DNA of 64,000 nucleotides. It comes from Octopus vulgaris (lineage: Eukaryota). This document shows positions 1 to 64,000 of the stretch, one piece after another. The stretch spans positions 55,862,001-55,926,000 of the forward strand of contig OX597825.1 in assembly GCA_951406725.2 (NCBI GenBank), in the 5' to 3' direction. The stretch's first letter is position 1, and every line of letters starts with the position of its first letter. The position numbers and the translations under genes are program-made. The notes below the pieces were generated by a model, which did no database searches, was not told the origin of the DNA, and saw nothing but the letters and a program-made list of their open reading frames with translations.

Positions 1-295
1 TGATTGATTGATTGATTCTAGTTTCAGCTTATGAGCTGTGGCCATGCTGGGGCACCGTCATTTGGTGTTGCTACTTGGTTTCACTTCACGAAAGCTTTCT
101 AGCAACTGCCATTTGGTGCATGAGAGAGTTCGATGCAGCTGCCCTCATCTGCCCCTCCTGCCGTGAAGTTGGTTCATCTGGGACACCTGACAGGAAGAGA
201 TCCAGCTTCATTTTAAAGACATCTGCATCCACCCCATGCAGGTCTCTCAGGTTCTTTGGGAGGATATTGAAGAGCAGTGGGCCTCGAAGAAATTC
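1..295 (-). mobile_element. 3' end of a CR1/L2-group LINE (ORF2 C-terminus, 3' UTR, (TCAA)n tail)
   Basis: GPLLFNILPKNLRDL...FKMKLDLFLSGVPDEP...NSL aligns with the C-terminus of the RT ORF at 35795-37117 (GPALLNIVPKEIK...FKRSLDRFLQGIPDKP...NSL). Stop at 86-88, short UTR, tandem-repeat tail at 1-17. Confidence 0.8.
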
Positions 296-344
296 TATTG
301 AAGATGTCACACTTTTTACATTTAAAACTACGTGTACAATTATA

Positions 345-1634
345 CGAGGGGCGTTCAATAAGTAATGCCTCTGACCCACTTGCCGTTGATTGATCTAGCT
401 GAGATTTTGCATGTGTAATTATTTATATCTCTATAGATTAAGTAGCAAATTACAGCTCCGAACTAATAGTGGTTTCTGATTTACATGTGTTTGAAATGAG
501 TCAAGTGGGAAATGGAGCCTGTTGAGTGTCGAGCAGTGATCCGGTTTTTGTATTTGAAAGGACGCACACCACAGGAGACTTTTGATGAAATGAAAATAAC
601 TTATGGTGATGATGCCCCATCATATGACCTTGTAAAACGCTGGCATCGTGAATTCAAACATGGTCGGAACTCTGTGGAAACAGCTCCCAGATCTGGTCGC
701 ACCCCTTCTGCCATTGATGAGGTATCTGTCCGTCAAGTTGAGGCTGCCATTTTGGAAGATGGACGCATAACTATTCGCCAAATAGCCCATGAGGTCAAGA
801 TTAGTACCGGGTCTGTGGAAACTATCATTCATGACCATTTGCATATGCAAAAGGTGTCTGCCAGAGGGATTCCCAGGTTGCTCACACTTTTCCTGAAACA
901 AGAACGCGTCGAGTGCTCGAGGATGAATTTAGGGATGTGCCAAGAAGATGAGTCAAAATTTTTCAAAAGACTGATTACACAGGATGAGACCTGGGTCCTT
1001 CACCATGATCCAGAGACCAAAGCCCAGTCAATGCAGTGGAAGCACCATGCCTCACCTCCTCCAAAGAAGGCAAGGGTGCAGCCCTCCGCTGGCAAGGTCA
1101 TGCTCAGTCTTCTGGGACCAGGGCGGAGTAGTGATGACAGATTTCCTGGCAAAGGGTACCACAATTACAGGAGCCTATCATGCTTCACTTTTGAGGAAAT
1201 TAAGAGAAGCTATCAAAACCAAGAGGCGGGGCAAGATCAGCAAAGGCATCCTCCTCCTGCAGGACAACGCTCCGGTCCACAACTCGCGTGTCGCCAGATC
1301 AGAAGCACAGGCGTGCGGCTATGAACACTTCCCCCATCCCCCTACTCTCCTGAGATTGCACCCTCAGATTTTCACCTCTTCCCAGCCATGAAGTTGTTTT
1401 TGAAAGGAAAGCGTTTCCCAGATGATGCAGCCTTGATTTCTGAAGTCACGTAGTGGTTGGAGGACCAAGCTGGGGTCTTCTATGAAAACGGTCTCCAGAG
1501 CTGTATCAAACGATGGGAGAAATGCGTAACTCTGGGTTGTTCCTATGCTGAAAAAGACTAATACCTGTGCCAAGTTTCGTTGCTCTACTGCTATGGGAAG
1601 TGGGTCAGGGGCATTACTTATTGAACGCCCCTCG
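345..1634 (+). mobile_element. Full-length mariner DNA transposon (1290 bp)
   Basis: 37-bp TIRs at 345-381 and 1598-1634 (CGAGGGGCGTTCAATAAGTAATGCC...; 1 mismatch), TA on both sides (343-344, 1635-1636), internal transposase. Confidence 0.97.
512..1561 (+). pseudogene. Mariner transposase, disrupted
   Basis: HTH N-terminus (PRSGRT), GIPRLL (WVPRLL-like), TQDETW, LLQDNAPVH, HPP...SDFHLF. Frameshifts near 1105 and 1345, TAG at 1451, natural stop TAA at 1559-1561. Confidence 0.93.
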
Positions 1635-1799
1635 TACAGTATTAAAGTTTCAATGCTTATGAAACTGTTTTCACGGCTAGAAAATGTGAAAAACGCATCA
1701 TATTGTTGGAATATCTTTTATTGAAATTAACAACATCAATGTGAGGAATGAGCTTGGCGCTGACAAAGTACTTCAAGCAGTTCATCTAAGTGAGCTGGT

Positions 1800-1861
<62 letters not shown>

Positions 1862-2067
1862 TCATTTAAAGATAGTAGGCCCCTTCATCTCACCATATAA
1901 AAAAGAATTTTTATTTTAAATACCTACTGTTTTTTTTTATATGGTGAGATGAAGGGGGCCTACTATCTCTAAATTAAAATATAGATTTCTTCATTGAGAA
2001 TAATTTGAACCTCTGTTATGCCGAATTTTTATTCCCTAAAAAATAAAATTTATATATATATATATAT

Positions 2068-2245
2068 AAAGGGAAAGTTTACGAAAATAAACAAAAGACG
2101 AAGGCAGGTGGAGTACAAACAAACAAATGTATTAGTATAGCGCTCAGGAATAGAAAAAGTCTTTTACGTTTCGAGCCTACGCTCTTCGACAGAAAGATAC
2201 ACAGAAAAAAAACAAGGAGCGAAAAAAATGCGTGTAGGAGCTTAT
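2068..2245 (-). mobile_element. Penelope-like pseudo-LTR fragment
   Basis: Reverse strand reads GAAGAGCGTAGGCTCGAAACGT; homologous to the copies near 12290 and 17285. Confidence 0.6.
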
Positions 2246-2259
2246 ATATATATGGGTAT

Positions 2260-2483
2260 ATTTATGTGTGTTTGTTACTATGTCAGTGTTTGTATGCCCA
2301 CCATCACTTGACAACAGATGGCAGTGTGTTTATGGCCCTGCAACTTAGTGGTTCGGCAAAAGTGACCGATAGAATAAGTACTAGGCTTACAAAGAATAAA
2401 GTCCTGGGGTTGATTTCTTCGACTAAAACCCTTTCTTCGACTCCAGCCGCAGTCAAATGAGTGGAACAAAATCAGAATTAAAG
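2260..2483 (+). mobile_element. SINE family A, 3' half
   Basis: CACTTGACAAC...GGTTCGGCAAAAG.GACCGATAGAATAAGTACTAGGCTTACAAAGAATAA...CCGCAGTCAAATGA, shared with the full copy at 47596-47995. Confidence 0.85.
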
Positions 2484-2517
2484 AACACACACACACACAC
2501 GCGTACACACACACACG

Positions 2518-2558
<41 letters not shown>

Positions 2559-3062
2559 CGACACACGCTTTTATCGATTCATGCACACATTCACACACAC
2601 ATATGTATGTGGGTATGTATGTGTGTGCAAGAGGGGGAGATAGAGGGAGAGGGAGAGGGAGTGTGTGTGTGTGTGTATGTGTGTGTGTATGCATGCATGT
2701 ATGTGTAGTAGTATGTGGACACGTGGAAAATAAACTGAAATGGTAGCCATTGACTCGTGATTTCAAATCCCACCGTAGATGTTGCTGTATGCCCCGAAGC
2801 TCACTGTATAACCTAATTTGCTTAGGGCTTCCTATCTAATTAAAAGCAAATTATGACTGAATGACAATGTTTGACACTGGGTTTATATGTATGCATGTAT
2901 GTGTACGTGTGTGTGTGTGTGTGTGTGTGAGCGAGCGCGTGTGTATGTGCGTATGTGTGTGCCTATGGGCATGTGTGTGCGTTCGTGTGTGTTGTTATGT
3001 ATTTGTAACGTGTGAAAGCCCGTGAGTGCTTCTGTGTGTCTATGCGTACATGTATATGTATT

Positions 3063-3093
<31 letters not shown>

Positions 3094-3204
3094 GTGTACG
3101 TAATGTGTTGTATTTAATTATTCTACTGCTTTTTTATGCACCCTAATTAGTTTCTTTCATCAACGCCGTGCACCGCCTTCACCAACCCGTTTTACCTCCT
3201 TTAC

Positions 3205-3346
3205 AATTATTGTTATTATTATTATTATTATCATTATTATTGTCATTATTGTTGTTGTTGTTTTTGGTTTGATCTCTGTGCTGCTGCTCATGATGCTGAT
3301 GCTGATGATGATAACGTTTTTTGTTGTGGCTGTGATTATTGTTTTT

Positions 3347-3399
<53 letters not shown>

Positions 3400-3552
3400 T
3401 CATCACCATTATCATCATTTCATTATTGTGGCAAATAAAAGAAATTCTTCCCTTCCTCCACCTCCTTCTCTTCTTTATCGTCACCATCATTAGTATTACG
3501 AATATCTTTATCATCCTCATCCTCATCATCATCGTCATCGTCATCGTCGTTG

Positions 3553-3608
<56 letters not shown>

Positions 3609-4040
3609 ATTATTATTTAATATTATTATTATACATATGGTTATCAATGTTATCTCGGCTAGCATCACCAACATCACTACCATCTGCTGCCCCCTTTGTC
3701 ATCGTCAACCACCCCTCCATCCTTCGTCACCTCATCATCATCATCATCATCATCACTATCTTCGCAATCAACATCAATAGTATCTTGCTTAGCGTAATCA
3801 TGATGAGCATTATGGTCGTAGTGAAGAAAGCGAAGATTGCTCTCCCTCACCACCAACATCAACACCATCACCACCACTGCTAAAACCAGCACTAACATTA
3901 TCTCTCCCATCTCCCTTTTTCTACGATAACCACCACCACCACCACCACCACCACCACCGCAACCAACTACCATCATCACCTCCATCATCATTGCTATCAC
4001 CACAACAATCACCACTAGCATATTGATGGCCACCACCACA
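3205..4040. repeat. Compound (ATT)n/(CAT)n/(CAC)n microsatellite field
   Basis: Runs visible directly in the sequence. Confidence 0.9.
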
Positions 4041-4289
4041 TATTTCTATGAAACATTCGACCTGGCAGAGATAACAGCGAAGTTCTTGAACAAACCACGC
4101 ACAGCCGTCTCAAATATGGAAGGACAATATAGTCTATGGTGTACAAAACGGCGGGATGGTTATAGTAAGAAGTACTTTGATCACAAATCATGCACCTTAG
4201 AGCTTGATCCTGGGCTAAGCAACAGGGTCCTACACTTAAATGTCATCGTTTCTGTCGTCTAGCAACGCAAACGCCGCAGCCAATGTTGA

Positions 4290-4682
4290 ACAATCATCAT
4301 CGTCGTCATCTTCATCAACATCATCATCGTCGTCATCTTCATCAACATCATCATCGTCGTCATCGTCGTCATTATTATCATAATCATCATCATCATCATC
4401 ATAATCATCGCCATCGTCATCATCGTCGGCATCGTCATCATCTCCATCACCACCATCATCATCATCTTCACCACCATCACCACCACCAACGCCACCAACG
4501 CCATCACCACCACCAACAACACCATCACCACCAACACCATCATCATCATCATCATCGTCGTAGTTGTCAAAAACATCATCATCATGGTCATTGTCATCAT
4601 CATCATCATCACTGTCATTATCATCATCATCATCGCCAGCGTAATCATCGTCGGCATCGTCATTATCTCTACCACCACTACC

Positions 4683-4719
<37 letters not shown>

Positions 4720-4852
4720 TCATCACCACCACCAACACCACCACCACCAACGCCACCAACACCAACGCCACCACCAGCAACACCATCATCATCATCGTCG
4801 TTGCAGTCGTCAAAAAAATCATCATCGCTGTCATTGTCATCATCATCATCCT

Positions 4853-4880
<28 letters not shown>
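4290..4880. repeat. Degenerate (CAT/CAC/CGT)n tract with an internal ~230-bp duplication
   Basis: Landmark CATCGTCGGCATCGTCAT at ~4421 and ~4647; landmark GTCAAAAA...GTCATTGTCATCAT at ~4566 and ~4809. Confidence 0.85.
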
Positions 4881-4884
<4 letters not shown>

Positions 4885-5485
4885 ACAATTGCAGCTACAA
4901 GATCACAATAGAATACATGATGACCACCATGTCATTTTAGTAAACCCACTGTAAATCCTGTTAACTGGTTGATGGAAATCCTGTTAAGCATGCATCAGTT
5001 TGATTGGTTCGTCTTTTTACTGACGAAGAGAGAGAAAATTTATTTATTTTTCTTTCGCGTTCAGTTACTGCATCACAATGATTAAAATCCTACTGCTGAA
5101 TTGCATTTAATTTATTTCTTATTCATTTCGTAGTCAATAAAACAGGTATAATTCCTATCACATATATGTTTCGGTCTAAATTAGACTCCTTCAGTGATTT
5201 TGTTAAATTTAAGACTACGAGAACCAAGGCAGGCATTGTTTTCCATATCGTAATGGAAAAGATGACGGTACAACCAAATTCATGCTTATGAGAAAAACTC
5301 ATCCAACTATCGCCTAATATCATTAAAAGTAGGCCATCTTGACCATACCAGTGATCATCACGCCTAATTTTACGACGCTATGAGATGGGCTAAGTGTATG
5401 TGTCACTATCCCTAATAGTTATACATAAGTACGTGGCGGTAACCCTTTAGCATTGAGATTACTTTTTCAAATCTAACCACTGAAG

Positions 5486-6408
<923 letters not shown>

Positions 6409-7517
6409 ATAGCCTGAAACTGTACGATCTGGTGATCCCGCCGTCTGCTAGAAGATGGCAGGAGTTCGCTCCCTTGCTTGCAATATATATCGGGTGCAGA
6501 TTGCATCGATAACTAGGTGGAGGAGGCGGCGATAAGCATTATTTCCCAGTATAGTTATTACTTTCATCACTTATAGAGATTTTCTGACTACTTTAGTGCT
6601 TTATTGTATTGATTTAATAATGTATCATCTCGTAGCTTCGAGATTTTGAGTTGTGACTGTTTATTTTCAGACTTACATTGTAGGACAGGTGTGAGAAGCA
6701 GGATCTCGTCAGTCTGAACACTAAAGAGGTAAAAAATTTTGGCCGGATACGACTGGTTTAAATGCTAAGGTGTTAAGTCTGAAACCTGAAACTAAAGTAA
6801 AACAGATTTAAATGAAAAGAGTATTTCTGTAAATATTTAGAATAAGTGAACTCGAGAAGAATCTGCCATTAAAACCCATGGCAGGAAAAACAACCAAATC
6901 CATTCCACGTTCTCACCCTCTCCTCCTATTCCTTTCTTACTTGTTAATGAACCTCTTCAACACAGTACTGAAGAGATCTGTTTTACGAAATATGTATATG
7001 TGACTGGAAAGTTAATGATTTTCATTAACTACGAAATAATTAATTAACTACGAAATAGTTTAAACACAAGTATGAATTTTAATGGTTAGTACTATTGTTA
7101 TGGACTAACAAATGAAGTACATGATCAAGAAGTTCTGAGAATAAAACAAACACTAATCAACACTGGTTGTCGTAGCAAACTAATTAACTCAGCCATAGAA
7201 CAATACTTGGACAACGTAAGAAATATGTGAACCGCCACACTTGTTTCAAATACACAAATGGTAAATGGCATGTATGCATATATATCACCAGATTTGCACA
7301 CCTGGATTTCTCTTATACGCATTTTTAACCCCGCGGACTTAGTCCCCCGTAAAAGCATTAGAGAGCTACAAAGTGTTTTTATATTAAGTATTTTGGATCT
7401 CATCTGTTGATTCTCACTTTCACTTTCTCTCTCTCTCTGTCTTTGTCAGTCTCTGTTTCTCTCTCCATCTCTCTCTACCCCTCTCTCTCTGTACATCTAT
7501 CTATCTATCTATATCTA

Positions 7518-7576
<59 letters not shown>

Positions 7577-7671
7577 ATATATATATATATATACATATAC
7601 ATAGGCGGTGCTCAAGCATGGCCGTAGTCAAATGACTGAAACAAATAAAAGAATAAAAGAATACACACATA

Positions 7672-7764
<93 letters not shown>

Positions 7765-7925
7765 CACGATCATTTATCTGGTATTATGCTGGGTGGTTCA
7801 ACAGGATCTACTGAGCTGGAGTACTTCCGAGCATCGTGTCTCCGTTGTAAACTTTGCAATTGAAGCTAGTCGTTGCAATTGAATTATAGTCGAGAACTGT
7901 TTCCAATTTCCTATCCATTTAAAGT

Positions 7926-8314
7926 GGAGGCGCAATAGCCCAGTGGTTAGAGCAGCAGACTCGCGATCGTAGGATCGTGGGTTTGATTCTCAGACCGGGC
8001 GTTGTGTGTGTTAATTGAGCGAAAACACCTAAACCTGCACGAAGCTCTGGCGGGAGGGGGGATTGTGGCGAACCCTGCTGTACTCTTTCACCACAACTTT
8101 CTCTCACTCTTTCTTTCTGTTTCTGTTGTGCCTGTATTTCAAAGGGGCCAGCCTTGCCACACTGTGTCACGCTGAATCTCCCCGAGAACTACGTTAAGGG
8201 TACACGTGTCTGTGGAGTGCTCAGCCACTTGCACGTTAATTTCACGAGCCGGCTATTCCGTTGATCGGATCAAGTAGAACCCTCGTCGTCGTAACCGACT
8301 GACTGCCAACAACA
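7926..8314 (+). mobile_element. tRNA-derived SINE family C (possibly the octopus OK type), full length
   Basis: tRNA-like head (TAGCCCAGTGG A box; GGTTTGATTCTC B box), (AAC)n tail, 11-bp TSD ATCCATTTAAA at 7913-7923 and 8315-8325. Confidence 0.85.
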
Positions 8315-8813
8315 ATCCATTTAAAACAAATAGCAGTTACACGGCATGACACGATCACACGGTACAAGAGGAAACTCGACAGGAAAACATTAGTTTATTA
8401 ATCTCTACTCTACAGAATTTCGACTAGGAAATATGCAATTAACTTTGGAAGCAATACTCAGAGTACAGTGAAGTGTTAAGAAAAACATATACGACATCAC
8501 ACGCAAATGACAAAGTACACAACTAATTAATGATGTATTTTAATCTAACCGTCAAAATATAAATTCAGACAATAATACCTACACCAGTCAGATTAGCTCT
8601 AGTTGCTATAAAGATGCAGTAACATACACTACTATTAATCCATCTCGAAGTTGAGATTGTGAAACTGTAGGAACGTTGATAATGGATTTGGGAATGTTAG
8701 TGTTCCAAAAAGACTGCAAAGAAAATTCAAAACGAATGTGAGAAGTAAAGACAATCGTATTCTTTTATTCCTTTTCATAGACATATGTTTGATTATATTG
8801 AGTATGAACGTGT

Positions 8814-9052
8814 AAAGGCGGTGAGCTGGCAGAAACGTTAGCGCGCCGGGCAAAATGCTTAGCGGTATTTCGTCTGTCGTTACGTTCTGAGTTCAAATTC
8901 CGCCGAGGTAGATAACTTTGCCTTTCATCCTTTCGGGGTCGATAAATAAAGTACCAGTTTCGCACTGGGGTCGACGTAATCGACTTAATCCATTTGTCTG
9001 TCCTTGTTTGTCCCTTCTATGTTTAGCCCCTTGTGGGCACTAAAGAAATATA
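8814..9052 (+). mobile_element. tRNA-derived SINE family B with Nin/Deu-like central domain, full length
   Basis: GAGTTCAAATTCC B box, central CTTTGCCTTTCATCCTTTCGGGGTCGATAAATAAAGTACCAG, tail GCCCCTTGTGGGC..TAAAGAAATA, 15-bp TSD TGAGTATGAACGTGT at 8799-8813 and 9053-9067. Confidence 0.88.
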
Positions 9053-9964
9053 TGAGTATGAACGTGTGTGTGTGCGTGCGTGCGTGCGTGGATGCGTTTG
9101 CATAAAATATACTGACAAAGTACGCCAGCGTTGTACATACTATAGGGTATAACATTTTGGGAAATTTTTTTTGAGATGCAGAAGAGATCATTACGGAATT
9201 CTTGATATTTTCGGCTCTTTGCTTTGCATTTCTACAATTTATTCACTTTGTATTCAAAGAGAAAACAAAGAAATTAAGGTTGCTAACGTTATCACATCAG
9301 TTATATTAACAGTGCAAGTGCAAGAAACACCAGCCCATGTCACAAGTTGATATTTCTGGCAGGACAATATTTCTGAGAGTTATTTAATTTTAGCCGTTAT
9401 TATATTCCATTACATTCTTCCTCGAAACACATTTATTGCATACTAATCAAAGAAAACTCTTTCTCTTGAGATGTTTCACAGAAAAAAAAAACTATTCTCG
9501 TTATATGTATGAGACATTTATTTTTATTATTAAAATAATCCTCTTGAAAAAAATAAAAGAAAATATTACTAATATAATCCTCATTCCTGTTACTCATTTT
9601 TTTAATGCTAATTTCGACTTTGCCAGGTTTTTTTTAGTAACTTTTTGTTTGAAGAATGAGATTGCAACGTAATTCTCGATATTTACGACACCTTCCATTA
9701 CACTTCGGTGTTAATTTCTATACTTCAATAGTTTTGCATACAAACACACATAGTCTGTTAATGTTTTACTTTTGGTGCTCGCTGATGAAGCTTCCACTTA
9801 TTACTTTGATATTGCAAGTAATAGAAACACGAGCATATAACTAGAAAAGGCAGATATATATATATATATGTACGTATGGATGTATGGATGGATGCTTGTA
9901 TGTGTGTATGTACATATATGTATGTATATGAGTGTATGAGCGTGTGTGTGTGACTTTGTGAGCG

Positions 9965-10341
9965 ACGCAGGCGTGACTGCTTGTTGAGAAACATGCTTTC
10001 CAAACAAGATTTTGGGGTTCAATCCCACTGCGAAACACCTTGGATAACTGTCCTCTACTATGGCCACAAGCCGATCAGAGTCGTGTGAGTAGATTTGGTA
10101 GGCGGAAACTGAAGGAAGCCCATCGTATGTATGTATGTGTCTTTGTGTGTATTTGTTGCCCACCACCACTTGACAACCGGTGTTAACGTCCCCGTAAATT
10201 AGCGGTTCAGTAAAAAGAAACCAATGGAACAAGTACCAGGCTTTAAGAAATAAGTATTGCCGTCGACTGATTTGAGTAAAAACTCTTCAAAGCGGTACTC
10301 CAGGATGACCACAGTCGCATGACTGAAACAAGGTAGAGATA

Positions 10342-10343
<2 letters not shown>
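9965..10343 (+). mobile_element. SINE family A, diverged full copy
   Basis: Head GGGTTCAATCCCACTGCG..CACCTTGG, GGAAACTGAAGGAAGCCC, tail ending GACTGAAACAAG. Confidence 0.8.
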
Positions 10344-10393
<50 letters not shown>

Positions 10394-10550
10394 CGAAAGG
10401 TACTACTTTGTTATTAATTTATAATTTTGCTTTTATGGTTCTTTCACGCATGGTACCCACTGATATTATTGTAAATTTTTAACTATAATATTTTTATACA
10501 GATATACATATATGAAATTATTTTTGTATATGCTTATGTACATACACACA

Positions 10551-11330
10551 CAATGTGTCACAAAAAATGTATATACATTTAAACAGTAGATAACTTACTG
10601 ATTTTTTAAAAAGATTTAGTCTATTAGAAATAATGAAGGGATCTTGACAAAGGTTTGAACAGAGGAAATTTAACCGATTGTACTATTAAAATGTTTGAAA
10701 ACTCGGTTGACGTACATGAACTGATCCTTCAACTAGACTTGCCATAACTCGAGTTAGAGTTAAGTGCAAAACAGATGCAGCTGTTCAGAGTGTCCCCAAA
10801 CAACACGCTCCGAACGGCCCCCACAAACCCAGAAAAGTTACTGGGAACGTCTTGCTAGAATTCAAGAAAATTTGTACAGGCGGTGACTTTTGGAATACGT
10901 ATTTCAAAATAAGGTGTCCACCGCGTTTTGAAGTGCTGTCATTGGAAACATAATATTTAAGTATACCCCATGCTCTCGATGAAGATGATCCAGACCGAAG
11001 AGTGTATGTAGTTTTGCGAGTGATACTTGACAAAATGTATAGAAGATGTGTTCATTTTGTTTACGGTACAAGACCGACAGTCGACGAGCTGAGAGCAGCC
11101 ATTGGACGAGAATGCGCACAATTACTGAACGGAATGTTCCTTGAGGTTTGCGATTCCACCGTCTTGCATTATCAGCAGTCTAGACCAGAACCGTTATTAG
11201 TTTAAAAACAGGCGTCATAAAAATATTAAATTATGTCTCTAGATTCTATTACCCAAAAATTAAATGTAGTTTGGCAAGTATTGACTTTACAATCATTCAA
11301 TGTATATATATGTTTTATGGGAGACGCTCT
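10551..11330 (+). mobile_element. Degenerate, internally deleted Tc1/mariner-superfamily element
   Basis: Loose TIRs (TGTGTCACAAAAAATGTATATACATT versus the reverse complement of 11298-11330). N-terminal relic FEQRKF..YY..FENSVDV; C-terminal relic VYGTRPTVDELRAAIGRECAQL. Confidence 0.55.
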
Positions 11331-11383
11331 ACATATAGACGTACATTCATTTACCTATCTATCTATCTATATATATATAAGTA

Positions 11384-11438
<55 letters not shown>

Positions 11439-11589
11439 GTTTATATATCTAACTATCTATCAATGTCTCTGTCTATTTGTATGTCTATCTCTCTCCCTCT
11501 CCTTCTGTCTCTTTCTCTCTCTAGATATATACAGAATTAAGTGCAAAACAGATGCAACTGTTCAGAATGTCCACAAATAACACCTTCCG

Positions 11590-12400
11590 GACGACCGCGG
11601 GCATCATGCACAGGAGCCATCCGGACTCCCGCCTTTGCCATGATCAGAAATTAATCTTCCTTCTTGGCTCCTTTGTGCCACATGGGTTCAACTCCCTTCC
11701 CCTCTTCATCTGACTCCCCTCTTCTCTCTTCATCTGTCACTTAGTTCCTCTTTTCACTCCTACCCTCCATCTCTCTTCATTGATACCACCCCTACTCCTA
11801 CCCACACCCCATCCTACCCCAAATCTCTACCACCACCCCACAGCACCCCACACCACTCCAAACACACTAGCACTGACCATTTCACAACACCCACAACACA
11901 CCATCATATGTACACCCCTATACCAGATTCCACACAGCCATACACAATCTTCAATAGCGTCACCACACATACCACTATATGAGCAGCCACACGTTACAGA
12001 CACACACACACTAGCACTGCCCACTTTCTAGCGCCCACACCACACAGCATTATCCACACACCCACACACGTCAAAGTCACCAGTCCTAATCACACACACA
12101 CACTTACGCATTCTCATATACACACACGCACATGCACCTTCATTTTGGGATTACAAATACTTTATTATATCCCCTACTTTCAACCACTTCTTTCAAACAT
12201 TTTTCTAATCAGTCGCCATGGTTGACCACTAAATCCACAAGTTTTTTTTTATTCTCTCTTCCTTTATTTTCTCTTATTCCTTTTTGGTGAAGAGCGCAGG
12301 CTCGAAACATAAAATACTTTTTCACTTTCCCAAGCGTCGAACTATTAAACCTGCTTGTTGTTCATACACCTGATTCGCCATTTGTTTTTCTATAAACTTC
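11590..12400 (+). mobile_element. Penelope-like element 3' end and pseudo-LTR
   Basis: QKLIFLLGSFVPHGFNS at ~11644-11695 resembles the PLE GIY-YIG C-terminal motif (E..LIF.LG.L.P.GLN); GAAGAGCGCAGGCTCGAAAC at ~12289-12308. Confidence 0.65.
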
Positions 12401-12467
12401 AACTATATATATATGTATACATACATGCATATACACACACACGCACACACACGCACACATACACACG

Positions 12468-12527
<60 letters not shown>

Positions 12528-12587
12528 CACATACATATATACATACATACATATATATAAAAATATACATATATATATATATATATG

Positions 12588-12876
12588 TATGTGGATTTGG
12601 TAAACGGAAACTGAAAGAAGCCCGTCGTATGTATATTTATATATGTGTGTGTGTGTATGTGTATGTGCATGTGTGTGTCTGTGTTTGTCCCCCAACATCA
12701 CTTGACAACCGATGCTGGTGTGTTTACGTCCCCATAACTTAGCGGCTCGGCAAAAGAAACTGATAGAATAAGTACTAGGCTTACAAAGAATAAGTCCTGG
12801 GGTCGATTTGCTCGACTAAAGTCTGTGCTCCAGCATGGCCGCAGTCAAACGACTGAAACAAGTAAAATGATAAAGA
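12588..12876 (+). mobile_element. SINE family A, 5'-truncated
   Basis: GTGGATTTGGTAAACGGAAACTGAAAGAAGCCCGTCG through GTGCTCCAGCATGGCCGCAGTC...CTGAAACAAG. Confidence 0.88.
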
Positions 12877-12938
<62 letters not shown>

Positions 12939-13461
12939 ATGTATGTATGTATGTATGTATGTATGTATGTATGTATGTATATAGGTCTTTTTGTGAGTAA
13001 CACGTTAACGTTTCAAGCTCTTAAATTTGTTCCAACTCATAAAATTTACACTTTCTGATGCAATTGACACGAGCTTCTTTTTTTTTTATTTCTCGCATTT
13101 GTCTCATAATGCTTCATAAAATAGTTTTCTAAATTATTCAAAAGCATTTCTCCTCTCTTGCTATAATAGCGTCTACAAAGTTTTCTGTTAGTCTTTTCCA
13201 TTTGAAAGTTAATTCAGCCTTCTTATCTTATCTTATATATAATAAAATACAGTAATGATAGAAACAAAAAGAACAAACAGAGTGCGAATGAGTGATAGTC
13301 TGAGATGCTAAATGCAGATGAACTGTAATGAGATGGCTTGCTCTGAAGTCGTTGGTATTGCAACCAAAATGAAAGTAAATTTTTATCGTAAATTATATTT
13401 ATTTTATAAATTTCACTCACACACATATCCCCCCACCCACACACACGGACACAGATACACG

Positions 13462-13520
<59 letters not shown>

Positions 13521-13684
13521 ATATGTGAAATTAAATTTTAAAATTCTTTGTTTGCAAACTATTGTCGCTCACGCAACATTTGTGAATTATATATACACAT
13601 ACACACACACACACACACACGTATATATATATGCATACATGTATGTACGTTTATATATTTTTATATATAAATATATATGTATAT

Positions 13685-13870
13685 TCTTTTATTCTTTTAT
13701 TTATTTCAGTCATTTTGACCGTGGCCATGCTGCAGCACCGACTTTAGTCAAACCTGGTACATATTCTATTGTTCTTTTGCCGAACCGCTAAGTTACAGGA
13801 GACGTAAACACACCTACATCGATTGTCAAGCGATGGTGGTGGGGGACAAACAAAGACACAGACAGACACA
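13685..13870 (-). mobile_element. SINE family A, 3' part
   Basis: TTTCAGTCATTTTGACCGTGGCCATGCTG...CTTTTGCCGAACCGCTAAGTTAC. Confidence 0.82.
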
Positions 13871-13882
13871 CATACATACACA

Positions 13883-13943
<61 letters not shown>

Positions 13944-14259
13944 GTCTTCATTGTCCATTACTTCCTGTTTGTCCTTTCTGAAGCTAACTTTTCTTCCTTT
14001 TACCAAGTAAATGTTAATATATTCACACATACTCATATGTATCTTTATGCACAACATGCATGGTTATGTAGATAATATGCGTTTCTCTGTGCGTGTGTGT
14101 GTGTGTGTGTGTGTTTTTATGGGTATGTGCTAAGAATTTCGTCATCAGCTTAGTTCCACTACGTGACACTTTATGTAAAGTGTCGTAAACAAACTCACAC
14201 CGGCTGAGATAGCCTTGTGAGTGGATTCAGTAGGAAGGAAAGAGTGAACAAAGCCAGTC

Positions 14260-14295
<36 letters not shown>

Positions 14296-15143
14296 TTATA
14301 TATATAAAACTGAGAATATGTGTGTGTCTGTCTGTCTGTCTGTCTGTGTGTTTCCCTAAAACTACACAACCAATTTCATTCAAATTTTACACCTGCCTTA
14401 CTTAGGGTCCGGGGAGTATCATCGGCAAAAATTTTTTTTAATTTTTTGCCTAGGGCAAGCCCACAGCAATATCATATCTTCTCCACTACGATTCCCTAAA
14501 ACATGAGAACTACACAACCAATTTCATTCAAATTTTACACATGCCTTACTTAGGGTCCACGTAGTTTCATGGGCAAAAAAAATGTTCAACTTCTTGCCTA
14601 GAGCGAGCCCATAGCAATATCATATCTTCTCCACTATTTCAGTATTACGTGTTAAAAGTGAAACAAAAACATTTCTCTATTTTATGTCAGATACTTTCAC
14701 TTTAACAATGAAAATAATAATAACAATTGAATTATACGTAGTAAGTAATAATTAAAATCAGACTAAAGTATAATATAATCGTAACATAACAAAAGTAGAA
14801 ATAGCAATTGGTATAAAATTACATCAATGACTTGAACTTGAATAAGTGGTTTCACATGAATGGGAATAAATTAAAAATAAAATTAGCGTGCAGAAATGGA
14901 ATAGTCCAGATGGATAATAAAACATTAAATTAAAGAAAAGACTATTGTCTATAAAGTATACAATGTAGAGAAAAAAGGTCGCGTTTTTTTGCGCTCTGTA
15001 AAATTCGGTTAAAAAAGAAAAAACAACAAAAAGTGAATTGTGGTTGCGGAATTGGAACGTCGGTTGGTGCGGTTTCGCGTCGCACTGGTTCTGTGCGTCG
15101 CACGTTTTCTGTTCGGGAGGCCGTTTTTCGGTCTGAGGCGACT

Positions 15144-16508
15144 ATGAGCCGCCTCTACCAAACGGATGAGATGGAAGGGAGAAATTTCTCTGAAAATTCG
15201 TCGACATCTGAGGAGGAGTTGGCGGTGAAAAAAATGGAAAGCACCTATGCAGGTATAACGAAGAAGTCAACAGAAAAAGAGATAGACCTGGCTAAGTTGA
15301 CGGACTTCCAGGAGTTCATGAAGGAGGAGGAGAACGGAGAGGTTGAGCTGTTGCCTCTAGCAGGGCGCGGAGACTGGTTCCATCGTAGAACCATTAAATA
15401 TAAAGTATTTATGAATGGAGGTAGAAAAATGGAAGTGATTAACATGGAAGCAATTGAAGAGGCTTTCAAACGGACAGGAGAAGAAATTGTGTACATGACA
15501 AAAGGATTAGAATATGGAACCATAACGGTACAATTTAAAAGTGAGAAAGCAGCCAGGAATATAGCAGCCAAGGTGGTGAGTACAGAAAAGTTTTACTTGT
15601 TCCCCTCGTATTTGAATAGAAGGACCACCAGAATTAGGGTGGAAGGAATACCTCCACACCTAGAGGGCGAATTAATAACGGCTGCGGTTATCAAAGGAAA
15701 TGAAGATAAAGTGGACATCCTCCACGCCATTATGAAATATGAAGGCGTGAGAGGTGCCACACTAGTAATGAACATACAGACGGAGGCGGAAGTTATAGAA
15801 AAGCTTACGGACAGTATAAAAACTGGAAATATTATTATGAGAGTGTGGGTGGAGGGTAGGGCGCCCAGGTGCTACAAGTGTGGCATGAGGGGTCACATAA
15901 GAGCCTACTGCCCTCCACCACTAAAGGAAAAAGAAAAGGAAATCGTCGCGGAAGCCCCAAAAGAGGAAGAAACCAAAGAGAACCAAAGGGAAAAAGAAAC
16001 GACAGAAGAAGAGGAGATGCAACAAGAGTGGGAAGAAGGAAGAAAAAAGAGAAAAAGAAAGAAAAAGAAAAACTGTGCGAAGCCCCAACCCACCCCAACA
16101 CCACCCGCACCCTCTGAATCCCACCCTTCCCCTGCAGACAGTGAACCCACCCGCTCCCCTCCAACAAGAAAACAAAAGAAAAATAACAATACAGACAGAC
16201 AAGAGTTTGAAAACGAACCCAGGCCGAACATTTATATTGTGACTGAACAGAAAGAGGTTGAAAGGGTAATGGAGGAGTATGAATGGTATGAAATGGATGG
16301 GACCAGATATGCAGTGCTGGAAAAGAAGAATATAGATGAGTTTGTGTTGAGGTGTGAAAGGGAGAATTGGGAGGTGAAAGATACAAGAATGAGCGATGAA
16401 TTCGTGGAATATATGGAGGACAGTTTCGGAGTAAGAATGGATATGGATGGTCTTCGTATTGGGAATGAACATTCAGGTGACAGTGAAAACAAAAGGACAG
16501 GTAAGTGA
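15144..16508 (+). CDS. Gag-like / non-LTR retrotransposon ORF1p (L1/Tx1-like) with CCHC zinc knuckle, 454 aa
   Basis: Uninterrupted ORF from ATG 15144. STYAGIT N-terminal motif, RRM-like RIRVEGIPP region, CYKCGMRGHIRAYC (CX2CX4HX4C) at 15870-15911, acidic/basic/Pro-rich tail, CpG-rich leader at ~14970-15143. Confidence 0.85.
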   Translation: MSRLYQTDEMEGRNFSENSSTSEEELAVKKMESTYAGITKKSTEKEIDLAKLTDFQEFMKEEENGEVELLPLAGRGDWFHRRTIKYKVFMNGGRKMEVINMEAIEEAFKRTGEEIVYMTKGLEYGTITVQFKSEKAARNIAAKVVSTEKFYLFPSYLNRRTTRIRVEGIPPHLEGELITAAVIKGNEDKVDILHAIMKYEGVRGATLVMNIQTEAEVIEKLTDSIKTGNIIMRVWVEGRAPRCYKCGMRGHIRAYCPPPLKEKEKEIVAEAPKEEETKENQREKETTEEEEMQQEWEEGRKKRKRKKKKNCAKPQPTPTPPAPSESHPSPADSEPTRSPPTRKQKKNNNTDRQEFENEPRPNIYIVTEQKEVERVMEEYEWYEMDGTRYAVLEKKNIDEFVLRCERENWEVKDTRMSDEFVEYMEDSFGVRMDMDGLRIGNEHSGDSENKRTGK

Positions 16509-16655
16509 TGCTGGCGGAGGGGGCCGTTAGCATCGCTTTCATATTATCATTTTTTCATTTTCATTTGCTCATAAATTTAATCATATTGTTCTATGTCCCC
16601 CATGTTTTGTTATGTCCGCCATTCTTCGTAGCCCCTGGTGGGTAATAAAGAAATA

Positions 16656-16965
16656 ACATGGAGGAAAGCACCTTCGAAAAGTGTCTTGGTGCGACTATGA
16701 AAGATATCTAATCAGAGGCGGTAAATTTTCCTCAATAGAAGCAAGGTTCGAGTCAACGGAGCGTGCAAGGGAGTACTCGACTCGAACTTGCAAAGTGGAA
16801 ATATTTTATTTTTACCTCTATATCTGGGACGTAGGACGTCCCGGAAAAAAATTAAAAATGCACCCCCCCCCCAGAAGTAGAGGTAGGCTGGAATGTAGCC
16901 ACACTTCTATACAAGAGGGAGGACAAGATACAATTGATCGAAATTACAACAGACGGGCTAACAAT
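16656..16965 (+). pseudogene. Frameshifted fragment of a paralogous ORF1
   Basis: NMEESTFEK..YLIRGGKFSSIEARFESTERAREY..LYLGRRTSR..PEVEVGWNVATLLYKREDKIQLI aligns by eye with NMEAIEEAF..YMTKGLEYGTITVQFKSEKAARNI..SYLNRRTTR..PHLEGELITAAVIKGNEDKVDIL. Confidence 0.7.
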
Positions 16966-17157
16966 TCCAGTCTGTTATATATGTTGAGTATTGTTATCAC
17001 TAACGATATCAAGATATAACTTTGTATTTTGTATCTTATGTGTAGATGTATATATATATATATATATATATGTACATGTAATATGTACACATATATATAT
17101 ACACATATATACATGCACTAGCATTATGAACCGGCAACGATGGGTCTTTAATGCTGG

Positions 17158-17193
<36 letters not shown>

Positions 17194-17219
17194 GTGTATG
17201 CATGTATATATATATATGT

Positions 17220-17405
17220 AAATCGCTAGCCACTATACGTTCTTTATTTTCTCTCCTTGTTTCTTTCTGTGTTCCTTTCTGTGGAAGAGCGTAGGCTCGA
17301 AACGTTAAAGGCTTTTTCACTTCCCGAGCATTATACTAATACATATGCTTGTTGTCTACACCACCTCTCTTCGTCTTTTGTTTTTTTTGTGTGAATCCTC
17401 CCCAC
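17220..17405 (+). mobile_element. Penelope-like pseudo-LTR fragment
   Basis: CTGTGGAAGAGCGTAGGCTCGAAACGTT; homologous to 2068-2245 and 12250-12400. Confidence 0.6.
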
Positions 17406-17449
17406 TATATATATAATGCATATTTATATGTCACCATATATAACACTAC

Positions 17450-18218
17450 CATCCGGTGTCTTGAATGCCTTTACTATGTAGCAAGAATTATGCCTCAACG
17501 GCTGTCTAATATTAGGACGGGCCTCAGAGATTTCGGATCGGTGTCGCTGGAAGAGAGGCACCCGACAGCTTTTGTTAAGGCATGTCTCTAGGAGAAGTTC
17601 ACTCTACGAAACAACTTATGCGCAGAATGGCAATGGAAATTTTGCGAGTCTTTTGTCTCTGCTTGAGATCATTCCTACATTCCTTAGTCTACGACCCATA
17701 ATGGCACTCCTACATTGCTGGGTCTATGACCCATAATGGCACTGGATATTATGCACTGGTTTATTTCCGGATCGCGTCAAAAGGGCGGAGAGGGTCTGTA
17801 GGGTCGTGTGCAAGCCTTATTGGACCTAAATACTTTTGGTTGTGCCATCGCCGGCGAGGCATCTATCCCATTCTCAGTTGAGCAGGAGGACTCCGCAGCA
17901 TGCTAGAACGCCACTGACGCGAACCTGGGTGAGATCGGCTGCTAGTGCAATAACATCATGTACTGACATTGCTAGCATTTTCTGCGGCTAGAGGTCAGTG
18001 ATAGTCATCTTTCGTCACGAATGGACAGCTATCATACACATACATACGTACGTACGTACATACATAAATACATACATACACACATACTCATATACACACG
18101 CATACATACATACATACATACATACATACATACATACATACATACATACATACATACATACATACATACATACATACATACATACATACATACATACATA
18201 CTTACATACATACATACA
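17450..18218 (+). mobile_element. Probable RTE-type retroposon 3' portion with (CATA)n tail
   Basis: Terminal GTCATCTTTCGTCACGAATGGACAGCTAT, resembling RTE 3' ends, followed directly by (CATA)n. Confidence 0.4.
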
Positions 18219-18789
18219 GAAGAAATAGCGAGGGATTATCAATCCGGGCAAAATACTTCATAAACTCTCCATTGGCACATCAGCTTAACAATATTACTTA
18301 GATTAGTGAAGAACTCCAGGTAATATTTTGGTAGGGTTCTAGGTTATGGTTCATCACAACTCCATATTGTAAATCCGTGGATGGGCTCCGATAAACTGTT
18401 AGTGATATAAACTGTTAGTGTTATATAAAAAAATCAAGTTAAAAATAATGGTCAATACATATAATTCCTTCATTTTAGCAAATTTGGCTTACAGCTGTTT
18501 CCAGTAGTCATTATAGGTACATTACTAATAGATTCACTCAATTGGTCTATTGATCAATAGAGGCAAATTGAACGACCTAAGAAAATTAACGCTACTTTCG
18601 TCAGACCCATTTCTGGCTCTAACAAGCAGAGCCGTTGACGAATGCACACAATAGCCATTCCTCAAGATTGTGTGCATTCCTCAATTGGTCTGTTTGTTAG
18701 AGCTAGAAATGGCTCGGACAAATTTGCTCTAATGAAGTAATTATTTGCAATGGCGATTATTTTTAACTTGGGTCATAGACACACACACA

Positions 18790-18855
<66 letters not shown>

Positions 18856-18954
18856 TACATACTTACGTACTTACACACCACAACATATATATACATGCAC
18901 ACATACACGTATGTGTGTGTGTGTGTGTGTGTGTTTACTTTGGACGCAGTGAAC

Positions 18955-19420
18955 ATAAAATGAACGAAAACATGGGTGTGAGAAATTTCAACAAATGTAT
19001 TAGCTTAATGTTCGCAAGAAAGGGGAAGAGTCATGACGTTTTGGACTCTAGTTCTTCATCAGAAGGAAAATATAAGGAAACAAGGGAAAGAGGTGAGCGA
19101 AAGAAAAGGATGGGTTGGTGGGAAAAGCCGGACGAAAGGGTGATGTTAAGACGGAAGGAGAGGCGGGTTGGGCGTATAGGAGCGTATCAGGTTATTAAGT
19201 TAAGCTTTGGAGTTGTTCTGTGGAGTGTAAGTTTGTAGAGGTAATCAAGAGTTGGGGTGTAGTAACGAGGGATAGAGGTGGTGTAGGATGTTGGTAATTA
19301 TGTATAATCTTATTGTGTGCAACGAAAGGGTAGACGTGAAGAGGTGGCAACGGGGGCGATTCTAGGTGAAAAGAAAGTCAAGATGAAAGTGGAAGGTATG
19401 GTAGATGTGCGTACAGGGAA
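18955..19420 (-). mobile_element. Old Penelope-like relic
   Basis: Reverse strand reads TTCTGATGAAGAACTAGAGTCCAAAACGTCA...CTAATACATTTG, the same layout as the other pseudo-LTR copies. Confidence 0.4.
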
Positions 19421-19625
19421 ACATTAGTTAGAAAGACTGTTTATACTGCCATACCACTGCTATGCCACTGCCGTACCATGCGATCTTAGCTACAGCTAAT
19501 GGCACTATGAAGGTACGTGGCGGTGGTGATGAGGAGAACGTAAGTCAGTAAAGTCACACTAGGCTATCCAAAGACATAGTCTTCGTTGACACGTTAACGC
19601 TAATAACAGAGAATGATGTTTGTGA

Positions 19626-19676
<51 letters not shown>

Positions 19677-19848
19677 TGTGTGTGTGTGTGTGTATTATAT
19701 TGGTAGCTAGATCAATAAGGTTGGCGGTGGAAAAAGACAGAGCGAGAGAGAAGAGAGATGAGAGTGAGAGTGAAGAGTGAGGAGAATGAGGAGAGAGAGA
19801 GAGAGGTGAATGAAAGATAGGAAGAGCGACAGACACAAAGAATGAGAG

Positions 19849-19887
<39 letters not shown>

Positions 19888-19957
19888 ATCGAATGTCTTT
19901 GAAGGAAGGAAATAAAAAGGCAGAAAAAAGAAGTAGGAAAATAAAATATGTGTGTGA

Positions 19958-19997
<40 letters not shown>

Positions 19998-20019
19998 ATC
20001 CAGAGAGTGAGAGTGAGAG

Positions 20020-20059
<40 letters not shown>

Positions 20060-20599
20060 GAAGAGAGAGAAAAGAAGGAGAAAGAAAAGGAGATAAAGAA
20101 GGGAAGAAGTGGGAGACATCAACAGTATACTGTGTGGATTTTTATTAAATATTAATGATAGTAGTGGCCTACAGTAGTGTCAGAGAAAGGCAGTGATAGC
20201 AGCAGCAGCAGCGGCAGCAACAGCAGCAGCAGCAGCAGAAGCAACCCTATTACTGGCGATAGTAGTAGTAGTAGTAGTAATAGTAGTGGTAGTGGCGGCA
20301 GCAGCAGCAGACAACAGCGGTGGTGACTGTAAACCACAACAACAGCTACAATATTTTGCACTATCAGCAGCAATAATGGTAACAACAGTTGCAAGAGAAC
20401 GTTGCAAACAAACAGCACAACAACAACCGCAACAAGAACAACAGCAGCAGCACCGGCAGCAGCAACAACAGTAATAACTACTACTACTACTACTACTACT
20501 GCTGCTGCTGCTACTGCTGCTGTTGCTGCTGTAACTACAAGTATTGTATCGTCAGCGGAAGAATCACAGATATGAATAGAATTTGATATATTAGGATCC

Positions 20600-20659
20600 G
20601 CTATGTGTTTGTATATATGTATATATATACACACATGTATATATATATATGCCTATATG

Positions 20660-20725
<66 letters not shown>

Positions 20726-21256
20726 CATATATATGTGTATATATATATATGTATGTATGTATACATATATATATATATATTATATATTGTATATATATAT
20801 GTATATATATACATACACATATATATATACATATATACATATATATATATATATACATGTGTATATATATATATATATGTATACATATATATATCTATAT
20901 ATATATCTATATATATGTGTATGTACATATATATCTATATATATGCATCTATATATATGTGTATGTATACGTATATACTTACATGCATATACATATATAT
21001 ATATATATATATGTATGTATGTGTCAGTGTGTATGTATGTATGTATATATGTATGCGTACACATACATACCGCCATGCACACGTACGTACATACTCGTAC
21101 ATACACACATTATATACGCACATGTATGCACGTTTTCTACAAGCTCACACGTAACGTAGATAGAAATATAGGATAGATACTGGTGCATATACACGCAGTA
21201 ATGTCCAGAAACGTAAACATACTTACCCACGCACGAGCACCGAACTCTCTACACAG

Positions 21257-21331
<75 letters not shown>

Positions 21332-21383
21332 CGTCCGTCTCTCTTTCTCTCTGTCTCTGTCTCTCAGTCTCTATCTATCTCTC

Positions 21384-21432
<49 letters not shown>

Positions 21433-22097
21433 ATATGTATGTATGTATGTATGTATATACAAACACATTTATTTATATATATAGTATGTATATATATAAA
21501 AGCATACATACTGTATCATATATATATATATATATATACATACATACACACACACACACAAATACACACACACATTTACATACATATTCGCTCACAGCTC
21601 TAATTAATTTAATTAATGTTAAATACATTATTGAGCACTACCATCAAGAAATACCTTGCTTTAGATATAAATTCTATGTGGACCCTGATATATATATGTG
21701 TGTGTGGCACTGTTATCTACACATCAACACACCCACATGTAGTATTATATACTATATACCCACATACATGTATGTGTTTATGTTTGTATGTATGTATGTA
21801 TGTATGTATGTATGTATGTATGTGTGTGTATGGATAGATAGATAGCTGTGTACGTAGAGATATGTATATATATATATATATATATGAGAATGTATATGTA
21901 TGTATGAACATATATATGTTTATGTATTTATATATACATACTTGCTCATGTGTGTATATATATACATGCCTATATTCCTATATACACACACATGTACGCG
22001 ATGTCACATTCATACAAGCATTGAGAAAATAGCTGTACATGCCATCAACTCATATATATACATGAGACAACATGAGAAAGAGAAAGTGTATACATAA

Positions 22098-22147
<50 letters not shown>

Positions 22148-22530
22148 ACACGTATATATATACACACGTATATATATATACGTCCACGTACACACAAGCA
22201 CACACATGTATATATATATATACACATGTATACATCCACATACATGCATATGTGTAACTGTAAATATACACAGCAATCATATGAATGCATGTATGTATAT
22301 GTTACATATATATATATATATATACACTTACACAAGCAATCATACGTACACACATACATGCGTACGTAGATATACATACACACGTACTCACGTATTGACA
22401 TGCATGTATTTATATACACAATTGCCTACATGCACACCACACATACAATCATATATATATATATACACCCACACGTTTATATACATACATATATATATAT
22501 ACACACACAAATTTACACATACACATACTT
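20600..22530. repeat. Large (TA)n/(CA)n/(ATCT)n/(ATGT)n low-complexity field
   Basis: Visible directly in the sequence. Confidence 0.9.
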
Positions 22531-22819
22531 AAATCCATAATTTGTGTACACCGGCTGTGTTGGCGGTTATTGCTGTAGTTTATCCCCAAGCCAACCGTGA
22601 ATGAACTATAAAACATACCGAATGATTTCCAACTGTGACCTTCCCGTCGTTTGGTCACATAGCTATAATATATATTGGACCAAAATATCCAATATAATCC
22701 TTCTATACTTAAGACGTCAATGTATGAATAAAAGTGAAATTTAGCTGTTATTTTTAGCATATCGAGAGGATACATAAAGGAATCCTTTGTTGTGGATGTT
22801 AATATCTGTATGGTTAAGA

Positions 22820-23470
22820 TCGTTGTGGTTAACCCCCCAGAAAAGACCTGAGGCTAAACCTATTATCAAAGAGATTCCATAGCTGACCATTCCGTTTTTT
22901 CCTATATATAGATTCCAAAGACCTCATTATTCAAAGTCTCCTTTGCTAAGACGGTAATATAGAATTTCGGTTGGCTATTGTTTCTAGCAAGCAAAATGAC
23001 CGCATGAAGACTCCGTCCTTGTCTTGGTTGTGGAGGTGGTGATGGTGGTGGTGGTGGTGGTGGTGGTGGGGTGGTTGTTTTAAATGAGTTGGAGATGAAA
23101 TAGTAGTACTGTTTGTTCATTTGAGAAATCAGAGTGGTGGTGGGAGTTGTGTTTTTATGATGGCGATTGCAGTAGTGCTGTTATTGTTGTTGTTGTTGTT
23201 GTTGTCGTTGTTTAACCCCAGGACAACACCCTAGTCGAATAGATGTATGCGTTTATGCCGTTTCCATCGCGCCGTGACCATTCCGTCTTCTTAAATGACC
23301 AGGAGTGGCATGATTGAATGTGACTTTAAAACAGATTTGACTATTATTTCTAGGACATTGACTGACTACAAGGAGGCATCCTGCTGTTATTTTTGCTGTT
23401 GTTGTTGCTGTTAGTAGTAGTGGTAGTGGTAGTAGTAGTAGTGGTAGTGTTAGTAGTAGTAGTGGTAGTG

Positions 23471-23517
<47 letters not shown>

Positions 23518-23826
23518 GGTGGTAGTGGTGGTGGTGGTGGTGGTGGTGGTGTAGTAATATTGGTGATTGTTGTGGCGGTGCTGGTTCTGGTGGTGGTAGT
23601 GGTGGTGGTAGTGGTGCTGTGGTGGTAGTGGTGTTGGTGCCGGTGGTGCCGGTGGTTGTGGTGGTGATGTAATAGTAGTAAGAGTAGTGGGTGTTGTTGT
23701 TGTTGCAGTAGTAATACTGTTGTTATTGGTGGTGGGGGGGGGTGGCGGCGGTGGCGGCGGCGGCGGTGTTGGTGGCTGGTGATGATGGTGATGATGAGGA
23801 TGCTGAGGGTGAAGATGATGATGATA

Positions 23827-23862
<36 letters not shown>

Positions 23863-24160
23863 TAGTAGTAGCGCCTGTAGCGGTGATAGTTCCTGTGGTT
23901 GTCTCGTGGTAGTTATTGTTATGGTAGAAACGGCTGTCCCCCTCGCGGCAGCAGCGGTGCTGTAAGTGGTTTAGCCCAAGGTCAGCACAGATCGAACATA
24001 ATCAAAGGCGTTCCAGCCACGACATTCCCCCTTTCACTCTTTTTTTTTTTATTTCTCTAACATTGTCTAGGACTATATCCTGCAATGTGTCATTGCATTT
24101 TAAGACGTTTCTGTTCAATTCGAGGGAGATTTCGTCGCTATTACTAGCAGGCCGAGCAGC
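22820..24160 (-). mobile_element. Three relics of an older SINE-like family with (AAC)n tail (~22820-23010, 23205-23380, 23965-24160); further relics at ~26245-26410 and 29260-29400
   Basis: Recurring GTTTA(A/G)CCC.AGG...ATCAAAGGC.TTCCAGCC.TGACCATTCC...GATTTG.CT..TATTTCTAG. Confidence 0.5.
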
Positions 24161-24383
24161 TAAACACAGGTTCAATCGCTGGTTTATGGGGTGGTTGAAG
24201 AGATTTGTGTGTGTGTGTGTGTGTATGTGTGTGTGTGTGTGCGTGCGTGCGTGTGTGTGCGTGTGCGTGTGTGCGTGTGTGTGTGTGCATCTGCTGCAAA
24301 GGTGTATGCGTATCTATGTGCATGTGTTTGCATAGATCTGATCTATGTGGTGCATAATATTTGTGTTTGCTGCGTGCGTTTTA

Positions 24384-24419
<36 letters not shown>

Positions 24420-24481
24420 ATGTATGTATGTATGTATGTATGTATGTATGTGTATACGTATGCGTGTATGCGTGTAGTTAC

Positions 24482-24515
<34 letters not shown>

Positions 24516-24558
24516 CTATGTACAATCGTTCATACTCACACACATATATGTATACATA

Positions 24559-24590
<32 letters not shown>

Positions 24591-25039
24591 AGTGGAGGAT
24601 GGGGGTGTTTACAGAGGGAGGGACGGACAGAGAAAGAGAGAGAGAGGCAAACAGACAAGACAGACAGACAGACAGACAGACAGAGACTTATAGATGTATG
24701 TTTGTGCACGCGTGCATGTGTCGATGTGTATACGTGTTTTGTGTATGTGTGCCTCTATGTATGTATACAGGTGTTTCTGTGTGTCTCTGCAAGTGTGTAT
24801 GCGTGTGTGTGTGTGCGTGTGTGTGTGCGAGTGTATGAAAGCAAGGAGAGAGACACACACACGCACACACACACATACACACACATACACAATGAAAGAA
24901 AAAATGGAAAGAAAGAAAGACAGAAAGATTGAACGGTTGAAAGTAAAAAGAAAGAAAGAAAAAGAGAGCGGAGGAGAGGAAATGGTATACGTCACTACAT
25001 GAAAGGTGGGTGGGGTAAAACAACCGGGTGGTATAAAGG

Positions 25040-26520
25040 TGTGGGTGTTTCATACGGGTATTTTGTTTGTGTAGATGATTGGTGCGAGTGGTCTATATAC
25101 ACTGTGGATTATATACGAGTGTTGTTATATAACATACATGCTTTGTTAGAGATGACGTTCAGATTTTGGGTTACATACGGGTGGCTGGGTTATATATGGG
25201 CTATATACGGGCGGCTAGGTTATATTCGACTCTATGGGTTATATACGAATGTATGAATTACATATGGATGTGTGAATTTATATACGGGTGTGGAATTAGA
25301 TACGGGTGTGTGAATTTATATACGGATGTGTGAGTTTATATACGGGTGTCCAGGTTATATAAGTCTGCGTAGGGTATCTACGGGTTTGTAGTTTATGTAT
25401 AGGTGTATAGGTTACATATGGGGGTGTGAGTTATATACATGTATGCGGGTTATAAGACTGTGTGTGTGGGGGTTATATTCGAGTGTGTGGGATACATTCG
25501 GGTTGTAGTTTAATAACGGGTGTTGGTATATGTATGTGATACGTGTAGGGTTTGTTGATATAACGTAGACGGCTAGCTTCAGTTAAAACCAGACTAGTGA
25601 GTAATAAACGGGTGTTTATATAAGGTATTAAATGTCATTTGGGTAACAGATAGATTTAGCGGGTACCAAACGGGTGTATATATGGTGTGGAACATTTTGT
25701 AGAGTAAAACACATTTATGGAAGTAATGCATAAGTGTTGATATGGCGTGGAAGACCCTGCTGGGAGGAGAAACAAACTTTCAGGTAGAAAGGAAAGTGGG
25801 TGTTAAGTTCACGATGTTAACAGAATATTTGGATTAAATACAGGTGTTGATGAGATATAGTCGGTTTTGGTGAAAGTGCGTGCTCAGTATACGGGTATCT
25901 AGGATATATTTGAGTGTTCATGTCATAGGGTATTATGGAGTGGGTAGGGTATACGCGGTGTCTGGGTCACATACAGATATCGATTTAATGTAGAGAGTTT
26001 TGTTGGGATAAGATAAGTGCTACGTGAGTTATATACGGGTGCTGATGCTGTAGAATGCTTTTAAAAGAGAGTGGAATACGGGTGTTGGCGGGGTGAAGAA
26101 TAGCTATCTTTTCTTGTAGATAACGTAGAAGTTTGTGGTTTACATACGGGTATAAATGTGGTGGAGCAGGATTTCTAGAGATTACGTAAAGAATTCTCAC
26201 CGAGATACGGGTATTGCTGGTTAAAGCTGGTTGTACATGCTGCTGTTGTTTAGCCCTGGGTCAAATACGATCCAGCAAACTATTTTTCATTCAAAGCATC
26301 TATCTAGAATTACATTGTCTAATCTAATGTGTTGTTCTTTTTTAAGGCAGTATGATGTAATATGAGGGTGATTTGGCTACTATTTCTAGTAGTCAAGTGC
26401 CTACGAAAAGGGTAATTGTTGGCCCCGTTCAAATACAGCTATATGTGTAGTACGAAGAGAACCTGGATGACAACTAGTCGCATTGGGGTCTCATATACGG
26501 GTGGATAGGTGTATCATAGA
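25040..26520. repeat. Decayed minisatellite with ATACGGGTG core
   Basis: About 20 same-strand occurrences; ~18-20-bp period at 25280-25350. Confidence 0.65.
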
Positions 26521-27012
26521 TAGGGTCTACTCTTACATAGATGTTGGTGGTAACGTCGATGTGCCGGGTATATATATAAAGTTATTATAAAATGTAATGA
26601 TATAGTAGACTGGATTTAGGGACATGATTATACTAAGGACATGTGAGGTAAAGTATATTGGTGTATGCTGGGCAGGGGTGTAGGGGACATATAATAACAC
26701 ATACACACACACATATAAATACTCATCTATATACGTATATGTATTTGTTGACGTGCACATGTGTGTGTACATATATATATATACACACACTTATATACGT
26801 ACATATTACAATTCTTATAACATGTATGCTAACAACAATTGTAACCTGTCATCATAAGTCATCCGTTTATGTTAATGAATATTTCGATATAAATAGTTTC
26901 AATGTTATCTGGAATTTCTTATATTTTTTCAAATCCTATATATATATATATACACACACACACATGTATATGTGTATACATATGTATGTACGTATCTATG
27001 TATGTGTGATTA

Positions 27013-27054
<42 letters not shown>

Positions 27055-27374
27055 TATGTACATATATGTGTACATGTAAATGAATACACACATACATACA
27101 CACACAGAGGTACAGAGAGAGAGACAGAGAGACAGAGAGAGGGAGGCCTAGAGGGAGAGAGAGTGACAAAGAGCAAGAGAAAAAGTTAGAGAGAAAGAAG
27201 AAATGACGGAAGAGAGTGAAGTAGTTCTCTGGATGTCTACATAGAGTAAAGTGGATAGATTTATGTATGTATTTAAGAATATACATGCGTGTTGCATATG
27301 TGTGCGCATATGTGCATGTGTGTGTGTGTGTGTATTTGTGTGTGTGTGAATGTGTGTGCACGTCTTGCCGGGAT

Positions 27375-27690
27375 GCAGGCGTGGACGAGTGGTTGAAAAT
27401 TTCTCATCGAGATTCTGAAGTTCTGCGTTCGATCCCACAGCGTGGTGTGTTGGTGAGTGTGTTTTAGAATTACGACGGGTCCACCCCGCGGCTCGCGAAC
27501 GGAAGTGAGTAGACGAAACCATGTGTGAAAGCACGTCGGGTGGATGTACTTATAATTCAAAAACCAGCCTTGTCATGCAGTCTTTGTGATTCTGCTCCAG
27601 GATTACATTAAGGCTATACATGTTTTCGGAATACTCAGCCACTTGCAAAGGGATTCAATTCAAGAGGTAGTTGAGTCGAGCTGGAATAGT
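27375..27690 (+). mobile_element. Degenerate tRNA-derived SINE related to family C
   Basis: TGGACGAGTGG and GTTCGATCCC boxes; TACATTAAGG...ATACTCAGCCACTTGCA matches the 3' part of 7926-8314. Confidence 0.55.
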
Positions 27691-27778
27691 TATGGTCGAA
27701 ACTGGTGGAGGAAAATCTGTGTCTGTTCACGTCTGTTTGTGTCTATGAGCATAGCTAGATCGATACATATACATACAT

Positions 27779-27812
<34 letters not shown>

Positions 27813-27940
27813 CTACATATAGAAATGTATATGTATATATATTTCTGTATGTATACACATATTTATATATACTTACACGTTAGTATATAAGTATGTGTGT
27901 GTGCATGAGTGTATCCCTGTGTGAATAGAGACAGATAGAC

Positions 27941-27995
<55 letters not shown>

Positions 27996-28093
27996 AATGA
28001 AGAGAAGAAAGCGAAAGTAGGGATTCTAAGCCGACGAAAGAAAAAACTGAGGGTAGACACATATCTATGCACATGGATATAAACCGTAGATAA

Positions 28094-28143
<50 letters not shown>

Positions 28144-28225
28144 AGACCATACATACATGCATACATACATACATACATACATACATACATACATACATAC
28201 ATACATACGTTCATACATACATACA

Positions 28226-28259
<34 letters not shown>

Positions 28260-28424
28260 CATGTTAGATCGATCCTTTCCTATTGAAACAGACGACAGTG
28301 TTAAATTGGATATTCCTCTCGCTATAGTTAGCTATATTGGTAAACTGCTGACCTCAGTCTCTTGTAATGATGTTAGCTTCCTGTACTTCCGTACTTCTAT
28401 GTACACACACACACTCATATATAC

Positions 28425-28461
<37 letters not shown>

Positions 28462-28480
28462 CACGCACACACACACACAG

Positions 28481-28520
<40 letters not shown>

Positions 28521-28857
28521 AGACACATATACTATTACACCTACGGCGCTTTTGTATAATCCTGCTGTGTCGTATATTATATAACAGTGTTCTGGGGTGA
28601 TCAGCGTGTAGTGGTGTGTACCGTTTTGCACCCTGCTGTTCGCACACCTACTACACTACTGTGTATTATTGTGTTACTGTTCTGTACTACTGAGGTACCG
28701 GTCTGTGGCTGCTGTGTTCGGCGATGCTCCGAGGTATTCTAATAAGTAACGGTGTTGTTCTATATCAGAGTTTATAGTGTGAATTAGCATGTGGTCATAT
28801 ATATATATATCAACATGTATATATGCTGCATATACCTGTGCATATATGTATGCATGC

Positions 28858-28911
<54 letters not shown>

Positions 28912-29104
28912 GTATACATATGCATATATACATATATGCACGCACACACATATGTCTGTATATATACTGACTCTGGTTATTCTTGCCTGAAGATTGCGGT
29001 GGCGTGAGTCGAGACTTGGGGTAAATGTTTAGTTTCAAAATCGCATATGCTCTCCATCATATATTGAGTTATACTCTCCCATTTATCCAGCATAATTCAT
29101 CGCA

Positions 29105-29184
<80 letters not shown>

Positions 29185-29551
29185 CATCTATCTACACACA
29201 CACACACACACGCACACATGCACACACACGTACATAGATGTAAACCAAGTCTACGTTGATGTAACGAAGCTATAACCATAGGCATTCTCTCTGTGATCTG
29301 GTCTTCTTATTCCCCACCACTCAGTCAATACTTCCTTATAAATGAAAGCGTAACTGAAGGAGATTTTGCTGCTACTTTGCAACGTTAAGCGACGACGGGG
29401 AAGCATCCTTCTACACACTAAACATAGTCTGTCGTGTTTGTTGAGTTAGTATCTTATGAATACAGTTTTATGAATGGATAGTTATGGCATATACTATAGT
29501 TACATGTCGTATAGCACTCACTATTCTATTAATCCTCGTTATAGTCTATAT

Positions 29552-30086
29552 CAGGTATGGGAAAACCCCAACCGCCCATGTTACTGCGCCTACGAGCATA
29601 TTTTATTGCGCCTGCAGGCTTGTATACTTGTATGTACAAAATTTGCGACATAGGTCGCGTTTCCACTAAGACTTAAAACGGTTAGACTCGAACGGAAAAT
29701 CGGCCGGTAATTACCATTTGAATGGAAATTTTGTTTTCACTATAAAACACATATTGTTAAGTTTGTATCACTCCTTTTAGACCCAACTACACTCTAGCTG
29801 GAAAATATGGAATACCTCATAAATGATTTAAACACTCTGCGGAAGTTGGAGGCTTTGAGGAGTGCCCTGCGTGATCTAAGATGTGGAAAAAGTGTGTCTG
29901 CTAACGCCGATGATGTCACCGTCTTAGTGTCGATCCACAGGCATATAGATGTGTTAAACTTATCTTTATTAATGAATACCGAATTATACATAGATATATA
30001 GAAAAGAGTTAAAATTTGTGATTCGCCCACGGACCATTTGCTATGAAAATTTTTGCCTGCCGTACTGAAAAGTTTCCGCACCCCTG
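29552..30086. mobile_element. Non-autonomous hAT (Charlie-like) element
   Basis: Ends CAGGTATGGGAAAAC and GTTTCCGCACCCCTG; perfect 8-bp TSD GTCTATAT at 29544-29551 and 30087-30094. Confidence 0.8.
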
Positions 30087-30444
30087 GTCTATATAAATAT
30101 AACGCAGCATACTGTTAACGGAGTTCAGCTTATGATCAAAAGATCGTTGCTTCGATTCCTGGACAGATTAATGCTTTATGTCTTTTCAGCAGGGCTCTGC
30201 ATTCTGCATTGCTCAAATTTAATATGATGGAAATATATACCAGACATTTGTGGTGCAGCTGTCTTGTCCATCTACTACCAAAAATGGTGAATAATGGAAG
30301 GAGTGAAAGAGAAAGATGTTTAGTAGTGTAGGGTGTAGGAAAGATTGAGATAATGTATAGACTCGTTCAGAGTTTTGTATATAGAACCTGAATGCTTTAC
30401 ACACGCGCACGCTCACACGTGTGCACAGATACACTCACTCAACC

Positions 30445-30485
<41 letters not shown>

Positions 30486-30644
30486 GGTATGGTGATGCAA
30501 ACAGGAAAAATAGATTTATATTTTTATTAATATTTAGCTGAAGTAGCAAAGTGACTCAAGGTCTGAGAGTTTCATGTGTTGGAACTTAATAAGTATCAAC
30601 TCACGAAACTCTTGGACCTTGAGTGACTCTGTTACTTATGCTAA

Positions 30645-30685
<41 letters not shown>

Positions 30686-30693
30686 CGTGCGTG

Positions 30694-30749
<56 letters not shown>

Positions 30750-31001
30750 GCACGTGTGTGTGTATGTAAGTATGTGTAATTTCGTCTTTGCAAGGAGAGG
30801 ATATTGAGTGCTTACCTACGTCACCCTTCAGAACAAAAGCTGGCAAGAGAATACCCAAACAAAATTTACCTGCATACGGGTGCCATCTGTTTCTCATCTC
30901 GCAGATCGGAAGTCTTCCGTTCTCTAAAACATTGTTGTGTCTCAGAATTCCTACCTCTTCCTCTTACATATCAATGACCTTCTCTGTGTTATTACTAATC
31001 A

Positions 31002-31034
<33 letters not shown>

Positions 31035-31098
31035 GGAGGCCCGCATGCGCGCACACTCCCACTGATGTTACTATTCTTCACTCTTTTTTAATGTTTTA

Positions 31099-31664
31099 TT
31101 GGGTAGTCCGGAAAGTTCGTGCCGATTTATAGTAGCTTACCTTACGACTTATTTTAGAACATGGTTGAGTCCATAAAATAGGATTTGACTACACCTCCAT
31201 CTAGAGCACAGTTTAACCTCTCTTTTCGTGGAAAAAGGTTTATGTTCCTATAACCTTTGTTAATTCTGTAACCCTTTATAGTGGAAGATAAGAAAGTTCA
31301 TTTTCGGCACTTGATGCTTTGGGAACCAGAGAAAAATTTCTGAAGCTCGGCTGGGATGTGTTACCCCATCCTCCATATTCACCAGATATTGCTCCTTCGG
31401 ATTTCCACTTATTCAGGTCTCTGCAGAATAGTCTTAATGGTAAAAATTTCAATTCCTTGGATGACGTAAAAAGATACCTTGATGAATTCTTTGCAATGAA
31501 ACCACCTCAATTCTGGGAAGAGGGTATTTTCAAGTTAAAGGAAAGATGGAGATACATAGCGCAACAACATGGTTCATATTTGGTTGATTAAAAATGTAAT
31601 GGCAAGTATTTATTGACCTTATTCTTTCCTTTCAAAATCGGCACGAACTTTCCGGACAACCCAA
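31099..31664 (+). mobile_element. Internally deleted mariner (mellifera-like N-terminus)
   Basis: 30-bp TIRs TTGGGT(A/T)GTCCGGAAAGTTCGTGCCGATTT, TA flanks. (V)EDKKVHFRHLML is joined near 31320 to TREKFLKLGWDVLPHPPYSPDIAPSDFHLFRSLQN. Confidence 0.95.
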
Positions 31665-32331
31665 TACATGCAGGTATCGCCTACATGTAATCAGAACAAT
31701 TCATCACATAATTGCACTTATTCCGCGAGTAAAGGTCTCTTACAGAAACTCTTTAATTTAGTTCCTATCAAAACGAACATGACACACTTAGAAGACATAT
31801 GAAGTAAATAATCTTATGGTACTATACCGTTACCTGCCTCTACCATTAGGAACCATCTGGGCTGGTTTTAAGCTAATTAGACGGGTTTGGGCCCCACGCC
31901 AAGAGAAGGACCCGCGCACACGTTCGAGCAGAGGACGCTATGATGAATTCTTAGTATATCATTGTGGATAATGATGGAGCCTCAAGCTCTCAACGCTTTT
32001 TGGCTGGGACTGGCATACAACACGAAACATAAAACATCAATTTTCAGCTTTTGTAGAGTACAGGGCTCGACTGACAATTCTCTAATTGGGCTAAGCACTT
32101 CCTAACACCAGTTATGCTAACCATAATAAGCATACACAAATGCAAGGTACCATAATTTACAGGGTACGGTACGGCAAAAATACTCCATTTACAATTCTTG
32201 ATATATACTCCAGCAGCAAACCATGGTACGTACTGGTCCAAAGCATGATGGGAACTGAAGAAAAGAAGAGAATGGTAAACATTAGCCACATAAATACATT
32301 GTTACCAATTTCCGAACTTCACAAACAAGAG

Positions 32332-32444
<113 letters not shown>

Positions 32445-33199
32445 TGATAGATAGATAGATATAGATGTATACATATATATACACACATACAAACATACAT
32501 ATGTTTTATACACAAACACGCACACACACACATATTAATCGAAGTGAACAGTTTTATTATCCATTGCAGCCGATCTTATCAATCGTTTTCGTACTAGGGG
32601 TTCAACAGTTAGCTTGATAATAACCCGATTATTTAGCAATGCGCTTTTCAGAGATGGCAAGGGTATATATACAGGTATGATTTTTCTTTAAATTTTCTTT
32701 AAATTCTTAAGTGAGTCCAAAGCGGTTGCTAACAAAGCGGCAAGACTTTTTGATTTAACAGACTTCTCAGTGTTTGTAAATGCGTTGTTGAATTGGTGTG
32801 TTTAGTGAACTGTCGAAACACATGCCCAAGTGTGTGCATCTGTTCTTCTAATGAATTTCAAATGGAAAATTTCTGGTATGCATTAAAGATTGGATTTGGA
32901 GACTCTGTGTCAGCTTTGTTTGGCTTCGCTAGCGAAAATTTATGGAGTGGATGTGTCAGCGTTTGTTGCAAGTTTGATTATTACCTGATGAATTCGCTTC
33001 AGGACAAATAGGCACGACCGTGGGAATGGCAGGGAAAGAAGACTGATCAGAGCTGATTAAAGTAATCTTACTTTTCCTCCTTTTTTTCTCCCATCTGCAA
33101 GGATGTTTCTGCATTGCGTTCAAAGGAGGCTGGTGTCTGAAGGATAGTGAGACGCAAAAACAGACAATATATATATATAGAAAAGATAGATAGACAGAC

Positions 33200-33296
<97 letters not shown>

Positions 33297-33355
33297 CATT
33301 TATGTTTACGGGACGTGCAAAATGCTTCTCTCTAGCGGATTCCCAGACGCACGTT

Positions 33356-33501
33356 TCTTATTTCTTTATTGCCCACAAGGGGCTAAACATAGAGGGGGAC
33401 AAACAAGGACAGACAAGGGGATTAAGTCGATTACTCGACCCAGTGTATAACTGGTACTTAATTTATTGACCCCGAAAGAATGAAAGGCAAAGTTGACCTC
33501 G
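33356..33501 (-). mobile_element. SINE family B, 5'-truncated
   Basis: CTTATTTCTTTATTGCCCACAAGGGGCTAAAC...GAAAGGCAAAGTTGACCTCG. Confidence 0.85.
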
Positions 33502-33718
33502 TCTCTTTAAACTTCTTCAATGAGAAATACAGATTCAAAGCCATAGCTTTATTTAAAAAGCAGTCAATATCTTTGACTGAGTTGCGCTAATGGACTGCCT
33601 GTGCAGCTATGGTGTTTTCACATCTTTTTACCTTACGCAATATTTTTTTTTCTCGACGGTAACTGCAGCGAATTTGCCTTTAAAAGTTAAACATCATATT
33701 TAAGCTAACTTAAAATTC

Positions 33719-33922
33719 TCTTCTTCTTCTTCTTCTTCTTCTTCTTCTTCTTCTTCTTCTTCTTCTTCTTCTTCTTCTTCTTCTTCTTCTTCTTCTTCTT
33801 CTTCTTCTTCTTCTTCTTCTTCTTCTTCTTCTTCTTCTTCTTCTTCCTCCTCCTTCTTCTTCTCCTCCTCCTCCTTCTCCTTCTTCTTCTTCTTCTTCTT
33901 CTTCTTCTTCTTCTTCTTCTTC
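33719..33922. repeat. (TTC)n microsatellite
   Basis: ~200-bp run with a few TCC interruptions. Confidence 0.97.
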
Positions 33923-34149
33923 ATTGGTGCTCGGCACTGATGCTGCTCTTTCTATTCAACCAGGTGGTCAACTGGCATCACCCAGTCACCAAAGAGCCAG
34001 AAACACGCGTCTGGGCTTCTGCCAGATAGACCCCCACTGGACAGATCGGGTGTTTTTAAACCTTTTAACACAAGAGGGAATATTTTCTCAACGGTATCCG
34101 GAGTAAATTTGCCTGTAATTCCGAAACATATTTCAAGTAACCTAAAATT

Positions 34150-34176
34150 CGCGTGTGTGTATGTGTGTGTATGTGT

Positions 34177-34236
<60 letters not shown>

Positions 34237-34363
34237 GTGTTTATTCTTGATGTACACTAGTTTGTTAATAATATTGTTTCTTAGACCAAACACACCGTAA
34301 AAAAATATATATGCATGTGTGTATGTACGTGAGTACACACAACTGCACACAGTCAAACACGGC

Positions 34364-34432
<69 letters not shown>

Positions 34433-34557
34433 GCGTTTATTCTTGATGTACACTAGTTTGTTAATAATATTGTTTCTTAGACCAAACACACCGTAAAAAA
34501 TATACATGCATGTGTGTATGTACGTGAGTACACACAACTGCACACAGTCAAACACGG

Positions 34558-34638
<81 letters not shown>

Positions 34639-34772
34639 TGCGTGTGCGTTTATTCTTGATGTACACTAGTTTGTTAATAATATTGTTTCTTAGACCAAAC
34701 ACACCGTAAAAAAATATATATGCATGTGCGTATGTACGTGAGTACACACAACTGCACATAGTCAAACACGGC

Positions 34773-34857
<85 letters not shown>

Positions 34858-34984
34858 GTGCTTATTCTTGATGTACACTAGTTTGTAAATAATATTGTTT
34901 CTTAGACCAAACACACCATAAAAAAATATATATGCATGTGCGTATGTACGTGAGTACACACAACTGCACACAGTCAAACACGGC

Positions 34985-35075
<91 letters not shown>
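34150..35075. repeat. Tandem array of four ~200-220-bp units, each with a variable (GT)n block
   Basis: TTATTCTTGATGTACACTAGTTTG...CACGGCTATATA starts at ~34241, 34437, 34650 and 34862. Confidence 0.95.
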
Positions 35076-35076
<1 letters not shown>

Positions 35077-35416
35077 TATGTATATGTATATACACACACG
35101 TACGCAAATGAAATTGCATGTGCGTGCATGTGACTGCATGAGGGCATAGACAAAACTAATCGATGCTAGGCTGACGACGACGCTGCTAACAATACTGCTT
35201 CAAGTAGTCGCTAGTTTTCGGCTTTATTAGTTTCGCTGCTCCTGTTTGGCCTTCATCGGTTAAATAACAGGTTTCGCTCATCTCCGTTGAAATACAGCCT
35301 GCAGATTAAGTGATTAACTAAGATGAAATGCACATCGACGGACACGTATCGTTACATGTATGTATACAGAAGTGTATGTATATAGAAGTGTATGTATTTA
35401 GACGTGTGTGCGTATA

Positions 35417-35481
<65 letters not shown>

Positions 35482-35582
35482 AGATAGATAGATAGAGATA
35501 CAGAAAGATAGATAGATATGTATGTATGTATATATATATATATATATATATATACATACATACATGTAGATAGATATATATC

Positions 35583-35614
<32 letters not shown>

Positions 35615-35646
35615 CATACATACATACATGTAGATAGATATATATC

Positions 35647-35695
<49 letters not shown>

Positions 35696-35700
<5 letters not shown>

Positions 35701-38350
35701 TAGATAAACTTAGATGTGTTTCGACCAATGATTGGTACAGGCCATGTCTAACTTAATAGCACCACCTGATAGGATTATTTGAATCCTGTTTAAGTCAAGT
35801 TTTGCTTATGGTCCATTCAAGTAGTGAGTTTTTGTTGGGTGAGTTGTATCCAATTATGGGTGGCTTATCTGGTATTCCTTGAAGGAATCTATCCAGACTC
35901 CGTTTAAAGTTGATGGGATCCTGTTCCTCTTTGATCTCTTTCGGGACAATGTTTAATAGGGCAGGGCCTGTTGAGGAAAATAAATTATGTTGTAGTGTAT
36001 ATGTATGCTGTGATCTTGAATTGGGCAGGGAACGTATGGCCCGTGGTCCCAGTCTTGGATGAACCTTGAAGCTAATGTTCAGGTCATTTGGGCAAATTTG
36101 GCGGTATATTCTCCACATCGTACAAATGATGTACCGCTCACGGCGACGCTGGAGAGAGTAGAGTTTCAAGGCTTTAAGGCGATCCCAATAATCGAGAGCA
36201 GTCATGCCTTCAATTCGTTTAGTGAGTGCTCTCTGGGGTGATTCAATCCTCGAGATGTTTTGTCTTGTATGGGGAGACCACAGTGGACAGCAGTATTCGA
36301 GGTGTGGCCGTACAAAGGAGGAGAAAAGTGGTATGATGACACCTTGTTCTCTGGACCGGAAAGTTCTTAAGATCCAGGAACTCATCCTACGAGCTATATC
36401 GACCTTCTTGTTGATGTGTGTACTCCAACTGAGATCGTCATCAACAATTACACCTAGGCCTCTGATGTTGTTAGAGGCTGTGAGCGGTTCCCCTGAAGGA
36501 AGAGAGTATGGCTGTTTTAGTGAGGAATTTCTTCCAAAATGCATCAGCTCAAATTTTCCCTCGTTCAGTTGCATTTTGTTTCTGTCTGCCCATTGACTCA
36601 CAGCATATAGATCAGACTGGAGTTGAGTTCGGTCTGCTTCTTCATTGACGATTTGCTGGAGCTTGGTGTCATCAGCAAATATTTTCACTTTGCAGTAATG
36701 TACGACACTGGAAAGGTCGTTTATGTAGATTATGAAGAGTAGCGGACCCAAGACAGTCCCCTGGGGGACACCGCTGGTGACTTTTGCTGGGCTTGAGTGG
36801 ACTCCATCAACTACAACATGTTGTGTTCTATTCGCCAGGAAATACTTGATCCAGTGTAGAACTTTTCCACGGATTCCAACATTTGCCAATTTTGAGAGTA
36901 GGATATTATGGTCTACCCTGTTGAACGCTTTACTGAAGTCAAGATATATGACATCAGAGTTCGAACCTGTTCCCAAGGCTTTGAGTACATCTTCAATGTG
37001 GTGAAAGAGCTGTGTTAGACAGTCCCTGCCACAGCGAAAGCCATGCTGATTTGCATTTAGGAGTTTCTGGGTCTCCAGGAAGTCAGCCATCCTTGATCTA
37101 AACACTCTTTCAAACATTTTGATGATGTGGGAGGTGAGTGAGATTGGGCGATAGTTGAGTGCGAGGGATCTGTTTCCCTGTTTGAAAACCGGGATGACTG
37201 ACTGGGATAGAAAGTGTTTCGGTATATAACCTGCATCTAACGAATTTCTCCAGAGGTTGGTCAGAGGGACTGCAAGTTGGTGTCTACATTCCTTCAGGAC
37301 ACTAGCGGGGAATCTATCAGGGCCTACAGCAGAGTAGTATTTGACCTCATTTATTGCTGCTATGATGTCAGCGGCAGTGAAGGTTATGTCCGAGATTTTA
37401 TGTTGAGAGTCAACTTCGTTCGCTTCTCTAACGTCAATATCAGTGGGAACACTAAAGACAGAGCAGTATTTCTGTCATTTCTTTAGCATCGTGTTGGGGA
37501 ATGCTGTTATCATCAATCAATGGCCCAATGGGTGAGACAGTGGTTCTATGCTTATTTGCATAGGAATAGAACACTTTTGGGTTCTGTTTGATGTTTTTGA
37601 TTACCCACTGTTCCTCCGCAGCTCTTTGATTTTCAATGGAGGTTTTCATGTCGTTCTGCAGATGAAGTTTTTCCAGCTCTAGCCTTTTCATTGTTGTTGA
37701 ATGTGGATGTTGTATGTGGGAATATTTTAATTGGTTAATTTTTTTGTTGAGTCTTTTGATGCGCCTGATTAGTGTTTTTTTTCTTTTTAGGGAGCCGATT
37801 TCTGTTTGTGTTAGTAGATTTCGTGGGAGCGTGTTTAAAGCATGTATATGTGACAATGTTTTCAAAGTGCTGCCATGCGGTCTCAATATGGGTGGAATTA
37901 AGAGTAAAAGACCAGTCGATGAAAGACAGATCTTTTCTGATTGCTCCCCAGTCCGCTTTGTGGAAGTTTATGTTATCAAATGAGTGCCATGGAGTGGGAT
38001 TGGCTGGTTTGGTTTTTATATGTCGGGAATTGAAATTGCAGAGTACCATGTCGTGGTCTGAGAGGAGAGTTTTTTTCAACTGAAATACTGTGAATGAAGC
38101 TAGAGTGATTGGTCAATACCAGATCCAAGATCGTTTTATTCTGTCTCGTTGGTTCGAGCACTAGCTGAGTCAGGAAGTATTCATCCATTAGATTAAAGAG
38201 CAGTTCTGCTGCTGCTCTATCTGATGTAGAGCACTTGCCTAACTTCAGAGTATTTGTGGGCCAGTTCACATGAGGGAGGTTAAAATCACCCATCACTAGT
38301 ATGTTTCCGGAGTGGTACTTCCGAAGGAAGGACTTGACTTTGCTAAGGCA
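35696..38350 (-). mobile_element. CR1/L2-group LINE, 5'-truncated, ORF2 frameshifted upstream of RT
   Basis: APE C-terminus (MGDFNLPHVNW, ILDLVLTN, LSDH), NYRPISLTS, RT domain, 3' UTR and (TCTAAGTTTA)n tail. Confidence 0.95.
35795..37117 (-). pseudogene. LINE ORF2 reverse transcriptase region (440-aa open segment)
   Basis: QHGFR, IYLDFSKAF, SGVPQGTVLGPLLFIIYINDL, FADDTK, VRPHLEYCCPLWSP, LYSLQRRRER. Confidence 0.93.
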
Positions 38351-38520
38351 CTCTTAGAGGTGCTTGGGGAGGCCTATAAATACCAACAATGATTATGTCC
38401 TTGGCCTTGCTGAATAGTGATACAGATTCACAATAGCCATTGGAAAATATGTCCTTGGCATCAAGTGAGACATACATACATGTAGATATATATATCTATC
38501 TATGTATATATATATAAATG

Positions 38521-38560
<40 letters not shown>

Positions 38561-38945
38561 AGGTGCAGGAGTGGCTGTGTGGTAAGTAGCTTCAGTCACA
38601 CTGCGTGGCACCTTGGGCGAGTGTCTTCTACTATAGTCTCAGCCCGACCAAAGCCTTGTGAGAGGATTTGGTAGAGGGAAACTGAAAAGAAGCCCGTTGT
38701 ATATGTATTTATATATTTATGTATGTGTGTGTATGGGTTTGTGTGTCTGTGTTTGTCTCACCAACATTGATTGACAACCGATGCTGGTGTGTTTATGTTC
38801 CGTAAATTAGTGGTTCGGCAAAAAGACCGATACAATAAGTACTAGGCTTACAAACAATAAGCGCTGGTCTAGATTTGCTCGACTAATGGCGGTGCTCTAG
38901 CATGGCCGCAGTCAAATGACTGAAACAAGTAAAAACATCAAAAAA
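38561..38945 (+). mobile_element. SINE family A (head partly deleted)
   Basis: GGTGCAGGAGTGGCTGTGTGGTAAGTAGC through GGCCGCAGTCAAATGACTGAAACAAG. Confidence 0.9.
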
Positions 38946-39314
38946 ATACACACACACACACACACACACAAATATATATGTATATATGTGTGCGTATTAG
39001 TAAGTAGATGTACGGAAAAATAGTTATATAGAAATATAAAGAGACAGACAGACAGACAGAGAGAAAGTGAAAGGAAGATATACACGATGTTGTGCTGAAA
39101 GGTTCCTAGCACCTCCCGCGCGCGCGCATTCTACGACAGGCTTCGACACAGTCCAATTTCACTCGCAATGCATCGATTGGCCGGGGACTATAGAAGATGG
39201 TTGCCCAAGTGTTGTGGTAACGAACCCGAAATCACGTGATTGCAAAGCGAGCTTTTAACCCGTCAGCCATGACACATATGTATATATATATGTATACATA
39301 TGCATACATGCATA

Positions 39315-39352
<38 letters not shown>

Positions 39353-39755
39353 GGTATGTGAAAAATACAACATATATATATATACAGACATCGAAACCTC
39401 ATCAGTCAAACCGGATCATCGTAGTAATTTCGGCTGATTAATCTTGAGATTACTAGATCATATCCAAGAAAAATAAGAACGAGCATTAGAAAAACTAAGC
39501 TGGAGCGTAGATTTCCTGGAAGAAGGATCGAATGCATACGGACACCAGGACAGCAAAAGGGACGAATATAAAAAAACAAAAAAATAATGGAATACAGAAA
39601 CATATATATATATATATATATGCATATATGTAATGCGTATATATATATATATATACATACATGTATACATATAATATATATATACATATAGATAGATATA
39701 TATATAGATAAATACACACACACATATATATAATTACATACATTCATATATAAAT

Positions 39756-39821
<66 letters not shown>

Positions 39822-40067
39822 ATTTATATATGTGTACATACATATGTATATGTATTTATATACTTCTCCATCAATCTTTTCTGCCGCTCATCTGGTTCCC
39901 TCCACTCCTCCCTCTCCCCCACATCTCTCTCCCTGCTTCTTTCTCTTTCTTCTTTTCTCTTCTCTATCTCTTATTATTATTATTTTTTTTTTGCCTGTTT
40001 ATCTAAATAATCGGATCAATTTGTCCATCCAAACGATAAATTCTTTTATCTTCGTCACTGATACAGA

Positions 40068-40129
40068 CATCATCGTCATCATCATCATCATTGCCATCAT
40101 CATCATCATCGTCATCATCATCGTCGTCG

Positions 40130-40194
<65 letters not shown>

Positions 40195-40207
40195 GTCATC
40201 ATCATTG

Positions 40208-40258
<51 letters not shown>

Positions 40259-40348
40259 CCATCATCACCAGCAATATTATCACCACCATCGTCGTCGTCG
40301 TCGTCGTTGTCGCAGCCTTCACCGTCGTCATTGTCGTCATCGCCGTCG

Positions 40349-40383
<35 letters not shown>
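40068..40383. repeat. (CAT)n/(CGT)n microsatellite
   Basis: Visible directly in the sequence. Confidence 0.95.
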
Positions 40384-40946
40384 TTTATACCATTATCACG
40401 AGATATGATTCGGTGATGTTCATGCGTTCCTACATGCTGCTATTGATGTGAAGTTTGAAATTAAAGAGCCGCAACGTAGAATGGAAACCGGATAAGCGTT
40501 AACTACCTGTCACGGATATACATCATGTTTCAATCACATTCTGGCACTCTCTGCCAGGCTCTGGCACGGCAGAAGTTTGAACATATAAAGAGTGGGGAGG
40601 AAGTGGTTTGGCGATTTAATGTAGGTGGTGGTGGTGGTGGTGGCGAGGGTGGATATAGTGTAGCATTTGTCACGTCTTTTATAAGAACATCACCGACCGA
40701 TTTCATTTGAATAATCGATAGACAATGTGTTAGTAGATGATTATTGTTTGTTTTCAGTAATATTGTTGTACTTTAAAGTACAGTTGTCTGGATTACTGAG
40801 TGGATACGGTAGAAAGTCCATAAATATGTGTATCTATCTGGTCTCTCAGCGTGCAAGAAAGAGCGGTGACCTCCTCCTCAATTCACATACGAAGTATAGC
40901 ACCCGTGCCGGTTAAATCTTATAGAAAATTAAATTTTATTATTTAT

Positions 40947-41088
40947 AGTAGGCCGGGCTTCTTCCAGTTTCCGTCAAACAGATGCCCCACCCCACCACCA
41001 CCACAAGGTGCCACGCAATGGGACTGAACCCAGGACCATTCCAGGTGACTGGGAAGCAAACTTTTACCACACAGCTAAGCCTGCAACT
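40947..41088 (-). mobile_element. SINE family A, 5' part
   Basis: CAAGGTGCCACGCAATGGGACTGAACCC...TTACCACACAGC. Confidence 0.75.
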
Positions 41089-41197
41089 ATATAAAATACA
41101 CACGCGCGCACACACACCAACACACATATGTATATACAAACGCATATAAACACACACACACATGTATATATATATATATGTGTACGCATTACATATA

Positions 41198-41251
<54 letters not shown>

Positions 41252-41352
41252 TATATGTATGTATGCATATGTATATATATATATATATACCTATGTGTCA
41301 TGGCTGACGGGTTAAAAGCTCGCTTTGCAATCACGTCTTTTATTCTGTAAAA

Positions 41353-41875
41353 GCGCGCAGGACTGGCTGTGTGGTAAGAAGCTTGCTTCCCAACCACATG
41401 GTTCCGGGTTCAGTCCATTGCGTGGCATCTTGGGCAGTTGTCTTTTACTATAACCTCGGGCTAACCAAAGCCTTGTGAGTAGATTTGGCAGACGGAAACT
41501 GAACGGAGGCCGTCGTATAAATATATGAGTAAATGAGTGGAAATTATAAGGCACTAAAAGATAGTGGCTCTCCCCTAAACAACAAAGTATGCTTCAACAC
41601 ACGAACTCATATAAAGAATCTTGCAAACCAAATTCAAAAACGAAATATATATATATGTATGTATTTGTATGTCTGTGCTGTCCTCCCACCATCATCGCTT
41701 GACAAGCGATGATGTGTTTACGTCCCCATAACGTAGCGGTTTCGCAAAAGAGACCGATAGAATAGTTCTAGACTTACAAAGAATAAGTCCTAGAGTCGAT
41801 TTGCTCGACTAAAGACGGCGTTCCAGCATAGCCGCAGTCAAATGACTGAAACAATTAAATGAATAAAAAAATAAA
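41353..41875 (+). mobile_element. SINE family A with a ~120-bp insert in the central TA tract
   Basis: Full head and full tail present; foreign sequence at ~41527-41645. Confidence 0.88.
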
Positions 41876-41876
41876 G

Positions 41877-41907
<31 letters not shown>

Positions 41908-41937
41908 TGTATGCATGCATGCATGTATGTATGTATG

Positions 41938-41969
<32 letters not shown>

Positions 41970-42066
41970 TATATATATATATACACATACATACATATAT
42001 ATATATATATACACATACATACATATATATATGTGTAAGTATATATATATATATATATATATGTAT

Positions 42067-42113
<47 letters not shown>

Positions 42114-42119
42114 CATACA

Positions 42120-42151
<32 letters not shown>

Positions 42152-42526
42152 CATGTGCATGTGCCAATGTGTGTGCGTGCGTATATATGAATTTGCGTGT
42201 CAGTGTAATTGTGTTCGTATATATGTCCCCACCTGCCAACTTTCGTCGGCCTGATTACTTTATCCTGGCAAATCTTTCATTTTCACCGCACTACTACAAC
42301 CTCATGACCCTTCAGAAGTTATAGAGTTGTTATTGTAGTTGCTTAGACAAAGAACGAAGACATACCAACTGTGGCCATCACGCTTTGTTGAGACATTTGT
42401 GACTACATTATCCATTTTGTTGTATATTTTTCATGTCAATAAAGTGAGTTCTGAAGGATATTTATTTGTCTGATATGATTACTTAGTCCAGCGACAATGT
42501 AGGGATTTACTCACTGTTTCATATAT

Positions 42527-42910
42527 AAAAAGAGCACTCAAAAAGCGCAAACCTCCGTCAAGGCAATACCAACGCCCTCTCAACGATTAGCCGGAGATGA
42601 TTTTGTATAATGAGAATATCAGAAATAAACTCGACTGTTCTTACCAACAAGAATACTAAAAATGAACTCCACCGCTCCCAAAAATAAAGTAAAAAAAAAA
42701 AAAAATTACGGAAAAATAATCCAGAAACCTTGTCCGGTACCAGATCGACCCCAAAATCTAATCAGCTCGTGCCTGTCACGAGGCCAAACATCCTTGAAAG
42801 TTTCATCCGAATCCATCCAGCGGTTCTTGAGATATCTTGTCCACGGACAAACTAACAAGCAAACGCGACCTAAAACAATACTTCAGCCTTCACCAAGGCG
42901 GAGGTAATAA
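42527..42910. mobile_element. Helentron-associated (HINE/DINE-like) non-autonomous element
   Basis: Short subterminal inverted repeats ACCTCCGTC (42551) and GGCGGAGGT (42896-42904); AAAGTTTCATCCGAATCCATCCAGCGGTTCTTGAGATATC...ACAAAC block typical of such elements. Confidence 0.55.
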
Positions 42911-43232
42911 TGTAAAGATTGCAGAATAAGCGACAATATTTTCCACTTTGATGGTGTTGATTTAGTCGGATTTTTAGGTTTTCTGTTCCTGTTGAGAGAG
43001 GTCCGTGACCATGTTTATTTTATGCTATTAATACTCACGAGATTTTTACTTCCATCACATTGAACTTTCGGAAGTTAGTCGCTGAGTTCTTTTCTATTGT
43101 AAATGTTGCTTTCCACTTCACAAACAGCGCTGAGTATAACATCAAATGACGTTACATCTATCTGTGTGAACGTGTGTATACATGTGCACATGCATGTGCC
43201 TTTGTATGCATGTAAATCTATATATATGTACA

Positions 43233-43314
<82 letters not shown>

Positions 43315-43476
43315 TACACATACGCACACATACATATATACACATTTATAAATAAATGTATATGATGAATTACTAGGACAGCTAAGATGAAACGTACAAT
43401 ATATACACACCCACATACACAGACACGTACGCACACGCACACACCCACATACACACTCACATAAATAAATAACTAA

Positions 43477-43509
<33 letters not shown>

Positions 43510-43605
43510 AAGAAAGAAAGAGAGAGATAAATAGATAGATTACATATACATATACATACACACTTATATGTATGTATATATATAATATATATATGTATGT
43601 ATGTG

Positions 43606-43658
<53 letters not shown>

Positions 43659-44269
43659 TTATTTACATACATATATGTATGCATACATCGTTAATTATCT
43701 AATTACCTAATTATTGTATAACAGAAAAATAATTAATTTGGCGAAAGTTATCTCAGTTTTAATTGATTAGGACGCGTATGAGATATGTAAACGAATTTTG
43801 GTAGGTTAAGAAAACCATGTGCTTTCTATTCAACTTTCTGAAAAGTTGAAAGTGTAAAGGTTAAAAGGTGAATTAATAAATCGATTTTCTCTAATAAGGA
43901 TTTAACGCAGCTGATTCTCACTTCCGGTAAATTTTCAAAATGGCCGTCACACACAAAGCCTCTCATCTCACACTATCACTTTTTATTCTAACCTTCTTTC
44001 TCTTCAGCTATTTCTCTCCTTTCCCTTTTTTCTAGTTTCCTCCTCACATCCTCTTGCCTTTCTCATTTGAATTTCATTGAGATATTTTGAAATACTTACT
44101 TTCTGTTCCCGCAATAGCCCTTTTCACCACCTAACCCCCTCCGAACTCTTTTCTTTCCCTACCTATTGCAGAATTTTTTTTTTTTTTTACATAAGTCTCC
44201 CCATTACATAAGTCTCTTGATCATCTCTCGTTGCTCTATCCCTTTATATGCTTTTTCCTTATATATAGA

Positions 44270-44303
<34 letters not shown>

Positions 44304-44347
44304 TACACACACACACATATATATACATACATGCATACACACGCACG

Positions 44348-44416
<69 letters not shown>

Positions 44417-44429
44417 GTTTATTTGCTTA

Positions 44430-44655
44430 TTTGTTTTAGTCATTTGACTGTGGCCATGCTGGAGTACTGCCTTGAAGGATTTTTAGTTTAGCAAATCGAC
44501 CCCAGAATTTATTCTTTAAGTATGCTACTTATTATATCGGTCTTTTTGCCGAACCGCTTGGTTCCGGGCAGGTAAACACATGAACACAGGTAGTCCAGTG
44601 ATGATGGCGATGGGTGGCAAACACAGACACAAAGACACACACAAGCCTAAATTTC

Positions 44656-44733
<78 letters not shown>

Positions 44734-45843
44734 TAGCATTAAAGACCCGTCGTTGCCGGGTCATAGCGCTAGTGCATGTATATATGTATATATATATGCG
44801 TACATATTACATGTACATCTATATATATACATCTACACATAAAATACAAAATACAAAGTTATATCTTGATATCGCTAGTGATAACAATACTCAAAATATA
44901 TAACAGACTGGAATTGTTAGCCCGTCTCTTGTAATTTCGATCAATTGTATCTTGTCCTCCCTCTTGTATAGAAGTGTGGCTACAATCCGACAGCTGCAGC
45001 GAAATTCATTTTTGAACTTTCTTCTATCGAAGACATTTTAACAAAAATACTTCCGTGTAAACGTTGAAAATATTGTCAACTTCCCCAAACAGGGACACAA
45101 TTCAATTTTTAAACAATAACCAAAGCTCCTTCTCCCAAAGGGGGAAGGGTTACGGTTTACAATTATTTAACAAATGCAACACAACAACGCTTCCCTTACG
45201 AGGAACCAACAAACGTGATAACAATGGTTAAACAGAAATAATAATAACAACAAACCTTATGGTAAACCAAAAAGCAGTACTCTGTTGAAGCTATAGGCCT
45301 TTACGAATCAGAAATAAACTAACAACGGTACTCAGTAGAATGCTTAATGCTAGCTAATTAGCAAATAATCTAATGTAAAAGCCGTGCACACCTCTATTCA
45401 TTTCTGCACTTAAATTTTATTTTTTATTTATTCCCATTCATGTGAAACCACTGATTCAAGTTCAAGTCATTGATGCAGTTTTATACCAATTGCTATTTTT
45501 ACTCTTGTTATGTTACGATAATATTATACTTTAGTTTGATTTTAATTAATACTTACTACATATAATTCAATTGTTATTATTATTTTTATTGTTAAAGTGA
45601 AAGTATCTGACATAAAATAGAGAAATGTTTTTGTTTTACTTTTAACACGTAATACTAAAATAGTGGAGAAGATATGACATTGCTATGGGCTCGCTCTAGG
45701 CAAGAAGTTGAACATATTTTTCCCATGAAACTACATGGACCCTAAGTAAGGCATGTGTAAAATTTGAATGAAATTGGTTGTGTAGTTCTCAAGTTTTAAG
45801 GAAACACACAGACAGACAGACACACAGACACACATTCTCAAAG

Positions 45844-45874
<31 letters not shown>

Positions 45875-46032
45875 TATAACGGTCTTCTCTCAGTTTCTGT
45901 CTTCCAAATCCACTCACAAGGCTTTTGTTGGCCCTAGACTACAGTAGAAGACACTTGCCCAAGCTACCACGTAGTGAAACTGAACCATGTAGTTGGGAAG
46001 CAAGCTTCTTCCCCACAGCCTCGCTTGCACCA
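44430..46032 (-). mobile_element. SINE family A split by a Helitron (3' half 44430-44642, 5' half 45878-46032)
   Basis: The two halves are colinear and in the same orientation on either side of TA tracts. Confidence 0.75.
44733..45844 (-). mobile_element. Non-autonomous Helitron, second copy
   Basis: Reverse strand: A|TC start, (GTCT)n, hairpin GACCCGGCAACGACGGGTC, CTAG|T end; homologous to both ends of 14293-17157. Confidence 0.85.
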
Positions 46033-46506
46033 ATGTATATATACATATATATTAGAGAGAGAGAGAGAGACAGAGAGGATGGGGAGTGAGAGAGAAGGAG
46101 AGAGAGGGAGAGGGGAGTAAGAGGGAGAGAGAGTGGGTGAGCAGGTGACAAAGAGAAGATAGGTGCATGGCGTTACATAAAACGATAAGTTTCAAGAATT
46201 GAACAGAAGCCTGACAAAGAACGAACGGAAAATTCGCACAAAAGACATGCTCTTTCCTCGTCATTCATCCTCCCAAAAAATCATTAGAGTTTCACGCCTT
46301 TAACGATAATATTTTTCATTTTTCGTGGCGTCAACAGAGAACGCTGCTGGGAATATTGAGCGAACGTTGATGACAGTAATGAAAACAAATACGAATTCGA
46401 CACTGAAATGAATGTAAATATACAAACAAAATGGATTATACGTTATTCAAACAAATTAGATGCCGCGGGGTTAGGAGACAATACAAGACATAAGCATATA
46501 TACATA

Positions 46507-46817
<311 letters not shown>

Positions 46818-47595
46818 TATACATGATATATTAAATGCCCAAATTGCGAGGAACTAGATATTGGCGAGGCAGGGAATGAATTACCGGAACGCTCACGAAT
46901 CCGCAGACAGCAAATCCGGAACACTCGTTTTCGCCAAATTCCATTGAGCGAACATACAGAAACATGTGGTCAGAAAATATTTCTAATTTTTCCTTTCCAC
47001 AAACTGTATAACACAAGTAAGGTTGGAGGAAAGAAAAAAGAAAAAAACGGTTTATTAAAATGTTCGAACTTGTTCTGAACGGGAATAACCATTTAAAGAT
47101 GTGGATTAAAAAATATCTGTAACATATAAATATGAACAAATTAAAGAAGACTCCCACCAATTGAAATAAAAACGATCGAAACCAACTAAGTTTGCTCTTT
47201 CATAAAACCACATGTATACTGCAAACTGAATGGTTAAAATAAAGGCGAGATCTATGCCAGTAATATCGGTACGCCCGGCAAACCGTGATGTTTAAGTTGC
47301 ATGCCGATTGGTCAAAACCGTATTCCAAAACTTCAGCTTGTTGGAGCTATCTACTGCAGTTGTCAAGAACTCAACTGTCAGGTAAATACATTTTGAATTT
47401 TGATGATTACCATGAACGTATGAAAACGCTAATTGATGTTTACGAACATTGCAAAATATGTTTTTATGTTTAACACACTAAAATTGTTAAATAATTTATT
47501 TTTTTTAAATAATACCATTAAAAAAACGTGAAAACCAGACCTTATTTTAACTTTATTCAACTGATGTATATATAAATGTATATATATATACACAT

Positions 47596-47995
47596 ACTCT
47601 TTTACTCTTTTACTTGTTTCAGTCATTTGACTGCAGCCATGCTGGAGCACCGCCTTTAGTCGAGCAAATCGACCCCAGGACTTATTCTTTGTAAGCCTAG
47701 TACTTATTCTATCGGCGTCTTTTGCCGAACCGCTAAGTTACGGGACATAAACAGACCAGCATTGGTTGTCAAGCGATGTTGGGGGGGGGGGAAACACAGA
47801 CACACAAACATATACACACACATACATATATACGACTGGCTTCTTTCAGTTTCCGTCTACCAAATCCACTCACAAAGCTTTGGTCAGTCCGAGGCTATAG
47901 TAGAAGACACTTGCCCAAGGTGCCACGCAGTGGGACTGAACCCAGAACCATGTGATTAATAAGCAAGCTACTTACCACACAGCCACTCCTGCGCC
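47596..47995 (-). mobile_element. SINE family A, full-length reference copy
   Basis: Reverse strand GGCGCAGGAGTGGCTGTGTGG (A box), GGGTTCAGTCCC (B box), CCTTGGGCAAGTG (CORE-like start), central microsatellite, (GTAAAAGA)n tail. Confidence 0.93.
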
Positions 47996-48006
47996 TGGTG
48001 TGTGAC

Positions 48007-48120
48007 GCTTACACAACCTAGGTTTCCAAAGCGGTCACCCATCTAAGTACTAACTAGGCTCGACGTTGCTTAACTTCGGTAATCGGACGAGAACCGGTGC
48101 TTTCAATGTGATATGGCCAT
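48007..48120 (-). rRNA. 5S rRNA copy, probably a pseudogene
   Basis: Reverse strand ATGGCCATATCACATTGAAAGCACCGGTTCTCGTCCGATTACCGAAGTTAAGCAACGTCGAGCCTAGTTAGTACTTAGATGGGTGACCGC matches metazoan 5S (box A AGTTAAGC, box C GATGGGTGACCG). The first ~4 nt are missing, there are CpG-decay changes and no oligo-T terminator. Confidence 0.92.
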
Positions 48121-48137
48121 ATATATATATATATATA

Positions 48138-48228
<91 letters not shown>

Positions 48229-48239
48229 GAGAAATGTAA

Positions 48240-48510
48240 AGGCGCATTGCTCTGTCGTTTGAGTGTTGTACTCACGATCGCAAGATCAAGGTTTCGATTC
48301 TCAGAACACCTCTACGTTGTGTTTTTTGGCAAACATTTTACATTGCTCCAGTTCACTCTTCTGTAATGGCTAACCCTGCGATGCATTGACTTCTCGCTGA
48401 GTGGGAGCGTTGCCCTGTCCACTAAGCAAGTGGAGTGGCATTATTAGAGAGCTGTAACAATAGAAGGAAGCGCATTGTGAACAGCAGTGTACAATAACTA
48501 ATAGTCTGAT
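48240..48510 (+). mobile_element. Degenerate tRNA-derived SINE
   Basis: GGTTTCGATTCTC B box; ACATTGCTCCAGTTCACTC and ACCCTGCGATG blocks. Confidence 0.5.
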
Positions 48511-48543
48511 TGATCTCTATGCCCCCTCTCTCTCTACCTTGAT

Positions 48544-48636
<93 letters not shown>

Positions 48637-50041
48637 TATTTAGTTCTCTCTCCGTATCCCCTTCGCAGTCCCTGTTTATCTATGTTTCTTTATGTCTGTT
48701 CTGTTTAAGTTCAGTGTTAAACATTAACTTCAAATCAGTTCACAATCATTTTCTAAATCGTGTCCTTTGTTTTTCTCTGCTATAAAACTCTTCGATACAG
48801 TATGGGCTTTTGTCAGTGCATGAACGTTACACAGTCTTATTTGTACTTCCTTACGAATACATAACTGCGCCTCTCCACATATCTTTTCCCGCACAGGATC
48901 GGTGATACAGACTCCAATTAAAATACATTTGTTTTTATAGTTCTCTCTATTTCCTCTTTCCTTACATTTAATATTCTCCCTCAAAGCAAAGGCCTTGGAC
49001 AGTCCATGTGGACAATCCTTGCTGAAACTACATCACAGCAGAAGACAAATTCGGCGGTAGAGCTCTCCAAGTCCTTCTCTTGTCGAAACTGAGCTTAAAT
49101 AAATAAAAGAGTAAATACGATATTCATTTAACTATTTCCTTTTTCATAGCTTAAATAAGCTTCATTTATAAATTAACTAACGATAAAATAACAACCCAGC
49201 TATGACCTTAAAAAACATAAGTAACAGACAAAGAAAATGATGATGTCTAACTTATACAAAAATCCCATAGCTTTGGTTTAAGGTGTACATCAAAATTGAA
49301 TGAACCACGCCTTAGAATTTGAATGTTTTTCTACCCTTGGATTAATGAAAAGTAAAGTGTCTATGCCAAGATATGAACACGAACAAATAAAAGGAAGAAA
49401 ATGTAAATGTTTGTCGTTTTGTTATTGACTGTAGATATATCGTCTGCTCTCTCCATTTTTACTTTTACAGTGTACGCTGTGTCGTCTGCTCAATGCAGGT
49501 CGTTGCCTTTCATTTTCTATCTCTCATTTTAACATTTCACACCACACCCACCACCAGCTACTTTTTACATTTCCTCTTTTTTCTTTTCTCCCAACCTTCT
49601 TCCTTTCCTGTTCCGCCCACACAAGATCAGACACACACATTCGCATACGCACAAACACACACATAGAGACACATACGATTACGCACAAATATAAACACGT
49701 TTTAGATTGCATCTTCTAAACAACCTTCTTTCCAGTCTTTCATTTCGCTCTCCCTACCTCTCTCACTGCCTCTTTCTTTTCCAAACTCTCTTCATCTCTA
49801 GCTGTTTGTCTGCCAGTCTCTCTCTCTCTTTCTCTCTCTCTCTTTCTCTCTCTCCCTCTCTCTCTCTTTCTCTCTCTCTTCTCGCTTTCTTTCTTTCTCT
49901 CTCTCTCTCTCTCTCTCCCTCTCTCTTTCACTTTCTCTCTTTGAATTTACCCTCGCATTCGGTGAAAATATATATATACGTATGTATGTATGTATGTATG
50001 TATGTATGTATGTATGTATGTATGTATGTATGTATGTACGC

Positions 50042-50078
<37 letters not shown>

Positions 50079-50254
50079 CACACATCTATATCTACATAAA
50101 CATATAAAAATATGTATGTATGTATACAGACACAAATCCCTCATACATGTACATAAGTATAAATATATTAAAATGTGTGTTAGTGCTCACGCGCGTATGT
50201 GTGTCTAGGTTTGTATTTACATATGTATGTTATGTATGTATGTATGTATGTATG

Positions 50255-50309
<55 letters not shown>

Positions 50310-50347
50310 GTGCGCACGTACAAAGACACATACGCTGATAGGTTCGA

Positions 50348-50387
<40 letters not shown>

Positions 50388-50828
50388 ATATATTTATATA
50401 TACACACACACACGCACGCACAAACACACCCACCCACACTACACACACACACACACACACGCATATGTATGTCTTGACGGTTATTTATCACATACCTATC
50501 GGAAATATCTATGCTTGTGGGTGGTCCGTCTGTGCATAGATGTGAATCTACGTTTGCCAGGACGGTGTTGGAATTTGTTTAAAAGCAGGTGCCTCTTCCG
50601 GAGTGTACGGCTGTGTATATATTATATATAGAGTTATAACTGATTTCCATCCCTAGAAACGTGTTTCAATAGCTTCCTATCAAACATTTTTACTACGCAT
50701 CTATATTATAGTTACTAAATCATGTGTGTGTGTGTATACGTGTGTGTGTGTGTATACGTGTGTGTGTATACGTGTGTGTGTAAATATATCTGCATATATA
50801 TACGTAAATGCACACATCCACCTAATTA

Positions 50829-51736
<908 letters not shown>

Positions 51737-51782
51737 TATATACATATACGTACATATATACATACGTACATATATATATGTT

Positions 51783-51817
<35 letters not shown>

Positions 51818-51825
51818 ATTTTATA

Positions 51826-52039
51826 TACTCTTTTACTTGTTTCAGTCATTTTACTGTGGCCATGCTGGAGCACCACCTTTAGTCGAGCAAATCGACCCCA
51901 GGACTTATTCTTTGTAAGCCTAGTACATATTATATCGGTGTCTTTTGCCGAACCGCTACGTTACAGGGACATAAACACACCAGCATCCGGTTGTCAAGCG
52001 ATGTTGGGGGGAATAACACAGACACACAAATACACACAA

Positions 52040-52088
<49 letters not shown>

Positions 52089-52254
52089 TATATATACATA
52101 TATACGACGGTCTTCTTTATTTCCGTCTGCCAAATCCACTCACAAGTCTTTGGTCGGCTCGAGGCTATAGGAAAAACACTTGCCTAAGGTGCCACGCAGT
52201 GGGACTGAACCCGGAACCATGTGAATTTTAAGCAAGCTACTTACCACACAGCCA
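51826..52254 (-). mobile_element. SINE family A
   Basis: Near full-length match to 47596-47995. Confidence 0.9.
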
Positions 52255-52928
52255 TATACAACATACATTATATATATATATATATACATGTATATACATG
52301 TCTGTATATATACCTCGCTCAGACATTTATTGTATATTTACATATGTATATATGTATGTATGCATGTATGAATATATATGAGCTGAAAATAAAAAGAGAA
52401 TAAGAGACACAAATACTTTAACACGATCAGTTATACATTTGGATTATAGTTTACTGTATTGTTCCACCCATACAACGGTTTTGCCGTTTTGAAACCAGGA
52501 TTTTCTACACCTGACGAATTTCTGTATTTGTCTGGAATCCGACCCCATACCTTAACAGGGTATGTGTGTGTGTATGAGTGTGTGTGTGCTCGCTCTCGTG
52601 GATGCGTCTGTGTGTGAGTATTTTTAAATCAATTATTGTATTTATCGTTTCATTAACGTACACGTCATTGTAACTAGCTATTAATTTATGCACTCTTCTC
52701 TTTCTAATCTCTCCCATCTCTTGTCTTCCTTACTCCATCTGTCTATTTCTCTTTCTCTCTCTCTCGCTCTACATACGTACACACTCACACAGACATACAC
52801 ACACACATATATAAGGATATATGTGTGTGTGTGTATGTGTCTGTCTGTATGTATACATACATACGCATACATACACGCATGTACATATAAATCAATCTCT
52901 CTCCAGATAGATAGATTGATAGATAGAC

Positions 52929-52961
<33 letters not shown>

Positions 52962-52962
52962 T

Positions 52963-53016
<54 letters not shown>

Positions 53017-53294
53017 CGATAGATATTATGCAGGTAGTCAGGATAAATACCAGCTCTTTTGTCATGAAGTACATCTGCCAATTGCATTATTGCAATCCAG
53101 TATGTAATCTCAGCTGCTGGTGTATTTTAGTCAAAATACATATTAAAATTAAGAATCATGGAAATAATTCTTAATTGTACAATAAAGCAGGAAAGTTTTT
53201 GGTATCATTTATTCACCATTACACGTGTTTCGTTTGCTAATAGGAATTACAAATTTTACGTGTTAGCTAGACATGTAAGGAATTTCTTATAACA

Positions 53295-53970
53295 TTTTTA
53301 CTTGTTTCAGTCAATTTGACTGCGGCCATGCTGGATCACAACATTGAAGTGTTTTAGTCGAATACATTGACCCCAGGATTTATTTTTGAAGCCTAGTACT
53401 TATTCTATCGGTCTCTTTTGCCGAACCACTAAATTACGAGGACGGAAACACACCAACACAAGTTGTGAAGCGGTGGTGGCGGACAAATAAAGACACAAAG
53501 ACATGCACACAAACGCACACATGCACACACATACACACATATATAGATATATATACGACTGGGTTCTTTCAGTTTCTGCTTCTGATATCCACTCACAAGG
53601 CTCTGGTCGACTCGAGGCTGTAGCAGAAGACACTTGCCCAAAGTGTCACGCAGTAAGACTGAACCTGGAACCACGTGATAGGAATAAAGCTTCTTATTTC
53701 TTTACTGCTCATAAGGGGCTACACACAGAGGGGACAAACAAGGACAGACAAACGGATTAAGTCGATTATATCGAACCCAGTGCGTAACTGGTACTTATTT
53801 AATCGACTCCGAAAGGATGAAAGGCAAAGTCGACCTCGGCGGAATTTTAACTCAGAACGTAACGGCAGACGAAATACCACTAAGCATTTCGCCCGGCGTG
53901 CTTACGTTTCTGCTAGTTCGCCGCTGTGTGGTAAGAATCAAACTTCTTACCACACAGCGACACCTGCACC
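53295..53970 (-). mobile_element. SINE family A with a nested SINE-B (53691-53923)
   Basis: SINE-A body at 53295-53690 and head at 53941-53970 are interrupted by a near-complete SINE-B. Confidence 0.88.
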
Positions 53971-54007
53971 CATTAGAAATTTTTGAGACAAAAAAATTGT
54001 ACAATAC

Positions 54008-54065
<58 letters not shown>

Positions 54066-54078
54066 TATATATATATAT

Positions 54079-54148
<70 letters not shown>

Positions 54149-54539
54149 GGATAGATTTATAGATAGATAGATTCCTTGTAAAAGAATACGTATAATTTCT
54201 TGCTGTTATAATCGTTTAGACATCGGTCTGTGGACTAACTTGGTACCGTAATGCTCTATGATGTGCATTCGATTATATGACTCTCCTCACCTGCTAACAC
54301 ATATATTTCAGAGACTGGTAATTATTTTATAAATCGCACAAGCATGAATGCAGAATGGATTTTGAGCAGAGACCGTAAACATATGCACCGAGATACCACT
54401 TGGTATTTTGTTCAACGTTCTACTGATTTTCTCAAAGATCTCTCTTGAATTCCGTGATCGGCCATTGATATTTTGAATAATAATTGAAGCCTCGACAGTG
54501 TGTCTATTGACTAAATTTGACAAAAAATTCAACTAATTA

Positions 54540-55160
54540 ACATTGGTTTAGAACTTTGGTGCAAAGCCACCAATTTCGGAGTGGGGGTAAGTTGATTACA
54601 TCAACTCCAGTGCAAAACTGATATTTATTTTATTGACCTCGAATAGATGAAAGGCAAAGTCGACTTCGGTGGAATTCGCATTGAGAATGTAAAGACGTTC
54701 GAAATACCGCTAAGCATTTTGCCCGGCGTGCTAACGATTCTTATTTGTTTATTGCCCACAGGGGGCTAAAGATAGAGGGGACAAACAAAGACAGACAAAG
54801 GGATTAAGTCGATTACATCGATCCCAGTGCGTAACTGGTACTTAATTTATCGACCCCGAAAGGAGGAAAGGCAAAGTCGACATCGGCGGAATTTTGAACT
54901 CAGAACGTAGCGACAGGTGAAATACTTATTTCTTTACTACCCACAAGGGGCTAAACACAGAGAGGACAAACAAGGACAGACAAACGGTTTAAGTCGATTA
55001 TATCGATCCCAGTGCGTAAATGGTACTTATTTAATCGACCCCGAAAGGATAAAAGGCAAAGTCGACCTCGGCAGAATTTGAACTCAAAACGTAGCGGCAG
55101 ACGAAATACTTCTAAGCATTTCGCCCGGCGTGCTAACGTTTCTGCCAGCTCGCCGCCTTC
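54540..55160 (-). mobile_element. Cluster of three head-to-tail SINE-B copies
   Basis: AAAGGCAAAGTCGAC recurs at ~54650, 54868 and 55052; tails at ~54543, 54740 and 54926. Confidence 0.9.
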
Positions 55161-55374
55161 CCAACTAATTTATATTGATGTAGAATATTGATGCATATAA
55201 TAAATATACATTGTTGCTTAAAACTAGGTGTTGTGCATTCATAGACAAATGCCGATATCACTGCTTGTCTTTCAAACTAAGTCTTTCAAAGGCGTTTGGC
55301 TGTGCTCAAAAGTATTAAAGATTTGACGATCCAATATTTTTATACATCAAGAAACTGATTCCACATCGCTACAC

Positions 55375-55600
55375 TTCTTTACTCTTTTGCTTGTTTCAGT
55401 CATGTGACTGTGACCATACTGGAGCACCGCCTTTAGTCGAGCAAATCGACCCCAGGACTTATTCTTTGTAAGCTTAGTACTTACTCTCTCGGACTCTTTT
55501 GCCAAACCACTAAGTTACGGAACATAAACGCGCCAGCATCGGTTGTCAATCAATGTTTGGGAGACAAACACAGACACACAAACATATACACACACATACA
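55375..55600 (-). mobile_element. SINE family A, 3' half
   Basis: GGAGCACCGCCTTTAGTCGAGCAAATCGACCCCAGGACTTATTC. Confidence 0.88.
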
Positions 55601-55603
55601 AAT

Positions 55604-55610
55604 ATTATTA

Positions 55611-55675
<65 letters not shown>

Positions 55676-55925
55676 GAGTGAGAGACAGATGCATGCCATC
55701 AAAGTGACACTGAGCTAAAATATACAAAGCCCAATAAACCCATCATATATTCGCGACATGGTGATCTCATATCAAGATAAACAGCGCATGACATTTCAGG
55801 TGGAACCCAGTTAGAATTTTCTTCAGGTCGAGTAGTCCATCCTGCTCAAAAGGTCCCTGAATAAGGGTTGTTTAAGGACGTTGAACGAAACACCGAAGTT
55901 TCCAATTATGAATAATTCAAACACC
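55604..55925 (-). mobile_element. Retroposon 3' end with (AAT)n tail, family not assigned
   Basis: Non-repetitive-looking body ending ...CTCTCACTC directly before a long (AAT)n on the reverse strand. Confidence 0.4.
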
Positions 55926-56200
55926 CAACGCTCCAATCACATGGTATCACTTTTACATTACCCTCTCGCATTCCATACAGTCTTGCCATGTCCACTTTCA
56001 TTTCAGAGTACTTGGTGATTTTTCAACCTCTTTACTCACAACATTCATCTCATTTGGTATGGCTGCATCAATGATCTGACAATATTTGCTTCTCTTATTC
56101 AATATCACAATATCTGGCCAATGGAGTTCAATTACACGATCCGTCTGAAAATCATTGTCTCAGAGTATCGCCACTTTTCTATCTGGTACTGCATCAGGGC

Positions 56201-56270
<70 letters not shown>

Positions 56271-56793
56271 GAGTGAGTAGCTGGCAGAATCATTAGCACG
56301 CCGACGAAAAGCTTAGCGGTATTTCGTCTGCCGCTACGTTCTGAGTTCAAATTCCGTCGAGGTCGACTTTGCCTTTCATTCTTTCGGGGTCGATTAAATA
56401 AGTACCAGTTACGCACTGGGGTCAATATAATCGACTTAGATCGTTTGTCTGTCCTTGTTTTTCCTCTTTGTGTTTAGCCATGCATTTCCATTTCAAAAAG
56501 ATCTTTTCTCTTTTCCTCAGCTCTTTGCTTAAACTCTTCTGTGCCCATCATTTCATCTGCGTTTACACCCATATCCTTCGCGGCATATTACAGTAGGTCT
56601 TCACCGCTATTTATCAAATACTCGGCAAGCATTCTCCTTTCACTCCTTATACAATGGTCTATACAAATTAGTCCTCTGCCACCATTCTTTCTTTTCATAT
56701 ACAGTATGTTTACGTTTGCTTTAGGGTGTAGCGCCACATGCAGTGTCATCAACTTTCTCGTACTTCTATCTAGGGTTGATTATTATTATTATT

Positions 56794-56828
<35 letters not shown>

Positions 56829-56851
56829 TATTACTCATTATTATCATTGCG

Positions 56852-56889
<38 letters not shown>

Positions 56890-57140
56890 ACACCATCTTC
56901 ACCCTTTTTTGATACGCCTCGCTGACGTTGACTTTCATTTCTCTGTACAGAATGTCATCCAGCTCCAAAATCCCTAGATATCTATACACACTACCATCGG
57001 GTTCAACTATGGTCTCTCCTGATGGTAACTGCAATCCTCTGCAGGCTGCTTTCTTCCCACTTTTCATATTAAGTACTGAGCATTTGGTTATCCCAAATCC
57101 CATACCGTTGTCCTTACCACACTGCTGGACTGTTTTGGAG
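55922..57140 (-). mobile_element. R4/Dong-clade non-LTR retrotransposon fragments (RT thumb and restriction-like endonuclease)
   Basis: FGITKCSVLNMKSGK...YRYLGILE (56885-57103); RSTRKLMTLHVALHPKANVNILYMKRKNGG (~56680-56775); PDIVILNKR...IIDAAIP...EKITKY...IGALG (~55922-56150). Confidence 0.8.
56275..56479 (+). mobile_element. SINE family B inside the R4/Dong relic
   Basis: AGCTGGCAGAATCATTAGC...GAGTTCAAATTCC...TGTTTAGCC. Confidence 0.87.
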
Positions 57141-58205
57141 AACGCATTTTACTTAACATCGTAGCATTATTCAGACAAGATGACAAAACATACCTTACAC
57201 CACTGATAGTATCATGGCTGATCTCGATATCCCCAAACAGTACTATAACACCTGTAAGCCATTTAACAAGACGTAAGTACTGATACATATTCCCATAGAC
57301 GTCCAACAATACTTGTCACTAATGTTCAAGTAACTTTTGTCTCTGGAATACTCAGCCATATAGACGGTAATTCATTGAGGACATAATTCTACTGAAATAG
57401 TCATCGTCGAAATCGACACAGATCCATTAGCTATTATATGTGTATATGTGCGTGCGTGACGTTTTTACTTATCCTTTTACGATTAACAATACTAGACTGC
57501 ATAATACAGACCGAAGTATGGGGGTTGGAGTTGTGTGGAATCACGTATATATGGAGCTAAGTAGACCATTAAATCCATACCATGGTTTCACGCTTGCATC
57601 AATGAAGATATCAGGAAGAACTCTCTTCTCTCTCTGTGCCTCTCTCTCTCTTCCTCTCTCCCTCCCTCCCTCCATCCACCCACCTCTCACCTTCTCTCTC
57701 AGTGTCTGTTCTGTTTCTATTTATGTCTTCTTTTCACTCTCTCTCTCTTCCTCCCCTCTCTCTGTCGCTCTCAGTATCTTTGTCTCTGTTTCTGTCCAGC
57801 TCCTCCTCTTCTCTCTATATCTCTATCTCTCTTCCCACTCTCTCTCCCCTTCCCGCTTATGGTTCTCTCTATCTTTTTCCCTATCACTTATTGGACATAT
57901 TCTTAAAGGCATTGTTTAGATTTAATGGTGTACTTACCGAATATGCACGCAAACTCATATAGTGTGTGTGTATGTGTAGGTGCGTACACGCATATATGCA
58001 CACATATGTATGTGCATATATATATATATATATATATATGCATGAACGTATGTATGTATGTATGTATGTATGTATGTATGTATGTATGCATGTACGTATG
58101 TATGTATGTATGTATGTATGTATGCATGCATGTTTGTCGTGTGTAGATAAGCTGTGAATTCAGTACTTAAATATGTAGTTATATTTTCGCATCATATATG
58201 TATAC

Positions 58206-58273
<68 letters not shown>

Positions 58274-58389
58274 GCATTCAAACATACACTTATATGTATA
58301 TGTATGTATTAAATATACATGCATATAATTGTATATACATATATATATACGCATGTAAATATACATATATCTATATCTATCTCTCTATA

Positions 58390-58429
<40 letters not shown>

Positions 58430-58627
58430 AACATACATACACACACACACAGACACTTGCGTGTGATTCAACAAGCGAGTAAAGTATGTATATACTAAAT
58501 GAAAATGATATATTAGTGTACGTATGTGTGTGTGTATGCATGTGTGTGCGTGTGCTTTTATGTATATATGTATCTACCATATCTACATAAATACATACAT
58601 ATATCATTGTATATGCACAATAATTAC

Positions 58628-58678
<51 letters not shown>

Positions 58679-59101
58679 CATCATTATTATAAGCTGAGAT
58701 TATTTGTTCATCCTAACCAGTAGTTTTGCCATTACAATGCTCACACGATGAAGACACAATGCATCGACTGACAAGATATTTTTCCATCAATAAATTAGGA
58801 ACTTACTGTGAGATAAGTATGACAGCAGGAAAGAACGTGACACGTTATGACGAAAATTTGTTGGTGGTTACGAAAATAAATATATATATCATTGCAGAAC
58901 TATAGTAACAAGTCAATAATTTGTAAATTCACGTACTTATGTAAATAAATGACCAAAATTTTACAAACAAATATTGATGTGTTGATATGTATACAATGAT
59001 ATAAATTATGGGAAAGCCATAAAAATAATGAATAAAACGGATGTTAGACTCAATATAAACATTAAAATCACATAAAAGTAATTAATTATAATTAGTAAAT
59101 A

Positions 59102-59169
<68 letters not shown>

Positions 59170-59233
59170 CTGGTTGTGATGGTGGTGGTGGTAGTGATAG
59201 TAAATGGTGTTGGTAGTAGTAGTAGTAGTAGTG

Positions 59234-59313
<80 letters not shown>

Positions 59314-59349
59314 TGTAGTAAACTAGTGACAATACTAAGAAGACTTAAT

Positions 59350-59545
59350 AATAATGAAAATTTTGGCTCAAACTGAAGATAATTTGAGATGAGGGCAAGC
59401 CGATTGCATCGACCCAGTACCTCGCTGGTACTTTATTTTATCGAACCCGAAAATATGAAATGTCTCAGTTGACCTCAGCAGTATTTGTACTCAGAGCATG
59501 AAGAATCAGAGCAAAGGTTGCTAAGCATATTGTACGACGTCTAGT
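59350..59545 (-). mobile_element. Degenerate SINE-B with alternative tail
   Basis: ATCGACCCAGTAC...CTGGTACTTTATTTTATCGA.CCCGAAA...GACCTCAGC. Confidence 0.6.
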
Positions 59546-59659
59546 GATTCTGGGGACGTAAAAAACCAACCCCGTTTTCCAAGCGGAACACTGGGACAAA
59601 AACAGATGCGTGCGCGCACCCACACACACATACATATATGCATACATATATATATTTAT

Positions 59660-59887
59660 ATTTTGTTTGTTCCTTGTCGAGCCACGCCTGGCTCATAAGG
59701 GCCGGTTTCCTGGTTTCCTTGGCGTATAGGTTCCCCACCTGGACGGGACGCCAGTCCGTCGCAGGTGAGCTACAAGATGCAGGAGGAAAGAGTGAGAGAA
59801 AGTTGTGGCGAAAGAGTTAGCAGAAGTTCGCCATTACCTTCTGCCAGATCCCTCGACCGCTGCTCTAACCACTAGGCCATGTGCTTC

Positions 59888-59889
<2 letters not shown>
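59660..59889 (-). mobile_element. SINE with family-C head and Meta-like domain
   Basis: Reverse strand TGGCCTAGTGGTTAGAGCAGC...CCACAACTTTCTCTCACTCTT (shared with 7926-8314), then CCTGCGACGGACTGGCGTCCCGTCCAGG...GGAAACCGG...ATGAGCC..GGCTCG. Confidence 0.7.
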
Positions 59890-59924
<35 letters not shown>

Positions 59925-59955
59925 GTATATATACATACATACATACATACATACA

Positions 59956-59987
<32 letters not shown>

Positions 59988-60065
59988 CATACATACGTAC
60001 GTACATACATACATACATAAATACATACATACATACATACATACATACATACATACATACATACA

Positions 60066-60615
60066 TAGTGGCTGCCCCCTCATTATCGAGTATGGCCATT
60101 GCACGACGCTTAATCAATGTTGTTATCGTGTAATGCCTGTGCAAGAAGATTTTTTTAAAGTGAGGAAAGGCTGTGCACTGAGTCAATCCAACTCACTAAG
60201 CAACAGCAGCCATAATTCGAAAAGAAGAACAAGTCAAAATCATCGGTAACCACTGAGCCGCAGGTTTTATGTCGGAGTTATCCCAGTTACCTGAGTTACC
60301 TTCTCCTAGAAAGATACCCTAACAAAAGCTAGGAGTCCTTCACTCCCAATGGTTTAACCGCGTGATCGGGTATTCAGTCCGATTACTTCTTTGTCCCCGC
60401 GCATGATACAGCCTTAAGAAATTTATTTGATGGCTGTTGACTCTCAAGAGTTCCTCCGCCCTTTGACGGGTTTTGTTTTTCATCCCGCAGGGTGTCCAAT
60501 AAACACCCTCCTCACCAAGCAAGCTTGGTGGCGTTGCCTGTTTAGTCGCCGACGACCCGACCATGCAACAGGTTGTACTGGCTTACATGTTACCAGTAAC
60601 ACTCGAAAGTGACCT
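60066..60615 (-). mobile_element. Probable RTE-derived non-autonomous retroposon with (ATGT)n tail
   Basis: Reverse-strand end GGCCATACTCGATAATGAGGGGGCAGCCACT before (ATGT)n; GGTTTTATGTCGGAG...CCTTCTCCTAGA resembles RTE 5' regions. Confidence 0.45.
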
Positions 60616-60831
60616 GACATCCATCCATCCATACATACATACAGATAGGTAAAATAAATAAAGTAGGGTATCAAAGTACCACTTGGTAGAAAGAGGAGCT
60701 AACACTCCCAAACTACAAATTTCTCACTATCAATAAATACGCATGGTGACTACAACGAATATAATAAAATAGGTTTACCTTGTATAAACTACAAAGCAAG
60801 AAAGAAAGATCCCGGTTACCTACACACACGC

Positions 60832-60868
<37 letters not shown>

Positions 60869-60884
60869 CGCACGCACGCACATC

Positions 60885-61050
60885 GTGTGGCTTTCAGATT
60901 CCGTCTTACATATAAATCTACTCACAAAGCTTTTGTCGGTCGAAGCTATAATACAAGAAACCTTTACCCAAAGGTGCCATGCAGTAGGACTGAATTCAGA
61001 ACTACGTGGTTAGAAAGGAAATTTCTTAGCACGCAGCCATGCCTGCACTT
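60885..61050 (-). mobile_element. SINE family A, 5' half
   Basis: ACTCACAAAGCTTT...AAGGTGCCATGCAGTAGGACTGAA. Confidence 0.75.
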
Positions 61051-61464
61051 GTTTAGTTTTTAATTTATTGTTTGTATATTTTTTAATATATATCCTCTCT
61101 TCTTAAGCACCTTTGAAATGATTTGACCCACGGCGAAATTTATCTTCATCTGTAAACATACTCGATATACTATTACTAACGTTATTGATTAAATTTGTAA
61201 TGATTATATAACGTGTGGTTAGAGTGTATATTAATGTAATATATTTATCTATTAGCTTTCAGGGACGCATGATGCTTACCTGTCTTTAGGTCTAAAGTTA
61301 AGTCTACAATTTTTAAGATACTTGTATCTGTCTGAAAATTAATATTTAAACCAAATACTTTCAAAGTTCCCATACGATCCTTAATTTATGCTAATTAAAC
61401 ATATAATTGATAATTTGTTTACAATTTATATATGCATGTGAATAGATATGTTGTTTTTTTTCTG

Positions 61465-61855
61465 TTTTAGTTTCAGTTCGAGAACTGTGGCCCCACCGCT
61501 GATACCTTTGATACACTTTTACTATGTGAAACTACATCTGATATGTGACATTTGGTCAATGTGGGAGTTTGATGTTACTGCCCTAAACTGTTTTTCCTGG
61601 CGCGAGGTAGATTCATCCGGAACTCCTGACAAGAAGAAATCTAGTTCTGTTTTGAAGATACCTACATTCACCCCATGTAAGTCTTTCAGGCTTTTAGGGA
61701 GGATATTGAGGAGATGTGGTCCATTGAAACCCAAGTTGTTACAACATCTGGTCCTGAATTCATGGTCGGCCCTACATAGTGCCAAAGACAACTTTGACAC
61801 TATGTAGGGCCGACCAATTCAGATGTCCGTGTAACTTTCTATGTCAATGTCCCTA
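61465..61855 (-). mobile_element. 3' end of a CR1/L2-group LINE, same family as 1-295
   Basis: GPHLLNILPKSLKDLHGVNVGIFKTELDFFLSGVPDESTSRQE is nearly colinear with the 86-379 ORF; the UTR ends CTGAAACTA. Confidence 0.82.
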
Positions 61856-62070
61856 TCGAATAGAGTCTTCACTTTTTCAGCCTCTTCTTATGGTAGATGA
61901 CATGTTGCATTGAGACGACCTTTGTGTAGCTTCGTGGAATTGCTTCCAGTTCCGCCAGTTTTACACTGTGCGGTGACCATAGTTGGGAGCAACATTCTAA
62001 ACGGCTGAATACAAATATCTCCCAGAAGACTATCTTGTATGTTTATATATGTTTATACAAAAACAGATTC

Positions 62071-62150
<80 letters not shown>

Positions 62151-62152
<2 letters not shown>

Positions 62153-62285
62153 TTGTTTCAGTCATTTGGCTGCGGCTATGCTGAAGCACCGCATAAAGAG
62201 GGTTTTAGTCGAAGAGATCGACCCCAGGACTCATTCTTTGTAAGTGTAGTACTTATTCTATTGATCTCTTCTATCGAACCACTAG
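62151..62285 (-). mobile_element. SINE family A, 3' part
   Basis: ACTTGTTTCAGTCATTTGGCTGCGGCTATGCTG...ATCGACCCCAGGAC. Confidence 0.8.
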
Positions 62286-62412
62286 TTCATATAGATGCAC
62301 CTCCCGGCTTTTTTAACTCTTGAACATGCAAGATGTAAAAGCTAGCTAGCTAGCTAGAGAAGGGGGAGAGAGAGAGAGAAAGAGAGAAGAGAAGAGAGAG
62401 AGAGAGAGAGAA

Positions 62413-62456
<44 letters not shown>

Positions 62457-62719
62457 TGCACCACAAGTAAACTGGTGATTGTTTTCCATGCAGCAAACCT
62501 GAGCAACTTGAAATGTATTGTATACGCTAAGATAGAACTGGCCATGAATTGAAACCACAGCCTTGAGATTGTGAATCCAACACGCTGGCCACGATGTTCG
62601 GGCAACTTCACTGATACATGCATAGACTCGTAGACTCATGTATATAAACATTCATACATACATCATAAATATATATATACTTATTTGTATGGGTGTGTAT
62701 ATGTGTACACACACGCACT

Positions 62720-63110
62720 GGCTTGCTTACCAACCACATGGTTCCGGGTTCAGTCCCACTGCGTGGCACCTTGGGCATGTGACATCTACTATATCCTCTG
62801 GCCGACCCAAGCCTTGTGAGTGGATTTGGTAGACGGAAACTGAAAGAAACCCGTCGTATATATGTATATATATATGTATGTGTGTGTGTGTTTGTGTGTC
62901 TATGTTTGTTCCCTCAACATCGCTTGACAACCGATGCTGGTGTGTTTATGTCCCTGTAACGTAGTGGTTCGGCAAAAGAGACCGATAGAATAATTACTAG
63001 GCTTACAAAGAATAACTCCTGGGGTCGATTTGCTCGACTAAAGGCGGTGGTCCATCATGGCCACAGTTAATTGACTGAAACAAGTAAAAGAGTAAAAGAG
63101 TATAAAAGAG
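62720..63110 (+). mobile_element. SINE family A, near full length
   Basis: GCTTGCTTACCAACCACATGGTTCCGGGTTCAGTCCC through the (GTAAAAGA)n tail. Confidence 0.92.
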
Positions 63111-63804
63111 ATATATATGTATGTATATATATGTATACATACATATAATTTCCTATTAATTCCTACAGATTTATACATAACATCAGATGAAATAAGTATG
63201 GATTGATGTTATACAAGGAGTATATCCATACATATATGTATGTGTGTGTGTGTGTGTGTGTGTGTATTTGAGAGGAAAATGGATACATTTTATGGAGGCT
63301 TCTAAGGATTTAAAAATATATTTAAATAATTGAAAATATTCATGTTGCCTTATCACAGCACGTTTCCTTAATACCATGCTTTTGCTGGTTCTGTATTCGC
63401 CGGTGTCTCTCTTTGTACATGTTAGCGAAGTAATTGATATATGTGTCAACATTGAATAAGAACGCATTTGAATCTTCCGAGTCTACAAGTATCAGCTTAT
63501 TTCGTCAAGAGCAGCAGTAGCAGCATAAGCAACAACCGCAGTAGTGGCAGCAGCATATGTCGATGTGTAGGGCATGAGCGTGTAGTATTTGTAAACTAAG
63601 CCCAGTAATTTGAAACATCCATCTTATATTTCCGTTTACACCTTTCGTTTATTTTCATCTCTGTGCGTGCATATATGTAAACGCGGTTATGTGTGGTTGT
63701 ATGTCTTAATGGCAGTGTATGTGCGTAGTGTACCTATGCATGTGTACAGTTATGTTTATATGTGTGCCCGTTATAAACGGAGCATGTGACATGATTTAAG
63801 CTGT

Positions 63805-63837
<33 letters not shown>

Positions 63838-64000
63838 TGCAGTGTTCAATCGCTTGTGTATGTATATGCATATGTGTGTGTGTGTGCACGCGCTCGTCTG
63901 TGTGTTTGTGGGTACAGGAAGTATGGTAAACGTTCAGCTTTTAACCACAACTAAGTAGAATGAATGTGTGTGTATATGTGCGTGCGTGTGTGTGTATGTG

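Follow-up and report, generated by a model that had tools for sequence, protein, structure and literature searches.

The 1678-bp insert carried by a Helitron in the window, i.e., the whole 64,000-nt stretch of Octopus vulgaris DNA analyzed here (contig OX597825.1, positions 55,862,001 to 55,926,000), is interpreted, with a probability of roughly 0.85, as an ORF1-only half-LINE that was placed at one fixed Helitron site via TPRT with the enzyme of an L1/Tx1-type LINE. This reading was drawn from the occurrence of empty and filled forms of the same Helitron, the fixed 3' junction, a 3' tail common to the inserted cassettes and the LINE, an intact ORF2, and the finding that the cassettes are younger than their hosts. 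Two other elements of the window were recognized by motifs: a broken ORF at 500-1391 (+), which presumably derives from a mariner-like transposase, and a broken ORF2 at 35795-38353 (-) with a 559-aa open RT-like frame, which we take to be LINE-like.

The Helitron host and the boundaries of its insert

The host at 14293-17157 (+) belongs to the non-autonomous Helitrons: its ends are of the TC and hairpin-CTRR types, it lies between A and T, and it holds one inserted cassette; its empty form measures about 1.2 kb. These Helitron-type ends bore out the initial annotation, in which the same interval had been assigned to a Helitron. The 5' terminus (14293-14318, +) begins with TC after an A, and the 3' terminus (17128-17157, +) consists of a hairpin and a CTGG end before a T. 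Among the family members, TC was preceded by A at 37 of 40 script-found 5' ends and CTRG was followed by T at all 67 3' ends, the latter being collected by a pattern search that itself requires CTRG. The subterminal hairpin GACCCG..CGGGTC is located about 11 nt from the 3' end in most copies, with two changes from this usual form in the window copy.

A copy of a sister subfamily, having the same ends and lacking the landing site of the insert, was found at 44733-45844 (-), and its 405-bp interior (44989-45393, -) replaces most of the ORF1 fragment described below. On the 5' side, 14492-14904 matched 45803-45394 at 94% over 413 bp, with a second, repeat-related match at the 5' end (81%, 224 columns); on the 3' side, 16890-17191 matched from 44988 downward at 92%. 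It had been claimed that the two copies share about 600 bp at the 5' end and about 270 bp at the 3' end. Both ends are indeed common to the copies, in opposite orientation, but the lengths were off: the 612 bp of the window copy have a counterpart of just about 450 bp in the sister, the window copy having an extra 148-bp direct repeat (two 129-nt units with a period of 148, 88% alike, at 14360-14636, +, just one of which occurs in the sister). The interior of the sister, given earlier as an unrelated stretch of about 400 bp, was likewise found to be different, but it is not an isolated case and marks another high-copy subfamily: a search with this interior returned 1558 candidates, 40 of which were scored, and 12 of 12 fetched loci had the same layout. 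A pattern search for its donor yielded one match, which was a longer Helitron and not a donor. The interior (44989-45393, -) is TG-rich and ends in the short frame MSSIEESSKMNFAAAV; this frame recalls ORF1 N-termini, and the sister interior may represent the 5' terminal part of another LINE.

Intact RepHel ORFs are present in the genome. Of the families represented at the 20 RepHel loci fetched, two terminate in a similar hairpin loop plus GCTAG, with termini similar, not identical, to those of the host, and no internal DNA match between the host Helitron and the intact RepHel families was detected in these 20 loci. At the locus L221 (C3:99.21 Mb), the reverse strand contains, about 1136-4650 from its end, the 5' part of the host family together with a sister-type interior, and this interior adjoins a broken RepHel coding region with 36-60% identity to the intact RepHel ORFs. 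At three further loci (L044, L055, and L059), Helitron copies are arranged wholly or partly in tandem, a 3' end being followed by another whole or partial copy.

The interior of the window copy had been described as a single insert of about 2 kb spanning 14905-16890. Instead, it was resolved into 73 bp of host sequence (14905-14977), the insert (14978-16655), and 234 bp of host sequence (16656-16889), and position 14905 turned out to be a boundary between Helitron subfamilies rather than an insertion junction. The limits of the insert follow from the empty copies, which join 14977 to 16656 with about 11 extra bases between them. A search with 16657-17040 as the query returned 2145 candidates, 40 of which were scored; 23 of 29 non-self host loci were empty and the other six carried a cassette tail, and 21 of the 23 empty loci passed the script pattern used for the distance comparison. 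Exact empty sites numbered 321 in the genome, and the empty joint was also recovered in contigs of three of four public runs.

The filled 3' junction is not confined to the window, which would have indicated a one-off nested insertion; 15 exact copies of it were found. Five new filled-junction loci were fetched, three with cassette A and two with a B-like cassette. At L224 and L225, a lone B-like cassette (91% identical in amino acids) fills the site, and its 3' junction is that of A. The 5' junction was compared at 14 loci where A comes first: it was the same as in the window at 10, differed by one base at one, and clearly differed at three. At A there is neither a poly(A) tail nor a target duplication, and 11 target bases are lost. 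For B, the 3' junction is displaced by one base relative to A and the LINE.

The site itself is embedded in a decayed ORF1 fragment of the host. Its 5' part (14920-14977, +), identified by a profile match in the empty copies, ends at the 5' insertion junction, and its 3' part (16656-16948, +) starts at the 3' junction with ACATGG and enters the portion that the two subfamilies have in common. When the empty Helitrons were searched with an ORF1-family profile, matches across the site reached up to 51 bits, as compared with 7.8 bits for the best of 300 shuffles; the match covers about 120 codons and is frameshifted. Since the fragment extends into the sister-shared part, it was likely present already in the ancestor from which both subfamilies derive, and the sister subfamily likely lost the landing site by replacement. 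This dead fragment of about 360 bp is likely the true Helitron capture, the intact gene having come later.

Cassette A, its relatives and the partner LINE

The insert, hereafter cassette A (14978-16655, +), is an ORF1-only non-autonomous LINE. As noted in the initial annotation, it contains an intact CCHC ORF: 15144-16508 (+) is open over 454 aa and includes the motif CX2CX4HX4C. The predicted protein comprises one or more RRM folds from about 15363, the CCHC knuckle at 15870-15911, and a charged low-complexity tail. Only about 150 bp of untranslated sequence separate the stop from the 3' junction, with no ORF2 and no RT in the cassette, and no long terminal repeats were found around it. The proposal that the product is ORF1-like also held, in that it is homologous to ORF1 of a complete LINE and is predicted to bind RNA. 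A Pfam search gave only a weak zf-CCHC match (E 0.09) and no L1 ORF1 match; RRM-like folds and the CCHC knuckle were seen instead. The predicted model of the core, built with 10 sequences, had a pLDDT of 75 and resembled tandem-RRM proteins (Foldseek E 8e-6, TM 0.27-0.39), and a structure match to an RRM protein gave Z 9.8 and an rmsd of 2.4 over 79 residues, the listed fold matches being RRM proteins. Taken at model level, cassette A is predicted to encode a LINE ORF1-type RNA-binding protein with RRM folds and a CCHC knuckle.

The ORF1 proteins are homologous across all cassette families and the LINE, with 24-60% identity to that of A and 33-36% between A and the LINE. Purifying selection on ORF1 was apparent between A and B (pN 0.235, pS 0.756), and close pairs showed dN/dS of 0.27-0.39. 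A genome search with the A ORF returned 547 candidates, of which the 40 scored were 96-100% identical; by a crude count, at least 16 of these 40 copies keep an ORF of at least 440 aa. Public runs presumed to be RNA contained the cassette as contigs only, which speaks neither for nor against its expression. Outside O. vulgaris, a sequence search for relatives of ORF1 gave only three partial matches, all named Octopus vulgaris, and the Atlas returned arthropod CCHC clusters and a ZCCHC3-like cluster at 0.90-0.93, which are to be taken as leads only.

All 40 A copies examined lie inside a Helitron or in cassette chains; host sequence was seen at 36 of these loci, and at the other four a cassette chain takes up the full 10 kb fetched. 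The upstream neighbor of A was the host (15 loci), B (22), D (1), C (1), or the LINE (1), and the downstream neighbor was the host (22), the LINE (8), C (8), B (1), or other DNA (1). The longest chains contain at least eight B copies, then A, then the LINE, all head-to-tail. Chains usually run B/D, A, C, LINE; the two exceptions, L113 and L114, contain more diverged A copies in the orders C-A-B and LINE-A-C. Distances among B copies gave no clear trend of age along the chains.

In the partner LINE, ORF1 is accompanied by an ORF2 that encodes endonuclease and RT domains, and at one locus ORF2 is intact as a 1131-aa endonuclease-RT ORF. Among proteins of solved structure, its best match is L1 ORF2p (E 2e-54, versus 3e-21 for R2); one distant match bears a transferred TX1 name, and Argonauta hians has a recorded relative with 50% identity. 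By its sequence relationships, the partner is a complete L1/Tx1-type LINE with an APE endonuclease and an RT closest to that of L1. Another L1/Tx1-type LINE, whose ORF2 is 50-64% identical to that of the partner, was observed just upstream of a filled Helitron (L099:820-4000). The 3' ends of 30 partner LINE copies abutted the Helitron site in 24 cases, the 5' end of another LINE in four, and other DNA in two, so that the preference for one sequence exceeds the threshold of PMC4494074, namely one sequence in more than 20% of flanks. For B, 30 3' ends were followed by a cassette 5' end (19), ACATGG (10), or AGATGG (1).

In the alignment, the 3' tail is common to A, B, C1, C2, D, and the LINE and ends in CCCC..GTGGGTAATAA; in cassette A it corresponds to 16585-16655 (+), with AATAAA at 16644-16649. 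A conserved RNA fold of this tail was considered and rejected, as the single-sequence folds of the six tails disagree.

Clusters of A-to-G changes on the sense strand, making up nearly all private changes, were detected in one of 40 A copies (22 of 26 changes) and two of 59 B copies (21 of 22 and 23 of 24), and in none of eight D and 10 ORF2 copies. A 5' G was found at 0 of 24 such sites, as against 172 of 582 background A; A-to-G changes without a 5' G fit ADAR editing. These clusters point to an RNA intermediate of the cassettes. At L119, the neighboring B (23/24) and A (22/26) both carry clusters, which hints that two-cassette RNAs can be inserted.

Route of spread of the cassettes

In the initial annotation, the composite was regarded as a rolling-circle vehicle that may spread the gene; that is, a Helitron would have captured an ORF1 gene once and dispersed it by rolling-circle transposition. 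In favor of such a route, the Helitron ends are intact in most filled loci, unlinked loci share identical junctions, the same single-A layout as in the window recurs at 12 of 40 loci, and the intact RepHel ORFs with similar ends exist. Rolling-circle spread should, however, leave host and cassette equally alike between loci. The A cassettes were a median of 1.63% apart (minimum 0.06%), values lowered by the choice of the 40 loci, out of 547 candidates, for likeness to the window cassette, whereas the filled hosts differed by a median of 3.78% in the 5' part (28 loci) and 6.13%, with a minimum of 2.70%, in the 3' part (30 loci). Among 32 filled loci, none of the 157 pairs with cassettes within 1% had host 3' parts within 2%, the lowest value being 3.3%, and no positive correlation between cassette and host distances was found (23 loci, rho -0.27, Mantel p 0.93). 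The window host differed from 22 others by 1.7-4.6% in the 5' part (one value 5.45%) and 4.0-8.6% in the 3' part, whereas the cassettes of the same loci differed from that of the window by as little as 0.12%; in the reciprocal host search, the best non-self match was 97% among the 40 scored. The cassettes are hence younger than their Helitron hosts and, being far more alike than these, likely landed independently by retrotransposition. Chain content, moreover, varies by locus, and the site also takes other cassettes and the LINE. Rolling-circle spread of the composite is thus largely ruled out as the main route by the host and cassette distances and is very improbable as the general explanation, although occasional events are possible. 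In the filled hosts, sequence downstream of the insertion was more diverged (6.1%) than upstream (3.8%); the empty set is biased by selection.

It has also to be considered that one or a few initial entries of the cassettes were followed by their spread between Helitron copies through DNA gene conversion or unequal exchange, which would build the chains as well. The identical 5' junctions fit this explanation, as do the 11 of 53 chain B copies that are closest to a same-chain neighbor and an internal host copy at L119 that shares a private deletion with its own upstream host; 40 of the 53 B copies, however, have their nearest relative at another locus, a count biased by the larger number of outside candidates, and the A-to-G clusters and the 3' junctions, fixed for all families and also at two off-target LINE sites, speak against it. 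We consider it only slightly less improbable than rolling-circle spread. A variant of the half-LINE explanation, in which the transposition unit is often a multi-cassette read-through RNA (B-A or A-C-LINE) whose order derives from master loci, is possible, if on the unlikely side. It accords with the nearly fixed order, with A never occurring beside A at the 40 loci, and with the clusters in both neighbors at L119; the AATAAA of each cassette, the lone A at 12 of 40 loci, and the chain at C3:114 Mb, where one of four B copies is edited, argue for separate units.

Under the preferred half-LINE explanation, the LINE endonuclease would nick the Helitron site, and ORF2 would bind the common 3' tail and copy the cassette RNA in trans, as suggested by the common tail, the common site, and the A-to-G clusters. 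The cassette 5' end would then be joined through short homology with a purine run immediately upstream, with loss of the 11 target bases. Identical 5' junctions would in this way reflect short-homology joining of purine runs in cassette and host, which the 5' joint variants with B and D (an added G or a shortened A run) fit; composite copying or gene conversion would also give the identity seen at 10 of 14 A-first loci. Each cassette 5' end would offer a similar CRYRT-like site, at which later cassettes would land upstream to form ordered chains, and the Helitron, as a carrier of the dead ORF1 fragment containing the site, would disperse the landing sites. Internal host copies had suggested a Helitron promoter with a reverse-transcribed cap G; this idea was dropped because the L119 copy matches the host of the same locus, a match that fits an alternative upstream nick.

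Comparison with known systems

A broader proposal, which we regard as tentative and rather doubtful, holds that a Helitron with a LINE target derived from a dead ORF1 acts as a self-multiplying landing pad, that a guild of ORF1-only elements rebuilds the target at each 5' end, that the chains form a dated record of ORF1, and that the diverged ORF1s are selected as interchangeable packaging partners of one ORF2. If true, the chains would grow at one end, like an integron or a CRISPR array made of retrotransposons. Under the preferred half-LINE explanation itself, three layers of parasitism come together, namely a rolling-circle multiplier of targets, a homing LINE, and several protein-coding half-LINEs using that LINE. 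Hundreds of natural sites, empty and filled, together with a young and intact LINE ORF2 that is site-specific, make it possible to test target recognition and what ORF1-only elements are for. The case also serves as a warning that an intact gene within a Helitron need not be captured cargo.

Helitrons capture gene fragments, and the octopus host resembles such elements in its gene fragment and its TC and hairpin-CTRR ends between A and T; it departs from them in that the sole apparent capture is the dead fragment of about 360 bp. For O. vulgaris, the repeat annotation of PMC13282606 includes active L1-Tx1 and Helitron families; the words "nested", "ORF1", and "target" are absent from its main text, and "nested" and "ORF1" from its single supplement. 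The combination described here was not found in print within the literature covered by title and abstract, Repbase entries and subscription journals lying outside that coverage.

The closest parallels are Tx1L in Tx1D of Xenopus, Tx1-Mar and SINEU in Mariner-N4_AMi, and Tx1-9_AMi in Harbinger (PMC4494074). There too, a Tx1-type LINE and a non-autonomous partner target a site in a DNA transposon and form tandem insertions, and hitchhiking of SINEU-3 in Mariner-N4 was considered and rejected by another test. The octopus system differs in that the target is a Helitron, the partners encode ORF1 instead of being SINEs, the chains mix up to four families, and A is associated with a small target deletion, not a duplication. 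HAL1 and Ag-Sponge (PMC5786205, PMC5753468) are ORF1-present non-autonomous LINEs that likewise have one ORF1, lack ORF2, and keep the 3' end of the parent LINE; unlike them, the octopus cassettes are site-specific and stacked, and several deep ORF1 lineages share one tail. Cassette A would work like HAL1 and is not a member, as it lacks the coiled-coil mammalian L1 ORF1p. With HeT-A and the other ORF1-only telomeric Jockey elements of Drosophila (PMC13534243), the octopus chains have in common head-to-tail arrays of ORF1-only and complete LINEs and ORF2 acting in trans, the last of which is presumed for octopus; they differ in the LINE group and in being intrachromosomal, bounded by Helitron ends, and present at many loci. 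The parts are thus known, from Tx1 elements in DNA transposons, HAL1, and HeT-A, and it is their combination that did not turn up in the literature covered.
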